This document shows positions 1 through 64,000 of a stretch of 64,000 nucleotides of DNA, one piece after another. The stretch comes from Candidatus Saccharimonadia bacterium. Lineage in GTDB: Bacteria; Patescibacteriota; Saccharimonadia; Saccharimonadales; JALRHH01. Position numbers and translations under genes: made by a program. Within the stretch, counting starts at the first letter, position 1, and each line of letters begins with the position of its first letter. The stretch covers positions 320,199-384,198 of the forward strand of contig JALRHH010000002.1 in NCBI GenBank assembly GCA_023253175.1. Reading direction: 5' to 3'. The notes beneath the pieces are model-generated. The model did no database searches. It was not told the DNA's origin and worked only from the letters and a program-made list of their open reading frames with translations.

Positions 1-1700
1 AGCGTGATGATGACGAAATCACCGATCTTGCTGATCTTAAGGAAAAGCGTGGCTTCAAGCTAAACGAAGGTGTACCAGTTGTAAAACATAACGAAGAACC
101 AGCCGAAAAACCACGTCCACGCCTCAGCTCACTACGTAATTCAGCAGAGAAAGCTGCGCCGGTTGATCCGGCGGCAGCGCTCGTAACCCGCAGCGATACT
201 GATTGGCAATTTCCAAATGTAAACCTCCTTAACCAGAAGGTTGATAAGGCTGATGCAGGTGATGTCGAAGGCAATGCTGATGCGATCAAAGAAACATTCG
301 AACACTTTAATATTACCGTTGAAATGGAAGGCGCCAACGTTGGCCCGCGTGTCACACAGTACACGCTTAAGCCGCCAACCGGTGTTAAGCTGACTAAGAT
401 TACCGCACTTGAAAACAACCTGGCGCTTGATTTGGCTGCCACGAGCATCCGTATTGAGGCGCCAATTCCTGGAAAGCGCGCGGTTGGTATCGAGGTGCCA
501 AACGTGAAGCCATCAATTGTCCGTGCCTCAAGTCTCTTTATGTCAAAGGACTGGCAAAAGCTTGATAGCCCACTGGGATTTGCGATTGGTAAAGACATTG
601 GTGGGGTACCGGTGGTGGCAGACCTTGCAAAAATGCCGCACCTTATGGTGGCTGGTACGACTGGTTCTGGTAAGTCCGTTGTGCTCAACACGCTGCTGAC
701 AAGTCTTTTGTACCGCAACTCACCATCTGATCTAAAGTTGATTCTGGTTGACCCTAAGTATGTTGAAATGGGTATGTACGATGACATTCCGCACTTGCTA
801 ACCCCAGTTATTACGGAGTCAGAGAAGGTAATTAGTGCGCTGAAATGGGCAATCGCAGAGATGGAACGCCGTCTCAAGGCGATGGCTGAGGTCAAGGCCA
901 AGAATATCGGTGAATACAACAAGATGAAACAAGAATCAGGCATGCCATACATCGTGATCGTGATCGATGAGCTTGCGGATCTTATGATGGTGGCGGCCCG
1001 CGACGTTGAAGCATTGATCGCACGTTTGGCGGCCAAGGCTCGTGCTGCTGGTATTCACCTTGTGCTCGCGACGCAGCGTCCGTCTGTAGACGTTGTTACC
1101 GGTGTGATTAAGGCGAACATTCCAGCCCGTATTGCACTGACGACGCAGTCCCAGGTCGACTCCCGCACGATTATTGACCAGGTCGGTGCAGAGAAGCTGC
1201 TCGGTAAGGGTGACATGCTGCTTAAAACCAGCGATATGCTGAAGCCAAAGCGTGTGCAGTCTGCCTTTATTGATACAGATGAGATTAGCAAAGTTGTTGA
1301 CTTCATTAAGGCGCAGCGCCTGCCGCAGTACGATGACGAGGTTGTATCGCAACCCGTTCAGTTGAATGGCAAGGGCGGCGTGGTTGCTGACTTTGGTGGT
1401 CAGGACGCAGATGACGATATGTTTAAGGACGCAGTGCGTGCAGTGATTGAGGCCAAAAAGGCGTCGACGTCACTCCTGCAGCGCCGTCTCCGTATCGGCT
1501 ATGGCCGTGCAGCACGTTTGATCGAAACCATGGAAGAACAGGGTATAATCGGTCAAGCTGATGGATCTCGTCCGCGTGAAGTACTTGTGAGTAGTTATGA
1601 CGAAGTCTTTGGCGGCGGTGGAGCGAACGTCGATAACGAAGTGCTTGACGAAAACTTCCCAGACGAAGATTCACCCAAAAACCGCTTCCTCGTCCAATAA
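1..1700 (+). CDS. ftsK: DNA translocase FtsK/SpoIIIE (5' end outside window)
   Basis: The frame is open from nt 3, upstream of the ORF-track Met at 324. Motifs: Walker A GTTGSGKS, Walker B IVIVIDELADLMM, ATQRPSVDVVTGVIKANIP, and a C-terminal gamma winged helix SLLQRRLRIGYGRAARLIETMEEQGIIG. Confidence 0.95.
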   Translation, partial: RDDDEITDLADLKEKRGFKLNEGVPVVKHNEEPAEKPRPRLSSLRNSAEKAAPVDPAAALVTRSDTDWQFPNVNLLNQKVDKADAGDVEGNADAIKETFEHFNITVEMEGANVGPRVTQYTLKPPTGVKLTKITALENNLALDLAATSIRIEAPIPGKRAVGIEVPNVKPSIVRASSLFMSKDWQKLDSPLGFAIGKDIGGVPVVADLAKMPHLMVAGTTGSGKSVVLNTLLTSLLYRNSPSDLKLILVDPKYVEMGMYDDIPHLLTPVITESEKVISALKWAIAEMERRLKAMAEVKAKNIGEYNKMKQESGMPYIVIVIDELADLMMVAARDVEALIARLAAKARAAGIHLVLATQRPSVDVVTGVIKANIPARIALTTQSQVDSRTIIDQVGAEKLLGKGDMLLKTSDMLKPKRVQSAFIDTDEISKVVDFIKAQRLPQYDDEVVSQPVQLNGKGGVVADFGGQDADDDMFKDAVRAVIEAKKASTSLLQRRLRIGYGRAARLIETMEEQGIIGQADGSRPREVLVSSYDEVFGGGGANVDNEVLDENFPDEDSPKNRFLVQ

Positions 1701-1779
1701 ACAGGGTTGATTTAACTGAACCATAAGCGCATTATTATGGTAGATATGGTGAAAACAAACATGGGACAACAGGACTAGC

Positions 1780-2817
1780 ATGGTAGGGCGGATCGGGTCA
1801 GCTGAAGTATATGCTGATCCGTCTGCCGCTGCATCTGAGGTGGCACTCTTCTCGCCACATCCCTCCTATGAGCAGTACCTAAAAATCCACAAGGTTCTGG
1901 TGGGTCCACGCACTGCAGTTACACTCGAGAAAATTCATGAAGATTTATCAAGTGAGTCATTGCCTCGCTATCTTTCGGCTGCAGGTTGGGCGGCCGCTGA
2001 AGCTGCACTTGCCCAAGATACTGTACCAACTAAGCATCGTTTACGATTGTTAGACGCTGCTGTTGATTGCTGGGATAGAGCTGCCAGGAATCAAATGTTC
2101 CTGAACCAATCAGAGAAAGTACATCTGGCAGAGTATTCTGCGCCGTATAGAGCAGCACTTGATATTGCAACAGAGCCACTGCTGCGAGGCATTGTGCTCG
2201 GTAATGTAACGGGCAAAGTGCTTGATGACGTATTTGAAGACTGTCTTGCAATTGCCAATGCGAATGCAGCTGAATACACAGACGCACTTGCTAACGGTGA
2301 TCATGAGAGGATTGCTGAACACAGCGGTTTTGGGTACGAGTGCAACGCGCTCCTTGCGCTCAATCGTCTCAAAATGAAAACATGGTTTGCTGTGCCGGCA
2401 TTCGCACGTTCAGATAGTGGCCATCATCATCCCGAACAGACGCATGATCTTTCTGTAATACGACAAAAGTGGGGGGTTATTAAAGGTATTACACCCGTTG
2501 AAATCAAAGCAGCAGCGAATGCTCGTGCGAAGCGGCGGTATAAAGCTTTGCTCGTAAGGGGTAAAATGCATCTGTCTACACCAGGGAAATATCCGCCAAC
2601 AGAAACACTCGGTGCTATTAATGCTGTTCATCTTGGTAATGCCTCCCGGGATCAGATGAAATTAGCAGAACAAGCATCTGTAACATTAATAGATATGCTT
2701 CGCGACTACCGCGCGGGCGAGGTGCTTGGCGGTATTGCAACCGAGCGTTCCGTAACTGCATTTAGAAGTAATGCATTGGTGGTAGCACGTCATCCAGGCT
2801 TGAATGTGGCTGTATGA
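1780..2817 (+). CDS. hypothetical protein, possible PD-(D/E)xK nuclease-like core
   Basis: 345-aa ORF with no TM segment or signal peptide. GFGYECN ... THDLSVI-x17-PVEIK resembles the E / hD / ExK arrangement. I recognise no family. Confidence 0.5.
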   Translation: MVGRIGSAEVYADPSAAASEVALFSPHPSYEQYLKIHKVLVGPRTAVTLEKIHEDLSSESLPRYLSAAGWAAAEAALAQDTVPTKHRLRLLDAAVDCWDRAARNQMFLNQSEKVHLAEYSAPYRAALDIATEPLLRGIVLGNVTGKVLDDVFEDCLAIANANAAEYTDALANGDHERIAEHSGFGYECNALLALNRLKMKTWFAVPAFARSDSGHHHPEQTHDLSVIRQKWGVIKGITPVEIKAAANARAKRRYKALLVRGKMHLSTPGKYPPTETLGAINAVHLGNASRDQMKLAEQASVTLIDMLRDYRAGEVLGGIATERSVTAFRSNALVVARHPGLNVAV

Positions 2818-2846
2818 GCCAAGAGAGGTCTTAATTATGTCCCGGA

Positions 2847-3281
2847 TTATTTCTTTAAAAGTACAAAACCAACAATCAGTATTGGCAGCACAACGAATGT
2901 AATCCCAAAGCTACCAAATAGCCAGAGTAGTCCAGATTCATCCCTGGATGCAGTGATAATGTAGGCAGTTATAACGACTGTGGAACCGGCGATAAGTGAT
3001 AATCCAATTTTTTTATGTTGAGAATGTTTTGCCGATACTAAAGGAGTAGCAGGTGTAGCTTCAAGGGGTTCTTTAGATAGTGCAATGAACTTGGACATAA
3101 GAAACCAACCGAGTGCGAGGAATGGAACCCAGATGGCTGCAGTTAAGATCATTCCAAAGATAAATACTCTGTAATCCATTTCCGGATCGGATAGTACAGA
3201 TAAGGAGCCGATAAGGTATGTCAAAAAAGGTACAGTCGATAAGACAGCACCAATAAGATACAAAGTTTTTTTGGTCCGCAT
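2847..3281 (-). CDS. small integral membrane protein
   Basis: 144 aa with about four long hydrophobic stretches. No recognisable family. Confidence 0.6.
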   Translation of the reverse strand: MRTKKTLYLIGAVLSTVPFLTYLIGSLSVLSDPEMDYRVFIFGMILTAAIWVPFLALGWFLMSKFIALSKEPLEATPATPLVSAKHSQHKKIGLSLIAGSTVVITAYIITASRDESGLLWLFGSFGITFVVLPILIVGFVLLKK

Positions 3282-3395
3282 GGCTCAATAGTAGCATAGA
3301 CTTGCATAACAGGGGTGATTATAGTATACTAGCGGAGTTAATAACTCAGCTCATAGCAAATAAGGCGTATGGGCTATAACCAAGGGAGAATCTCT

Positions 3396-3779
3396 ATGAT
3401 TTCACAGTACGAAGTTGCTGTACTCTATCACCCTGACCTTGAAGTCGATCTGACCAAGGCAGAGGAGCGCGTAACCAAGATCATCACCGACAACGGTGGT
3501 AAGATTACCGCTACCGACAACTGGGGCAAGCGCAAGCTGCTCTACACAATCAAGAAGCTTGACCACGCTGTCTACGTGTTTTACACCGTAGAAATGCCAG
3601 GTGAAGGTGTTAAGAAGGTTGAATCAACCCTTAACATTACTGACGAAGTAATTCGTTACCTTATTACTAAGCCAGACCTTAAGAAGCTTGCTAAGGCTGA
3701 GGCTGCTAAGGCTGAAAAGGCTAAGAAAGCTGCAGAGCGCGGTGAATCAGCTGATTCTGACGAAAAGGACGAGGAGTAA
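3396..3779 (+). CDS. rpsF: 30S ribosomal protein S6
   Basis: [17 protein letters not shown]...[13 protein letters not shown] with an acidic C-tail. I moved the start to ATG 3396, which follows AGGGAG (3384-3389). Confidence 0.9.
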
Positions 3780-3783
3780 ATTT

Positions 3784-3987
3784 ATGGCTAAGATTTTCAA
3801 GCACAAGACAGACGTTGCATACTTTGACCACAAGGATTTCAAAACTTTGCAGCGTTACATCAATCAGTTTGGTCAGATCGAGTCTCGCAAGAAGACTGGT
3901 CTCAAGGAAAGCGAACAGCGCCGCCTCGCGATTGCGATCAAGCGTGCTCGTCACCTTGCATTGCTACCATTCGTAGCACAGGGTTAA
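3784..3987 (+). CDS. rpsR: 30S ribosomal protein S18
   Basis: MAKIFKHK...[23 protein letters not shown]...[19 protein letters not shown]. The ORF-track N-terminal extension overlaps rpsF and is rejected. Confidence 0.9.
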
Positions 3988-4011
3988 TATCCCTTGAAAC
4001 TGTAGTAAAAA

Positions 4012-4038
4012 AGAGCTCACACTGGTGGGCTCTTTTTA
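4012..4038 (+). terminator. rho-independent terminator after rpsF-rpsR
   Basis: AGAGCUCAC-ACUG-GUGGGCUCU stem (9 bp including one G-U) followed by TTTTT. Confidence 0.6.
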
Positions 4039-4099
4039 TATGCGTTACAATATGAGTACAAATTAAATGGACATAGTTCCATAACAGGAGGGATGCCAC

Positions 4100-4573
4100 A
4101 TGGCACGTAGTTTCAATCAAGTCGTATTAATGGGGAACTTGACCCGTGATCCAGAGCTTCGTCAGACACCGAATGGTCAGTCTGTGACAAGCTTTAGCCT
4201 GGCGCTAAACCGCAGTTACAAAGGTTCTGATGGCCAGTGGCAAGAAGCAACAGATTACATTGATGTTGTTGCATGGGGCCCACTTGGTGAGCGCGTTGCG
4301 CAGTACCTGTCAAAAGGTCGTCCATGTCTTGTGAATGGTCGTTTGCAATCACGTAGCTGGGAGCAAGACGGTCAAAAGCGCAGCAAGGTAGAAGTTGTTG
4401 CGCAGGACGTTACATTCCTTGGTGGTGCAGGTGAAGGCGGCGGTAACAGCGGCTCTTCTTACGGTGGTGAAAGCAGCGCACCCGCAGCATCTGCGCCAGC
4501 TAAGAAAAAGGATGACATTGTTATCGAGGACATTGGTGACGAGCCAATCAACCTTGACGACATTCCTTTCTAA
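4100..4573 (+). CDS. ssb: single-stranded DNA-binding protein
   Basis: OB-fold N-terminus (NQVVLMGNLTRDPELRQTPNG), a Gly-rich linker and the canonical acidic tail ...DDIPF. Confidence 0.95.
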   Translation: MARSFNQVVLMGNLTRDPELRQTPNGQSVTSFSLALNRSYKGSDGQWQEATDYIDVVAWGPLGERVAQYLSKGRPCLVNGRLQSRSWEQDGQKRSKVEVVAQDVTFLGGAGEGGGNSGSSYGGESSAPAASAPAKKKDDIVIEDIGDEPINLDDIPF

Positions 4574-4908
4574 TGACAGAAGAAGTTCAGTCGCCATTTT
4601 TACTCGCAAAACGTCTGGAAGCAGACGTTTTGCGTTTATTATCACAGATGGATGTTTCTTTGCTAACTACTGCCGAACAGCAAAAGGTATCGACGCTGAA
4701 GCATAGTTTGATTGATGCTCGGCTCGAGATCCAGGATTATGAACTGGCAGAAACCAGGGAAGATCAGCTGCGAAATGCTGCAGATTCTAAAAAATATCTT
4801 CAGATAGCGAAAACCATTATTACCAGCGGTAACTTATATGTGTTCGGTGCGGTTGATGTGGCACACCTAACGGCTCAGCTTGAACAAATTGTTGAACGGC
4901 TCCACTAG
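4573..4908 (+). CDS. hypothetical helical protein
   Basis: 111-aa ORF whose ATG overlaps the ssb stop by 1 nt. No recognisable motif. Confidence 0.5.
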   Translation: MTEEVQSPFLLAKRLEADVLRLLSQMDVSLLTTAEQQKVSTLKHSLIDARLEIQDYELAETREDQLRNAADSKKYLQIAKTIITSGNLYVFGAVDVAHLTAQLEQIVERLH

Positions 4909-4947
4909 CATCACTGATTGTAACAGGGGTAGGAAGCTGGTATACTT

Positions 4948-5238
4948 ATGCATATGAGTAGTCATGACGATATCCAAAGACAAGCAGAGCGTATGCGCAA
5001 CACCCTGAAGGATTGGCTTGATATGCCCGGTCATTCGCAGGCCAAAGCCGTGCAGCAAAATATCGAACGTTTGATTAGTGATGCTCGAGGTAAGAAGAGC
5101 CGCGAAGCACTCGACAATGACCTGAAACAGATTATGCAGAGTCTCGAGCGTGTCGAGGAAGAAGTCATGGATCACCACCACAGCGACAAGCTGATTGGTA
5201 TGTGTGAAGACCTTCGCCGCGAAGCATCCCGACTTTAA
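4948..5238 (+). CDS. hypothetical helical protein
   Basis: 96-aa ORF, charged and helical, with no motif. Confidence 0.45.
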   Translation: MHMSSHDDIQRQAERMRNTLKDWLDMPGHSQAKAVQQNIERLISDARGKKSREALDNDLKQIMQSLERVEEEVMDHHHSDKLIGMCEDLRREASRL

Positions 5239-5409
5239 CAGAGATGATATACTAGTAACAACCACAGATAAGTGGATGTTTAGGCGAGCGCAGATTGGGA
5301 TGCTGAACGAGGCTTGATCTGGAGTCGTACTGATGTACGACGAAAGGTCAGACGTAAGTTCAGCGCCCAAGGTGGGCCGCATTAACATTCACGCACACAA
5401 GGAGTAAGA

Positions 5410-5976
5410 ATGGCACTTGGAGTTACGGATTTAAAAAAAGGACAGGTATTTCAGATGGATGGTACACCGTACCGCGTCGTTGAATATTCCCAGAAGGTTG
5501 TGGGCCGCGGTGGTTCAATCGTGAATGTTAAGATCAAGAGCTTGCTTGATGGCAAAGTATTGGCAAAGACATTCAAAGGTAACGAATCTATTGAGCCAGC
5601 TGATATTACCAATAAAAATGTCCAGTTCTTGTATTCAGACGACAATACATTTTTCTTTATGGATGAAGATACTTATGAACAGTTTGAACTATCCGCAGAA
5701 GACATGGAATCGCAGAAGGGTTACATGAAGGAAGGCGACCGCGTGCAGGCGCAGCTGTTTGACGGCCGCGTGATAAACATTGAACTTGCTAAGAACGTAC
5801 CACTAAAGGTTGTGTATACCGAAAATGTCGTCAAGGGCGATACGACCAGTAGTGTACTCAAGGATGCCGAAGTAGAGACTGGCATTACTGTCAAAGTACC
5901 AGCCTTTATAAAGGAAGGTGATCTGATTTCTGTTGATACCACGACAGGCGCATACCGCGAACGCGTGAAGGATTAA
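5410..5976 (+). CDS. efp: elongation factor P
   Basis: GVTDLKKGQVFQMDGTPYRVVEYSQKVVGRGGSIVNVKIKSLLDGKV; typical length of 188 aa; AAGGAG RBS. Confidence 0.95.
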   Translation: MALGVTDLKKGQVFQMDGTPYRVVEYSQKVVGRGGSIVNVKIKSLLDGKVLAKTFKGNESIEPADITNKNVQFLYSDDNTFFFMDEDTYEQFELSAEDMESQKGYMKEGDRVQAQLFDGRVINIELAKNVPLKVVYTENVVKGDTTSSVLKDAEVETGITVKVPAFIKEGDLISVDTTTGAYRERVKD

Positions 5977-5978
5977 GC

Positions 5979-6464
5979 ATGTCGGCACCGCTTAACCATA
6001 CAATGTTAGCACTCACATTTGAGCAGTACCCAGATGGTTATGAGACTGAAAAAGTCCCACGTCATATCACGGTTTTACCATGGTTCACAGGCGATGAGCA
6101 CAATACGACTCAAATTATCAGTGAGGCTTGTGGGCAGACAGGGCCCATAGAGGTTTTGCCCGGAAAACTTGGACAAGTAGGGTCAGAGGGATACTGGAAG
6201 GCTGCACGTTTCCTGGAGAGTTCCGCACTTCGTCTATTCCATAAAAGACTATTCTCCGAGCTCGTGAAGGAGGGTATTGCATTTTCTCATCCCCAGTGGC
6301 TTGGAGATAACTACGCCCCACATATTCGTGTAAAACCAGGAGATTCGGATTTTTATCCGGAAGGCTACACGTTTTCTAGTCTTGCAATGGTACGTAATGG
6401 TAGGGGGATTATCGACGGGGCTGCGCGTAAAACCATTACTAATATTCCACTAGGCAATCGTTAA
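5979..6464 (+). CDS. 2H phosphoesterase superfamily protein, paralog 1
   Basis: 161 aa. The first motif PRHITVLPWF is HxTx. The second, YAPHIRVK, is HxR and so degenerate. Same architecture as the next two ORFs. Confidence 0.6.
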   Translation: MSAPLNHTMLALTFEQYPDGYETEKVPRHITVLPWFTGDEHNTTQIISEACGQTGPIEVLPGKLGQVGSEGYWKAARFLESSALRLFHKRLFSELVKEGIAFSHPQWLGDNYAPHIRVKPGDSDFYPEGYTFSSLAMVRNGRGIIDGAARKTITNIPLGNR

Positions 6465-6943
6465 TGCATGCATATTTACTCGCACTTGAGATTGAACCAG
6501 TAGAAATTGGTAAGGTGTATGTGGCATTGCCACTGCACTGTACGGTGGTGCACTGGTTCCGTTCCGACAAAACACCGGCTGAAATCCTGAAGGCTATTAC
6601 ACCGGTTGTAACGACGACTGCACCACTTGAACTTGTCAGCGGGCCGGAAGATATGTTTGGCAAGGACAAGGACGTGCCGGTAAATAGATTGCTCAATGAT
6701 GAAAAGCTCATGGCTCTTCACAAGTCGCTGCATACACTACTACAGCAGATTGGGGCAAGGGACGTAGAGCCGATCTGGACGGGTGATGGATTTAATATGC
6801 ATGTCACTAGGCAACGAAGTGGTCGGTTCGAGGAGGGGCGGCGGTTTACTGCCCGAAAATTATACCTGGCAGAGGCGCTGTTACCTGATGAACTGCAGCA
6901 GAAGAAAATTACCTCAAAACTCATTTTAAAGGGTGATTCATGA
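6464..6943 (+). CDS. 2H phosphoesterase superfamily protein, paralog 2
   Basis: 159 aa with two HxT motifs, LHCTVVHWF and NMHVTRQ. Start overlaps the previous stop (TAATG). Confidence 0.6.
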   Translation: MHAYLLALEIEPVEIGKVYVALPLHCTVVHWFRSDKTPAEILKAITPVVTTTAPLELVSGPEDMFGKDKDVPVNRLLNDEKLMALHKSLHTLLQQIGARDVEPIWTGDGFNMHVTRQRSGRFEEGRRFTARKLYLAEALLPDELQQKKITSKLILKGDS

Positions 6944-7425
6944 ATCCCGGTGCATTAGTGCTTGTTGCAATGGTAGACCCGGCTTCTGTGCCGTCAACAT
7001 TTCGCAGAAAGCTTCTAGAGTGGCCGTTACATGTGACGGTCGCGCCATGGTTTTCGGTGCCCGACGAGGACCTATTTATTCAATTCCTAGAGCGGAACTT
7101 ACCAAGTGAGCCAAGTTTTGAATCACTTATGGGTGAGGATGCAGCTTTTGGTGCAGACAACGAAATTCCGGTAACGCTCGTTTCGAACAGGGAGCCATTT
7201 GCGGTACTGCACAATTATTTGCTCGAAGCGATTCATGGTTATGACGGCGTGATGCTCGTGAACACATGGATCCGCGAAAACTATAAGCCACATGTCACGC
7301 ATCATGGCGAAAACAGATTATTCCCCGGTGATACATTTATGGTTCGCTCACTGACCTTGGTGAGATTACTGGATGAAGATGTGTGCGAAGTTGTAACATC
7401 ATTTGCTTTAGGAGCAGGGAAATGA
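6940..7425 (+). CDS. 2H phosphoesterase superfamily protein, paralog 3
   Basis: 161 aa with two HxT motifs, LHVTVAPWF and KPHVTHH. ATGA overlaps at both ends. Confidence 0.6.
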   Translation: MNPGALVLVAMVDPASVPSTFRRKLLEWPLHVTVAPWFSVPDEDLFIQFLERNLPSEPSFESLMGEDAAFGADNEIPVTLVSNREPFAVLHNYLLEAIHGYDGVMLVNTWIRENYKPHVTHHGENRLFPGDTFMVRSLTLVRLLDEDVCEVVTSFALGAGK

Positions 7426-8138
7426 AACAAAGATTAGATCAGGTGCTTGTGGTGAAAGGGCTACTACCAACCCGTAGTCAGGCAGAGAATTTTATCCGCC
7501 TCGGCGACGTAACGGTAAACGGCAAAGTGGTGACTAAGCCGGGATTTATGCTAAATCCTAATGATACGGTTGAGCTTACCGCTAAGGAACAGTATGTATC
7601 CCGTGCTGGTCTAAAACTTGCATCGATTGCCAAGATTCTGAACCTAAATTTCAAGGGTGCTGTCGTGCTGGACGTTGGATCAAGCACCGGTGGGTTTACG
7701 GATTACGCTCTCCAGCACGGCGCAGATCACGTTATTGCAGTGGATGTCGGCACGAACCAGCTGCATCCAAGTCTGCATGGCAATCCAAAGATTGAATTGT
7801 ACGAGCAAACCGACATACGTGATGTTAAGGCGCTGTCGCGGGCGGCGGATATCGTCGTGATTGATGTATCGTTTATTAGTCTGCGGGAAATATTGCCGAC
7901 AGTCGCTAAGTTATCTACCAAAGGCACTAAGATTGCTGCCATGGTTAAGCCACAGTTCGAGGCAGGGAATAATGCCAAGCACAAAGGCGTAATCAAGAAC
8001 GATCGTATGCGCCGTGATATTCTGCAGGATTTTGAAATGTGGGCAAAAAAGTACTTTGTGGTTCTTGATAAGGCGGATTCCGAGGTTGCGGGAACCAAAG
8101 GAAACCGCGAACGGTTCTACCTGTTGCAAAAGGTATAG
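7422..8138 (+). CDS. tlyA: TlyA-family rRNA 2'-O-methyltransferase (S4 + FtsJ domains)
   Basis: MKQRLDQVLVVKGLLPTRSQAENFIRLGDVTVNG (S4 domain) followed by VLDVGSSTGGFTDYALQHGA (SAM-binding). I set the start at ATG 7422, which overlaps the previous stop. Confidence 0.9.
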   Translation: MKQRLDQVLVVKGLLPTRSQAENFIRLGDVTVNGKVVTKPGFMLNPNDTVELTAKEQYVSRAGLKLASIAKILNLNFKGAVVLDVGSSTGGFTDYALQHGADHVIAVDVGTNQLHPSLHGNPKIELYEQTDIRDVKALSRAADIVVIDVSFISLREILPTVAKLSTKGTKIAAMVKPQFEAGNNAKHKGVIKNDRMRRDILQDFEMWAKKYFVVLDKADSEVAGTKGNRERFYLLQKV

Positions 8139-8141
8139 ATA

Positions 8142-8171
8142 TTGACAAAATAGCATTAAATATGCTATAAT
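8142..8171 (+). promoter_or_regulatory. near-consensus sigma70 promoter
   Basis: TTGACA (8142-8147), an 18-nt spacer, then TATAAT (8166-8171). It lies in AT-rich native-looking sequence just upstream of the GC-rich ORF. Confidence 0.6.
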
Positions 8172-8230
8172 AGAAGGATGTAACCAGTTCTGGCTGCATG
8201 TTCTTCCCCAACAAGAGAGGACGCATTACA

Positions 8231-8668
8231 ATGCGATCTTTCCGTTTCAACCCCACGTCAATCATCACGGTCGTCGCTGTGGTGGCAGGCTACTTCGCCT
8301 TGTCGGCATCCACCGCACAGGCAGGAGAAGATGACCTGAAGGCCGTTCACCCGAACGTGATCAGCAGGACCATCAACGAGCCGTGCCCCAGGGGCTTCGA
8401 CAAGCAGTTCAAGGCGCGACTCGTCGTTCCGAAGGGCAGCAGGATCTACAAGGCTCTCGAGCTCAAGATCCTCTTCTCTGGAGGCGATGCGCCCGAGGAA
8501 TCCGGCCAGAAGATCAACTCGCGTACCTACGAGTACTTCGTGACCGCACCCTCGCGCAAGAGCACCATCGACCTCTACCGGCTGCGGTACATCGCGATCT
8601 ACGCGGACTACTCCGGCCACACCTACAAGTTCAAGCTGAGCCACACCTGTATGTCGCGTGAAGTCTGA
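8231..8668 (+). CDS. small secreted protein encoded in a GC3-rich islet (likely foreign)
   Basis: Signal peptide MRSFRFNPTSIITVVAVVAGYFALSASTAQA|GEDD with GAGAGGA upstream. By my hand count about 120 of 145 codons end in G/C, unlike the neighbouring genes. Confidence 0.7.
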   Translation: MRSFRFNPTSIITVVAVVAGYFALSASTAQAGEDDLKAVHPNVISRTINEPCPRGFDKQFKARLVVPKGSRIYKALELKILFSGGDAPEESGQKINSRTYEYFVTAPSRKSTIDLYRLRYIAIYADYSGHTYKFKLSHTCMSREV

Positions 8669-8704
8669 CCGGGTGAAGCGTCAATCTCGGGTCTGAAGAA
8701 CCAA

Positions 8705-8804
8705 GCGGAGACGCGTATGTGCTGTACTCGGCAGAGGACAAGATCGACCACCATGGTCATCCCCTCTACCGAGTACCACATACGCCCTCCGCTTTCTTCA
8801 TTTT
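8705..8804 (+). terminator. long interrupted GC-rich hairpin plus T-tract
   Basis: 8705-8737 pairs with 8763-8792 (about 28 bp in four segments, 25-nt loop), followed by TTTCTTCATTTT. Confidence 0.6.
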
Positions 8805-8843
8805 AGGCACCAGAATTTAAAGAGCTAATGCTACAATACGGTC

Positions 8844-9512
8844 ATGTATTTTAGAAGTCGTGCCGAGGCGGGTCGGCAACTGGCTGATCGTCTTGATAAA
8901 TATAAGGCGCAGAATATCGTTGTGCTCGCACTCGATGAAAGTTCGGCAATTGTTGCATCGCAGGTAGCCATGAGGCTGCATGCGAATTTGCTGCTGTATG
9001 TAGTGAAGAATATCTATCTGCCAGGAGAGACTGAGGCTTTAGCGGCGCTCAGTTCGACAGGTACTTATACGACGAATGATTACTTTAGTGGCGGCGAGCT
9101 TGAGGATCTGTCCACTGAATATCATAATTACATCGACCAGAAACGAATGGAAGCTAATCACGAGCTACACATGGTGCTCGGGCAGGACGGGGAGATTGAT
9201 AAGAAACTACTTCGCCACAGGGTAGTGATTGTGGTATCTGATGGCCTGAGTTCTGGATTTTCATTCCAGGCATGTGCAAACTTCCTGAAGACCGTGTCAA
9301 TCAAAAAGGTAGTAGCGGCAACACCGCTCGCAAGCGTGCCGGCAATCGACAAACTTCATCTGTTGTCGGATGAAATTTGCTGTCTCAGTGTTGTTCCTAA
9401 TTACATGCATACGAATCACTATTATGATGACAATACGGTTCCAAATATGGACCAGGTGCTCAAGATTATGCGCAATATAACGCTCAACTGGGAACGCGCC
9501 AAACAAAAATAG
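8844..9512 (+). CDS. predicted phosphoribosyltransferase-family protein
   Basis: FRSRAEAGRQLADRL...IVVLALDESSAIVASQVA plus a PRPP-loop-like VVIVVSDGLSSG. Confidence 0.6.
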   Translation: MYFRSRAEAGRQLADRLDKYKAQNIVVLALDESSAIVASQVAMRLHANLLLYVVKNIYLPGETEALAALSSTGTYTTNDYFSGGELEDLSTEYHNYIDQKRMEANHELHMVLGQDGEIDKKLLRHRVVIVVSDGLSSGFSFQACANFLKTVSIKKVVAATPLASVPAIDKLHLLSDEICCLSVVPNYMHTNHYYDDNTVPNMDQVLKIMRNITLNWERAKQK

Positions 9513-9598
9513 TTGACAGCAGAAAAGCATAAGCGTACTCTGAAATTAACACAGGCACGTCCGTGTTCAGAACTTTGACGGTTGGAACCAAAATCCTC

Positions 9599-9624
9599 AC
9601 AAGGCAATTAAAGCCTTGTTTTTT
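9599..9624 (+). terminator. rho-independent terminator
   Basis: ACAAGGC-aattaaa-GCCTTGT followed by TTTTTT. Confidence 0.6.
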
Positions 9625-9739
9625 CATTGTTCTGAAATAAACAAATAACCAATAATAGAAAGCGAACTACCGGAATTCCGGTTATTTCCAAAAAAACGCA
9701 AAAAACTTGCGTACACGATTCTTCTTCGGAGACTCTTGT

Positions 9740-10660
9740 ATGAAAACAAAAACAACTTATTACAAGATTGGTCAAAGCTTACCGCCCAGGCACTGGTATC
9801 AGCGGCGTGTTGGTTGGTTCGGTAAAAGTATGGTTGCCGTGATGGCGCTTGTTGTTATTGGCGGTGGTGCATACGGCAAGTTTATGCTGCACGAGGAAAG
9901 CAAGGTGCGAGCGTCTCAGTCTAGTAGACTTGAGAAGCTCAATAAAACGACACCTGTACTCAGTAGCAGTAATGAAAACATTATTGATGTTCAATTTGTA
10001 CTTGACCGTTGGGCAAAGGAACGTAGTGGGGAGACCTGGAGTGTTTCGGCACGTAGTATTGATGGGGCAAAATTTCAGGCACAAATTAATGGCGACAAGT
10101 CCTACGAATCCGTAACAGCTGGTCAACTCCTCCTGACACTGCCGCTATTCTCTCAGATACCAGCAGAACAACACAAAGGCATCCAGCTCAGTTCCGGTAA
10201 AAAGATGGAAGCCTGCGTTAACCTAATGATCCGACTTGGCGATACTGACTGCGGTAATCAGGTTGCGGGTTACATTGATTTCCGAAAAGTAGATGGAGTA
10301 TTACAAAAAAACGGTATTAAAAAGACTTCGTTTACTGGAACCAAGGCACGAACTACGGCCGATGACATGGCTGCATTTATGGCAGTGTTGCAAGGTGGTG
10401 TGCTCCAGAAGAATGCTCAGGATGTGGTGCTCAAATCATTACGTGAGCAGCGCATTCGCAGTGGTATTCCGGCGGCTTGTCCGGGCTGTGTCATTGCAAA
10501 CGAAGCTTCAGAATCATCAAGTGTTCATGACGTGGCGATCATTCAGTATAACGGTGGTAGCTATGTGCTCAGCATTTTTACGAAGGATGGATCTTTGGCT
10601 GATATTGCAGAGCTGAGCGGTCGCATCCAGCAAAAAATAATTGATACGGCAGCCCACTAA
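9740..10660 (+). CDS. membrane-anchored class A beta-lactamase-like protein with all three catalytic motifs degenerate
   Basis: Aligns along its length with the next ORF. However SxxK is SVTA, SDN is GDT and KTG is EAS. I set the start at ATG 9740, behind GGAGA. Confidence 0.65.
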   Translation: MKTKTTYYKIGQSLPPRHWYQRRVGWFGKSMVAVMALVVIGGGAYGKFMLHEESKVRASQSSRLEKLNKTTPVLSSSNENIIDVQFVLDRWAKERSGETWSVSARSIDGAKFQAQINGDKSYESVTAGQLLLTLPLFSQIPAEQHKGIQLSSGKKMEACVNLMIRLGDTDCGNQVAGYIDFRKVDGVLQKNGIKKTSFTGTKARTTADDMAAFMAVLQGGVLQKNAQDVVLKSLREQRIRSGIPAACPGCVIANEASESSSVHDVAIIQYNGGSYVLSIFTKDGSLADIAELSGRIQQKIIDTAAH

Positions 10661-11580
10661 TGAATACTCGTCATTACGATATTTATGATGGTGCTTCTCG
10701 CTCGCGCGAGCATATTATTGTGGCTGCATTGGTTTTGCTCGTTATTGCTGCAGTCAGTAGCGTGCCAATTTTGGCCAGTCGCAGTGTCACGCAGCAGGCC
10801 GCGCAGGTTCCGGTTGTTACGGCGCCCGTGGAAAAAACTGAACCAGCAAAAGTCATTGAAGAGGCTGCTCCAGTCGTTGCTACTCCGCAGATTGTTGACT
10901 TGCAGCCCGTTCTTGATACTTGGGCAGCCGGGCACCCAAAACAGCAGTGGGGCGTATCCGTAAAAAGTCTGAGCGGAAAAGAATTCCAAGCAGAACTCAA
11001 CAGCGATAAGCAGTTCCGTTCAGCAAGTCTCTATAAGCTCTTTCTTGTGCAGCCGCTCTTTGCGAAGTACTCGTTAGCGCAGCAGCAAACTACCAGTGTT
11101 AAGGTTGGCGAATCAACTCGATCTTTGGCGTCTTGTGTTGATGTGATGCTGCGGCTCTCTGACAATCCATGCGGTGAAGCGGTTGCAGGGAAGCTTGGCT
11201 GGACAAAAGTAAGCCGAGAGCTTAAAGCAGCAGGTTATACCAAGACTGACCTAAGTAAAGCTGATGCAATCGTAACTTCTGCCGGTGATACGACCCGATA
11301 TCTAGAGCAGCTGAATGGAGCAATGCTTGATGAAGCGAGTAAGGCGGTGGTTATGAACTCGCTCTTAAAGCAAAAATGGAACCAAGGTATTCCGGCTGGT
11401 TGCCCTGGATGTACTGTCGCGAATAAGACAGGCAGTATACCGTCAATCACGCACGACGCGGCTATTGTGCAGTACGCGGGCGGCACCTATGTGATTACCA
11501 TTCTTTCTGAGGGCGGCACGTTCAAGCAGATCGCAGAGCTTACGGCGCAGATCCAAGCTGCAATTAACGCGGTTCAGTAG
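10660..11580 (+). CDS. membrane-anchored class A beta-lactamase-like serine hydrolase (motifs intact)
   Basis: SASLYK (SxxK), LSDNPCG (SDN) and NKTGS (KTG), with an N-terminal TM anchor. ATGA overlap with the previous ORF. Confidence 0.7.
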   Translation: MNTRHYDIYDGASRSREHIIVAALVLLVIAAVSSVPILASRSVTQQAAQVPVVTAPVEKTEPAKVIEEAAPVVATPQIVDLQPVLDTWAAGHPKQQWGVSVKSLSGKEFQAELNSDKQFRSASLYKLFLVQPLFAKYSLAQQQTTSVKVGESTRSLASCVDVMLRLSDNPCGEAVAGKLGWTKVSRELKAAGYTKTDLSKADAIVTSAGDTTRYLEQLNGAMLDEASKAVVMNSLLKQKWNQGIPAGCPGCTVANKTGSIPSITHDAAIVQYAGGTYVITILSEGGTFKQIAELTAQIQAAINAVQ

Positions 11581-12678
11581 TTATTTTGAAACGTTGAATT
11601 TGAACTCGACGATGTCATCGGGCTTCATGATGTAGTCTTTGCCGGCAGTGGTGACTTTACCAGCTGCTTTGGCGGCAGATTCTGAGCCAGCTTCTACAAA
11701 ATCTTTGTAATTAATGATCTGGGCAGCAATAAAGCCGCGCTCGAAATCACCGTGAATGACGCCAGCAGCTTGTGGGGCGGTGAAGCCTTTTTTGATTGTC
11801 CAGGCGCGCACTTCTTTTTCGCCAGCGGTAAGGTAGCTTTGAAGCCCAAGTGTGTCATACGCAGCGTGAATAAGCTGGATAAGCCCTGATACGTGAACGC
11901 CATAGCTTTCCAGTAGTTCAAGTCGGTCTGCTTCGTCGAGCCCTTGTAATTCCGACTCCAATTTAGCGCTCACAAATAGTGAACGAGCAGGGGCAACAAG
12001 GCTTGCCAATTCTTGTTGACGTGTTTCGTTCGTGAGGTCATCGTCATCAACATTAAACAGGTAGATGATTGGTTTCATGGTGATGAGGTGTAAGTCGTGG
12101 AGCAGTTCTTTATTGTCATCCAGCCATGCCTCACCCTTTTCAAACAGTGGTTTTCCGTCATTCAGCCACGCACTTACTTCCTCGAGGAGTTCAAGCACGT
12201 GACGCTGCTTTGGATCGCTCTTGGCCAGCTTTTGTGCCTGCGGCAAACGCTTATCAACCGTTTGAATATCAGCGAGTACTAATTCAGTATTAATAACATC
12301 AATGTCCTTTTGCGGATTGTGTTCTTCGTCGACGTGCTGCACATTGCTGTCGCTAAAGGCGCGCACGACTTGCACGATGGCATTGGTGCTTCGGATATGG
12401 CTGAGGAACTGGTTGCCGAGGCCTTCGCCCTTGCTGGCACCTGCAACAAGTCCGGCGATATCAACAAAGGTGACCGTTGCTGGAACGACCTTCTGAGAGT
12501 TGTATATATCCGCCAGGGTAGTCAGTCGGACGTCCGGGATCGGCACGATACCAGTATTTGGTTCGATAGTCGCAAACGGATAGTTGGCAGCCAGAATATT
12601 GTTGTTTGTTAGTGCGTTAAAAAGTGTGGACTTGCCAACATTTGGCAGCCCAACAATTCCAATAGAAAGTGAACTCAT
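11581..12678 (-). CDS. ychF: ribosome-binding ATPase YchF
   Basis: IGIVGLPNVGKSTLFNALT, a TGS-like C-terminus, 365 aa. Confidence 0.95.
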   Translation of the reverse strand: MSSLSIGIVGLPNVGKSTLFNALTNNNILAANYPFATIEPNTGIVPIPDVRLTTLADIYNSQKVVPATVTFVDIAGLVAGASKGEGLGNQFLSHIRSTNAIVQVVRAFSDSNVQHVDEEHNPQKDIDVINTELVLADIQTVDKRLPQAQKLAKSDPKQRHVLELLEEVSAWLNDGKPLFEKGEAWLDDNKELLHDLHLITMKPIIYLFNVDDDDLTNETRQQELASLVAPARSLFVSAKLESELQGLDEADRLELLESYGVHVSGLIQLIHAAYDTLGLQSYLTAGEKEVRAWTIKKGFTAPQAAGVIHGDFERGFIAAQIINYKDFVEAGSESAAKAAGKVTTAGKDYIMKPDDIVEFKFNVSK

Positions 12679-12832
12679 AGTCGCTATTGTAACAGAGGTA
12701 GTATTTATTTTCTAGCCTGTATGATCTCTGAATACAATTGTGTATAAAGTACTTAAGATTATCACTTGATTACGCTTATTCTTTGCTATACTGATGGTAA
12801 TTATGCGTATCAAAACGTGGGGCAGGGATAAA

Positions 12833-14719
12833 ATGAAACACGGCTTATTTTTTAAAAAGAAGACTCGCCAGACTATTGGCACGGCTTCAAAGCTAGCTAC
12901 TGCTGTTGTGCTAACAGTTGTCCTTTCAGGTGCTGCGTCAGTTATTCCAGATAGCAAAACTAGTGCCGCCGCTCCGTATTACGGTGTGACGATGAGTTCT
13001 AGTATATCTAGTAACCCAGCATCAAGGAATATGTGCGGTGGCGCAAACTCCACACTGCCAGTTGATTACTGGGCTTGGATTTCTAACCCCACGCTCGATG
13101 AAAATACGGGTGACATTACCTATAGGGTGAATCTGCAGTGGAGAAGTTGTGATAGCACAAATACACGCGCCTACTCAATCTATGACACCGGAAGTCGTGA
13201 GGCCTGTGTGCTTTCTGGTGATTATGGTGTGAATAATAGCGATGCCTATGACTGCGTGAAGTATGTCGGAAACCCTTCATACAATGCTGGTAATAATCTG
13301 ACCTGTTCGGGCGGCAGAACAAACGGGCAGTGTACAAACAGTAATTTCGGTGCGATTCGCGTGAATCAGAACCAGCCCCCAGATACGTTAACCACTGATT
13401 TTGTTACCATACGTAAATCTGTGGGCAACTGGGGCACTGCAAAATACGGTAATGGTTCAAGGACCTACAATGGTGGCCTCTGTCAGTATTATAAGACGGG
13501 CTCTAACTGGCAGAATAATCACATAGGTAGTCGCTGCATGACATTGAATATTACGATTTCTTGGCAACCAAAGACACCTGCATCTATTCAGCCCATCACG
13601 ACCCTTAGTCCAAATCCCGTAGAGCCAGGGCAGGTGGTGCAGGCTACTGCACAGATCACTCAGCCTTCAGGTAATATGACTGCAACAACCAAATACAGAA
13701 GGTACTTCTGGTACCAGAACGATGATACGACCGGCTATGATCCTGCAACAGAAAGCGCTAATGCCACCGTTTCGACGCCTCCTGGATCTGTTACCACCCC
13801 CGTGACCCTACCAACAGCCGGCTGGACAAAGACGGTACTCAGTGGCTATCGATTTATATGTACTTCGCTTGAGCTTTATGACCAAAATTCACCAACAACC
13901 ATAACAGGCAATAATCCCCATAGAACATGTGCGCCTATTATCCGGAAGCCATACTTACGGGTTGTCGGCGGTGATATAAATACGACCTGTGGTACTGGTG
14001 CGGTTGATGCATTTTGGAATGGTGCAAACGGAAGTGGTACTGACCTCGCGTTGTATACAAGAGGTGCTGTTAGTGAGTTCGCGTCTGCTGCAGCAAGAGT
14101 TTCCCCGAATACTCCTATTAGGCCCAAGGGTCTTACTTTCGCTAATGTAGGTGCGGGTGTGTATGGCCAGTCACTGGGTGCGATAGTTGGTGACTGTGCG
14201 TTTACCGCTCCACCCGCCGGATCTCCGACAAGTATACCTCCGCTGAGCAGCATGCCACCTACTGCTTCGCTGCGGGAGGGCGTTTTATATGTAAATGGTA
14301 ATGTCACTATCAGCGGTAATATCTTATATGCAAATAGTAGTAACTTTAGCTTCGATAATGTGCCTTATTTTAAGCTCAAGGCGAGCGGTAATATTTACAT
14401 TACCTCTAATGTGCGGACACTTGATGGTATCTATGAAGCGGGTGGAACAATATATACCTGTACAGGGGGTGGGGCCGTGCCGAGCCTTGCCACGTTACCT
14501 GCAGAATGTTATTCAAGCACCTTGACGGTCAACGGTGCGCTACGTGCCGCTACTGGTATTAAGTACTTACGACTTAATGGATCAGTAAGTTCGGGGGCGC
14601 CCGGAGAGATTATTAGCTATGATCCGCTGACCTGGCTTAAGGCCGCGACTCCTGGGGCGGACAGTAGTATATCTTCCGGCGATTACGATGCTTATACGAT
14701 TATGCCTCCAGTACTATAG
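12833..14719 (+). CDS. large secreted Cys-rich protein of unknown function (immediately upstream of pilM)
   Basis: Sec-type signal MKHGLFFKKKTRQTIGTASKLATAVVLTVVLSGAASV. Many Cys residues. C-terminal beta-helix-like repeats (NGNVTISGNILY, ASGNIYITSNV). Start chosen at the internal Met. Confidence 0.6.
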   Translation: MKHGLFFKKKTRQTIGTASKLATAVVLTVVLSGAASVIPDSKTSAAAPYYGVTMSSSISSNPASRNMCGGANSTLPVDYWAWISNPTLDENTGDITYRVNLQWRSCDSTNTRAYSIYDTGSREACVLSGDYGVNNSDAYDCVKYVGNPSYNAGNNLTCSGGRTNGQCTNSNFGAIRVNQNQPPDTLTTDFVTIRKSVGNWGTAKYGNGSRTYNGGLCQYYKTGSNWQNNHIGSRCMTLNITISWQPKTPASIQPITTLSPNPVEPGQVVQATAQITQPSGNMTATTKYRRYFWYQNDDTTGYDPATESANATVSTPPGSVTTPVTLPTAGWTKTVLSGYRFICTSLELYDQNSPTTITGNNPHRTCAPIIRKPYLRVVGGDINTTCGTGAVDAFWNGANGSGTDLALYTRGAVSEFASAAARVSPNTPIRPKGLTFANVGAGVYGQSLGAIVGDCAFTAPPAGSPTSIPPLSSMPPTASLREGVLYVNGNVTISGNILYANSSNFSFDNVPYFKLKASGNIYITSNVRTLDGIYEAGGTIYTCTGGGAVPSLATLPAECYSSTLTVNGALRAATGIKYLRLNGSVSSGAPGEIISYDPLTWLKAATPGADSSISSGDYDAYTIMPPVL

Positions 14720-14848
14720 GTAGGCTTGGAAATATGTTTTATGTTAAAAATGCTTATGCTATAATTCGATCAATGAAAGGGACTATAGCCACATCCTTAA
14801 CGATACGCAAAAACGTAAACATGTATCAGGTGGCATAGGCATAACAAT

Positions 14849-15889
14849 ATGGGCATACTGAGTGGGGTAAGTAACTTTTTTGGGCTTGATATCGGCACGT
14901 CTGCTGTCAGGCTTGTAGAACTGTCCGGTTCTGGCCAGGGAAAATCATTGGTGCGGTATGCATATGCACCGGTTGATTCTAGAATTGTATTAAGCGACTC
15001 AAAGGCAGATCGTCAGAAATTGGCGCAAGTAATATCAGAGCTCATTGCGAGCTCTAAAGTCTCGACTCGCAATGTTGCAGTTGGCATATCATCTAGTAGG
15101 GTGTTTACGACTATTGTTGATATGGATCGTTTGCCAGAATCTGAATTGGCTCGCACGATCAAATTACAAGCTGATTCGCTTATCCCAACACCTGTTGACA
15201 CGTCAAAACTAGAATGGGCACTCCTGGGTGACTCGCCAGTAGACAAGACAAAGTCAGAAGTTCTTATTTCGAGCGTTTCCAATGATGTCACTGAAGGTAT
15301 GTTGGATGTTCTAGAATCGATAGGTCTTAATGTAATTGCGTTTGAACCCGATAATCTCGCAATTGCTCGTTCGTTATTTGCACCGGATAACATGCTGCCA
15401 CAAATGGCGATTGACGTTGGTGCAAAGGCAACAGATTTAGTTTTGTCGATCAATGGCGCGCCTCGCTTGGCCCGTTCGATCCCAACTGGGACAGAAGCAA
15501 TTATTAAGTCTGCAGTGCAAAATCTCAGTATAGATGAGAAACAAGCCGAGCAGTTCGTATTCAAATTTGGCCTCTCAAAAGATAAGCTCGAAGGTCAGGT
15601 CCACCAAGCTATATTAGGAACTGTTGAGCTATTAGTGTCTGAGGTAGAAAAGTCGATCAAGTTTGTTGGGACACGTTATCCTGAGGCGAAGCTTGATCGA
15701 ATTATTGTATCCGGCGGAGCCTCGGCTTTACCTGAATTCCCACTTTATCTTGCGAATAAGACGGGGGCGAACATTGAGATTGGGAATGCCTGGCGTAATA
15801 TATCGTATCCAGCAAGTCGGCAGAATGAGTTACTGGCCGTATCAAATCACTTTGCAGTTGCTGCTGGTCTTGCAGAGAGGGTTGAATAG
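14849..15889 (+). CDS. pilM: type IV pilus assembly protein PilM (actin-like ATPase)
   Basis: FGLDIGTSAVRLVEL N-terminus, 346 aa, first gene of the pilMNO block. Confidence 0.9.
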   Translation: MGILSGVSNFFGLDIGTSAVRLVELSGSGQGKSLVRYAYAPVDSRIVLSDSKADRQKLAQVISELIASSKVSTRNVAVGISSSRVFTTIVDMDRLPESELARTIKLQADSLIPTPVDTSKLEWALLGDSPVDKTKSEVLISSVSNDVTEGMLDVLESIGLNVIAFEPDNLAIARSLFAPDNMLPQMAIDVGAKATDLVLSINGAPRLARSIPTGTEAIIKSAVQNLSIDEKQAEQFVFKFGLSKDKLEGQVHQAILGTVELLVSEVEKSIKFVGTRYPEAKLDRIIVSGGASALPEFPLYLANKTGANIEIGNAWRNISYPASRQNELLAVSNHFAVAAGLAERVE

Positions 15890-15891
15890 CT

Positions 15892-16605
15892 ATGATACAA
15901 ATTAATCTTTTACCAGACGTAAAACTAGAGTACGTAAAGGCTCGTCGACTCAAGCGTACGATAGTATCAATTTGTTTACTCGTTAGCTCTGTTTCTGTGG
16001 CGGTATTTGTGCTTACATTTATTAGTGTCGTTGTCGTTCAGAAACAGCACCTGAGCCATCTAGACGAAGACATTGCGTCCCAGACAAAAGAACTTGAATC
16101 GATGCCTGACATCGCTAAGATCTTAACCATCCAGAACCAACTCAATAGTCTTCCTGCGCTACACAAAGATAAACCGGTTGCTTCAAGAATCTTTACATAC
16201 GTACAGCAGCTTGCGCCTGGAGAGGCAAGCATAAGTACGCTTACCGTTAACTTTGATGAGCAGACAATGGAGATTACGGGAAGTGCAGTTAATCTAGCTG
16301 GCGTTAATAAGTTCGCAGATACACTTAAATTCACGGTATTCACTACCGAGGCGGAGGGTGATGGAGCTAAAGGTAATTCGGCGTTTAGTGATGTTGCTCT
16401 CTCTCAGTTTGGGCTCGGGAGTGCTTCCGGGACTAAAGGAAAGACTGCTTCATATACCATAAAACTTAAATATGCGCCTGAAATTTTCAGTAGCGAAAGC
16501 AACGTGAAGTTGACCATTCCTAACAAGGTTACAACGAGGTCTCAGACCGAAAAGCCTCAAAACGTTTTTGATGCTCCAGCTGCGGTAGAAGGAGGTGACC
16601 AGTAA
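15892..16605 (+). CDS. pilN: PilN-like pilus assembly protein
   Basis: MIQINLLPDVKLEYVKARRLKR followed by a single TM helix. Confidence 0.8.
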   Translation: MIQINLLPDVKLEYVKARRLKRTIVSICLLVSSVSVAVFVLTFISVVVVQKQHLSHLDEDIASQTKELESMPDIAKILTIQNQLNSLPALHKDKPVASRIFTYVQQLAPGEASISTLTVNFDEQTMEITGSAVNLAGVNKFADTLKFTVFTTEAEGDGAKGNSAFSDVALSQFGLGSASGTKGKTASYTIKLKYAPEIFSSESNVKLTIPNKVTTRSQTEKPQNVFDAPAAVEGGDQ

Positions 16606-17279
16606 TGAGTAACGGAGTCCCAAGTTTTAAGCAATTACAGATTGATAAAGCCAATGTACGTATAGTTGCGGCGATATCGATAACAGTATTCATCGTAGTC
16701 TTTTCGGCAGTTGCTGTTAAGTCTATGATTTCCCGGCAGATGTATCAAAGCAGAGTTATTGAAGCCCGCGAGACAGCACGTGATCAGTTGCTTGAAAATA
16801 TAAGCTCAGCAGGAAAATTGACAGATTCGTACAAGCGTTTTGTCGCCAACTCACCAAATGTAATTGGTGGAGACCCAGTCGGCACGGGCGAACGTGATGG
16901 TGACAACGCAAAGGTTGTACTTGATGCACTGCCCAGTGTGTATGATTTCCCAGCACTTACCTCCAGCGTTGAAAAGCTTGCAGCCAGCCAGCAGCTTACT
17001 ATAAACGGTATAACGGGCACCGATGATGAAATTAAGCAGAAAGGACAAACTGCGACTACTCCGCAACCTGTTGAAATGCCGTTTACGGTTACCGTTAATG
17101 GATCTTATCAGAATATTAATAATTTGATTCTTCAGTTTGAAAAGTCGATAAGGCCCTTCAAGGTAAGTAAATTTGTATTTACTGGCAGCGAAGGCGGCGG
17201 GGTAAGTCTTGTGGTTGATGCGAAATCTTACTACCAGCCAGCAAAGAACCTGCAGATTAAAAAGGAAGTAGTGAAGTGA
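16605..17279 (+). CDS. pilO: PilO-like pilus assembly protein
   Basis: N-terminal TM helix, coiled region, and position after pilN. ATGA-type overlap. Confidence 0.65.
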   Translation: MSNGVPSFKQLQIDKANVRIVAAISITVFIVVFSAVAVKSMISRQMYQSRVIEARETARDQLLENISSAGKLTDSYKRFVANSPNVIGGDPVGTGERDGDNAKVVLDALPSVYDFPALTSSVEKLAASQQLTINGITGTDDEIKQKGQTATTPQPVEMPFTVTVNGSYQNINNLILQFEKSIRPFKVSKFVFTGSEGGGVSLVVDAKSYYQPAKNLQIKKEVVK

Positions 17280-17518
17280 AGCAAAAAGATATAGCACTTG
17301 TCGCAGTGATAGGCTTTATTAGTCTCGTAGCATCATTGTTATTATCCAATCTGTTGTTCAATACAGCCGGGGATAAGCAGTTACAATCAGCTGTGGTTGC
17401 GCCTATAACCACTGAGTTCGTCGATCCTGATAAGAAGTATTTCAATGAGCAGTCTACTAACCCAACACAAACAATCCAAATCAATGAGAACAATAATAAC
17501 CAGCCATTTAACCAGTAA
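17276..17518 (+). CDS. small single-TM protein in the pilus operon
   Basis: 80 aa. The GTG start overlaps the pilO stop. TM helix, then an N/Q-rich tail. Confidence 0.5.
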   Translation: MKQKDIALVAVIGFISLVASLLLSNLLFNTAGDKQLQSAVVAPITTEFVDPDKKYFNEQSTNPTQTIQINENNNNQPFNQ

Positions 17519-17534
17519 CATAGGTAACTAGCCT

Positions 17535-19316
17535 ATGAGTGTTCTCTCGGCAGCAGCTCAAAAGCAAGTCCAGGATAAGCTTGTCGCAGATGGGCTTATT
17601 ACTGCTGAAAAGCTAAAGGAGGTCATCAGTAAAGCCGAAGCTGGCGGCTCTCCTTTGCTTGCTGCATTGATTCATGAGGGGCACATCTCAAATGAGTCTC
17701 TCACTAAAACGATTGCAGAAGTTACGAAGCTACCATATGTTAATTTACTTAATGCAAAGATTGACCCTACGACGCTAGACCTCCTACCTCAAGACATAGC
17801 AGAGCGATACATGGCGGTGCCATTGGGCGAGATAAATCAGAAACTTGTTGTGGCAATGCTTGATGCTGACAATGTTCAGGCCGTTGATTTCTTGGCGAAC
17901 AAAATTGGTCGTCCGCTCAAAGTCTATGCTGCAAGTGAAGAGGGTATTAGAGCAATTCTAGCTCAATATTCGTCAAGGATGAGTAAAGACGTTGCGAATG
18001 CATTTGCGGAACCGAACGATGCGACAAGCGTAGCTGCCGAGGCTAACGTAGGCACCTCAGCGGAGCCTATATCACAAGATTCGCCCGTTAGTAAAATCCT
18101 GACTGCAATACTTGAATACGCGGTAAAAAATAAAGCGAGTGATATCCATATTGAGCCACTTGAGAAGGAGCTCAAGATTCGATGCCGTATCGATGGTGTT
18201 ATGCGTGAAGTCATGAAGCTGCCAAAGGCAAGCGAGCCTCCTATCGTATCTCGTATAAAGATCTTGTCTAACCTAAAGATTGATGAGCATCGTATCCCAC
18301 AAGACGGTCAATTTACAGTAAAAGTAATGAAAAATGCAGTCGATCTGCGTATTGCGATATCTCCTGTTGTATGGGGTGAACAAGTAGTTATTCGTCTATT
18401 AGATAAATCCGGTACAACGCTCAGGCTGGAAGATATGGGTTACGCTGGTAGGGCGCTGAGGACAATTCGTAGTGGTCTTGAGCGACCAAACGGTATGATT
18501 CTGACTTCTGGGCCTACAGGTTCAGGTAAATCAACGACGCTTTATGCACTCCTTAACGAGATTAAAAACGATAGTATAAACATCGTTACACTTGAAGACC
18601 CCGTTGAGTACAAGATGGATGGCGTGAACCAAATCCAGGTTAATGCAGATGTTGGACTAACATTCTCTGCGGGACTCCGTTCTATTCTCCGTCAGGACCC
18701 TGACGTAGTGATGGTGGGTGAGATTCGTGATAAAGAAACAGCTACTCTTGCGGTGCAGGCCGCTCTAACGGGTCACCTTGTATTTAGTACGCTCCACACT
18801 AATTCTGCGGCTGGAATTTTACCCCGTCTTTTAGATATGGGCATTGAACCATTCCTTATTGCGAGCACTGTTCGGACGGTTATCGGACAGCGTCTTGTTC
18901 GTCGTATAGGCGAGCAAAAAGAGACAGTCAAATCTGACCAGGCTCAATCTGCTGCGATACAGGCGACAGTTGGTGGGCTATTGCCGGCCAAGCCAGCGGA
19001 CGTGTCCAAGGTAGCTGCTGATCTAGGTTTTGAGAATCTGCCACTTGCTGGGCAGCAACAATATGATTTAGTTAAGGGCGTTGATAGTCCCGCTGCTCCT
19101 GGTGGTTATAAGGGTCGTATGGGCTTGTATGAGGTATTCGAAGTCACAGACGAGATCCAAAAACTGATTATTAATCAGGCTACCAGCGCAGAGATTCAGA
19201 AGGTTGCCCAGGAACAGGGAATGGTAACGATGCGTCAGGACGGATACCTCAAGGCCTTGGCGGGTAGGACTACCTTGGCTGAGGTTGACCGTGTTGCGGC
19301 TACAGATAGTGCTTAA
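17535..19316 (+). CDS. pilB: type IV pilus extension ATPase PilB (GspE family)
   Basis: Walker A GPTGSGKSTT, Asp box, His box TGHLVFSTLHTN, 593 aa. Confidence 0.95.
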   Translation: MSVLSAAAQKQVQDKLVADGLITAEKLKEVISKAEAGGSPLLAALIHEGHISNESLTKTIAEVTKLPYVNLLNAKIDPTTLDLLPQDIAERYMAVPLGEINQKLVVAMLDADNVQAVDFLANKIGRPLKVYAASEEGIRAILAQYSSRMSKDVANAFAEPNDATSVAAEANVGTSAEPISQDSPVSKILTAILEYAVKNKASDIHIEPLEKELKIRCRIDGVMREVMKLPKASEPPIVSRIKILSNLKIDEHRIPQDGQFTVKVMKNAVDLRIAISPVVWGEQVVIRLLDKSGTTLRLEDMGYAGRALRTIRSGLERPNGMILTSGPTGSGKSTTLYALLNEIKNDSINIVTLEDPVEYKMDGVNQIQVNADVGLTFSAGLRSILRQDPDVVMVGEIRDKETATLAVQAALTGHLVFSTLHTNSAAGILPRLLDMGIEPFLIASTVRTVIGQRLVRRIGEQKETVKSDQAQSAAIQATVGGLLPAKPADVSKVAADLGFENLPLAGQQQYDLVKGVDSPAAPGGYKGRMGLYEVFEVTDEIQKLIINQATSAEIQKVAQEQGMVTMRQDGYLKALAGRTTLAEVDRVAATDSA

Positions 19317-19412
19317 GTTTAATTGTTGTAAGTGATATAGTGTAGGCAGGAAAAACATAGTGGTGGGAAATATACAGATGACAATAGTCCAAAAACAGGG
19401 AGGGGTACAGTA

Positions 19413-20477
19413 ATGCCAGAGCTCCGAATTGAAATATTGCTTGAAGAAGTTATCAAGAAAAAGGCCTCTGACCTTCATATCCAGGTAGGATTACCACCTA
19501 TGCTTCGTGTGGATGGTGCGCTTATGCCTGTTGCTGGGTCAGACGCTCTGACAGAGGAAGGTGTGGAGTCTCTTGTGTTTGCAATCTTGGACGAAGATCA
19601 AAAGCAGGTACTCCTAAAGGATAAGGAATTTGACTTTAGTTTCGCGTTCGGGGACTTAGGTCGCTTCCGTGTAAACGCATTCCACGAGCGTGGAAATATG
19701 GCTGCTGCGCTTCGTTTGATTCCTAACGAGATCTTGACCATCGAACAGCTGCAATTACCGTCTATCGTTAACAAGTTTGCGGATTACCCGAGGGGGCTTG
19801 TGCTTGTAACTGGACCTACTGGTTCCGGTAAGTCAACAACGCTTGCTGCACTGGTTGACAAGATCAACAGCGAGCGATCAGCTCACATTATCACGATTGA
19901 AGATCCGATTGAGTTTACACATAAATCCAAGAAGTCTGTGATTGTACAGCGTGAAATCCACTATGATACATATTCATTCTCCGCTGCGCTTCGTTCTAGC
20001 CTTCGTCAGGACCCAGATGTAGTACTACTTGGCGAGATGCGTGATCTAGAAACTATCGCAGCTGCAATTACTATCGCAGAAACAGGTCACCTTGTCTTCG
20101 CGACACTACACACCAACTCTGCAGCTCAGTCTATTGATCGTATGATCGATGTGTTCCCACCTCACCAGCAGCCGCAGATTCGTTCACAGCTTGCAAACAT
20201 TCTGATGGCCATCTGTTCGCAGCGCCTTGTTCCGTCTATCGGCGGTGGCCGTGTTGCAGCGGCAGAACTGCTTATCGCAACACCGGCCGTTCGCAACATC
20301 ATCCGTGAGGGAAAGAGCCACCAACTTGAGGCCGTGATTCAGACTGGCTCTGAATTTGGTATGCAGTCAATGGACAAGACGCTCGTGAACCTGATTCATA
20401 ATGGCACGATAACCTACGAAGAAGCACGTAACTATGCGGTTGATATCGATGAACTTGATAGGTTAATGAGAGGCTAA
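19413..20477 (+). CDS. pilT: twitching-motility retraction ATPase PilT
   Basis: ASDLHIQVGLPPMLRVDG, GPTGSGKSTT, TGHLVFATLHTNSAAQSIDR, 354 aa. Confidence 0.95.
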   Translation: MPELRIEILLEEVIKKKASDLHIQVGLPPMLRVDGALMPVAGSDALTEEGVESLVFAILDEDQKQVLLKDKEFDFSFAFGDLGRFRVNAFHERGNMAAALRLIPNEILTIEQLQLPSIVNKFADYPRGLVLVTGPTGSGKSTTLAALVDKINSERSAHIITIEDPIEFTHKSKKSVIVQREIHYDTYSFSAALRSSLRQDPDVVLLGEMRDLETIAAAITIAETGHLVFATLHTNSAAQSIDRMIDVFPPHQQPQIRSQLANILMAICSQRLVPSIGGGRVAAAELLIATPAVRNIIREGKSHQLEAVIQTGSEFGMQSMDKTLVNLIHNGTITYEEARNYAVDIDELDRLMRG

Positions 20478-20484
20478 ACCGGGT

Positions 20485-21702
20485 ATGTTGACGTATAAAT
20501 ACGTAGCTAGAGATGCCGCAACAGGTCAAAAGGTAAAGTCTGAAATTCAAGCAGAGAATGAACAGGCCGCGGCTCGTCTTGTGACGCAGCAGGGACTAAC
20601 ACCACTTGAAGTCTCACTTTCTGATGGATCATCTGGCTTCGGTAAGTTTTTTAATAAGGTCAAAGTCAAAGATCGTATTCTGTTTGCTCGTCAGTTATCC
20701 ACCCTGATTAATGCTGGCCTGCCGCTTTTGCAGAGTCTTCGGACGGTGAACGGCCAAACCCAAAGCAAGCAGCTAAAAGTTATCACTAATCAGATCATAT
20801 CTGATATCGAAGCTGGGTCCTCATTTAGCGTTGCACTTAGCAGGCATCCAGAAACTTTTAATCAGATATTCGTGAGCCTGATCGCAGCCGGTGAGACTTC
20901 CGGTACGCTTGATAAGGCATTAGAGCGCATTGCGACACAGCAGGAAAAAGATGCGGAGATTGTCAGTAAGGTCCGTAGCGCGATGGTATATCCAGTAATT
21001 GTGGTTTTCGTAATGATTGGTGTGCTTGGTTTTATGATCGTCAAGGTACTGCCGCAGGTGCAGACGCTGTACGACGGACTAGGGGGTGATAATCAACTCC
21101 CAATCCTGACGCGTGTATTGCTAGCAATCTCTAACTTTACGATTAAGTACTGGTGGATTGTGCTTATTGTGCTTGGTCTGGCGATATTCTTTACCACAAA
21201 GTGGGCGAGGACTGGTCCGGGCAAGCAGTTTGTTGATAAAGCAAAGATGAAGGCCTGGCCTTTCGGTGCTCTATTTATGAAGGTGTACATGGCTCGTTTC
21301 TCACGCACTGCACAGACGCTTATTGCGAGCGGTGTGCCGCTACTGCAGGTGCTTGATATAACTGGAAAGTCTATCAATAATGTTCACATCGAGGCATCCA
21401 TACAAAATGCTGCTGTCAAGGTAAAGGGCGGAAAATCACTGTCGGAGGCTTTAACCGGTGACACTAACTTTCTAACGCTCGTGCCGGATATGTTGAGGAT
21501 TGGTGAGCAATCGGGTGCCATAGAGTCAATGACTGGTAAGGTTGCTGATTACTACGAGAAGGAAGTTGATCAGCAGATTAAGACGATATCAACGATTATC
21601 GAGCCAGTACTTATGGTGCTGCTCGGTGTGGTCGCATTCATAATTGTTGCCGCAGTACTTCTGCCAATCTATGGATTGGCAGGCAAGAGCATTGTTAACT
21701 AG
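20485..21702 (+). CDS. pilC: type IV pilus platform protein PilC (GspF family)
   Basis: Duplicated GspF domains, three TM helices, 405 aa. Confidence 0.9.
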   Translation: MLTYKYVARDAATGQKVKSEIQAENEQAAARLVTQQGLTPLEVSLSDGSSGFGKFFNKVKVKDRILFARQLSTLINAGLPLLQSLRTVNGQTQSKQLKVITNQIISDIEAGSSFSVALSRHPETFNQIFVSLIAAGETSGTLDKALERIATQQEKDAEIVSKVRSAMVYPVIVVFVMIGVLGFMIVKVLPQVQTLYDGLGGDNQLPILTRVLLAISNFTIKYWWIVLIVLGLAIFFTTKWARTGPGKQFVDKAKMKAWPFGALFMKVYMARFSRTAQTLIASGVPLLQVLDITGKSINNVHIEASIQNAAVKVKGGKSLSEALTGDTNFLTLVPDMLRIGEQSGAIESMTGKVADYYEKEVDQQIKTISTIIEPVLMVLLGVVAFIIVAAVLLPIYGLAGKSIVN

Positions 21703-21821
21703 CTAAAGTTGCTGTGGAAAAATTTCACTAAAGTAACTTGCTTTCATAAAATAAAGCGCTTATTATCAAAAGCATAAGCGTAAACATGCGCGATAATAAC
21801 GGTAAAGGGGGCATTTGCCTT

Positions 21822-22247
21822 ATGTCATATCAAAACTTACGAAAGAAAACAGAAGGGTTTACGATTATCGAAGTCCTGATTGTACTCGCAATTGCAGGTC
21901 TTATTATGCTAATTGTATTCTTGGCGATCCCACAACTTCGCCGTAACCAACAGAACACCACTATGCGCAACGAAGCATCGCGTTTGCTATCTGCTGTTAC
22001 AGAATACGAATCTAACGCAAATGGCCAACAGGTTAATGATGACACTAGACTGCAGACAGTGTACACCGGTCAGGGTACCCTTCAGCAGCTAACATCTGTT
22101 ACTTACGGAGCGGGAACTACTGCTACTGGTGCGGGACGTTTGGTCATTGGTACCTGCAATGGCAATACCGCTACTGCAGCAACAGGACGTACATACGCGC
22201 TTCAATTTGGCTTAAATGGTGGCCAGACTGCCTGTATCCAGTCTTAG
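21822..22247 (+). CDS. pilA: major type IV pilin
   Basis: Class III signal MSYQNLRKKTEG|FTIIEVLIVLAIAGLIM with Glu at +5. I set the start at ATG 21822, behind AAGGGGG. Confidence 0.85.
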   Translation: MSYQNLRKKTEGFTIIEVLIVLAIAGLIMLIVFLAIPQLRRNQQNTTMRNEASRLLSAVTEYESNANGQQVNDDTRLQTVYTGQGTLQQLTSVTYGAGTTATGAGRLVIGTCNGNTATAATGRTYALQFGLNGGQTACIQS

Positions 22248-22270
22248 TGCAACTTTTCTCTTACTAACAT

Positions 22271-22296
22271 AAAAAGAGTCCGTACGGACTCTTTTT
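22271..22296 (+). terminator. rho-independent terminator after the pilin gene
   Basis: AAAAAGAGTCCGTACGGACTCTTTTT, a perfect hairpin with flanking A and T tracts. Confidence 0.8.
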
Positions 22297-22363
22297 ATGT
22301 TAGTATTACGCTAATGATTATTCTAGAGCTTGCATACTTTATACAGCCAGGAAACAAGGCCTC

Positions 22364-23200
22364 GTGATTTACGCAGTACTTATAATTTTAGGACTTTGTT
22401 TCGGGAGTTTTGTAAATGCTCTGGTATGGCGCTTACATCAACAAGATTTGCCGAAGAAAAAGCGCGCTGCGAGTGATGCAGAGCTTTCTATAGCAAAAGG
22501 TAGGTCTATGTGCACGCACTGCAAGCATACGCTTGCATGGTACGATCTGGTACCAGTCCTGAGCTGGACATTACTTATGGGTAGATGTCGCTACTGTAGA
22601 AAGCCGATAGGGTTACAGTATCCACTTGTAGAGCTATTGACGGCCATAATCTTTGTCTTGTCTTACGCATTCTGGTCCTATGACCTGAATTCTGCTGCAG
22701 GGCTTGGTATGCTCATCCTATGGCTTGCGGCTACTGTGGGCTTCGTAGCGCTTACAGTATATGATCTGCGCTGGATGCTACTGCCTAATAGAATTGTTTT
22801 TCCCTTGATAGGACTGGGGATTTTTGTTTCGTTACTGCGTGCAATTCAGGCTGACAGCATAGCTGGCTCTCTACTTGGTGCATTGGGCGGACTTGCGGTG
22901 GCTGGTGGTATTTTCTATGTTGTATTCCAGGTGTCTAATGGCACATGGATTGGTGGGGGTGATGTGAAACTCGGGTTTGCCATCGGTTTATTCTTGGGTG
23001 GTCCTGTGTTGGCGTTTCTCATGTTGTTTATAGCCTCGTTACTGGGTTTATCGGTGGCGATGCCTGGTATCGTGTTGAAACGATCAAAATTGAACGCAAA
23101 ACTACCTTTCGGTCCATTTTTGATCACAGCTACTCTTCTGGTTATGCTGGTAGGGCAGCGGATCGTAGACTGGTACCTAGGTACCGTTTTATATCTATAA
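22364..23200 (+). CDS. pilD: prepilin peptidase PilD (A24 family)
   Basis: CFGSFVNALVWRL, zinc-ribbon Cys pairs CTHCKH...CRYC, polytopic membrane protein. Confidence 0.9.
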   Translation: MIYAVLIILGLCFGSFVNALVWRLHQQDLPKKKRAASDAELSIAKGRSMCTHCKHTLAWYDLVPVLSWTLLMGRCRYCRKPIGLQYPLVELLTAIIFVLSYAFWSYDLNSAAGLGMLILWLAATVGFVALTVYDLRWMLLPNRIVFPLIGLGIFVSLLRAIQADSIAGSLLGALGGLAVAGGIFYVVFQVSNGTWIGGGDVKLGFAIGLFLGGPVLAFLMLFIASLLGLSVAMPGIVLKRSKLNAKLPFGPFLITATLLVMLVGQRIVDWYLGTVLYL

Positions 23201-23257
23201 ATAAAGCTGTGCAAAACTAGTACTTGCGCATTGTGCTTATGGTATACTGAGGCATAT

Positions 23258-24094
23258 ATGAACAGGGGTAAGGGCAGTCTCACGCGTATGCGCATAGGTG
23301 GTCAGTATGGCTATACTATTGTTGAGGTACTCATATTCCTGGCAGTGAGTGCGGTGCTATTCGCTTCAACTATGGCGCTTCTCTCTGGCCGTCAGCAGCG
23401 CGTGCATTTCACCAATGTTGTACGTGATTTTGAGACAAAACTTACCGATGTTGCTAACGATGTATCGAATGGCTATTACCAGTCGGCAGGAAACGTTACC
23501 TGTGATAATGCGCTAACTATAGGAGTGTCAGCAAGCAAAACACAGGGTACCAACAACGAGTGTATTATGCTCGGTAGAGTTATTAAGTTTGGTTATGATA
23601 CCGGTGGAGAGCGTTTTGGGATCTATTCGCTGGTAGGTAGGCGACAAGCGGCAGGCAAAGATGTGAAGAATATAGGTGAGTCAGGTTTGGCGCTGTTATG
23701 GGTTTCGGGTGCCAATGATGATACCAAGCAATCATTTCGTGAGCAGAGAAACGTAGGATTTGGTGCGAGCATCCGGTGCGTCGCGGTGGGCAATAGTTGT
23801 ACACCGGGTGGCAATAATGGTGCATTGGCCTTTGTGACGAGGTTAACTGGAGGGGCGCAGCCTAGCGCATCTGGCGGCACGATCTTTGCAGATGCGTATC
23901 TCTATGATCAACTGGCACTCACGGCCTCAGAGGATAATTTTGTCGCACACGTTAACAGCACTACGCCAGTAAGTCTTACGCAGCCTTTAGTCATCTGCCT
24001 GCGGAGTGGTGGGACCAACCAACATGCGCTCGTTAAGCTTATGAATGGTAGAGTTACGTCAGAGATCAAGGAAGGGGCGGCACTGTGCAATTAG
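23258..24094 (+). CDS. pilin-like protein (minor pilin)
   Basis: Prepilin signal ...RIGGQYG|YTIVEVLIFLAV with Glu at +5. The start is uncertain (23258 or 23288). Confidence 0.7.
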   Translation: MNRGKGSLTRMRIGGQYGYTIVEVLIFLAVSAVLFASTMALLSGRQQRVHFTNVVRDFETKLTDVANDVSNGYYQSAGNVTCDNALTIGVSASKTQGTNNECIMLGRVIKFGYDTGGERFGIYSLVGRRQAAGKDVKNIGESGLALLWVSGANDDTKQSFREQRNVGFGASIRCVAVGNSCTPGGNNGALAFVTRLTGGAQPSASGGTIFADAYLYDQLALTASEDNFVAHVNSTTPVSLTQPLVICLRSGGTNQHALVKLMNGRVTSEIKEGAALCN

Positions 24095-24516
24095 TTAGGC
24101 CGTTCGGGCAACGTGGTGAGACGATCGTAGAAGTTCTTATTGCGATTGCCGTCATTGGGTCTGTAATCGGTACCTCTTATGCAATTGTTGGACGTAATAG
24201 CAGGCAATATCAACAGGACGACGAGCGAACCATAGCTCTATCAATCGCTGAAGCACAGCTCGAAGAAGTCCGTAATATCGTTAAAGATCCTCAGTCACCC
24301 AATAGGTCGATCGTAACGACTGACAATACACCCTTCTGCGTCAATAGTACTGGTGCTCATCAAGATGCTAGTCAGTGTTCTCTCTATTCCCGTTATTTTA
24401 CTCAAGTTTATAAGCCAGCAGGAGATACTATGTATATTGTCGAGGTCAATTGGCAGGGCGCAAACAGCACCGGCGGTACTACTGACAGTAAAGTCTCCCT
24501 GAGGTATAGGTTATAG
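24085..24516 (+). CDS. pilin-like protein (minor pilin)
   Basis: ...FGQRG|ETIVEVLIAIAVIG prepilin-type N-terminus. GTG start overlaps the previous gene. Confidence 0.7.
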   Translation: MQLVRPFGQRGETIVEVLIAIAVIGSVIGTSYAIVGRNSRQYQQDDERTIALSIAEAQLEEVRNIVKDPQSPNRSIVTTDNTPFCVNSTGAHQDASQCSLYSRYFTQVYKPAGDTMYIVEVNWQGANSTGGTTDSKVSLRYRL

Positions 24517-24519
24517 GTT

Positions 24520-25119
24520 ATGAAAAAATTGCATACACGTGGGTTTACTATTATAGAGTTGTTGATCGCAACTGTTGCATTTTCAGCAGTGCTTTTAGTA
24601 ATCACTGGGGCGATTATTCAGTTTTCAAAAATTTATTATAAAGGTGTCGTGACAAGTAAGACTCAAGAAGTGGCTCGATCCATTGCCGATGAGATGTCTC
24701 GTGCTGCTCAATTCAGTAAAACCAAGACTCCTGTCGCCAACAACCCTGGCATTGTTAGTGCGACTGGACAGGCTTGGTGTTTTGGCGACAAGCGATTCAA
24801 CTATATTCTTGGTAAACGATTCAGTACCAGCCAGCCAGTACTCAACGCCGATACGGCGCCGGCCGGTAGTTGTACTTACAACCCCGCATCTTCGCGTGAG
24901 CTTGTGAGTGAAAATATGCAGCTGCTACGACTAGATGTCACCGAAAATGGCGATAAAGTCTCCGTCACGGTTACTGTAGCTTATGGTGCCAGTACTGACA
25001 TAAATATTGATACCAGTAATCCGGCTAATAGTTCCTGTAAGACTATTAGGCTTGGAGGGCAGTACTGTGCAATTAGTACAGTGACTAATATTGTAACAAG
25101 AAGATTAGGCAGTAATTAA
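24520..25119 (+). CDS. pilin-like protein (minor pilin)
   Basis: MKKLHTRG|FTIIELLIATVAF prepilin signal. Confidence 0.75.
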   Translation: MKKLHTRGFTIIELLIATVAFSAVLLVITGAIIQFSKIYYKGVVTSKTQEVARSIADEMSRAAQFSKTKTPVANNPGIVSATGQAWCFGDKRFNYILGKRFSTSQPVLNADTAPAGSCTYNPASSRELVSENMQLLRLDVTENGDKVSVTVTVAYGASTDINIDTSNPANSSCKTIRLGGQYCAISTVTNIVTRRLGSN

Positions 25120-25120
25120 C

Positions 25121-26200
25121 ATGAGTAAACCACCAAAACTTATATCGCAGCAGCAAGGAATGGTAGCTATCGTAACTACGATGATTCTCATGATAGTAAT
25201 CAGTATTATTGTACTTGGATTTAGCCAAGTAGTGCGGCGCAATCAGCGTCAGGTATTAGACAGGCAGCTGTCCAGTCAGGCGTTTTATGCTGCAGAATCC
25301 GGAATTAATCTTGCCCGCAAAAAGCTTAGCCAGCCAGGTGGAAGTGCATTTAGAAGTAATACATGTGATGGCGGTGGAACTCCAACTGAATATCAGCTTG
25401 GTAGTGATAATACAGCGGCAATAACTTGTTTGCTTGTCCAGCCAGTCGATACGCTCAAATTTGATAAGATTACGACCACCTCTAAAGTGTCGCTCATTCA
25501 GCCGGAGAACAATGGCATTCCAACCGATATTTATATTAACTGGGAGTCTTCTACCCCTGGTAACGTTTCTGCTAGCTGCACGATTGCGAATGCCAATAAC
25601 AAGACGCTGTTAAGGGCTGATCCTGCGGCTCCGGCTGCTGAGCGCTGGACCTGTAACCAACCAATGCTTAGAATTGACTTGGTTCCACTTGAGAGTGGCA
25701 GTACTTCTATGGATAGAGGGGCGCTTGCAGCAAGTCAGTTTACGGCTTTTTTGTATCCAAAACGTGATGCAATTACGATATCTTCTTTTGCATGGGGTGG
25801 TGCTACGGGAAACCTAAAGGGTTCGGTGATCCCAGTAAATTGTAGTGATTCCCTAGGAAATGACCCTAATAAAAAACGTAAATGTACACTGAGATTAACC
25901 GCACTACCTGCAAAGAATAGATTTGCTATTCGTATGATGAGTATCTATGGAGAAGCAAATACGGATATACATGTAGGTGGCAGTCCTTTGCTCGAGGGTG
26001 CTCAGATGGTAGTGGACTCAACGGGGCGTGCAGCAGATGTTCTGAAGCGTGTGCAGGCACGTATCCCTATTAATGGTGGTCCTGGGATCCAGATTCCAAG
26101 TTTTGCGGTTGATACTGCTGGTCCACTTTGTAAGCGATATCAGGTTATGTCGAATAATACAATTTACGGCTCTTCGCCGGCTGGCTGTCAGCTCCCCTAG
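25121..26200 (+). CDS. PilX-like pilus-associated protein
   Basis: N-terminus QQQGMVAIVTTMILMIVISIIVLGFSQVVRRNQR...QAFYAAESGINLA is typical of the PilX N-terminal domain. Confidence 0.65.
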   Translation: MSKPPKLISQQQGMVAIVTTMILMIVISIIVLGFSQVVRRNQRQVLDRQLSSQAFYAAESGINLARKKLSQPGGSAFRSNTCDGGGTPTEYQLGSDNTAAITCLLVQPVDTLKFDKITTTSKVSLIQPENNGIPTDIYINWESSTPGNVSASCTIANANNKTLLRADPAAPAAERWTCNQPMLRIDLVPLESGSTSMDRGALAASQFTAFLYPKRDAITISSFAWGGATGNLKGSVIPVNCSDSLGNDPNKKRKCTLRLTALPAKNRFAIRMMSIYGEANTDIHVGGSPLLEGAQMVVDSTGRAADVLKRVQARIPINGGPGIQIPSFAVDTAGPLCKRYQVMSNNTIYGSSPAGCQLP

Positions 26201-26209
26201 GTAAAGCTG

Positions 26210-27160
26210 CTAGTCTTTCTTGTGATGGAACTGTTCGTGGACGCTTTTTAGATGCGGATCAGTGACGTGTGTATAGATCTGGGTAGTTGAAATATTGCTA
26301 TGGCCCAGCAGGGCTTGTACCGAGCGGAGATCGGCCCCGTTCATCAGTAGATCTGTGGCAAAGCTGTGGCGTAGTGTATGCGGGGAAACGTGCTTCGTGA
26401 TACCAGCAAGTAGGGCATATTTGGCGACCATTCTCTGAACACTTCTTGCGGTTAATCGGTGTGTATTGCCGGAGTTATCAACCGTTTTGCGGCCGCTGTA
26501 GCGGGCGAATAGTGGCTTCACATTGTCAGTTCGTTTGTCGATGTATGCCTGTATCCATTCGGCTGCCTCTGGGCTAATAAATATCGGACGGTCTTTTTGG
26601 CCTTTACCGCGGACCATAAATTCACGTCTTTTTAAGTTAATGTGTTCACGATCAAGTCCAACTAGCTCTGATACACGAAGCCCTGATGAAAATAATAGTT
26701 CAAGGATTGCCCGATCACGCAGTCCCGGCAGGGTAGTTATATCAGGCTGAGCAAATAATCGCTCAAGTTCTTCTGGTGATAAGAAAGTCACTTGTTTACG
26801 AACCGTTTTGGCAAGCTCTACTTTATCTGCTGGTAGTGCGGGGATGTCTCGCTTTGCGCAGAATTTGAGGAAGCTGCGGAGGGCAATCAAATGATAATTT
26901 TGTGTGTTCTTTTGTAGCTCGTCGCTGTCATTAGTGCCAAGTCTGTTGAGCCAGAGCCGCCACTGGCGGATGAGATCAGGGTCAACATCAGAAACCTTTA
27001 TGTCGCCGGCGAAGTCGGTCAGGCGTGTCAGGTAGTGATCGTAGTTTCGGATGGTTTTTTGTGATCGGTTTTGTTCAATTTCTAGGTATTCCAGAAAATC
27101 GACCCGAGCTTTCGTAAATAGCATAAGTTTATTGTACGACATTACGAAGTTCGGTGCCAT
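26210..27160 (-). CDS. tyrosine recombinase, XerC/XerD family
   Basis: HTLRHSFATDLLMNGADLRSVQALLGHSNISTTQIYTHV catalytic region with an N-terminal SAM-like domain. Confidence 0.9.
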   Translation of the reverse strand: MAPNFVMSYNKLMLFTKARVDFLEYLEIEQNRSQKTIRNYDHYLTRLTDFAGDIKVSDVDPDLIRQWRLWLNRLGTNDSDELQKNTQNYHLIALRSFLKFCAKRDIPALPADKVELAKTVRKQVTFLSPEELERLFAQPDITTLPGLRDRAILELLFSSGLRVSELVGLDREHINLKRREFMVRGKGQKDRPIFISPEAAEWIQAYIDKRTDNVKPLFARYSGRKTVDNSGNTHRLTARSVQRMVAKYALLAGITKHVSPHTLRHSFATDLLMNGADLRSVQALLGHSNISTTQIYTHVTDPHLKSVHEQFHHKKD

Positions 27161-27202
27161 ATCTGTTATAATGACCAGGAATAATACTAAACAAGGAACA
27201 AA

Positions 27203-27727
27203 ATGGAACGAACATTAGTTGTTTTTAAACCAGACGCAATCCAGCGCGGTATCGTAGGTGAAGTACTCAGCCGCTTTGAAAAGGTTGGTCTAAAAATTGT
27301 TGGCATGAAAATGGTGAACCCGGACGAGGCGCACTACTACCACCACTACGAAACAATCGGTAAGATGGTTTCTCGCCGCGGTGAGGCACAGTTCAAGGTA
27401 CAGCTCGGCGCAATGCAAGAAGGACCGGTGATCGCTATGATCCTTGAGGGTGTTGAGGCCGTAGGTCTCGTTCGTAAAATGGTAGGTGCTACAAACACTA
27501 AAGAAGCAGCTCCTGGTACGATTAGGGGTGACTTCGCACATGCGAGTCTCGATCACGTCAACGCACACAATGTGGCGCTTCCAACTGTTCTGCACGCTTC
27601 TGGTGATCCCGAAGAGGCAGCCGAAGAGCTGGCTCATTGGTTCGGTGATGACGAGATCTTTGCTGATTACCAGACAGTACACGAATACTTTACGCAGCCG
27701 CATCCGGATCGCAAGAAGCACGGGTAG
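27203..27727 (+). CDS. ndk: nucleoside diphosphate kinase (with an insertion before the catalytic His)
   Basis: MERTLVVFKPDAIQRGIVGEVLSRFEKVGLKIVGMKM ... TIRGDFA ... VLHASGD. Confidence 0.85.
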   Translation: MERTLVVFKPDAIQRGIVGEVLSRFEKVGLKIVGMKMVNPDEAHYYHHYETIGKMVSRRGEAQFKVQLGAMQEGPVIAMILEGVEAVGLVRKMVGATNTKEAAPGTIRGDFAHASLDHVNAHNVALPTVLHASGDPEEAAEELAHWFGDDEIFADYQTVHEYFTQPHPDRKKHG

Positions 27728-27763
27728 GTTATAATGCTGTAGGCCATCATGGCCTACAGATAG

Positions 27764-27838
27764 GTCTCTGTAGTTCAACGGATAGAATAACTCCGTCCTA
27801 AGGAGCAGATATAGGTTCGATTCCTATCGGGGATACCA
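27764..27838 (+). tRNA. tRNA-Arg (anticodon CCU)
   Basis: Hand-folded cloverleaf: GTCTCTG/TA/GTTC-AACGGATA-GAAT/.../loop GTCCTAA/T arm ATAGG-TTCGATT-CCTAT/CGGGGAT-A-CCA. The acceptor stem has three G-U pairs. Confidence 0.75.
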
Positions 27839-27876
27839 AAGTAAAAGCCGGTCAGTAAGACCGGCTTTTACTTTGG
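27836..27876 (+). terminator. 18-bp hairpin starting at the tRNA CCA end
   Basis: CCAAAGTAAAAGCCGGTC-agtaa-GACCGGCTTTTACTTTGG. Confidence 0.75.
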
Positions 27877-27914
27877 TAGCTCGCGTAGCGAGCCGAACCG
27901 TAAGGTTCGGTCGA

Positions 27915-27986
27915 CAAGGCCACGCACAGATGCTTGCATCGAGCATGGCCGCGGTCGTGCATTTTCCTATTGGTAATCCGAAAGTA
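27915..27986 (+). repeat. 47-nt hairpin module (copy A) plus a degenerate copy of the tRNA-Arg 3' end
   Basis: 27915-27961 matches the reverse complement of 31845-31891 at 34/47 positions with no gaps. The following TTCCTATTGGTAATCCGAAAGTA resembles the tRNA-Arg 3' end TTCCTATCGGGGATACCAAAGTA. Confidence 0.7.
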
Positions 27987-28010
27987 TCCCTATGCTACAC
28001 TAATATCCAA

Positions 28011-28319
28011 ATGAATCCCGAACAACAAAACCAAGCTGCCAACGAAGAAGAGTATCTGTGGTGGCAGCACACTATAGGCAAGATTGGTGGGGCTGTTATG
28101 GCACTTGGCGGCATCGTTGCCGTGGGTGGCTTCTTGAGCAATGAAGTCTTGCACCAGGCCCAAGACGCACAAATAGCGTTTGCAGATAAGGTGGAGACTT
28201 TCGTTCCCCCGGATAGCGCATCGCTTGAGTTGCTGATTGGGGGATCGATGGGTATGGTTGCTGGCCAACAAATAATGGCCTGCGGGTACCGCAGGGACAA
28301 GAGGCGTTCAGAGGATTAG
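28011..28319 (+). CDS. small membrane protein
   Basis: I set the start at the internal Met (MNPEQQNQ...). The longer ORF-track N-terminus runs through the hairpin/repeat region. Two hydrophobic helices. Confidence 0.5.
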   Translation: MNPEQQNQAANEEEYLWWQHTIGKIGGAVMALGGIVAVGGFLSNEVLHQAQDAQIAFADKVETFVPPDSASLELLIGGSMGMVAGQQIMACGYRRDKRRSED

Positions 28320-28360
28320 TGAGCCGGGGTTGCAATAACTTCGCTACATTCGTGTAAAAT

Positions 28361-35987: not shown

Positions 35988-37829
35988 ATGGCAGATCAAA
36001 AAGACCTTCATCCAATGCGGCATTCGCTCGCACATATTATGGCGACTGCTGTGACCACACTCTGGCCAGAAGCCCGCTTAGGCGTGGGCCCAGTTGTAGA
36101 CAATGGATTTTATTACGATATCGACCTCGGTGACACCAAGATTTCAGAGGAAGATTTTCCAAAAATTGAAGCTAAAATGGCCGAGATCATCAAAGCTAAT
36201 CAGGCGTTCGAGCGATTTGAACTACCGGTTGATGAGGCGATCAAGTGGGCACAAGATGCAAAGCAGCCATACAAGGAAGAATTACTTAATGACCTAAAGC
36301 GTCAGGGGACTACCGTAGCGAAAGACCTCGATAGCGAAGCTATGGGCACGATTGCTGATGGCGATGCAGCGGTTGAAAATGTTTCTTTCTATAGGAATGG
36401 TGATTTTACCGATCTATGCCGTGGCCCACACGTAGAATCAACAGGCAAGGTCGGCGCATTCAAGCTGATGCGCGTAGCTGGTGCATACTGGCGCGGCAAA
36501 GATACTAATCCTCAGATGCAGCGTCTCTACGGTGTGGCATTTAGTACTCCGAAGGAACTGAGACAGCATTTAGATATGCTTGAGGAGGCAAAAAAGCGCG
36601 ATCACCGTAAACTCGGCCAGGAACTGGACTTGTTCGTAGTATCTGACTTGGTTGGCCCGGGTTTACCGCTGTTTACACCTCGTGGAACTGTTATTCGTGA
36701 AGAACTCGCACGATTTTCTAATGAGCTTAGGGAAAATGCTGGTTTCCAAAAGGTGGCAACACCTCATATTACCCGTGAAGCGCTCTATGTTAAATCTGGA
36801 CACTGGGCAAAGTTTGGCGACGAGTTATTCCTTGTCCAGAGCCAAGAGACAAGCGATAAGTTCGTCATGAAGCCGATGAACTGCCCGCATCACACACAGA
36901 TTTTTGCGTCTCACCCACGCAGTTACCGTGATATGCCACTCCGTTATCTCGATACAACCACGGTATACAGGGACGAGAAGAGTGGTGAGCTCGGCGGTCT
37001 GTCGCGCGTACGTTCGATTACACAAGATGATAGTCACGTTTTCTGTCGATCTGACCAGATAGAAAAAGAGATTGATAGCCTCATGTCAGCCGCTCGACAG
37101 CTCTATGAGACAGTTGGAATGAAACTTCGTGTGCGTTTGTCGTATAGGGATGAAAGTGATGCGTATTTGGGTGATGTATCTGTTTGGGAATCTGCTCAGG
37201 CTCAGCTAAAATCGGCAGTGGTTAAGAACGGTCTTGAATACTTTGAAGTAGAAGGTGAGGCTGCTTTCTATGGTCCAAAGATCGATATGATGGCAAGTGA
37301 CGCGCTTGGCCGCGAACACCAGCTTGCAACAGTACAGCTGGATTTTGTGCAGCCAGAGCGTTTTGAGCTTGAGTACACTGATGAAAATGGTGATAAACAG
37401 CACCCCGTGATGATTCATAACGCAATCCTTGGTTCACTCGAGCGATTCATGAGCGTATACATAGAGCACACCGCAGGCCGCTTCCCGGTGTGGGTTGCGC
37501 CTGAACAGATTCGTCTTATTACCGTCAACCAGGAGGATGCTACCGTCGCCTTTGCGGATAGTGTACTACTACAGGCCAAAGAACTTGGGCTTCGTGTAAC
37601 GGTTGATAACTCAAACGAATCAGTCGGTAAGAAAATTCGTGCTGCTGAGGTAGCAAAGGTACCATATACAATTGTGATTGGTGAAAAAGAAATGGAAAGT
37701 AGTCAAGTCATGCCTCGTATCCGCAAGGATATCGAAGTCGAATCTGATCATCAGCCGCTCAGTTTTGAGAATTTCTTTAAGACGGTGGCCCACGAGGCAA
37801 AATCACGAACTACTAAAAGCTCACTGTAG
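35988..37829 (+). CDS. thrS: threonyl-tRNA synthetase (no N-terminal TGS domain)
   Basis: Begins at the editing-domain motif HPMRHSLAHIMA. Class II core (MKPMNCPHH, TQDDSHVFC). Anticodon-binding C-terminus. Confidence 0.95.
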   Translation: MADQKDLHPMRHSLAHIMATAVTTLWPEARLGVGPVVDNGFYYDIDLGDTKISEEDFPKIEAKMAEIIKANQAFERFELPVDEAIKWAQDAKQPYKEELLNDLKRQGTTVAKDLDSEAMGTIADGDAAVENVSFYRNGDFTDLCRGPHVESTGKVGAFKLMRVAGAYWRGKDTNPQMQRLYGVAFSTPKELRQHLDMLEEAKKRDHRKLGQELDLFVVSDLVGPGLPLFTPRGTVIREELARFSNELRENAGFQKVATPHITREALYVKSGHWAKFGDELFLVQSQETSDKFVMKPMNCPHHTQIFASHPRSYRDMPLRYLDTTTVYRDEKSGELGGLSRVRSITQDDSHVFCRSDQIEKEIDSLMSAARQLYETVGMKLRVRLSYRDESDAYLGDVSVWESAQAQLKSAVVKNGLEYFEVEGEAAFYGPKIDMMASDALGREHQLATVQLDFVQPERFELEYTDENGDKQHPVMIHNAILGSLERFMSVYIEHTAGRFPVWVAPEQIRLITVNQEDATVAFADSVLLQAKELGLRVTVDNSNESVGKKIRAAEVAKVPYTIVIGEKEMESSQVMPRIRKDIEVESDHQPLSFENFFKTVAHEAKSRTTKSSL

Positions 37830-37835
37830 GATACT

Positions 37836-38429
37836 ATGAAAAAACCGATCATTGCCGTAGACATTGATGAAGTACTTTTTCCATTTGTTAGAGAATTTGC
37901 GGTACATCACAATGAGAAATACGCTACGTCATTGTTACCGGAACAATTTACGACATATCGGTTCGAGGATGTGATAGCCGGTATTGATCAATCTGAGGCT
38001 ATCAAGAGAGTGTATGATTTTACCGCTGAGGATCATGCATCAATCGAACCGCTAAAAGACGCGAGGGAAGGTATCACTCGCCTTGGGGCTAAATATGACA
38101 TTGTGCTCGTGACAGCAAGGCATCCAAAGTTTAAGGCCAGTACCGAGGGTTGGCTTGATAGGTATTTTCCAGGTATGTTCAAGGACTTGGTGATGATAGG
38201 GTTTGAGCATGACGCAACGGTGGCGCCGCGTACTAAAGCACAAGTTTGTGTCGAGCTGGAAGCCATAGCACTCGTAGATGACTCACCTAAATATCTTTCC
38301 CAAGCAGTTGAAGCGGGTGTAAAAGGAATATTATTTGGTGATTATCCATGGAACCAAGTCGAGTTCACGGGTCCGTATATAACAAGGGTTTCAGGATGGA
38401 TTCAATTGGCGGAACATTTCAATGCTTGA
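37836..38429 (+). CDS. HAD-superfamily 5'(3')-deoxyribonucleotidase-like hydrolase
   Basis: IIAVDIDEVLFPF (DxDxV nucleophile motif), 197 aa. Confidence 0.65.
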   Translation: MKKPIIAVDIDEVLFPFVREFAVHHNEKYATSLLPEQFTTYRFEDVIAGIDQSEAIKRVYDFTAEDHASIEPLKDAREGITRLGAKYDIVLVTARHPKFKASTEGWLDRYFPGMFKDLVMIGFEHDATVAPRTKAQVCVELEAIALVDDSPKYLSQAVEAGVKGILFGDYPWNQVEFTGPYITRVSGWIQLAEHFNA

Positions 38430-38763
38430 TAGTGACTTTCGAACGAGAGTAGAGGCGATTGTAGCCCAGATACCAAAGGGAAGGGTCATGACGTATGGGC
38501 AAATTGCGGCACTGTGCGGTAACGCACGTGCATCCAGAGTCGTGGGCGGCATTGCTCACTTTGGTGACCCCGACTTGCCATGGCAGCGTGTTGTGAACAA
38601 GAAGGGTGGTTTAGCTACTGGATACCCTGGTGGCAGGCCAGCGCACGCACTTCATTTAGCTCAAGAAGGCGTAGAGATTGATGCAGAATTCTATGTTCAG
38701 GATATGCATGAACGTTTGTGGTACCCAGAAGGCATGGGTCCTAATCAGGGGCGACTGTTATGA
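38422..38763 (+). CDS. MGMT-family DNA-binding protein lacking the acceptor Cys (alkyltransferase-like)
   Basis: IPKGRVMTYGQIAAL...ASRVVGG...LPWQRVV, where PWQRV replaces PCHRV. Confidence 0.7.
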   Translation: MLDSDFRTRVEAIVAQIPKGRVMTYGQIAALCGNARASRVVGGIAHFGDPDLPWQRVVNKKGGLATGYPGGRPAHALHLAQEGVEIDAEFYVQDMHERLWYPEGMGPNQGRLL

Positions 38764-39629
38764 CGCCATTGGTCGTGATAGTAGGGGAGACTGCGAGCGG
38801 TAAGACTGCCTTATCGATTGAGCTTGCCAAGCGGCTTGGTGGTGAGATTATCTGTGCTGACTCTTGGACGGTGTACAAAGGGTTTGATATTGGTACTGCC
38901 AAGCCAACAGCAGAAGAGCAGCAGGGTGTTCCCCATCATTTACTGGATGTTGCAGATCCATCAGAAGGGTTCAGTGCTGCGGTATTTCAGAGAATGGCCA
39001 AGCAGAAGATAGAAGAAATAGCAGCAAGAGGCAGCTTGCCAATCATAGTTGGCGGCACTGGGCTCTATGCGGACAGTATCTTGTACGACTACAGCTTCTT
39101 GCCCGCATCAGATCCGGCGCAGCGCGAGGTGCTCAATCAAATGAGCCTCGATGATTTGCTGCAAAAGGCTGCTGATATGGGATTGGATACAAGCCAGGTT
39201 GATGTACGAAATAAGCGCCGTGTCATACGGCTTATAGAAAATAATGGGCAAATGCCGACCCGTCAGCCCCTCCGGGAAAATACTGTTGTGCTGGGTATTC
39301 GCCGGCCGGGTGCTGAAATGGAACAACGAATCATTCAGCGTATTGAGGCAATGATTGATTCAGGTTTTGTTGATGAAGTCGCAAAGTTGGGTGCTCAGTA
39401 TGGCTGGGACTGCGAAGCGATGAAAGCTCCGGGTTACACAGCGCTTGCGCAGTACATTAATGGAACCATTGGCCTCGACGAGGCTAAGCAGCGAACCGTC
39501 CGTCAGCATCTGCAGCTCGCCAAGAAACAGCGAACTTGGTTTAAACGAAATTCTAGTATTCAATGGGTCTCAACAGATGACAGTATTGAAGACATTTGTG
39601 AAAACGTGCGACATACGTTGAACAAATAA
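38760..39629 (+). CDS. miaA: tRNA dimethylallyltransferase
   Basis: VIVGETASGKTALSIELAKRLGGEIICADSWTVYKGFDIGTAKPT...VPHHLLDV. Confidence 0.9.
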   Translation: MTPLVVIVGETASGKTALSIELAKRLGGEIICADSWTVYKGFDIGTAKPTAEEQQGVPHHLLDVADPSEGFSAAVFQRMAKQKIEEIAARGSLPIIVGGTGLYADSILYDYSFLPASDPAQREVLNQMSLDDLLQKAADMGLDTSQVDVRNKRRVIRLIENNGQMPTRQPLRENTVVLGIRRPGAEMEQRIIQRIEAMIDSGFVDEVAKLGAQYGWDCEAMKAPGYTALAQYINGTIGLDEAKQRTVRQHLQLAKKQRTWFKRNSSIQWVSTDDSIEDICENVRHTLNK

Positions 39630-39667
39630 CATTTAGCAATGCCGCCTGGGTTTGTTACAATGACTGT

Positions 39668-40285
39668 ATGGTTGAACAACTCTTTGGGTCCAAAACACGT
39701 GTAAAGCTTTTGCAGCTTTTTTATAGCAATCCGAATCGATCATTTTATGTTCGTGAAATAACAAGAAAAATTGATGAACAAATAAACTCAGTTCGGCGCG
39801 AGCTTGCTAATTTGCTCAGTATTGGAATTATTTCGTCTGACAATACTAATAATCGTTTATATTATGAAGTAAATCAGCAATATGAATATTATGAGCCACT
39901 TGCCGCGATCTTTGGCGGCGGTGTCATGTCGGCTCCGGCCGCACCAGCTGCTGATGCTCAGGCAACATCGATTAAGTCACTTGGGAACGTGCGCTTGGCA
40001 TTTTTGACAGGGCAGTTTACCCGTGATGATGCCAGCGGTACGGACTTATTTATAGTAGGCGATGTCAATCAGACGCAGCTTACAAAGTTTGTATCAGAGC
40101 TCGAACAGCAAGAAGGTAAAGAGATCCGCTTTACTCTTATGCAGCCGCAGGAGTTCAAATATCGTCAGCAGGTGAATGATCGGTTCTTGAATTTAGTCAT
40201 GACATCCAAGATGCAGGTACTAATAGATAAAGATAAAGTGCTCACCGTAGCCAAGCCAGACAATTCAGAAAAAGAAGAGGAGTAA
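39668..40285 (+). CDS. winged-helix transcriptional regulator-like protein
   Basis: LFGSKTRVKLLQLFYSNPNRSFYVREITRKIDEQINSVRRELANL, an ArsR-like wHTH N-terminus. Confidence 0.6.
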   Translation: MVEQLFGSKTRVKLLQLFYSNPNRSFYVREITRKIDEQINSVRRELANLLSIGIISSDNTNNRLYYEVNQQYEYYEPLAAIFGGGVMSAPAAPAADAQATSIKSLGNVRLAFLTGQFTRDDASGTDLFIVGDVNQTQLTKFVSELEQQEGKEIRFTLMQPQEFKYRQQVNDRFLNLVMTSKMQVLIDKDKVLTVAKPDNSEKEEE

Positions 40286-40287
40286 CC

Positions 40288-40911
40288 ATGGAATTACAGT
40301 ATTTCGGAGCTAACACTATTAAGATCGCAACCAAGAAGGCGACCATTACGATTGACGACAACCTTGCTGAGCTCGGTGCAAAGTCAGTGACCAAAGCTGG
40401 TGACATTAGTCTGTTTACTGGTGCACACGGCGTATTGCCGGTTGAGTCAAAGATTGTGGTTGATCAGCCTGGCGAATACGAAGTGTCAGATATCTCTATT
40501 CAGGGTATTCCAGCTCGTTCTCACCTGGATGAAGAAGGAAAACTTAGTGCAACAATCTATAAGCTATTGATTGATGATGTACGCGTAGCAGTTATTGGTC
40601 ATATCTATCCTGCGCTCAGTAGTAGCCAGCTTGAGGCACTCGGTACAATTGATGTATTGATTATCCCTGTCGGCGGTAACGGCTATACACTTGATCCAGT
40701 TGGTGCGCTAAAACTCGTGAAAGACATCGAGCCGAAGCTGATTATCCCAACTCACTTTGAAGATACTTCACTAAACTATCCTGTGCCGCAGCAACCGCTT
40801 ACAGAAGCGATTAAGGTACTTGCTATGGAGCCACGTGAAACAACCGCCAAGCTCAAGCTCAAAGCTGCTGACCTAGGTGAAGGTACCCAGCTCGTTATCC
40901 TAGAGCGCTAA
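40288..40911 (+). CDS. MBL-fold (UPF0173-like) hydrolase homolog with a degenerate metal motif
   Basis: The overall pattern (LQYFGANTIKI..., IIPVGGN, IIPTHFED) resembles MBL-fold hydrolases, but no HxHxDH motif is seen. Confidence 0.45.
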   Translation: MELQYFGANTIKIATKKATITIDDNLAELGAKSVTKAGDISLFTGAHGVLPVESKIVVDQPGEYEVSDISIQGIPARSHLDEEGKLSATIYKLLIDDVRVAVIGHIYPALSSSQLEALGTIDVLIIPVGGNGYTLDPVGALKLVKDIEPKLIIPTHFEDTSLNYPVPQQPLTEAIKVLAMEPRETTAKLKLKAADLGEGTQLVILER

Positions 40912-40931
40912 GTATTGATATAGTTCTAATT

Positions 40932-40960
40932 AAAAACTCCCGGTTTTCCCGGGAGTTTTT
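40932..40960. terminator. bidirectional hairpin terminator
   Basis: AAAAACTCCCGG-tttt-CCCGGGAGTTTTT. Confidence 0.8.
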
Positions 40961-40962
40961 AA

Positions 40963-41157
40963 TTACGCGGCGATGACGCCTTTTTTCTTGAGGGTGCGAA
41001 TAGCCTGTGTGCTAAGCTTCATCGTAACCTTCTTGCCGTCGACTACGAGAGTCTTCTTCTGAAGATTCGGCTTCCATACCTTTTTGGTGTGGCGCTGTGA
41101 GAAGCTAACGTTGCTACCAAACTGCTTGCCCTTGCCAGTGATTTCACACTTCTGCAT
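40963..41157 (-). CDS. rpmB: 50S ribosomal protein L28
   Basis: MQKCEITGKGKQFGSNVSFSQRHTKKVWKPNLQ. I set the start at ATG 41157. Confidence 0.9.
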   Translation of the reverse strand: MQKCEITGKGKQFGSNVSFSQRHTKKVWKPNLQKKTLVVDGKKVTMKLSTQAIRTLKKKGVIAA

Positions 41158-41352
41158 TGCTAATCCTTCCGTCCCGTCCACACTTAATTTATTGGCTGGA
41201 ACATTCAAGGCTGAATTATATCTGTTTTATCTCTGTTAGTCAAGACTAAAACAGGGGAGAGTATTTGGTATAGTTGAGGCACGGAAGAAAACATAAGTAC
41301 ACGTATAGTTTCTGGGTACAGAAAGCCATATCCGTAGGATATACTAATATAT

Positions 41353-41976
41353 ATGGATTTCTTCGGCACAAACCTCATTCTGTTTATTGTCTCTCTGGTA
41401 ATTGCAATCAGCATTCACGAAATGATGCACGCGCTCACAGCCTTTTGGCTTGGTGATGATACGGCGAGTGATCATGGGAGGATTACGCTCAACCCATTGG
41501 CGCATATCGACCCGTTAACGACGATTTTACTGCCAATTGTTCTTATTATGCTTCATTTGCCACCTATTTTGGCTGCGAAACCAGTTCCTTTCAACCCTGA
41601 TAGGGTCAAGTTTGAGGAGTTTGGGGCTGCGCTCGTAGGGCTGGCAGGGCCGTTAACAAACCTTGCATTAGCTATCGTATCGGCACTGACACTGGGTTTG
41701 ATCCAGCCGGATTTCGGCACGCTACCAAGAGATTTCCTACTTATGTTTATCAATTTGAACGTAGCACTGTTTGTATTTAATATGCTGCCGATCCCGCCGC
41801 TTGACGGGTCCCGCGTGCTTTATGCCTTTGCTCCAGAGCCAGTGCAACGTGTCATGGCACAGATTGAACAGTTTGGTATCATTGCGATTTTATTGATTCT
41901 ACTTATAATTGGTCCATCATTCTTATTCCCGATAATTTCAGATTTAAATGACTACATCCTTAGGCTCTTGGTATAA
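41353..41976 (+). CDS. M50-family (site-2 protease-like) membrane metalloprotease
   Basis: HEMMHALTAFWLGD (HExxH) in the first TM helix, and a NMLPIPPLDGSRV second motif. Confidence 0.8.
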   Translation: MDFFGTNLILFIVSLVIAISIHEMMHALTAFWLGDDTASDHGRITLNPLAHIDPLTTILLPIVLIMLHLPPILAAKPVPFNPDRVKFEEFGAALVGLAGPLTNLALAIVSALTLGLIQPDFGTLPRDFLLMFINLNVALFVFNMLPIPPLDGSRVLYAFAPEPVQRVMAQIEQFGIIAILLILLIIGPSFLFPIISDLNDYILRLLV

Positions 41977-42145
41977 TAGAAGTAGGCTTTAGCACGTACT
42001 TGTACGTTAAAAGAGGTCTGTAATGATAATCTGAATACTTATCATTAGGGATTCCAATATTCGTTGCAATACTGCGGTATTGCCGTGCGGAGACCCACCT
42101 GGAGATTTATAGTCCGGGTTGTCATAAGGCTTCGCTAAGGTCTAC

Positions 42146-42180
42146 ATAAAAAGTCCGAAGTAGTTCTTCGGACTTTTTAT
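42146..42180. terminator. bidirectional hairpin terminator abutting the tRNA-Pro 3' end
   Basis: ATAAAAAGTCCGAAG-tagtt-CTTCGGACTTTTTAT. Confidence 0.8.
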
Positions 42181-42181
42181 G

Positions 42182-42257
42182 TGGTCAGGATGACTGGACT
42201 TGAACCAGCGGTCTCTGCACCCCCAGCGCAGCGCTTTACCAACTAAGCTACACCCTG
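42182..42257 (-). tRNA. tRNA-Pro (anticodon GGG)
   Basis: CAGGGTG/TA/GCTT-AGTTGGTA-AAGC/CTGCG-CTGGGGG-TGCAG/GCTGG-TTCAAGT-CCAGT/CATCCTG-A-CCA. It has the C1-G72 pair typical of bacterial tRNA-Pro. Confidence 0.85.
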
Positions 42258-42320
42258 ACAATGTTTGATAGTATAGCGGTATCTTCGTCGATTTAACAGA
42301 TCTGCGGTACAATAGGCTAT

Positions 42321-43004
42321 ATGTGGCAAACAACAGAAAATAAATTACACAAACAGTTCAAATTTGGTAGTTTTGATGAAGCGATAGATTTTATCAACAA
42401 GGTCGCCAAACTTGCGCGTAGCAAGAACCACCACCCGGTAATTATTAATATATACGATACTGTAGAGCTGGAGCTCAGTACACATGAGGCGGGGAATATC
42501 GTAACTGACAAAGACACTGATTTTGCCGAGGCGGTTGATGCAATACTGAATCCCCTAAAGCCAGAGCCAGCAGAAGCTATAGTGCCAACATCTGCGAAAT
42601 TCGTGAAGCTATTCGGTGACGGTGGTTCACGTGGTAATCCAGGGCCATCAGCGTCTGGGTTTGTTATTCTTGATGCCGACGATAATTTGATCTTGGAAAA
42701 GGGCGTATATCTTGGCATTACAACTAACAATCAGGCTGAATATCAGTCTCTCAAGCTCGGTCTTGAAGAGGCGCGTCGCATGGGCGTACAAGAGGTAGCG
42801 GTGCATATGGACAGCTTACTTGTCATTAATCAGATGAAGGGTATTTTTAAGGTCAAGAACCGTGATCTCTGGCCAATCTACGAATCTATCAAGGAACTCG
42901 TGACCCACTTTAAGAAAGTGACATTTACGCATGTCCCGCGTGAGCTCAACAAGCTTGCAGACGCCGAAGTCAACAAGGCTCTCGATCTCGAAGCTGGCAA
43001 ATAG
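42321..43004 (+). CDS. fusion protein: pterin-4a-carbinolamine dehydratase (PCD/DCoH) domain plus RNase HI domain
   Basis: N-terminus FKFGSFDEAIDFINKVAKLARSKNHHPVIINIYDTVELELSTHE. C-terminus FGDGGSRGNPGPSASG...NNQAEYQSL...HMDSLLVINQ...LNKLADAEVN (the DEDD residues). Confidence 0.8.
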   Translation: MWQTTENKLHKQFKFGSFDEAIDFINKVAKLARSKNHHPVIINIYDTVELELSTHEAGNIVTDKDTDFAEAVDAILNPLKPEPAEAIVPTSAKFVKLFGDGGSRGNPGPSASGFVILDADDNLILEKGVYLGITTNNQAEYQSLKLGLEEARRMGVQEVAVHMDSLLVINQMKGIFKVKNRDLWPIYESIKELVTHFKKVTFTHVPRELNKLADAEVNKALDLEAGK

Positions 43005-43040
43005 GCCCCGAGAGTGCTAACGGTTATGGTACAATATAGG

Positions 43041-43394
43041 GGTCAGGCTATCGGCTGGCCGCTTATACTCCCGTATAAGAGGAAAGTCCGGGCAGCGTAG
43101 GGAAAGACAGTTGCTAACGGCAACCGGGGGCAACCCTAGGGAAAGTGCCACAGAAACGATACCGCTCATTTATGAGTAAGGGTGAAACGAGTGGGGTAAA
43201 AGCCCACAGTCCTGCATGGTGACATGCGGGGGAGGTAAACCCTGTCTGCTGCAAGGAGATTGATCCTACTTAGAGGTTTCCCGCCTTGGGTCAGTCATAA
43301 AATCCGCTTGAGCCACTGAGCAATCGGTGGACTAGATAGATGGTCGGCAAGGCCGTTCGCGGCTGAACAGAACCCGGCTTATAGGTATTCTGAC
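43041..43394 (+). ncRNA. rnpB: RNase P RNA (bacterial type A)
   Basis: GAGGAAAGTCCGGGC (43079-43093), CACAGAAACGATACCGC, AAGGGTGAAA, GGTAAACCC and ACAGAACCCGGCTTAT. The ends are approximate. Confidence 0.85.
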
Positions 43395-43400
43395 AATATC

Positions 43401-43431
43401 GAAAACCACGGCGCAACAGCCGTGGTTTTTG
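43401..43431 (+). terminator. rho-independent terminator after rnpB
   Basis: AAAACCACGGC-gcaaca-GCCGTGGTTTTT. Confidence 0.8.
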
Positions 43432-43441
43432 CTTACATATA

Positions 43442-43470
43442 TTGACAAAATGCTAATGCTTATGTATAAT
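43442..43470 (+). promoter_or_regulatory. consensus sigma70 promoter placed for a leaderless transcript
   Basis: TTGACA (43442-43447), a 17-nt spacer, then TATAAT (43465-43470). The ATG of the next ORF starts 8 nt after the -10 box, and there is no SD. Confidence 0.65.
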
Positions 43471-43478
43471 ATTTTATT

Positions 43479-43733
43479 ATGACACAAAACAAAAATTTCG
43501 AAATGACAACGCTTAAAGGAAACTCTGATTTAAGTCAGGTTGAGGTTGGTGATCACGTACAGTTCCATCGTGGAGAAGGTCAGCGGGCGATTATCTTCCC
43601 GGCCGATAAGGTGCTGACCTCAGATCGACAATCTCTGCACGAAGCGTCAGATGGTAGTAGTGAGCTACTCGATGGTTCTTATGCCGTCAAACTCGGTGGC
43701 GCAGTCATTGGCCTGTCAGAAATTGATAAATAG
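43479..43733 (+). CDS. hypothetical protein
   Basis: 84-aa ORF directly behind the consensus promoter. Confidence 0.55.
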   Translation: MTQNKNFEMTTLKGNSDLSQVEVGDHVQFHRGEGQRAIIFPADKVLTSDRQSLHEASDGSSELLDGSYAVKLGGAVIGLSEIDK

Positions 43734-43748
43734 AAATCTACAAATAAC

Positions 43749-45026
43749 ATGCCTCACACTCCAGAATCAGAAGCAGCCCAACAATTAATAGAGCATGAAG
43801 CCGTAACTCAAGCAGTTGGTGGTCTTGCGATGACCGAACTTATCCAAACTGCAGTCACTGATGAACTTATCGCAGAGCGTAATAATGACTTTGCTGATCG
43901 ATATGGACGCGGCCATAAGAGCAAGCAAAAGATACTCGATGACTTAGCCACAGGACCCGTAGAGCATACGATCGCCTACAAATCTTTGCTTACCGAGTAT
44001 CTGGATAAACACACTGAGCACGGCCAAATTCAGACTGCCGAGCAAATCGCTGACTATTTAGACGTCGCTGTTGCCCACGTTAAGTCCCGCAAGCTTGCCG
44101 GGGAATATGGTTATATTCATAGGGGTATATCAAAGGAGATATACAGGAGCGGTGTCCCAAAGGATGTGCTTGCTCGGGCAATGGGTGAAGATGTCCATGA
44201 CGCAAAACTTGCAGCAAAGCAGGCAGCTGAAAACGTAACAAAGATGATAGAGAAGATACCATATAATTTTGCTGCAGAGGTTAAGAGGGGGTTCGCACAG
44301 GAGCTTAACATGCCAACATCAGATATGGTTTCGTTTGTTGGCCACGAAATTCCCGAAGAGATACTCGGCCACCAGGATGCGATTACACGCGGAAATCTGC
44401 GAATTGCAAAAGAAGTGATACCATATGAACCCGAAAAGGTAGAAGCCGAAATACCTAATTACCTTATGCGCGCAACCCGAGGTACAGTGGCTCCGAGCCT
44501 TCTGCTGCCCGCCGTGCGAAGTTACTTTAGTAAGGAATATCCCGAGGGTTTATTGGCTAACTCAAGGAGCCGTCCAGATTATGCCGCTGCAACAACAGAT
44601 ATGCTAATGCTTACATTAAAAGAGATGAAGGATGTTGATAAGAACGCTGGATCTATGTATGGCATGCTACTCCAGCAAGCGGAGCGCGTATCTCGTAGCG
44701 GGCGTTTAGACGTACGAAACTCGGTAAAGGCATCGGACGCGCTGCGTCCTCCAGTTGGAGCATTGGTTAATTTGGCAAACAAGCTTAGTCCGTCACTAGA
44801 AAAGGCAACCGGTAGAGCACACGACCCCATTACTTCCGATGGTGGTGATCTGCAGTTTACGCAGGCAGTTAGTCGGATTACTGAGGCTCTATTGTTTGCG
44901 ACCAAGAACCCTGATTTTACCGTAGACCAAGCGGAGCATGCAGTTGCGAGCCTCGAGTGTATTGACCTTATGAATGGTCGACTTGAGCAGTATATGCACG
45001 CCAGGGCTGCAGCCACTCGGAAATAA
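43749..45026 (+). CDS. hypothetical soluble helical protein
   Basis: 425-aa ORF with no TM segment, signal peptide or recognised motif. It is followed by a terminator. Confidence 0.6.
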   Translation: MPHTPESEAAQQLIEHEAVTQAVGGLAMTELIQTAVTDELIAERNNDFADRYGRGHKSKQKILDDLATGPVEHTIAYKSLLTEYLDKHTEHGQIQTAEQIADYLDVAVAHVKSRKLAGEYGYIHRGISKEIYRSGVPKDVLARAMGEDVHDAKLAAKQAAENVTKMIEKIPYNFAAEVKRGFAQELNMPTSDMVSFVGHEIPEEILGHQDAITRGNLRIAKEVIPYEPEKVEAEIPNYLMRATRGTVAPSLLLPAVRSYFSKEYPEGLLANSRSRPDYAAATTDMLMLTLKEMKDVDKNAGSMYGMLLQQAERVSRSGRLDVRNSVKASDALRPPVGALVNLANKLSPSLEKATGRAHDPITSDGGDLQFTQAVSRITEALLFATKNPDFTVDQAEHAVASLECIDLMNGRLEQYMHARAAATRK

Positions 45027-45043
45027 AATAATCCGGATAAAGA

Positions 45044-45076
45044 AAAAACACCCCGGTAATCCGAGGTGTTTTTTGT
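45044..45076. terminator. bidirectional hairpin terminator
   Basis: AAAAAACACCCCGG-taat-CCGAGGTGTTTTTT (one mismatch). Confidence 0.7.
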
Positions 45077-45096
45077 TATAAGAAGTTTGGAGTAAC

Positions 45097-45438
45097 TTAC
45101 TTAGCTGACTTTACGACAGCTTCGAATGCCTTTGGCTCGTTAACTGCAAGTTCTGCGAGAACTTTACGGTCAAGTGAAACATTAGCTTTCTTGAGACCAG
45201 CAATTAGACGGCTGTAGGTTGTGCCGTGCAAACGAGCACCAGCGTTAATACGGGTGTTCCATAGCTGGCGGAAAGTTCGCTTGCGGTCCTTGCGGTCGCG
45301 AGTAGCGTTTTCCATTGCTTTAACGATAGCTTGCTTACCGCGCTTGATGCTTGAGCGGTTACTGCGGGTCATGCCCTTAGTAGCTGATCGAATCTTGTTG
45401 TGCTTTGCGCGTGATGTTACGCCTCTTTTAACTCGCAT
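45097..45438 (-). CDS. rplT: 50S ribosomal protein L20
   Basis: MRVKRGVTSRAKHNKIRSATKG... Confidence 0.95.
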   Translation of the reverse strand: MRVKRGVTSRAKHNKIRSATKGMTRSNRSSIKRGKQAIVKAMENATRDRKDRKRTFRQLWNTRINAGARLHGTTYSRLIAGLKKANVSLDRKVLAELAVNEPKAFEAVVKSAK

Positions 45439-45441
45439 GTC

Positions 45442-45636
45442 CTATTTTCCAATCTTCGCTTTGACGTTCTTAGCCATCTTGCCAACGATACCGCCAGATA
45501 CGGCGTAGCGGCGCTTGCGTGCTGCTGACTTCTTGGCAAGAAGGTGGTTGCTGCCGGCGTGGCCGTGCATAACCTTACCATTCTTGGTGACGCGGATACG
45601 GTCTTTCGTTCCGCTATGATTCTTTAGTTTTGGCAT
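45442..45636 (-). CDS. rpmI: 50S ribosomal protein L35
   Basis: MPKLKNHSGTKDRIRVTKNGKVMH... Confidence 0.95.
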   Translation of the reverse strand: MPKLKNHSGTKDRIRVTKNGKVMHGHAGSNHLLAKKSAARKRRYAVSGGIVGKMAKNVKAKIGK

Positions 45637-46144
45637 TCGTGTTACTCCTTATAACAAAACTTAGCTGTTTGCCTGATAGTTGAGGTTTCTGGTCGACGAT
45701 GATCGTCTCACCGAAGCTCTCGATAACCTTATCGGCTAACTTAAATCCTAGATCTTTGTGTGCGTTTTCGCGTCCACGATAGAACACGGTTAGCTTAACT
45801 TTGTGGCCAGCATCTAGGAACTTGGTCACTTTGCCGAGCTTGACCCCAAGGTCATGCTCGCCGATCTTCATCCCAAAGCGCATCTGCTTTACCTCAAGGG
45901 CTTTTGCATTCATACGGCTTTTTGATTGCTGCTTTGTCTTCTGGTAGTTGTATTTACCCCAATCGACAATTTTGCAAACAGGTGGATCAGCGTTCGGCGA
46001 CACTTCTACCAGGTCAAGTCCACGTTCTGCTGCAAGATCTAACGCCTCTCGTTTTGACAGCACGCCAAGCTGGCTTCCGTCTTCATCGATAACACGTACG
46101 TTTGCTGCTCGAATTGCCCCATTCAAGCGTGTGGTCTGACTGAT
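45614..46144 (-). CDS. infC: translation initiation factor IF-3, probable non-canonical ATC start
   Basis: NGAIRAANVRVIDEDGSQLGV... The in-frame ATC at 46144 lies 7 nt after AGGAG (46156-46152). The ORF-track TTG at 46126 has no SD. Confidence 0.85.
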   Translation of the reverse strand: MSQTTRLNGAIRAANVRVIDEDGSQLGVLSKREALDLAAERGLDLVEVSPNADPPVCKIVDWGKYNYQKTKQQSKSRMNAKALEVKQMRFGMKIGEHDLGVKLGKVTKFLDAGHKVKLTVFYRGRENAHKDLGFKLADKVIESFGETIIVDQKPQLSGKQLSFVIRSNTNAKTKES

Positions 46145-46231
46145 ATTAGTGCTCCTATGCGTTGTTAATAGCTAATCTCGGAAATTGTAACAGATTACAC
46201 AACAGAGGTCAACTATTTGGCTGCCATTGTT

Positions 46232-47749
46232 CTACACACTGGTGGTTTGGCGGCGGTATTGGAGGGCTTCGGTGATGTGCGGTAGTTCTATGGTTTTGGA
46301 ATCATCTAGATCTGCAATTGTTCGGGCGACTTTGACGATTCGCATATAGGCCCGGGCAGAGATGTTGAGTTTGGCACTTGCCGTATCAAGTAGTTGCTTG
46401 GCGGCAGGGGATAATCCGGCCAAGGATTTAAGCTGTTTGTTATTGAGTGCTGAATTGACGAGCATTGGGTCACCATGGCGTTGTTTCTGTAAGTTCCTGG
46501 CCCGAAGCACTCGTTCTCTGATCTTGGCGCTTGGCTCAGCCTTGCTATCCTGCATTAGTGAGGCGTGCTCGACCTCATCAACGTCGACATAAAGATCAAT
46601 ACGGTCCAGGATTGGTCCAGATAATTTCTTCTGGTACCGAATGATATCGGTTGGCGTGCAGCTGCAGGCTTTTGTGCTGCCGTAATAACCACAAGGACAC
46701 GGGTTGGCGGTGGCGATCAGCATAAAATGTGCAGGGAAGACTAAGGTATCCTTGGCTCTGGCTACCGTAATGATTTTGTCTTCGAGTGGCTGCCTCAGCG
46801 CCTCAAGTGTGTGGCGTGAATATTCTGGTAGCTCGTCGAATAAGAGGATTCCGCGGTGACTGAGGCTAATTTCGCCTGGTCTTGGATGTTGTCCGCCGCC
46901 GAGGATCGATACCTCACTGGCAGTATGATGTGGTGATCGGAATGGCCTGTCATATATGACTTGGTCGTACTGCCTGCTGGCGAGGCTGTGAAGATGTGTT
47001 ACTTCTAGTATCTCTTCGAGTTCGAGTGGTGGTAGGATCGAGGACATGGCCTTGGCGAGCATGCTTTTGCCGGTTCCGGGCGGTCCGCTTAGGAGGCTGT
47101 TATGTCCACCTGCGGCGGCGATCTCAAGGGCTCGCTTAGCTCTGGCCTGGCCAACGACTTCGCCGAAATCATGATTACTTATGTTGGTTTCGCGCCTACT
47201 GTCACGAGCGCTGCCGCTCTGCACTGGGCTAATAGGTGTCGTGCCGCTTGCGTGCATATAGAAGCCCCGAAGTGACGATACTGGCATCAGCTCTATCCCT
47301 GGGACGAGGTTCGCCTGTGTCATGTTGTCTTGGGGGATAAAGAATTTTGTATATCCAAGAGAGCGGGCGGCCAGTAACTTTCCAATAATACCTCTAACTG
47401 GGCGTACTGAACCGTCGAGGCCGAGCTCGCCAATAACGATTGCATCATCAAGGCCAACTGGCTTTATTTGATTACTTGCGAGTAGTATTACCGCTGCCAT
47501 GGCGAGGTCAAAACTGGTGCCATCTTTCGGTATATCGGCAGGTGCGAGGTTAAGGGTTATGCGCTTTTTCGGTAGATCCACCTTTGCCTCAGAGAAGGCG
47601 CTCCTGATGCGTTCTTTTGCTTCGTCGATGGCTCTGTTGCCAAATCCAACGACCGTGATATTCGGTAGTCCATTAGATATATGGCACTCGATATCAATTC
47701 GTGTACCCTGAAGTCCTGAGTCTATGATGGTAGAAACAGCGGCGCCCAT
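46232..47749 (-). CDS. comM: Mg-chelatase-like AAA+ protein YifB/ComM
   Basis: Lon-like N-terminus, GPPGTGKSMLAKAM, ChlI-type core, C-terminal helical domain. Confidence 0.9.
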   Translation of the reverse strand: MGAAVSTIIDSGLQGTRIDIECHISNGLPNITVVGFGNRAIDEAKERIRSAFSEAKVDLPKKRITLNLAPADIPKDGTSFDLAMAAVILLASNQIKPVGLDDAIVIGELGLDGSVRPVRGIIGKLLAARSLGYTKFFIPQDNMTQANLVPGIELMPVSSLRGFYMHASGTTPISPVQSGSARDSRRETNISNHDFGEVVGQARAKRALEIAAAGGHNSLLSGPPGTGKSMLAKAMSSILPPLELEEILEVTHLHSLASRQYDQVIYDRPFRSPHHTASEVSILGGGQHPRPGEISLSHRGILLFDELPEYSRHTLEALRQPLEDKIITVARAKDTLVFPAHFMLIATANPCPCGYYGSTKACSCTPTDIIRYQKKLSGPILDRIDLYVDVDEVEHASLMQDSKAEPSAKIRERVLRARNLQKQRHGDPMLVNSALNNKQLKSLAGLSPAAKQLLDTASAKLNISARAYMRIVKVARTIADLDDSKTIELPHITEALQYRRQTTSV

Positions 47750-48507
47750 GCCTGATATTCTACAGCTAGTTAACTAAAAACAATAGCGGTAACATTATAT
47801 AAAAAACAGATGACCCGTGGGTAGGGTCATCTGTAGGATGTTTTTCTATGATTTTTGTTTAAGACTTTCTTGGTATTCGGTATCCCGTCGTCCCTATTAT
47901 AGTTGGGACAACGGTTTGCGAGAAACCGTTGTCACCAGAGAAGTCTTTTTGTTTTTGAGCACTTTTTTTGTTCGGTGCTACCCCTATAATAGGTAGCCAT
48001 AACCGTCTTGTCAACACTGATTTTCGGTAATTTATGGCTATTTTGTGGTACAGGGGTGGGGAAGTGATAACTAATGGGCGCTTACTAAGCTGATGGCGGC
48101 TCTGGTGTGTTCGGTTTGCGTAACGTTCTGGGAGCATTGCTATTGGGAAGGCTAAGCGCTTGGCTTACGGTGTGTAGATTTAGTAGTAAATTCGGCATAT
48201 ATATTCAGAAAAATGCTTTGTGATCCGTGGGCCCAGAAGCCTTCATATGGCCTTTATGGATCGTAATTTTAATCTTTGTGTATTCATTTTGAGGGTTGTT
48301 ATTTTGTATTTTCTAGGCCTGCATTTGACGATGGAGATGCCTCCCAACTGGCTATGTTAAGCGAAACGTATGTAGAATATTGTACATATAATGAAACAAA
48401 TAGTAATGGAATTATGTTGTTTATATATCAACAAATGTAAATCACGTTTGCAGATGTATTTTATCTAATTCAAGGTGTATCGTTGTTATGAATACAATGT
48501 ATTTTTA

Positions 48508-48730
48508 TTGACATAGTGACTGATATTTGCTAGTATGTTTGTGTAAGCCAAAAACAAAAACTTACAAATCTACGGCATATGCCGATATCGCTCTCACTAT
48601 GAGAGCGGTCAGTCACAGCAAGCGACGATAAGCGCCCTAATAGTCTATTTTAAAGCGGCGGATTTATCGTCCTTGCACCACGTTTATTATCAACCGAGCA
48701 TCGTGTCCACAGCGATGCTTTTTAATTTTT
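48508..48730 (+). ncRNA. promoter- and terminator-bounded structured RNA candidate (about 180 nt)
   Basis: TTGACA (48508-48513), 17 nt, then TAGTAT (48531-48536). Hairpins CGGCATATGCCG, CGCTCTC/GAGAGCG and GCAAG-C-GACGATAA...TTATCGTCCTTGC. Terminator AGCATCG-9 nt-CGATGCT plus TTTTTAATTTTT (48697-48730). Confidence 0.5.
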
Positions 48731-48826
48731 ATAAGCTTTGCACACAAAATATTTCTGAGGCAGGGGATGGGCACTACGGCCATCGTTTTAGCTAATCTAT
48801 TAGCCAGTTCCTGTATACTTTAATTA

Positions 48827-49186
48827 ATGGATGCTTTACCGCTAAAACATAAATACACCAAAATTGGCGCAGTAATTGGTCTGTATCTATTCGGACCTGT
48901 CTTTTTCTCGCTGACGGATCCTAATGCCCTGCCACTTCCTTTATTAATATTGCCATTTATATGGTTGTTCGCTGCACTTTTTGTGACGGTGATACTTTTG
49001 CTGAAATATAAGACGAACGCTTCTGGTAAGCAGTCCAGAATTATTGCTTCGTTATTTGCTTCGTTGATTGTGCTACTGTGCGTCTTTCAGTCGATCCACC
49101 AGCTATCTGTTCGTGATGTGGCGATAAGTCTCGCGATTATTGGTATTGCTGCGCTATATCTCATGCGCGCAGACTTTATTAAATAA
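48827..49186 (+). CDS. small membrane protein
   Basis: 119 aa with about four TM helices. TATACT (48814-48819) lies 7 nt before the ATG and there is no SD. Confidence 0.55.
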   Translation: MDALPLKHKYTKIGAVIGLYLFGPVFFSLTDPNALPLPLLILPFIWLFAALFVTVILLLKYKTNASGKQSRIIASLFASLIVLLCVFQSIHQLSVRDVAISLAIIGIAALYLMRADFIK

Positions 49187-49244
49187 TCCTGGAAGTCTAC
49201 TACTGTGAAAACACCATAGGTACTGATATACTTTAGATTAGATT

Positions 49245-49649
49245 ATGGAACACAAAGTTAGTAATGAACTGCCACCAATTCAAGGTGAGAGTATGCCAGG
49301 CCAGGATGTGTCGCAGGGTGAGGCCCTCCGTCCGGAGGTTGTAAGTGAGCAGCAAGCAGCGCAAGCCGTTGAGGCGCCCGCTGTTCAGGCTGTTCCGCCC
49401 CAGTATCAAGTTCCAGTGCCTCCTCAGCAGATAGCTCAAGATCCAGCTGCCCCTGGAGCGGCCCCATCAGGCCTGCCCGTTATAGCTGATGACGCTGATC
49501 TGATTGAAAAGGAGTGGGTCGAGAAGGCGAAGGAGATTGTGGCCCGCACAAGGCAAGATCCATATCTTCAAAACAAAGAGGTTGAGCGAATGAAAGCTGA
49601 TTATATGAAAAAAAGATATAACAAAGACATACGGGTAACGGAAGACTAG
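49245..49649 (+). CDS. hypothetical protein (Pro/Gln/Ala-rich N-terminus, charged helical C-terminus)
   Basis: 134-aa ORF upstream of the T4CP-like ATPase. Confidence 0.5.
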   Translation: MEHKVSNELPPIQGESMPGQDVSQGEALRPEVVSEQQAAQAVEAPAVQAVPPQYQVPVPPQQIAQDPAAPGAAPSGLPVIADDADLIEKEWVEKAKEIVARTRQDPYLQNKEVERMKADYMKKRYNKDIRVTED

Positions 49650-49653
49650 CTAC

Positions 49654-52557
49654 GTGGCAACATTTCTCTTTATATTAATCGTATTCCTCGTATTGGTGCT
49701 GATCGCGGCACCAATTATCTTCTTGCAGGTCCGTAAGGTATTCCGTGAACAAAAGAACTTCGAGCGTGGCCTTAAGATGGTACCAATGCTTATTCATTTG
49801 CCGCCAATCAGCGAAGATATTGACGGTGGTGGCCGTGATGCCCGTGACATAACAGAGGAAAACATTTCTAAAGCGCAGGTGATGTATAGCATTATCGCCA
49901 GCACGGTAACAAAGGGTCGTAAGAGTAAATTCTACGGCCAGCGTCATTTCGCATTTGAGATCGTTGGTATTAAAGGTTTTGTATACTACTACGCTGCAGT
50001 CCCTGTATCTCTTGTTGAAATCGTGAAGCAAGCAGTCGTTAGTGCCTATCCCTCTGCCAGGTTAGAAGAGGTTACGGAACACAATATCTTTAGCCCGGTA
50101 GGAAAGATCAGCGGCACAATTGGTGGTGAACTGACACTTAAGAAAGACTTCGCATATCCAATTGCAACCTATCAGGAGCTAAAGCGAGATGCGATGTCGT
50201 CACTTCTTAATTCATTGGCTAACCTAGAGAAAGAGGATGGGGTCGGTATCCAGATTTTGATGCGTCCCGCGCACGAGGGCTGGACTAAAACCTCGACAGG
50301 AATTTCCAGCAAGAAGCGAAAAGGCAAAGAGAGTAAGGGCGCTAAGGCTGCTGCTGGATGGTGGGTTAAGCAGCTTGCGACGGCAGCCGTAAAACCGCCT
50401 GAAGACAAGGGCGGCGGTGGGGGCGACAGCGGCCCGCAACTATCAAGCCTAGAGCAATCTACGCTTGATGCAATTGATGATAAGACAAGGCACGCCGGAT
50501 TCGAGACAGTAATCCGCGTCGTGGCATCATCTAATATCTCTCAGCGCGCTGATGCGATTCTACGTAACGTTGTTGCGTCATTTGCCTTATTTGATGCACC
50601 TGGCAAAAACGGTTTTAAATACACTCCAGCAAAAGACATGGAGCGTTTCGTAACGTCGTATATACTGCGCTTCTTCCCGCAAGAGAATAATAAGAGCATT
50701 CTTAATAGTGTAGAACTCGCCACCTTATTCCACTTCCCAGATCAGCGGAGTATTCCGACCTCACAGCTCGAGCGTCAGGGCAGTAAGCAAACAGATGGAC
50801 CTCGCAACATCTCTGATGATGGTCTCTTGCTCGGCTATAACGTCTTCCGCGGCGTTAAAAAGCCGATTCGTTTGTCGTTAGAGGATCGTCGCCGACATCT
50901 GTATGTTGTTGGACAGACCGGTGTAGGTAAATCTGTATTCCTAGAGAATATGGCGTTCCAGGACATGATCGAGGGTAGGGGCTTTGCGTTCGTTGATCCG
51001 CACGGTGATACCGCAGAGACACTGCTTTCTTTGGTACCGCGTGAACGAACCGAAGACGTTATTTACTTCAGCCCAGCTGACATGGAATACCCAATGGGGC
51101 TCAACTTGTTCGAGTTTGACGACAAGACGCAGCAGGACTTCTTGATTCAGGAAGCAATTAACATGCTCTATAAACTCTACGACCCGCAGCGCCAAGGTAT
51201 TATTGGCCCTCGGTATGAGCACTGGTTCCGCATGGCTGCTAAAACCGTTATGGCAAATCCAGAGGGTGGTACGTTTATTGATATTCCGAAGGTATTTACT
51301 GACAGTAAATACGCCAAAGACCTCTTGGCTCACCTCGATGATCAGGTTGTGCTCGATTTCTGGAACAAGGAAATGGCCCAGACGAGTGATTACCACAAGT
51401 CAGAGGTGCTTGGATGGTTCGTATCAAAATTTGGCGCCTTCATGGCGAACGATATGATGCGTAATATTATTGGCCAGAGCAAGAGCTCATTCAGCCTTCG
51501 TGATGTGATGGATAATAAGAAGATCCTACTTGTTAACCTGAGTAAGGGTAGAACGGGTGAGCTTAACTCTAAGCTGCTTGGTATGATATTTGTCATGAAG
51601 TTCCAGGCGGCTGCGATGAGCCGTGCGAATATCCCTGAGTCGGAGCGTCAAGACTTCTGTCTGTATGTTGATGAGTTCCAGAACTTCTCTACGGACTCGT
51701 TTGCGACAATCCTGTCAGAGGCTCGAAAATTCCGCTTGAACCTTATCGTGGCCAACCAGTTTACCACGCAGCTTACAGATGAAATTCGTGATGCGGTGTT
51801 TGGTAACGTTGGTTCAATGGCATCATTCCGTGTCGGTGCTGATGCTGATGCTGATGCGCTCAGTAAGAAGTTCCAGCCAATCTTTGATCGTGATGACATC
51901 CTACGTGTGCCTAACTTTAATACCATTTCTCAGATCCTAGTTGGTGGTATTCCAACGCAGCCGTTTAGTATGGCAACCTTGCCTCCGCTCGGTAATCCAA
52001 ATCCAAAGCTTGGGCAGGCGCTGCGTCAGCTTTCTGCGGTTAAGTATGGTCGACCTAAGGCTACTGTTGAATCAGAGATATTTGGTCGTCTGGCTACCAA
52101 GGAAGAGCCTAAGCCTGCCTTTGGTAGCGGTAATCCATTTGGTGGTGGTGCAGCGCCAAGGCCAGGTGTAGCGGCTCCTGGGGCGCCTCGACCAGCTGCG
52201 GGGCCTGCTCCTGCTGCCGGTGGATCGTCATTCCTTGACGAATGGCTTGCTAAGCGAAAGGCCGCTCCTGCTGCCGGTGCTCAGCCATCACTTCCAGTGC
52301 AACCGAAGCCCGTTCCGAGTACACCTTCTGCACCTGTAAATCCTGTTCCTCAGCCTACTTCAGCAGCGCCTGCTGATCAGAACGCAAACATATCAAGTGG
52401 CGCTATCGAACAGCAAGAGGTTACGACCATCGCCCATGAGTTAAAGCAGCAGCTCAAACAGCCTGCTCCTGCTTCTCAGGTTCAGGACGCATCAGCACAG
52501 CAGAAGGATAAGGACACCATTCAAATTGATCAGGATGGTACGCTCCGTCTTAGGTAA
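49654..52557 (+). CDS. VirD4/TraG/TraD-like type IV secretion coupling-protein-family ATPase
   Basis: N-terminal TM helix, Walker A VVGQTGVGKSVF, Walker B CLYVDEFQNF, ARKFRLNLIVANQFTTQL, and a long Pro/Ala-rich C-terminal tail. GTG start. Confidence 0.7.
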   Translation: MATFLFILIVFLVLVLIAAPIIFLQVRKVFREQKNFERGLKMVPMLIHLPPISEDIDGGGRDARDITEENISKAQVMYSIIASTVTKGRKSKFYGQRHFAFEIVGIKGFVYYYAAVPVSLVEIVKQAVVSAYPSARLEEVTEHNIFSPVGKISGTIGGELTLKKDFAYPIATYQELKRDAMSSLLNSLANLEKEDGVGIQILMRPAHEGWTKTSTGISSKKRKGKESKGAKAAAGWWVKQLATAAVKPPEDKGGGGGDSGPQLSSLEQSTLDAIDDKTRHAGFETVIRVVASSNISQRADAILRNVVASFALFDAPGKNGFKYTPAKDMERFVTSYILRFFPQENNKSILNSVELATLFHFPDQRSIPTSQLERQGSKQTDGPRNISDDGLLLGYNVFRGVKKPIRLSLEDRRRHLYVVGQTGVGKSVFLENMAFQDMIEGRGFAFVDPHGDTAETLLSLVPRERTEDVIYFSPADMEYPMGLNLFEFDDKTQQDFLIQEAINMLYKLYDPQRQGIIGPRYEHWFRMAAKTVMANPEGGTFIDIPKVFTDSKYAKDLLAHLDDQVVLDFWNKEMAQTSDYHKSEVLGWFVSKFGAFMANDMMRNIIGQSKSSFSLRDVMDNKKILLVNLSKGRTGELNSKLLGMIFVMKFQAAAMSRANIPESERQDFCLYVDEFQNFSTDSFATILSEARKFRLNLIVANQFTTQLTDEIRDAVFGNVGSMASFRVGADADADALSKKFQPIFDRDDILRVPNFNTISQILVGGIPTQPFSMATLPPLGNPNPKLGQALRQLSAVKYGRPKATVESEIFGRLATKEEPKPAFGSGNPFGGGAAPRPGVAAPGAPRPAAGPAPAAGGSSFLDEWLAKRKAAPAAGAQPSLPVQPKPVPSTPSAPVNPVPQPTSAAPADQNANISSGAIEQQEVTTIAHELKQQLKQPAPASQVQDASAQQKDKDTIQIDQDGTLRLR

Positions 52558-52565
52558 TAGGTTGG

Positions 52566-53126
52566 CTAGCGTTTGCGTCGAAGTGCTTTTACGAGAAGCT
52601 CGGCGAGTGCCCCGACAAAGAATCCGCCTATAAACAGCACAAAGAACACGGTGTAGTTATAAGTAAAGCCATTGTGTTTACTTATATATAAGAGTGCTGC
52701 GCTGCCTATGAAGGCGCCAATGCTTCCGCCAAGCAGTACACTGGGTCTTGCGACGGTCTTTGCTGCAGCGTTGCTAACGGCATCAACGACTGGCTGATGA
52801 ATAACCTTACTCATTACGCGTTCGGGTGCTTTCAAGCTGCCTTGTATATTCTTGACTGAGCGCTTGTAGGCATCGGCCTTGAGATGTTTAGGATGACCAA
52901 AGGTCTGCTGTGAGGATTCGGTTGTCTTGTCACCGACATTTAATTCTTTGCCGCTGATTGACTGCTGCTCAACACTTTTGCTGAGTGATTCGATATGCTT
53001 TTGAATCGGATCATTCTCGGCTGCTTCGGCCTTTTCGCGGAGCTTCTCTAGGTTCTTTTGAACTTCTGCCGAGGTATCAATACTTTGCAACTTCTCGCCG
53101 CCACTTGAAGATAATTTCTCACTCAT
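52566..53126 (-). CDS. tail-anchored membrane protein
   Basis: Charged helical N-terminus and two C-terminal TM helices. Confidence 0.55.
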   Translation of the reverse strand: MSEKLSSSGGEKLQSIDTSAEVQKNLEKLREKAEAAENDPIQKHIESLSKSVEQQSISGKELNVGDKTTESSQQTFGHPKHLKADAYKRSVKNIQGSLKAPERVMSKVIHQPVVDAVSNAAAKTVARPSVLLGGSIGAFIGSAALLYISKHNGFTYNYTVFFVLFIGGFFVGALAELLVKALRRKR

Positions 53127-53129
53127 AGT

Positions 53130-54611
53130 TTAGTAGCCTCCTGCGCTTGCAAAATCAGATCGTACAATATCGATTTCTTTAGCAAGCAGACGACTGCGGG
53201 CAAAGAAGTAAGCGACGACGACGGTCAGTGTGAATCCAACAGCAAGGGAAGTCCCTGGACCGGTGTTGGGCAGGGTAGTCGTAGCAATTTCAACTTGCTT
53301 GCTGACACTCGGCGGGAGCTTAATATTCACAGTGTTACCATAAACGTTTGTCATCATCATGTCATAGTGCATTGGATCGGTTGCTGATGCCGGGGTGTTT
53401 GGTAATACGTCTTTGATTTTCACGGTAATCTTGTTGGTAATGGTCTGGCCTTTTTTGATGTCAGTTTTAGCCCACGTTACGATGTCATACTGGCCTTTGG
53501 TTCCACCGTGTAGGTCAACGATGTCCGCGTAATCTAGCACATCGCCAAGTGGTTCGTTAACCTGGTATCCCTTGATCGTAATCTCGCCGCCATTTGTAGT
53601 GGTAAGGGTGTATTCAATTACATCGCCAGGCTCGGCGGTTGTGCCATCGGCATTTGCGATGTTTTGGGTGACGTTTCGGGCTGTTTTCTTATAGCCAAGA
53701 CAGGCGGTGAGGTCATCATTTGTCTGGGCTGCTTCACAGGCCTTACATTCATCCTCGCTGTTTTGCGTACCAGGCTTGTCTGGGCACACATCACAATCTT
53801 TCTTGTCTGTCTGGATGCCACTGCGGTTCGGGCAGACGTCACAGTCTAGGGTAGATGTTTGGGTGCCTGTTTTATTTGGGCACACATCACAGGTGGCAGT
53901 TTTCTGAATACCGGTCTTATTTGGACAGAGGTCACAACTCTTTTCGTCCTTCTGTACGCCTGGCTTATTTGGGCAGACGTCACAATCTTCTGGCTTGGTC
54001 TGTGTTCCAGGGATATTGTCACAGACGTCGAGCTGTCGAGCTGGTGGTGGGGTAGGTATACCAATCGATACCAGGTTGCCACAACCAAATAGGATGTACT
54101 GTGTCTGACCTCTACTATCTTTAACTTTTAGTGCCTTGTAAGATGGCTCGTGGTTAAGGCTCCAGAAGTGGCGAACAAACAATGTGCCGACGCCTGGTAC
54201 ACGGACCGGTGTTTCTCCTTTGACGCCGAATGCTTGACGTCCCATAGAGTAGAGCCGGCCGTTATGATCACGTGGTTTGATTGAAGTAACCTCTGCATCG
54301 GAGATGCTTTCACAGGTAATGCCAAAGTGATTCATGATTTGTTTGAAGTCTTGGGTATTTTTGCGGCAGTGATTAACAGCCTCGGCTTTAGTGCTGAATC
54401 CTCCATTGATAAGATCCGTGTTTGGGCTCGCCTGGAGCGAGGACTGGGGAGGGGATATAACGGCAAACATTTGAATCACCATCGCGAGTGCAAGCAGGAT
54501 AAAGCCGCTGCGGCGGATGGCTGTTTCGCGGTGCAGGCGCTGCGAATAGAAAGAAACCTGTCCGATAAGACTAGGGTTGAAGGGGAGATTGCTGAGTAGT
54601 TTTTTGTACAT
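53130..54611 (-). CDS. LPXTG-type cell-surface protein with CxxCP tandem repeats
   Basis: N-terminal TM/signal, six CD(V/L)CPN(K/R)xGxQ repeats, a DUF11-like beta domain, then LPNTGPG followed by a hydrophobic helix and ARSR. Confidence 0.75.
   Translation of the reverse strand: MYKKLLSNLPFNPSLIGQVSFYSQRLHRETAIRRSGFILLALAMVIQMFAVISPPQSSLQASPNTDLINGGFSTKAEAVNHCRKNTQDFKQIMNHFGITCESISDAEVTSIKPRDHNGRLYSMGRQAFGVKGETPVRVPGVGTLFVRHFWSLNHEPSYKALKVKDSRGQTQYILFGCGNLVSIGIPTPPPARQLDVCDNIPGTQTKPEDCDVCPNKPGVQKDEKSCDLCPNKTGIQKTATCDVCPNKTGTQTSTLDCDVCPNRSGIQTDKKDCDVCPDKPGTQNSEDECKACEAAQTNDDLTACLGYKKTARNVTQNIANADGTTAEPGDVIEYTLTTTNGGEITIKGYQVNEPLGDVLDYADIVDLHGGTKGQYDIVTWAKTDIKKGQTITNKITVKIKDVLPNTPASATDPMHYDMMMTNVYGNTVNIKLPPSVSKQVEIATTTLPNTGPGTSLAVGFTLTVVVAYFFARSRLLAKEIDIVRSDFASAGGY
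53736..54032 (-). repeat. six tandem 45-48-nt coding repeats (CxxCP units)
   Basis: LDVCDNIPGTQTKPED / CDVCPNKPGVQKDEKS / CDLCPNKTGIQKTAT / CDVCPNKTGTQTSTLD / CDVCPNRSGIQTDKKD / CDVCPDKPGTQNSEDE. Confidence 0.85.
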
Positions 54612-54779
54612 TTTGATGGTGCTTTTTATATATGGTAATGCTTACTTATATTGAACCATAAAATACAACAACAGTTCAATAGGGAAAACTTATTTTTCTT
54701 AAGAAGGGTGACCGGTGTTAAATGCTTGTAGCCTCGCATAAAACTGTTTATAATAGCCCTTAAGTGTGGCAAAAGCTAA

Positions 54780-56768
<1,989 letters not shown>

Positions 56769-56769
56769 G

Positions 56770-59319
56770 ATGGCAGACGAACAGAACATTCCAGAAGAAA
56801 ACATCTCGCGTGCTAACGTAGATGATTTTGAAGTAACAACCTTCGATCACTCTCGCATTGTTGAGGGTCGTACTGTCGAAAACGTAATGGAGGACAGCTA
56901 CCTTCGTTACTCTATGTCAGTTATTGTGTCTCGTGCACTTCCTGATGTGCGTGACGGACTAAAGCCAGTGCATCGTCGTATTCTCTACACGATGAACCGC
57001 GATGGCCTGCGAAGCAGCAGCAAGCACCGTAAGTCAGCAACCGTTATTGGTGCGGTGATGGGTGATTACCACCCGCACGGTGACTCATCTATCTATGACG
57101 CGATGGTACGTATGGCCCAGGACTGGTCAATGCGCTACATGCTCGTGAACGGGCAGGGTAACTTCGGTTCAATGGACGGAGATCCACCAGCGGCAATGCG
57201 TTATACCGAGGCTAAGATGGCCCGTATCGCCGAAGAAATCTTGACTGATATCGATAAGGAAACGGTAGATTTCCGTGAGAACTATGACGGCCGTCTTATG
57301 GAGCCGTCGGTGCTCCCAGCTAAGCTGCCAAACCTTCTTTTGAATGGTCAGCTTGGTATCGCCGTCGGTATGGCGACAAATATTCCGCCGCACAACCTGA
57401 CCGAGCTTCTTGATGCAACAATCACACAGATCAAAAATCCAGAAGCGACACTCGATGACCTACTTGAATTTGTAAAGGGTCCTGATTTCCCAACGGGTGG
57501 TACGGTGTATGGACGTGACTCAATTCGAACTGCGTACGCAACTGGCCGTGGTGGTGTTGTAGTACGTGGCTCTGCTGAAGTTATTGAGGGAGCAAAGGGT
57601 AGATCGCAGATTGTCATTACTGAGATACCATACGCTGTGAACAAAGAAGGGCTTGTTGTTAAGATCGCTGACCTTGTAAACGACAAAAAGATTACCGGTG
57701 TTCGCGACATTCGCGATGAGAGTTCACGCGGTACGGTTCGTATCGTAATTGACCTTAAAAAGGACGCATATCCAAAGAAGCTTCTGAATCAGCTCTATAA
57801 ACTGACCCCGCTTCAACAGACGTTCCACTACAACATGTTGGCGCTTGTCGACGGTATCCAGCCCCGTATTCTTGGTCTCCAGGACATCATCAAAGAGCAC
57901 ATTAAGCACCGTCAGGCTGTGGTTCGCCGCCGTACTGAGTTCGAGCTTCGTAAGGCAAAAGAGCGCGCTCATATCTTAGAGGGTCTTAAGATTGCACTTG
58001 ATAATATCGATGAAGTAATCAACACGATTCGTTCAAGTGAAACGACTGAAGAAGCTCAGAAGAACCTCATGGCGAAGTTCAAGCTGTCAGAGATTCAGGC
58101 GCGTGCAATCCTTGCGATGCAGCTTCGAACACTGGCTGGTCTGGAGCGCAAGAAGATCGAGGATGAGCTCGCAGAGCTGCTTAAGACGATTGCTGAACTT
58201 GAAGCAATCCTTGCCGATGAGCAGAAGATTCTGGCAATTATTGCCGAAGAGTTCGAAGAAATTAAGAAGGCATACGGTGATGAGCGTCGTACCCGTGTGG
58301 TGCCGCAAGAACTTGGTAAGCTTGGTGATGAAGACCTGATCCCAGACGAGCAAGTTGCAGTGACACTAACATCTGCGAACTACATCAAGCGTAGTTCAGT
58401 TGCTGAATACAAGAAGCAAAACAGGGGTGGTAAGGGCCGCCGCGGTATGGCTACCCGTGAAGAAGACGTCATTGAGCACATGGTCAATGCAAGTACGCAT
58501 GACTTCCTATTGTTCTTTACGAACAAGGGACGTGTCTTCCGTCTGAAGACGTATGAAGTGCCAGCTGCGAGCCTTAGTGCCAAGGGTGTTGCACTCGTGA
58601 ACTTACTTCAGCTTCAACCAGAAGAGACTGTAAGTTCGGTTATTAATGTGAGTAAGCAAAACGCTGCGGCAAACCTACTTATGTGTACGGTTCGTGGTGT
58701 CGTTAAGAAGACTCCGTTCGAACAGTATAAGAACGTCCGTTCAAGTGGTCTTATCGCAATCAATCTTGATGAAGGTGATGAGCTGAAGTGGATTCGCATG
58801 ACAACAGGCGACAACGAGGTTGTTATCTCTACATCTCAGGGTCAGGCGATCCGCTTCCACGAAAAGGACGCGCGTCCAATGGGCCGTGTGTCACGTGGTG
58901 TGCGTGGTATTCGTCTCCGCACAGACGATAACGTGATTGGCATGGATGTCGTAGAAAAGGACACTAGCATCTTCGTGATCAGTGACCAGGGTTACGGCAA
59001 GCGAACCAAGGTATCTCAGTTTACGGCTCATGCTCGTGGTGGTGTTGGTATCCGTTCTGCGGTTGTAAACGCTAAGACTGGTGCACTTGTCGGCGTGAAG
59101 GCGCTTGGTGGGGATGATTCACAAGAGGTGATTATTATCTCTAAGAATGGCCAGACGATTCGCCTTGGACTCAAAGATATTCCGGAGCTGGGCCGTGCAA
59201 CGCAGGGTGTCCGTATCATGCGTCTTAATGACGGCGACCGTGTTGTATCACTTGCGCTCGTAGACAAGGCAGAAGAGATCGAAGAGGATGACGACACCGA
59301 AGCTGCACCAGCAGCCTAA
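56770..59319 (+). CDS. gyrA: DNA gyrase subunit A
   Basis: SRALPDVRDGLKPVHRRILY, AAMRYTEAKM (catalytic Tyr), C-terminal beta-pinwheel. Confidence 0.97.
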   Translation: MADEQNIPEENISRANVDDFEVTTFDHSRIVEGRTVENVMEDSYLRYSMSVIVSRALPDVRDGLKPVHRRILYTMNRDGLRSSSKHRKSATVIGAVMGDYHPHGDSSIYDAMVRMAQDWSMRYMLVNGQGNFGSMDGDPPAAMRYTEAKMARIAEEILTDIDKETVDFRENYDGRLMEPSVLPAKLPNLLLNGQLGIAVGMATNIPPHNLTELLDATITQIKNPEATLDDLLEFVKGPDFPTGGTVYGRDSIRTAYATGRGGVVVRGSAEVIEGAKGRSQIVITEIPYAVNKEGLVVKIADLVNDKKITGVRDIRDESSRGTVRIVIDLKKDAYPKKLLNQLYKLTPLQQTFHYNMLALVDGIQPRILGLQDIIKEHIKHRQAVVRRRTEFELRKAKERAHILEGLKIALDNIDEVINTIRSSETTEEAQKNLMAKFKLSEIQARAILAMQLRTLAGLERKKIEDELAELLKTIAELEAILADEQKILAIIAEEFEEIKKAYGDERRTRVVPQELGKLGDEDLIPDEQVAVTLTSANYIKRSSVAEYKKQNRGGKGRRGMATREEDVIEHMVNASTHDFLLFFTNKGRVFRLKTYEVPAASLSAKGVALVNLLQLQPEETVSSVINVSKQNAAANLLMCTVRGVVKKTPFEQYKNVRSSGLIAINLDEGDELKWIRMTTGDNEVVISTSQGQAIRFHEKDARPMGRVSRGVRGIRLRTDDNVIGMDVVEKDTSIFVISDQGYGKRTKVSQFTAHARGGVGIRSAVVNAKTGALVGVKALGGDDSQEVIIISKNGQTIRLGLKDIPELGRATQGVRIMRLNDGDRVVSLALVDKAEEIEEDDDTEAAPAA

Positions 59320-59328
59320 GTAATCCCC

Positions 59329-59376
59329 AAAAAACACCCCGAGTATATATCGTAGATAGCTCGGGGTGTTCTATTT
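59329..59376 (+). terminator. hairpin after gyrA
   Basis: AACACCCCGAG-16 nt-CTCGGGGTGTT. The T tract is weak. Confidence 0.5.
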
Positions 59377-59466
59377 GTAGCCCATGCAGCATTAAGAGTT
59401 TACTTTCCATAAGAGGTATCACCCCTGTGCAGATAATGAGAATTAGGGTCATCACAGCTCTATCTG

Positions 59467-59494
59467 AAATGCTGTAATTAAAATTACAGCATTT
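59467..59494. promoter_or_regulatory. 13-bp-arm palindrome just upstream of the 16S promoter
   Basis: AAATGCTGTAATT-aa-AATTACAGCATTT. It ends 17 nt before the -35 box. Confidence 0.4.
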
Positions 59495-59510
59495 ATGGGA
59501 ACTTTTATTC

Positions 59511-59539
59511 TTGACACTTCTCTAGCTAACAGGTAAGAT
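59511..59539 (+). promoter_or_regulatory. 16S rRNA promoter
   Basis: TTGACA (59511-59516), a 17-nt spacer, then TAAGAT (59534-59539). Confidence 0.6.
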
Positions 59540-59753
59540 AATCAAAGTTTGTTGCGAGGTTTCTATTAGATTGTCTCTAACCAAGGGAGATCGTAGCGAG
59601 CGTGAACGTTAAAAATTTTTATAGTGCAAATCAACGTCAGTTCAACAAGTAATACTATGTATTACGATGAACTATATGTTTAACACACGTGGCCTTGAAA
59701 TAGAGGTCACAACAGTAAAGTCAGATTCTGACTAAGCTAAGTGAACAAGTTCT

Positions 59754-61258
<1,505 letters not shown>

Positions 61259-61417
61259 TAGGGAGAAAACTAGCAGTTAGCGGAGCAATCTCTAACGAGC
61301 TAGGTCGATCTTGGTAGATCATTGTCAGTACTGATGATTTACATTTCCAACATCGTTGGACGAGATTCCAGAACTGAAAACCGACCTGATGTTGATTGCA
61401 CTATAAAAGTTTTTAAC

Positions 61418-61448
61418 AAAAAACACCCGAGTAATCGGGTGTTTTTTA
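61418..61448 (+). terminator. rho-independent terminator directly after the 16S gene
   Basis: AAAAAACACCCGA-gtaa-TCGGGTGTTTTTT. Confidence 0.8.
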
Positions 61449-61479
61449 TTCTATTGGTATAAGTTATTATCTTAGTAGT

Positions 61480-62505
61480 ATGCAGCATGAATCTCAAAAC
61501 AAAAATAATATAATCGTCAATACTATCCCAGCAAATGTTAAAAAAAATGTTTTTGATGCATATATTGCATTGGGTATTGGGCTGGTCGTAGGAGCGCCTT
61601 TACTCGTCCTTGCCATTTTTATCGGCATTTCTCAAATAGGTGCTTCATCTTATGGCCCTCAGGTTGATATTCTTGCAAGCGTTTCGTTTGTAGCAACTGC
61701 CATAGTGTCTGCCTTCATATTTTACAGAAAAGCTCGTTCTGTAAGATACGCACCATGGATTTTTTTGCTCGCTATCAGCCATTCTGTAATTATTTCTTTT
61801 TTGGTGACAACATTTACTGCCTGGCTTACCGCTCCACTCCATGTAGATAATCTACTATTTTCGGCTATCCTCGGCGGAAAATTTATGGCGTCACTGATGC
61901 TTGCTGTTTTGATTTTTGTATTCGGCCTACTCATATATTGTCTGGCTTCTTTATCGAATAAAGCGCGCCGCGAATATACCTTGATCACTCTTGTAATATT
62001 AACTATTTTAGCTGGGGTAGGTTTTGTATACGCGGGTCACCCCTCACAAAGCTCAATATTTAATGAAGACAGTTTGAGACTCAGAGCAGATACTGCTACG
62101 GTTGAAAAAGCTCCCTTCCAGATATACGCTCCTTCTCATGACACAGGATATACGTTTAAGGGAATTACAACTCCTGCCGCAGTTAGTGAGCGTACTTATA
62201 TTGGCTTATCTTTCCAGAAGGGTAAGAGCAAACAAGCTAAAATCACTCTTGAGCAGCAGGATTTTAAGTCAGTGAGTGCGTTCGATCTACAACCTTTAGA
62301 GGATTATCGCGGTAACGTGATAGCAGGGCTGTATGGAGAACGCAGTGGAGAATCATCAGGCTATACGAAAATCGCTACAAGAAAAGGTGACACTTATGTT
62401 GCGATTATCCAGTATCCAAGTATTTCAGTTATTGTTGCTCAATCTATATTTGATTCTTTGGAACCTGTTGTGAACAACAGGCTTAATAACTCGAGTGGTC
62501 AATAG
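61480..62505 (+). CDS. polytopic membrane protein of unknown function
   Basis: 341 aa with about six N-terminal TM helices and a soluble C-terminal domain. It lies between the 16S and 23S genes. Confidence 0.6.
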   Translation: MQHESQNKNNIIVNTIPANVKKNVFDAYIALGIGLVVGAPLLVLAIFIGISQIGASSYGPQVDILASVSFVATAIVSAFIFYRKARSVRYAPWIFLLAISHSVIISFLVTTFTAWLTAPLHVDNLLFSAILGGKFMASLMLAVLIFVFGLLIYCLASLSNKARREYTLITLVILTILAGVGFVYAGHPSQSSIFNEDSLRLRADTATVEKAPFQIYAPSHDTGYTFKGITTPAAVSERTYIGLSFQKGKSKQAKITLEQQDFKSVSAFDLQPLEDYRGNVIAGLYGERSGESSGYTKIATRKGDTYVAIIQYPSISVIVAQSIFDSLEPVVNNRLNNSSGQ

Positions 62506-62549
62506 GTAGTCCTTATAAATAAAAACCACCGGTTACGGTGGAATAAGTT

Positions 62550-62626
62550 TGGTGGGCGATGGTGGACTCGAACCACCGACCTCTACATTATCAGTGTAGC
62601 GCTCTAACCAGCTGAGCTAAACGCCC
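62550..62626 (-). tRNA. tRNA-Ile (anticodon GAU)
   Basis: GGGCGTT/TA/GCTC..GAGC/CTACA-CTGATAA-TGTAG/GGTGG-TTCGAGT-CCACC/ATCGCCC-A-CCA. Confidence 0.9.
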
Positions 62627-62730
62627 TCATGATCCCGAAGGGAAAAGAGCAGGTCAGTTTAGTCGCTTGCGACTCGGCTTTGCCGACTGACCGATGAGAA
62701 AAACCGTAGGTTTGTCTCATATTTGTAATC

Positions 62731-62807
62731 TGGTGGAGCGTCGGGGACTCGAACCCCGGACCCCCTGCTTGCAAAGCAGGTGCTCTAGCCAACTGAGCTA
62801 ACGCCCC
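62731..62807 (-). tRNA. tRNA-Ala (anticodon UGC)
   Basis: GGGGCGT.. with the G3-U70 identity pair, anticodon loop TTTGCAA, T arm CGGGG-TTCGAGT-CCCCG, then ACGCTCC-A-CCA. Confidence 0.9.
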
Positions 62808-62918
62808 AGATTTACTCGGATAATTCTACACAAAAAACAGAGATAAAACAACCCCCTTCTTTGTATTATGATATAGTATGTTTACTGGTGGGTGTAATTG
62901 TAACTAAGGGGAATTATT

Positions 62919-63206
62919 ATGCCAGAAATATATGCAGCAGAACGAAGAGAGTCGATCCAACGAGAAGTGAGGGCTGCGGCAGTAAAAGAAGCTGCTCGAT
63001 TAGCCGTGCGATCTATGGATGCTGCCGCTCCAATACAGATGCGTGAGTTTATTGATCAGGTCGAGGATGATGTTATAGGGGTTTTTGGTCAGATGGGACA
63101 GCCTGAACTTAGTATAGACGCAGGCAGAGACGCTATGTTCTACATGCTGAACAAGGGTGAACTCTCATTTAATGGTGAGTTTATGCTTCAAAGAGTTGAT
63201 CAATAA
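62919..63206 (+). CDS. hypothetical protein
   Basis: 95-aa ORF behind AAGGGG. Confidence 0.5.
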   Translation: MPEIYAAERRESIQREVRAAAVKEAARLAVRSMDAAAPIQMREFIDQVEDDVIGVFGQMGQPELSIDAGRDAMFYMLNKGELSFNGEFMLQRVDQ

Positions 63207-63244
63207 CAGGGGTGATAGTATAGCAACTTTTACATCATTATATG

Positions 63245-63273
63245 CTTGACCACCTCTGTTTAAATTGGTATGA
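63245..63273 (+). promoter_or_regulatory. 23S rRNA promoter
   Basis: TTGACC (63245-63250), a 17-nt spacer, then TATGAT (63268-63273). Confidence 0.55.
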
Positions 63274-63561
63274 TTATTGGGCTATGTTGAGTTTAGGTCA
63301 CTGCTAGACGGTTACCGCCAAGCGAGAAACGTAAACTCAACCTCTACAGCAGCAAGTGAGTCAAAGATGGGTAATCTTTTTACTTGTGTAGAGATATGAG
63401 TTTGTAACTTAACAATTAGGTAGAAATATTTTGAGATTTAAGACAAACGGCATTAACGTTATTGGTAATACCAATAACTAGTCAATTTGTACTTTCAATT
63501 TGTCTCTAGTAATTATACTCGCACTTTGTGCTCGTATATTGACTAGAGCAATATCGTAAAA

Positions 63562-64000
63562 AGTTACTCAAGCGCACACAAGGGATGCCTTGACGCAATA
63601 TACCGATGAAGGACGTAGGGAGCTGCGATAAGCTTCGGGGAGCTGCTAACCAAGCTTTGAACCGAAGATTTCCGAATGGGGAAACCCGGCTAGAGTCATG
63701 TCTAGTCACTCTTATCTGAACACATAGGATAAGCAGCGGTAAGTGGGGGAACTGAAACATCTTAGTACCCCGAGGAAAAGAAAGTAAACAACGATTCCGG
63801 CAGTAGTGGCGAGCGACCCCGGATGAGCCCAAACCTTTTAAGTTTTTGCCTGCAAACGTATTTGCCAAATCTGTTACTTCGGTACCAGTGCAGCGATACG
63901 CGAGTGGCAAATAAGTTGGTAGACGAATATTTAAAAGGGGTTGTGACATGGTAAACAACCATGACGGAGTTCTGGATTTATCCAGATATCCGTTTTGGAA
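63562..64000 (+). rRNA. rrl: 23S ribosomal RNA, 5' part (continues beyond window)
   Basis: AAGCGCACACAAGGGATGCC...GATGAAGGACGT...GATTTCCGAATGGGGAAACCC...GGGGGAACTGAAACATCTTAGTACCC. Confidence 0.95.

Follow-up and report, generated by a model that had tools for sequence, protein, structure and literature searches.

Between efp and tlyA, the 64,000-nt stretch of DNA analyzed here (the window) carries three consecutive genes for 2H phosphoesterases, designated p1, p2 and p3. The question that this locus raises is why a bacterium with a small genome should hold three such genes in a row and what their products might do. The initial annotation had attributed the DNA to a reduced epibiont genome; its source is a Saccharibacterium with a small genome, and the related loci belong to Candidatus Saccharibacteria / Saccharimonadales. 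The ORF coordinates gave the order efp-p1-p2-p3-tlyA, with all genes on the plus strand and the three 2H genes encoding proteins of 159-161 aa:

5410..5976, plus strand: efp, elongation factor P, 188 aa (ORF; syntenic orthologues carry PF08207, PF01132 and PF09285)
5979..6464, plus strand: p1, 2H phosphoesterase, 161 aa (ORF, family HMM)
6464..6943, plus strand: p2, 2H phosphoesterase, 159 aa (ORF, PF13563)
6940..7425, plus strand: p3, 2H phosphoesterase, 161 aa (ORF, PF13563)
7422..8138, plus strand: tlyA-family rRNA 2'-O-methyltransferase, 238 aa from the ATG at 7422 (Pfam S4 and FtsJ)

The efp stop codon (TAA, 5974-5976) is separated by a 2-nt gap from the ATG of p1 at 5979. The p1/p2 junction is a 1-nt overlap (TAATG) and the p2/p3 junction a 4-nt overlap (ATGA), and the ATG of tlyA at 7422 overlaps the stop codon of p3, again as ATGA. 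The three ORFs of about 160 aa matched those of the initial annotation exactly in position, and the sequence itself shows the trio flanked by efp and tlyA, with stop and start codons that overlap from p1 to tlyA. In four related loci (L001, L004, L005 and L015), tlyA likewise overlaps the preceding 2H gene (ATGA or TAATG). No strong promoter or terminator match was detected inside the p1-p2-p3 trio, and a perfect sigma-70 match lies directly downstream of tlyA. The GC content of the trio equals that of the neighboring genes and is uniform over the operon, and the efp of the window is 86-97% identical to that of its relatives.

Comparison with PF13563 (2_5_RNA_ligase2) gave scores of 38.5 bits for p2 and 32.5 bits for p3, both above the gathering cut-off of 27 bits, and of 24.5 bits (E 3e-5) for p1, slightly below it. 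p1 is nevertheless tied to the family by the HMM that we built in this analysis, which matched p1, p2 and p3 with E values of 1e-32, 3e-58 and 5e-51, respectively, and by its relative P0091, which carries PF13563. No further ORF in the 64-kb window matched this HMM. The pairwise identity among p1, p2 and p3 is 24-28%, and their similarity, by the Pfam and HMM scores, is far above chance. Neither an NCBIfam model nor PF02834 (LigT_PEase) matched any of the three, and PDB sequence searches with p2 alone and with a three-paralog profile returned no match; however, a 136-sequence family profile reached YjcG of B. subtilis (2d4g) with an E value of 2.9e-8 and with both HxT motifs aligned, although the match was limited to profile positions 21-124 of 159. 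Among proteins of solved structure, YjcG, and not ThpR, is the closest in sequence. By sequence, p1, p2 and p3 are members of one compact, uncharacterized PF13563 family of about 160 aa that comprises at least 1,383 clusters at 50% identity and is nearest to YjcG. Our literature search found no study on this PF13563/YjcG-type family or on 2H enzymes in Saccharibacteria/Patescibacteria.

AF2 models of p2 and p1 were obtained with pLDDT values of 96.6 and 93.2, respectively, and had the same topology. The best Foldseek matches were 5h7e, 4qak, 2d4g, 1vdx and 1iuh for p2 and 5h7e, 2fyh, 1vdx and 4qak for p1. The D. radiodurans CPDase (5h7e) led both searches (E 2-3e-6, TM 0.64-0.66), the top group also included ThpR/LigT, YjcG, PH0099 and TT0787, and the best matches, at least 30 in number, were all 2H proteins. 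The TM values of the CPDase, ThpR and YjcG against the two models were 0.60-0.67. In the p2 model, the two His motifs open strands E25-34 and E113-115. The HMM match of p3 suggests that it shares the 2H fold. PF13563, the family profile, an hhalign alignment to ThpR and the folds of p1 and p2 supported the assignment to the 2H superfamily made in the initial annotation; the comparison with ThpR and Acb1 that it had proposed, run on the p1 and p2 models, placed CPDase, ThpR and YjcG nearest and Acb1 remote. A signal peptide or secreted status was rejected, as the N-termini of p1 and p2 form beta-strand 1 of the confident models and p3 aligns there.

Each protein carries two H-x-T/S motifs, one per half, which are complete in p2 and p3; p1 retains both histidines, and its second hydroxy residue is replaced by Arg:

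6063..6086, plus strand: p1 proximal motif H29-I-T31-V-L-P-W35-F36 (read from the sequence)
6321..6329, plus strand: p1 distal motif H115-I-R117, with Arg in place of the family Thr (read from the sequence)
6536..6559, plus strand: p2 proximal motif H25-C-T27-V-V-H-W31-F32 (sequence; hhalign places H25 on ThpR His43)
6800..6817, plus strand: p2 distal motif H113-V-T115-R116-Q-R118 (sequence; hhalign places H113 on ThpR His125)
7030..7053, plus strand: p3 proximal motif H31-V-T33-V-A-P-W37-F38 (sequence)
7291..7308, plus strand: p3 distal motif H118-V-T120-H-H-G (sequence)

Both motifs were found as previously described, including the HIR of p1 in place of the second HxT, except that in p1 the first His is preceded by Arg instead of Pro or Leu. 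Across the family, H, T, W and F of the proximal motif are conserved, and the proximal His and Thr, the distal His and a third His (H86 in p2) are invariant, the first three in all 136 family members. Four positions that are conserved in the rest of the family are altered in p1 (F65 to V, V73 to A, T115 to R and G125 to E). In ThpR, the H43A, H125A and R130A mutants are dead, whereas T127A, which lacks the distal Thr, is fully active (PMC4201822); the HIR of p1 alone is therefore no sign of inactivity.

The models share their fold with ThpR/LigT (4QAK, 5LDI) and the CPDase 5H7E (TM 0.60-0.66, E 1e-4 to 2e-6), and both catalytic histidines of p2 align with those of these enzymes. Because H113 falls on ThpR His125, p2 R118 falls on the essential ThpR Arg130. 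However, the trio family is 15-25 residues shorter than ThpR/LigT/CPDase, and it does not show the extended motifs HxTxxF and HxTxxR of ThpR/LigT (Remus et al. 2014, PMC4201822). The proximal motif of the trio is HxTxxxWF, with the aromatic residues at +6/+7 instead of +5. The Arg of HxTxxR is present in p2 of the window, varies among R, S and K in p2 orthologues, in which R116 is invariant, and is absent from p1 (HxRxK) and p3 (HxTHHG). Together with the lack of a PF02834 match, these differences place the trio outside the ThpR/LigT subfamily. YjcG, the best sequence-level match among solved structures and the third-ranked fold match for p2, is a stand-alone single domain of 171 aa, similar in size to the trio proteins; however, it is only 10-15% identical to them in the fold alignments, carries Asn in place of the third His that is invariant in the trio family, and has no WF pair behind its first motif. 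Since YjcG has no assigned function, this match gives no substrate.

By analogy with these enzymes, the trio proteins are most likely cytoplasmic 2',3'-cyclic phosphodiesterases acting on RNA ends or nucleotides. Following ThpR, LigT and CPDase, the two histidines (p2 H25/H113, p3 H31/H118 and p1 H29/H115) would provide general acid and general base catalysis, opening the 2',3'-cyclic phosphate of either an RNA>p end or a 2',3'-cNMP to leave a phosphomonoester. The main difference between the types lies directly after the second catalytic His, and because the basic residues there differ (p2 HVTRQR, p3 HVTHHG, p1 HIRVK), the paralogs would probably divide the substrates among them. The diversified specificity suggested by the initial annotation is plausible in this respect, as it is exactly in these residues that the trio differs. 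With moderate confidence, we infer that efp-p1-p2-p3-tlyA is a compact transcription unit encoding three 2H enzymes of old types with this activity and this probable division of substrates.

The age of the types was apparent from their relatives. p1 is the most divergent copy, and its type is rare: only three distinct sequences were found, namely p1 itself (P0068), P0069 (44%) and P0091 (52%). p2 had 67 homologues at 52-94% identity; p3 had 12, located on contigs that also carry the closest p2 orthologues. Same-type genes in distant Saccharibacteria were 52% (p1), 54-63% (p2) and 45% (p3) identical to those of the window, compared with 86-91% for efp, and p1, p2 and p3 fall into separate sequence clusters. 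Sequence comparison thus indicates that p1, p2 and p3 are three old types and not recent duplicates. Between the window and L005, dN was 0.02 for efp, 0.09 for tlyA, 0.12 for p2 and 0.24 for p3, values used in relative terms only, dS being saturated even between the closest relatives. All four genes are under purifying selection, with the constraint falling in that order. Horizontal gain of p1 or p3 was set aside in view of the uniform GC content of the operon and the presence of the same types in the same slot of other Saccharibacteria.

Our survey of the efp-tlyA slot covered about 12 independent loci, mostly retrieved through p2 homologues; searches of genome and metagenome contigs gave only two loci and one locus, respectively. 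The slot contains p2 alone in L001, L004, L013, L014, L017 and the P0005 contig, and p2 is thus the usual single-copy occupant among the sampled, mostly p2-retrieved loci. It contains a p3-type gene alone in L015, a p1-type gene and p2 in L018, a degenerate gene for a 179-aa protein followed by p2 and p3 in L005 and L006, and p1, p2 and p3 in the window. On a short contig (L022), a p3-type gene lies directly upstream of tlyA, and P0082, of the p3 type, is the sole member of the family encoded in the slot of a Saccharibacterium other than that of the window. In the 179-aa protein, the first Thr and the entire distal His motif have been lost, yet its ORF is still conserved, with 50% identity between the L005 and L006 copies. 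In Southlakia epibionticum, a cultivated Saccharibacterium, neither the slot nor the Pfam table contains a family member; the gene order is efp-(serine hydrolase)-tlyA, and the family is therefore dispensable for this lifestyle. The initial annotation had stated that a reduced genome keeps three copies; this is true of the window, but among the Saccharibacteria sampled the slot holds zero, one, two or three members. In the window, old paralogs have been retained in a lineage-specific manner; the trio is no hallmark of Saccharibacteria, and elsewhere the p1 and p3 types were lost or are kept in place of p2.

A recent local triplication followed by very rapid divergence, instead of ancient paralogs with differential loss, would account for tandem genes of the same length in one operon and for their evolving several-fold faster than their neighbors. 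This origin is very improbable: the 24-28% identity within the trio contrasts with 45-63% to same-type genes in distant Saccharibacteria, every type clusters separately, and p3-type-only and p1-plus-p2 arrangements exist. A further reading, in itself unlikely, is that the slot is a small, fast-evolving cassette site at which three ancient subtypes that differ in their phosphate-binding residues are kept, lost or degraded in each lineage, each hydrolyzing a different cyclic-phosphate molecule of epibiotic life. The candidates may include 2',3'-cNMPs derived from host RNA that the cell scavenges, RNA>p ends produced by host or phage ribotoxins, and cyclic-nucleotide signals; if this were true, the window genome, with all three types, would have the broadest repertoire. 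It is unlikely that p2, perhaps with p3, is the enzyme and that p1, like the 179-aa protein, is a non-catalytic or ligand-binding subunit held at a fixed ratio by translational coupling. The four departures of p1, the conserved ORF of the 179-aa protein and the stop/start overlaps, which favor co-expression, are consistent with such a complex, but both catalytic histidines and the first Thr are intact in p1, ThpR can do without its distal Thr (PMC4201822), and the p2 or p3 type stands alone in many genomes. A role tied to TlyA is also unlikely, if conceivable: 2H enzymes would process 2',3'-cyclic phosphate ends in rRNA/tRNA maturation or repair while the coupled 2'-O-methyltransferase acts on the same RNA, in loose analogy to healing and methylation by Pnkp/Hen1. 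The 2H/tlyA overlap persists between lineages that share only 74-89% identity in tlyA, the rest of the operon consists of translation genes, and in another organism (L020) a p2-like gene is coupled to miaA, overlapping its end. Southlakia, however, has tlyA without a 2H gene, a 547-nt stretch with an opposite-strand ORF parts p2 from tlyA in L018, other family members adjoin folA or metabolic genes, and the surroundings contain no RNA ligase. Reduced genomes may also retain a gene order without any functional link.

The initial annotation named the phage anti-CBASS nuclease Acb1, and the counter-defense proposal is that at least one paralog, like Acb1, degrades cyclic-oligonucleotide immune signals that the actinobacterial host would produce through CBASS, Pycsar or type III CRISPR. 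Acb1 (7T26), the penguinpox cGAMP phosphodiesterase 9BKQ, rotavirus VP3 and MHV ns2 belong to the same 2H superfamily, with two His motifs; the first two gave weak matches (7t26, E 0.02-0.13; 9bkq, E 0.03), and the faster evolution of the 2H genes than of efp and tlyA and their lineage-variable copy number are a pattern also known from conflict genes. In the fold searches with the p1 and p2 models, however, Acb1 ranked about 36-48 (E 0.002-0.13) and its TM values were only 0.36-0.44, against 0.60-0.67 for the cellular CPDases. In the PDB searches, where it took ranks 37 to 48, the TM values were 0.36-0.38. PADLOC and PHROG searches of the trio gave no match, tblastn over 50,697 phage records found no homologue, none was found in IMG/VR, and the locus has no signal peptide or secretion-related neighbor. 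The genes sit inside a housekeeping translation operon, a cellular setting that differs from that of Acb1 and the viral cGAMP and 2'-5'-oligoadenylate phosphodiesterases, and homologues occur in a free-living Arthrobacter replicon. An Acb1-like counter-defense function of the trio is not supported, and the proposal is highly improbable. Outside Saccharibacteria, the neighbors of the family vary (miaA, folA, nucleobase permease/phosphomutase, GNAT fusion), and the context therefore fixes no pathway.

The trio proteins thus belong to a known superfamily, as uncharacterized members whose copy-number pattern is unusual. The name "2'-5' RNA ligase" is a historical misnomer, and our result mainly corrects this annotation. 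If the 2',3'-cyclic phosphodiesterase subtypes proposed here differ in substrate, they would provide a natural experiment on how residues beside the distal His set 2H specificity and could hint at a task in nucleotide salvage or RNA damage for bacteria unable to make their own nucleotides. At the distal motif, the p1-type relatives carry HIR (P0091) and HYR (P0069), and the commonest distal motif of the p3-type cluster is KPHVTHHGEN.

Between efp and tlyA, both the ORF listing and direct reading of the sequence placed three same-strand genes exactly where the initial annotation had reported them:

5979-6464, plus strand, p1, 161 aa
6464-6943, plus strand, p2, 159 aa
6940-7425, plus strand, p3, 161 aa

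The overlapping stop and start codons described there were also read from the sequence, as TAATG at the p1/p2 junction and ATGA at the p2/p3 junction. The efp stop codon (TAA, 5974-5976) lies 2 nt ahead of the p1 ATG. The p3/tlyA junction is again ATGA, and the true start of tlyA is therefore ATG 7422, which gives a product of 238 aa (S4 + FtsJ). A consensus scan detected no strong promoter or terminator match within p1-p2-p3; a perfect, TG-extended TTGACA-18-TATAAT match was found just 3' of tlyA (8142-8171). The GC content of p1-p3 was 0.47-0.50, against 0.44-0.49 for their neighbours. On the simplest reading of the overlaps, efp-p1-p2-p3-tlyA would form a single transcription unit with translational coupling. 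The context of this slot in Saccharibacteria is translation and RNA modification: genes for S6, S18, SSB and efp lie on its upstream side and the overlapping tlyA on its downstream side; the overlap onto the tlyA start is kept in the homologous loci L001, L004, L005 and L015. In another setting, a p2-like gene overlaps the end of miaA.

The three proteins, which share 24-28% pairwise identity, belong to the 2H superfamily and, within Pfam, to PF13563 (2_5_RNA_ligase2). The Pfam model matched p2 (38.5 bits) and p3 (32.5 bits) over its 27-bit cut-off and p1 slightly under it (24.5 bits, E 3e-5), and a family HMM built from 136 members matched p1, p2 and p3 at E values of 1e-32, 3e-58 and 5e-51, with no further match in the 64-kb window. 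NCBIfam, PHROGs and PADLOC gave no match to the trio. A three-paralog profile searched against 1.84 billion cluster representatives retrieved 1,383 proteins at E <= 1e-3 (766 at E <= 1e-10), and nearly all of the best 150 of these 1,383 were stand-alone proteins, 146-180 aa in length. Three residues were invariant in the alignment of 136 sequences, namely the first His with its Thr and the second His; near-invariant positions (p2 numbering) were P23, F32, F65-G66, V73 and H86, the last a third His. The family assignment itself is not new, because JGI already labels orthologues '2'-5' RNA ligase'.

AlphaFold2 models based on this alignment were of very high confidence, with pLDDT 96.6 and pTM 0.90 for p2, and 93.2 and 0.88 for p1. 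Strands and helices follow the same order in both, and in p2 the His motifs begin strands 25-34 and 113-115. Foldseek searches of the PDB with the two models returned only 2H proteins as top matches: Deinococcus radiodurans CPDase 5h7e (E 2-3e-6, TM 0.64-0.66), Escherichia coli ThpR/LigT (4qak, 5ld*), Bacillus subtilis YjcG (2d4g), Pyrococcus PH0099 (1vdx), a P. furiosus protein (2fyh) and Thermus TT0787 (1iuh), followed by Usb1, plant CPDase, AKAP18 and viral 2',5'-PDEs. Placement outside the 2H fold, which the initial annotation had named as refuting, was thus not what we found, the trio falling inside it by profile matches and by the fold of the two modelled proteins. By sequence, the nearest known relative is the uncharacterised YjcG; the family profile matched it with the two HxT motifs in register (E 2.9e-8). 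The third His, in an 'LHxxL' helix, is invariant across the three types (p1 H88, codon 6240-6242; p2 H86, 6719-6721; p3 H91, 7210-7212); YjcG has Asn at this position. A profile-sequence alignment with ThpR (4QAK chain A, identity checked) matched p2 H25, H113 and R118 to His43, His125 and Arg130, respectively. By analogy, the trio would work most like ThpR and CPDase, yet it falls outside the extended-motif definition of that subfamily.

The 2',3'-cyclic phosphodiesterase chemistry predicted for the trio follows established knowledge of the 2H superfamily. The shared core reads P-L-H-x-T...W-F, F-G, V, the third His, distal H-x-T and Gly, and the types differ most clearly in the residues right after the distal His: H-V-T-R-Q-R in p2 (R116 invariant, position 118 R/S/K), H-V-T-H-H-G in p3 and H-I-R-V-K in p1, the HIR that had been noted earlier in place of HxT. 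In ThpR, the HxTxxR segment holds the essential phosphate-clamping Arg130; the H43A, T45A, H125A and R130A mutants are inactive, and replacement of the distal Thr127 by Ala leaves activity undiminished (PMC4201822). Since this Thr is replaceable, HIR is no evidence that p1 is inactive. The differing distal segments, together with the role of Arg130, point to a probable difference among the types in how the phosphate is held, and with it the substrate. p1 further differs from the family in having V for F65, A for V73 and E for G125 (p2 numbering); among the paralogs, its role is the likeliest to be altered or non-catalytic.

The best-supported reading, by analogy, is that the trio act in the cytoplasm as ThpR/CPDase-like 2',3'-cyclic phosphodiesterases, with RNA>p ends or 2',3'-cNMPs as predicted substrates. 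The suggestion that they act on cyclic-oligonucleotide immune signals of the host found no support and appears very improbable. Phage Acb1 (7t26) was a remote structural match in the PDB search (rank 37-48, TM 0.36-0.38, E 0.02-0.13) and ranked 36 (TM 0.44) among predicted viral structures, where the best matches were generic 2H domains (TM ~0.6); the trio is not Acb1-like. No match was found in the defence and phage family libraries (PADLOC, PHROGs), in 50,697 phage genomes by tblastn or in IMG/VR scans, and the genes are embedded in a housekeeping operon. A signal peptide was rejected, as the N-terminus forms beta-strand 1 in the p1 and p2 models and p3 aligns there. For the cyclic phosphodiesterases that we favour, no single pathway is indicated, because family members elsewhere occupy unrelated settings: one adjoins folA, another, the 313-aa P0147 (L026, 223-1164), carries a GNAT acetyltransferase domain fused at its C-terminus, and on an Arthrobacter replicon the gene is flanked by nitroreductase-family and phosphohexomutase-family genes, with a nucleobase permease ~1 kb upstream.

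Clustering of 226 family sequences separated three groups: the p1 type (HIT..PWF plus PH[IY]R; only three distinct sequences, p1 (= P0068), P0069 and P0091), the p2 type (PLHCT..HWF plus PHVTRQ[RSK]SG; 96 sequences) and the p3 type (PLHxT..PWF plus PHVTHHG; 45 sequences). Homology searches returned 67 relatives of p2 (52-94% identity), 12 of p3, on contigs that also carry the closest p2 orthologues, and for p1 only itself and one relative (44%). Occupancy of the slot varied as follows.

Occupants of the efp-tlyA slot in the sampled loci
L001/L017, L004, L013, L014, contig of P0005: p2 only
L015/L016: p3-type only
L022 (1.9-kb contig): p3-type gene directly 5' of tlyA
L018/L019: p1-type and p2, followed by an ORF on the opposite strand ahead of tlyA
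L005, L006: 178-179-aa protein, p2 and p3
Window and identical contigs L007-L012: p1, p2 and p3

In the cultivated Southlakia epibionticum, a serine hydrolase occupies the slot, and PF13563 and PF02834 are both absent from its Pfam table (PMC10633639 supplements). Same-type identity to distant relatives was 52% for p1, 54-63% for p2 and 45% for p3 (efp there, 86-91%), far above the 24-28% between types in the window. This speaks for ancient paralogs that were lost differentially and against a fresh triplication, which we rejected.

The slot-1 protein of L005 (3337-3876) and L006 (3346-3882), the two sampled relatives whose p2 is most similar to that of the window, matched the family HMM at E 8e-5 and 4.5e-3, respectively. 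The first motif reads HIN or HVD, the distal His motif is missing, and the ORF is conserved (~50% identity between the two versions); the protein is a degenerate relative and probably a pseudo-enzyme derived from the family. A C-terminal extension, 'DFRxDPLYLxSL', is also conserved. Because dS was saturated even against the closest relative, leaving dN/dS undefined, genes were ranked by dN, which was 0.02 for efp, 0.09 for tlyA, 0.12 for p2 and 0.24 for p3 between the window and L005, and 0.06 for efp, 0.18 for p2, 0.28 for p3 and 0.42 for slot-1 between L005 and L006. As dN is well under the saturated dS, all compared genes are under purifying selection, with constraint on the 2H genes several-fold below that on their housekeeping neighbours. 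Our literature search found nothing on tandem subtypes, variable slot occupancy or subtype decay; the three deep subtypes in tandem in one genome, the slot with 0-3 occupants across Saccharibacteria and the probable decay of a subtype to a pseudo-enzyme in sister lineages are each modestly new.

Several further features were noted. In L004, L005, L006, L015 and the P0005 contig, a ~120-nt spacer immediately precedes the first catalytic 2H gene. A mini-ORF of 34-39 aa with a hydrophobic C-terminal half was called in L004 (3882-4001; e.g., MAKSKEQQSGGEILWNITQVGIALGFLALAAVGVEALVD), L006 (3897-4001) and the P0005 contig, and a similar one was read from the L005 and L015 spacer sequences; its stop codon and the start of the 2H gene overlap. 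The window, in which p1 and p2 adjoin directly, has no such mini-ORF. At the position taken by p3 in the window, L018 has a 160-aa ORF with a hydrophobic segment (4946-5428, minus strand) and only a weak DUF6404 match (E 0.003). A 156-aa ORF (8198-8668, plus strand; GC ~0.59 versus ~0.46 around it) follows the perfect promoter match (8142-8171); its product has a hydrophobic segment near the N-terminus, and the Pfam search gave no match. L005 and L007 have a gene of 145-146 aa in its place, which is absent in L001, L004 and L015. The region (8142-8668) has the appearance of a recent insertion separating tlyA from a phosphoribosyltransferase gene. Downstream of the latter, two consecutive Beta-lactamase2-family (PF13354) genes (9707-11577, plus strand) mark another copy-number-variable spot, with one or two copies in relatives. 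The window's 16S (59755-61257, plus strand) and 23S (from 63557, plus strand) genes are 2.3 kb apart; their spacer holds a 356-aa ORF (61435-62502, plus strand), for which the Pfam search gave no match, and the usual spacer tRNAs, which here lie on the minus strand (62550-62807): tRNA-Ile(GAT) and tRNA-Ala(TGC).

Follow-up and report, generated by a model that had tools for sequence, protein, structure and literature searches.

A small hairpin cassette in the 3' flanks of tRNA genes of Saccharibacteria

tRNA loci of the window

Three of the seven tRNAs in the window (the whole stretch of DNA that was analysed, 64,000 nucleotides long), and three of the four in one relative, bear a small non-coding hairpin cassette, termed M, just 3' of the gene. 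At the first of these loci, an intact tRNA-Arg(CCT) gene occupies positions 27764–27838 of the plus strand (ARAGORN; Rfam, 53.6 bits), and its 3' part from about nucleotide 58, together with five nucleotides of trailer, forms the first copy of a direct repeat, D1 (27821–27843, plus strand). A terminator-type hairpin with perfect 20-nt arms starts within the ACCA end of the tRNA (27834–27878, plus strand; arms at 27834–27853 and 27859–27878); a preliminary description of the sequence had placed this hairpin correctly, but gave it a length of 18 bp instead of 20 bp. Two short hairpins follow on the same strand, both as described earlier: hp0 (GCTCGC-GTA-GCGAGC, 27879–27893) and an a/b hairpin (CCGAACC-GTAA-GGTTCGG, 27893–27910), whose two segments both copy the T-arm 5' half that ends with TTCG57, a in inverted and b in direct orientation. 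The cassette itself—a linker, a hairpin and a short tail—spans 27910–27963 (plus strand) and has as its core the 47-nt module of the preliminary description (27915–27961). Its hairpin consists of P1 (CGAC/GTCG), P2 (GGCCA/TGGCC), P2b (GC/GC) and P3 (GATGC/GCATC), and the covariance model matches it at 27910–27959 with 57.8 bits. Beyond M lies c, TTCCTATTGGTAATCCGAAAGTA (27964–27986, plus strand), the displaced old 3' end of tRNA-Arg; it had been noticed as a second, degenerate tRNA 3' end, and it does match the real end plus trailer at 18 of 23 positions, comprising T-loop 3' nucleotides, the T-stem 3' strand, the acceptor 3' strand, a degenerate CCA and five nucleotides of trailer. In the Arg loci hp0 stands in for the middle of the inverted copy; it occupies the place that an inverted copy of the acceptor/T-stem 3' strand takes in other loci and is kept with compensatory changes in orthologous Arg loci (AGTCTGC/GCAGACT in L029; CTCGC/GCGAG in L031 and L032).

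The second copy is found on the minus strand, downstream of an intact tRNA-Asp(GTC) gene (31999–32074). A first terminator hairpin, closed by CCA...TGG (31964–32001), precedes a region of a, tip and b (31897–31948), in which a (31934–31948) is an inverted copy of the variable loop, the T-stem 5' strand and the T-loop that matches 32016–32030 at 15 of 15 positions, the tip hairpin covers 31912–31933, and b is the direct copy AAGGTCGCGGGGTC (31897–31910). M follows at 31845–31896, with the linker GTCAT, P1 (CATC/GATG), P2 (GGCCA/TGGCC) and P3 (GGAAT/ATTCC), and is matched by the covariance model at 31847–31896 (56.4 bits). The displaced old 3' end of tRNA-Asp, AATCCCGTTCGGTCCGCT, and the original terminator take up 31789–31843 (score 38), the latter being the second terminator of the locus (31789–31824); all of these features lie on the minus strand. 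The two modules (27915–27961 and, on the opposite strand, 31845–31891) align without gaps at 34 of 47 identical positions, and the preliminary description was accurate on this pair in all further respects: the ten central positions all differ, a 5-bp hairpin is nevertheless present there in both copies, and the outer stem GGCCA/TGGCC, which is P2, is the same in both. The shared core pattern has two matches in the window and none in 100 shuffles. At both loci a degenerate tRNA 3' half surrounds M, with a T-arm 5' copy that ends in TTCG or GTC before M and the part that starts near A58 after it.

A third, decayed element (32572–32695, plus strand), read by eye, follows tRNA-Thr(CGT) (32496–32571, plus strand). 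It has no terminator in front and comprises a (32588–32595), b (32610–32616), a degenerate M (32617–32683) and c, ATCCCCC... (32684–32695), all on the plus strand, with a covariance-model match at 32617–32666 (14.8 bits, E = 0.06). This M forms one subfamily with the M of the Arg locus L042.

Common anatomy, spread and turnover

The order of parts is constant across the family: an intact tRNA is followed by the terminator hairpin, an inverted copy of the T-arm or of the 3' half, a directly repeated T-arm 5' half that stops at TTCG57, the cassette, and the old 3' end from about A58. It follows from this constant anatomy that what looked like a second, degenerate 3' end is the gene's own original end, displaced, and M sits in its T-loop; the functional tRNA directly upstream has a second, intact 3' half and then the terminator. 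The overall layout is thus direct–inverted–direct, with M within the distal direct copy, and corresponds to that of a tandem inversion duplication, the three copies being joined at palindromes; it is clear in L032-Asp, L022, L031-Asp, L028, L026 and the Asp locus of the window. Copy b stops at raw tRNA nucleotides 55–59 and c begins at 55–60 (73 in a 90-nt tRNA-Ser), and the inverted copy of the 3' half after the terminator loop scores 27–54, as against a null 99th percentile of 22.6. Of the related loci inspected, most, though not all, have a terminator hairpin closed by CCA...TGG. The inserts are 100–260 bp long, non-coding and without a gene, and half-copies were absent at all 12 of the M-less tRNAs tested. 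Perfect direct repeats of 17, 23, 35 and 91 nt (in L042, L031, L027 and L046) occur alongside decayed ones. The first seven nucleotides of c are 93% identical to the tRNA, with 66% and 40% further out, a gradient that is also expected from variable repeat lengths and from the way c was anchored.

M always lies between the conserved T-loop halves GGTTCG and ANTCC; its orientation is constant, and TTCG or GTCG precedes it on the left in 15 of 15 copies, including those next to a real tRNA with TTCA. The T-loop is, however, a conserved sequence anyway.

At least 21 copies of 50–90 nt were found on Saccharibacteria contigs, every one of them 80–210 nt 3' of a tRNA gene and in the tRNA sense. They are spread over 10 tRNA identities, and in each case the tRNA-derived parts match the local gene. 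Scans with the exact pattern over 185,579 genomes and the JGI metagenomes gave eight real matches, all of them on Saccharibacteria-type contigs, 3' of a tRNA and in its sense, and a loose regular expression and a covariance model returned 17 matches in 300 kb of both strands, none of them away from a tRNA; many further copies, which the preliminary description had proposed to look for, exist in relatives. The same-strain contigs L001–L010 are uninformative, since they are identical to the window. No BLAST match to M was obtained in plasmid and phage collections, the strict core had no match in viral contigs, and no excised or free form was seen in the viral, phage and plasmid collections. The two commonest 17-mers of M had nine matches in viral contigs, which were rejected as chance because all lie in coding sequence with no tRNA nearby. 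A large parent element was not found in the genome, metagenome and viral-contig scans.

Comparison of loci revealed that M is modular and comes and goes. The loci L026 (tRNA-Phe) and L028 (tRNA-Pro) have a common 68-nt block in which only one small loop differs, within unrelated flanks, and the core common to the Arg and Asp cassettes of the window is missing from the orthologous Arg locus of L029, a relative with 97% Ndk identity. Empty sites, which had been proposed as a diagnostic polymorphism, do exist at orthologous loci: at tRNA-Asp, -Arg and -Thr in L030, at tRNA-Val in the window, L030 and L031, and at tRNA-Arg in L044. The empty tRNA-Asp site of L030 runs straight into the type of terminator that follows the degenerate copy in the window. 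Two strains that are 99.7% identical (31 mismatches over 10 kb) differ in the presence of an insert, L046 equalling L047 plus 172 nt, namely an 81-nt M and a perfect 91-nt repeat, and both alleles recur in independent assemblies (the short one in six, the long one in two to three). The allele with M between two repeat units, [U][M][U], is carried for example by Ga0574372 and GCA_035919785.1. Such presence and absence between near-identical strains makes M look like a previously undescribed miniature mobile DNA element of Saccharibacteria, though deletion between repeats could account for all of these polymorphisms, which would then be losses and not gains. L029 carries two units and a remnant in tandem accretion; elsewhere copies decay and are deleted, and many have lost the hairpin. 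Little is known of the mobile DNA of ultra-small, host-dependent bacteria such as Saccharibacteria. The present family is frequent; being polymorphic within species, it offers a ready strain marker and is a likely cause of contig breaks at tRNAs.

Hairpin structure and enzyme search

The covariation noted between the two window copies holds in a larger alignment of 14 sequences. Pairing reaches 94.6% of the cells of the hairpin, as against 73.4% in shuffles, with none of 500 shuffles attaining the observed value, in an alignment where covariation is partly ascertained—P3 pairing was required by the regular expression for six sequences and P2 was fixed by the pattern for eight. Ten of the 12 pairs change on both sides (slid controls, 21–39%). 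The 168 pair cells of the core helices include 159 Watson–Crick pairs, no G-T and three A-C; all changes go from Watson–Crick to Watson–Crick, and none is one-sided. This lack of G-U pairs could stem from mutational homogenisation of the palindrome arms rather than from selection. Two G-T pairs do occur in outer-helix or tail hairpins (CTTC/GGAG in L027 and GTAC/GTGC in L023). The internal-loop bases C-N-C-R-C-A and G-A-G-N-A are conserved while the stems vary, across genomes with widely differing tRNAs, which points to recognition by a factor. RNA folds predicted for several loci are stable (z-scores of −3 to −4.6), with predicted four-way junctions in L022, L023 and L027 closed by pairing of the inverted copy with c; in the predicted folds of L022, L027 and L032-Asp, a single strand could, by means of the inverted copy, fold into a mimic of the double-stranded target site from which the cassette branches off. 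No promoter-like site was found between terminator and M. A search of Rfam 15 over the hairpin core in the window gave nothing at E values up to 10 or at gathering thresholds, the only match reaching into M there being RF01721 at chance level (14.3 bits, E = 3), and five other loci gave nothing at E values up to 5.

A second small hairpin in the tail is present in some copies only. The resemblance of the tail (GTGCGC-TAA) to the XerC arm of E. coli dif was treated as chance, because it is too short and not general across copies. The tail is likely to be a decayed copy of the T-arm 5' half in unit 1 of L029, where a hand alignment gave 18 of 23 identical positions (the other comparison for this unit being a gapped local alignment over tRNA nucleotides 36–64), and this is not general.

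No transposase, HUH nuclease or extra recombinase is present in the annotated 17–64 kb of the window (from a genome of about 0.65 Mb), nor is a Y1 HUH TnpA found within that part. The window does contain a XerC/D/XerA-like gene, to which the preliminary description had drawn attention; a tie to M was rejected, this gene being syntenic in relatives, housekeeping-like and absent from the other loci. Its product scores below the integron-integrase cut-offs (139.7 vs 265), and a tblastn search with it found no homologue near other copies of M.

Candidate explanations and known systems

We give roughly an even chance to the reading that M is a non-autonomous mobile cassette acting at the DNA level and specific for the tRNA T-loop, between nucleotides 57 and 58. 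A trans-acting enzyme encoded elsewhere would recognise M as a folded hairpin of single-stranded DNA—in the manner of IS200/IS605 ends, REP sequences, integron attC sites and the CTX phage attachment site—by reading the conserved internal-loop bases, with the stems free to covary, and would join it into the T-loop. The tRNA might survive because its 3' half is re-synthesised by strand displacement with a snap-back at the terminator palindrome or, alternatively, because only insertions into already duplicated half-copies are viable; the long direct repeats would then permit precise loss of M. What we infer here is that the structure acts at the DNA level, what kind of enzyme is involved and in which order the events took place, and the coupling of M to the triplication is hypothetical, running through the rescue step only. 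The layout shows how single-copy essential tRNA genes can be occupied without being destroyed, in a way that differs from the usual integrase solution, and any enzyme that recognises the hairpin or T-loop DNA would find a universal and conserved target in every genome. A bolder and rather doubtful extension would see in M a new class of mobile DNA, made up of hairpin cassettes of less than 100 nt and a D-loop sister family 5' of tRNAs, which a structure-specific tRNA-gene enzyme inserts into a tRNA-gene arm, at its loop, when the arm is extruded in single-stranded form. The cut would prime re-synthesis of the distal half, keeping the essential gene and leaving the direct–inverted–direct triplication, and a nuclease or recombinase with specificity for tRNA-gene DNA, able to work on any tRNA, would be responsible. 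The mirror-image D-loop elements suggest such a general process acting on tRNA-gene arms.

An explanation by replication error, with no dedicated enzyme, would have template switching at the terminator palindrome produce the triplications of the tRNA 3' half, M spreading by gene conversion or microhomology-mediated copying through the T-loop halves GGTTCG and ANTCC, and the perfect stems kept by quasi-palindrome correction instead of selection. Template switching does produce inverted triplications (PMC4689423, PMC10766183), inverted-repeat arms undergo homogenisation and expansion (PMC13100816), and this explanation accommodates the layout with its junctions at palindromes, the exclusively Watson–Crick pairs without one-sided changes, the constant T-loop flanks, and the frequent decay and deletion. 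We nonetheless consider it unlikely: the internal-loop bases are conserved while the stems vary, none of the 12 M-less tRNAs has a triplication without an M-type sequence, and a layout of this complexity at more than 20 loci, repeatedly at one of them, calls for many accidents in genomes of about 1 Mb. Classical site-specific integration is quite improbable. It would take each unit for a cargo-less attP-like element, comparable to the cis-mobilisable elements derived from integrative conjugative elements (ICEs), which recombines with the tRNA 3' part through a tyrosine integrase supplied in trans and brings a replacement 3' end and terminator, M being the integrase-binding arm by the crossover. 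Direct repeats of the tRNA 3' end that begin in the T-loop, as attL and attR should, empty sites, the old terminator after c and the tandem accretion in L029 all agree with this picture, and the preliminary proposal of an attL/attR-like footprint was borne out in outline by the displaced old end and the empty sites; its classical integrase form was not, having three misfits. M occurs at 10 tRNA identities, with near-identical copies next to unrelated terminators, tips and tRNA-derived parts, whereas one step is not enough for a single element to exchange its tRNA copy for another; moreover, no attP/attB exchange yields the split that M makes between the T-arm 5' copy and the 3' remainder, the inverted half-copy is left unexplained, and neither a linked integrase nor a large parent element was found in the regions and collections searched. 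The 93% identity at the start of c would fit an overlap region that must stay identical, but the gradient to which it belongs is also expected from repeat length and anchoring.

The tRNA-derived structured RNA that the preliminary description offered as its other reading would require read-through of the tRNA terminator, with M and its tRNA-like flanks acting as RNA, for instance as a trailer that mimics or pairs with tRNA. CUUG-type loops are known in RNA, and the strong covariation, the stable predicted folds with four-way junctions, the constant tRNA sense and the two G-T pairs of L027 and L023 speak for it. The covariation stood up, but the RNA reading as such is disfavoured and seems unlikely: a strong terminator precedes M and no promoter-like site was found, the 168 core pair cells hold no G-U, Rfam has no match, the tRNA-like flank c decays, and M is dispensable, being missing at orthologous tRNAs of close relatives and within one species, with many copies decayed or without their hairpin. 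A role of c as a guide sequence, after the homing guides of CRISPR-associated transposons or the guide RNAs of TnpB, was set aside because c decays, has no nuclease gene nearby and is the old gene end.

For the preferred reading of a T-loop-specific DNA cassette, known systems offer partial likenesses. M resembles tRNA-targeting integrative elements in the succession of intact tRNA, insert and displaced, decaying 3'-end copy, in the direct repeat of a tRNA 3' segment that flanks the insert with the intact tRNA at one end, and in its occupied and empty sites and tandem accretion; its repeat begins inside the T-loop, reportedly one known sublocation for such integrases. Those elements, however, tie one lineage to one tRNA, whereas the M family has at least 10 identities; the M insert is only 100–260 bp, with no gene and no integrase in or next to it, and M splits the tRNA half-copy and has an inverted half-copy within the insert. 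In archaea, introns occur at non-canonical sites of tRNAs and mobile elements leave tRNA fragments behind (PMC3293823), and the likeness extends to an insert in a tRNA loop, to similar inserts common to different tRNA genes, and to tRNA fragments beside a mobile element. The copy interrupted by M is, by contrast, a truncated pseudo-half and not a functional tRNA, and its host is a bacterium without a known splicing endonuclease; a bulge-helix-bulge intron was set aside, the interrupted copy not being a full tRNA. Tandem inversion duplications likewise run direct–inverted–direct, with junctions here at the terminator loop and the tip hairpin (PMC4689423, PMC10766183). These and inverted triplications are sporadic rearrangements of kilobases or more (PMC4689423, PMC10766183), whereas the M loci repeat a unit of about 30–90 nt at many tRNAs, always with the same foreign cassette.

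Derivatives of IS200/IS605 and the REP/RAYT system are, like M, small non-coding elements with a hairpin, and their structure is recognised in single-stranded DNA, as would be that of M. IS200/IS605-type insertion takes place 3' of a fixed short target, in a specific orientation and with no short target duplication; the left flank of M is always TTCG or GTCG, in a T-loop that is conserved anyway. Against this, IS200/IS605 elements have distinct left- and right-end hairpins and M one dominant hairpin, no Y1/HUH transposase gene was found in the annotated 17–64 kb of the window, and the long target duplication and inversion seen with M are foreign to that family. Compared with REP sequences, M lacks the conserved GT(A/G)G head and is found only at tRNA 3' flanks instead of being scattered intergenically. 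Integron attC sites differ in their R'' (RYYYAAC) and R' (GTTRRRY) boxes, which the ends of M lack; the search yielded no integron integrase, M has no link to the Xer gene, and its target is the tRNA T-loop, not attI or dif as for attC and the CTX phage. M nevertheless resembles both attC and the Xer-used attP(+) hairpin of the CTX phage, as structure is conserved while sequence varies and a single-strand duplex mimic is predicted in L022, L027 and L032-Asp.

Anatomy of the units behind tRNA genes

In the window, tRNA-Arg(CCT) (27764-27838) and tRNA-Asp(GTC) (31999-32074, minus strand) are each followed by a cassette, M—a non-coding hairpin of 50-90 nt whose 47-nt core was singled out in the preliminary description. 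The two core copies (27915-27961 and, on the minus strand, 31845-31891) are indeed identical at 34 of 47 positions without gaps, and all ten central positions differ between them, with a 5-bp hairpin in both, as had been claimed; two occurrences of the shared core were counted in the window, against none in 100 shuffles. At the Arg locus, we also recovered the two small hairpins reported 3' of the CCA-end hairpin and the second, degenerate end, TTCCTATTGGTAATCCGAAAGTA (27964-27986), which has 18 of 23 positions in common with the real tRNA-Arg 3' end and its trailer. The CCA-end hairpin itself is present, its perfect arms measuring 20 nt each instead of the 18 bp first described.

Both modules are embedded in a degenerate copy of their own tRNA's 3' half. 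Read in the tRNA sense, the Asp locus consists of AAAGGTCGCGGGGTC, GTCAT-module-C and TAATCCCGTTCGGTCCGCT, the real tRNA-Asp being AAGGTCGCGGGTTCAAATCCCGTTCGGTCCGCCA; the Arg locus consists of TAAGGTTCG, GTCGA-module and TTTTCCTATTGG..., the real tRNA-Arg being ATAGGTTCGATTCCTATCGG... Upstream of the T-arm 5' copy in both loci sits the inverse of that copy (CCGAACC at Arg, a 15/15 inverted copy at Asp), and a second terminator lies behind the Asp pseudo-end. A third, decayed unit, absent from the preliminary description, was recognized by eye behind tRNA-Thr (32572-32695; covariance-model match at 32617-32666, E = 0.06), with no terminator separating the two.

Local alignments of each tRNA against its own downstream region (null 99th-percentile score 22.6) returned one order in all loci aligned: tRNA, terminator hairpin (with a CCA...TGG closure at most loci), inverted 3' half, tip hairpin, direct copy, M, direct copy. 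The inverted copy is nearly complete at three loci of other contigs—L032-Asp (score 54), L022-Met and L031-Asp—and in Arg loci a small hairpin, hp0, takes the place of part of it. The direct copy before M comprises the variable loop and T-stem 5' strand, with TTCG at its end, and the one after M corresponds to the tRNA from about A58 onward. In this layout the tRNA 3' half is triplicated as direct-inverted-direct, and M occupies the T-loop of the distal copy; local alignment found no such downstream copies for 12 tRNAs without M.

Distribution, empty sites and alleles

By exact-pattern scanning, the core was located in the Saccharibacteria genome assemblies L012 and L022 and in six metagenome contigs, every real match lying 3' of a tRNA (Asp, Met, Gln, Lys, Phe, Ser or Pro), at a distance of 79-210 nt and in tRNA sense. 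Ten other genome-assembly matches, in coding regions of unrelated phyla, were not counted as real. The strict core under-samples the family, as shown by orthologous ndk-tRNA-Arg loci obtained through homologues of Ndk. A looser motif, CA-(G NNNN)-NN-(NNNN C)-GAG with bracketed arms required to pair, has 15 copies in 281 kb, none away from a tRNA, and a covariance model gave 17 matches in 300 kb (both strands), recovering the L042 copy (46.8 bits), a sequence outside model building. Inspection by eye added further variants (L031-Asp, L046-Arg and L043-Asp, the last degenerate), which brings M to a total of 21 copies or more across 10 tRNA identities. M has no match among Rfam families, and no copy was found in the viral contigs, phages and plasmids searched.

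In the relative L030, tRNA-Asp leads straight to a terminator (AGAAAAAAGACTCAC...GTGAGTCTTTTTTT); this terminator corresponds to the second one in the window, behind the degenerate Asp copy. Given this empty site, the degenerate copy and second terminator represent the original gene end, and the 3' end in use is newer. L030 is also empty at Arg and Thr, L044 at Arg, and tRNA-Val is empty in the window, L030 and L031 and occupied in L032. The cleanest presence/absence case is a pair of strains from a single species: L046 has 172 nt more than L047, made up of an 81-nt M variant and a perfect repeat of 91 nt—which extends from the T-loop through terminator and hp0 to the hairpin of inverted T-arm copy (a) and direct T-arm 5' half copy (b)—with 31 of 10,000 upstream positions differing between the two. 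Among ten assemblies of this species, six carry short alleles, two carry long ones, and one contig stops inside M. An assembly with k=31, the source of one of the short alleles, would stop at a repeat and not pass over it; the short allele is therefore real.

An older copy of the terminator arm and hp0 persists, in decayed form, in the short-allele flank, and tRNA-Arg in L029 is followed by two units and a remnant, both of which point to repeated rounds at the same site. The repeats span everything from perfect copies (17, 23, 35 and 91 nt) to hardly discernible ones, and in several cassettes the hairpin or most of the length is gone. Identity between old and new ends is 93% over the first 7 nt, then 66%, then 40%; this gradient would fit a recombination overlap, to which we give little weight because variable repeat lengths and the anchoring of copies are also expected to produce it.

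We also observed that metagenome contigs tend to end within these elements or at tRNAs: L009 at the GGTTCG of its b copy, L057 in the middle of the M palindrome, and L012 with a partial tRNA at either end. The repeats are a probable cause of fragmented assemblies.

Covariation, modularity and candidate mechanisms

In an anchored alignment of 14 cassettes, standard pairs fill 94.6% of pair cells, against 73.4% in shuffles (0 of 500 as high) and 21-39% when partners are slid. Both sides change in 10 of 12 pairs: stem P3 has nine different sequences, stem P2 takes the forms GGCCA/TGGCC, GAGCT/AGCTC, GAAG/CTTC and GCTG/CAGC, and the internal-loop bases are constant (C-N-C-R-C-A opposite G-A-G-N-A). 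Since P3 pairing was required by the regular expression (six sequences) and P2 was fixed by the scan pattern (eight), the informative sets are P3 in pattern-found and P2 in regular-expression-found copies; covariation persists in both.

M also behaves as a separate module. Two loci of one metagenome, L026 (Phe) and L028 (Pro), have in common a 68-nt block, AGTTCG to GGCAGTC, in which a single small loop differs, with unrelated, tRNA-specific surroundings. The Arg and Asp cassettes of the window have a GGCC core in common; in L029 (Ndk 97% identical), the orthologous Arg locus keeps the frame and carries different cassettes within it. The decayed window Thr cassette belongs to the subfamily of the tRNA-Arg cassette in L042. 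The L026/L028, window/L029 and Thr/L042 comparisons indicate that the tRNA-derived parts are local and that M is what moves or gets copied.

Taken together, the data establish that the insertion is polymorphic, recurrent and non-coding, that its target is the T-loop position of tRNA-gene DNA, that the core is a conserved, covarying hairpin, and that the essential tRNA stays intact via a duplicated 3' half. We regard the M unit as a miniature insertion element targeted to tRNA genes, with a genuine possibility that its mechanism is also a new one. The reading we favour, giving it about an even chance, is a DNA-level mobile cassette: a trans-acting enzyme would recognise M as a folded single strand, and rescue of the tRNA would come about through re-synthesis and snap-back at the palindrome of the terminator, or because the survivors are insertions into duplicated copies only. 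Like IS200/IS605 derivatives, REP sequences, attC sites and the CTX attachment hairpin, M appears to depend on structure over sequence, but the signatures of all four are missing from it; archaeal tRNA fragments left behind by a mobile element (PMC3293823) provide a parallel without being a relative. In the annotated parts of the window, neither a transposase nor a HUH enzyme was found.

In the pairing record, one-sided changes affect 0 pairs, and the cells comprise 159 Watson-Crick, 0 G-T and 3 A-C combinations, which is unusual for a selected RNA; RNA folds are stable nonetheless, with a four-way junction in three loci closed by pairing of the inverted copy with the old 3' end. No sigma-70-like site was found between terminator and M, and we judge an RNA made by read-through unlikely. 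Watson-Crick-only pairing fits a DNA structure, or arms held complementary through template switching, as described for inverted repeats (PMC13100816). M units could also have arisen without an enzyme, through template switching plus gene conversion, and inverted triplications of the same form are documented (PMC4689423, PMC10766183); we hold this origin to be rather unlikely. An integrase element without cargo is likewise rather unlikely: M units resemble tRNA-targeting integrative elements in that the tRNA 3' end is displaced and replaced, but differ in two defining features, having no linked integrase and not being bound to one tRNA. The recombinase 0.6 kb upstream is XerC/D/XerA-like and syntenic in relatives, and no homologue lies near other M copies. 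It is above all the modularity of M that speaks against a classical integrative element bringing its own tRNA end.

Elements on the 5' side and neighbouring features

Mirror-image elements were noted in relatives on the 5' side of tRNA genes, at tRNA-Arg (L030:10555-10655) and at tRNA-Thr (L030:13670-13772, L031:14570-14643 and L042:13189-13268). Their order is a direct copy of nt 1-18, a small hairpin (CGCAGC-TT-GCTGC in L031 and L042), an inverted copy of about nt 4-28 and the real tRNA; the displaced direct copy stops in the D-loop and is perfect (18/18) in L042. The window's tRNA-Thr, with its promoter immediately upstream, represents the empty state. Four nucleotides upstream of the window's tRNA-Arg lies a perfect 11-bp palindrome (CTGTAGGCCAT/ATGGCCTACAG, 27737-27759) with arms resembling tRNA-Arg nt 5-10, direct and inverted; in the L046 equivalent, one arm is the tRNA 5' acceptor strand (CTATGGGGG...CCCCCATAG). 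L046 also carries an rve-type (DDE) transposase gene (15884-16870) between conserved genes, about 5 kb from its polymorphic tRNA-Arg locus and with no evident relation to M.

Elsewhere in the window, a 967-aa protein (49654-52557) combines DUF8128 with faint matches to a type IV secretion DNA-transfer ATPase, and a 227-aa protein (42321-43004) has Pterin_4a, RNase_H and RVT_3 matches together; neither shows linkage to M elements. A 65-aa ORF (30940-31137), conserved in several relatives, matches the Pup family (PF05639, prokaryotic ubiquitin-like protein) in precomputed annotation. The rRNA operon (59755-64000) is unusual: between the 16S gene (59755-61257, plus strand) and the 23S gene (starting at 63557, plus strand) lie a 341-aa ORF (61480-62505, plus strand) and, on the opposite strand, tRNA-Ile/tRNA-Ala (62550-62807).
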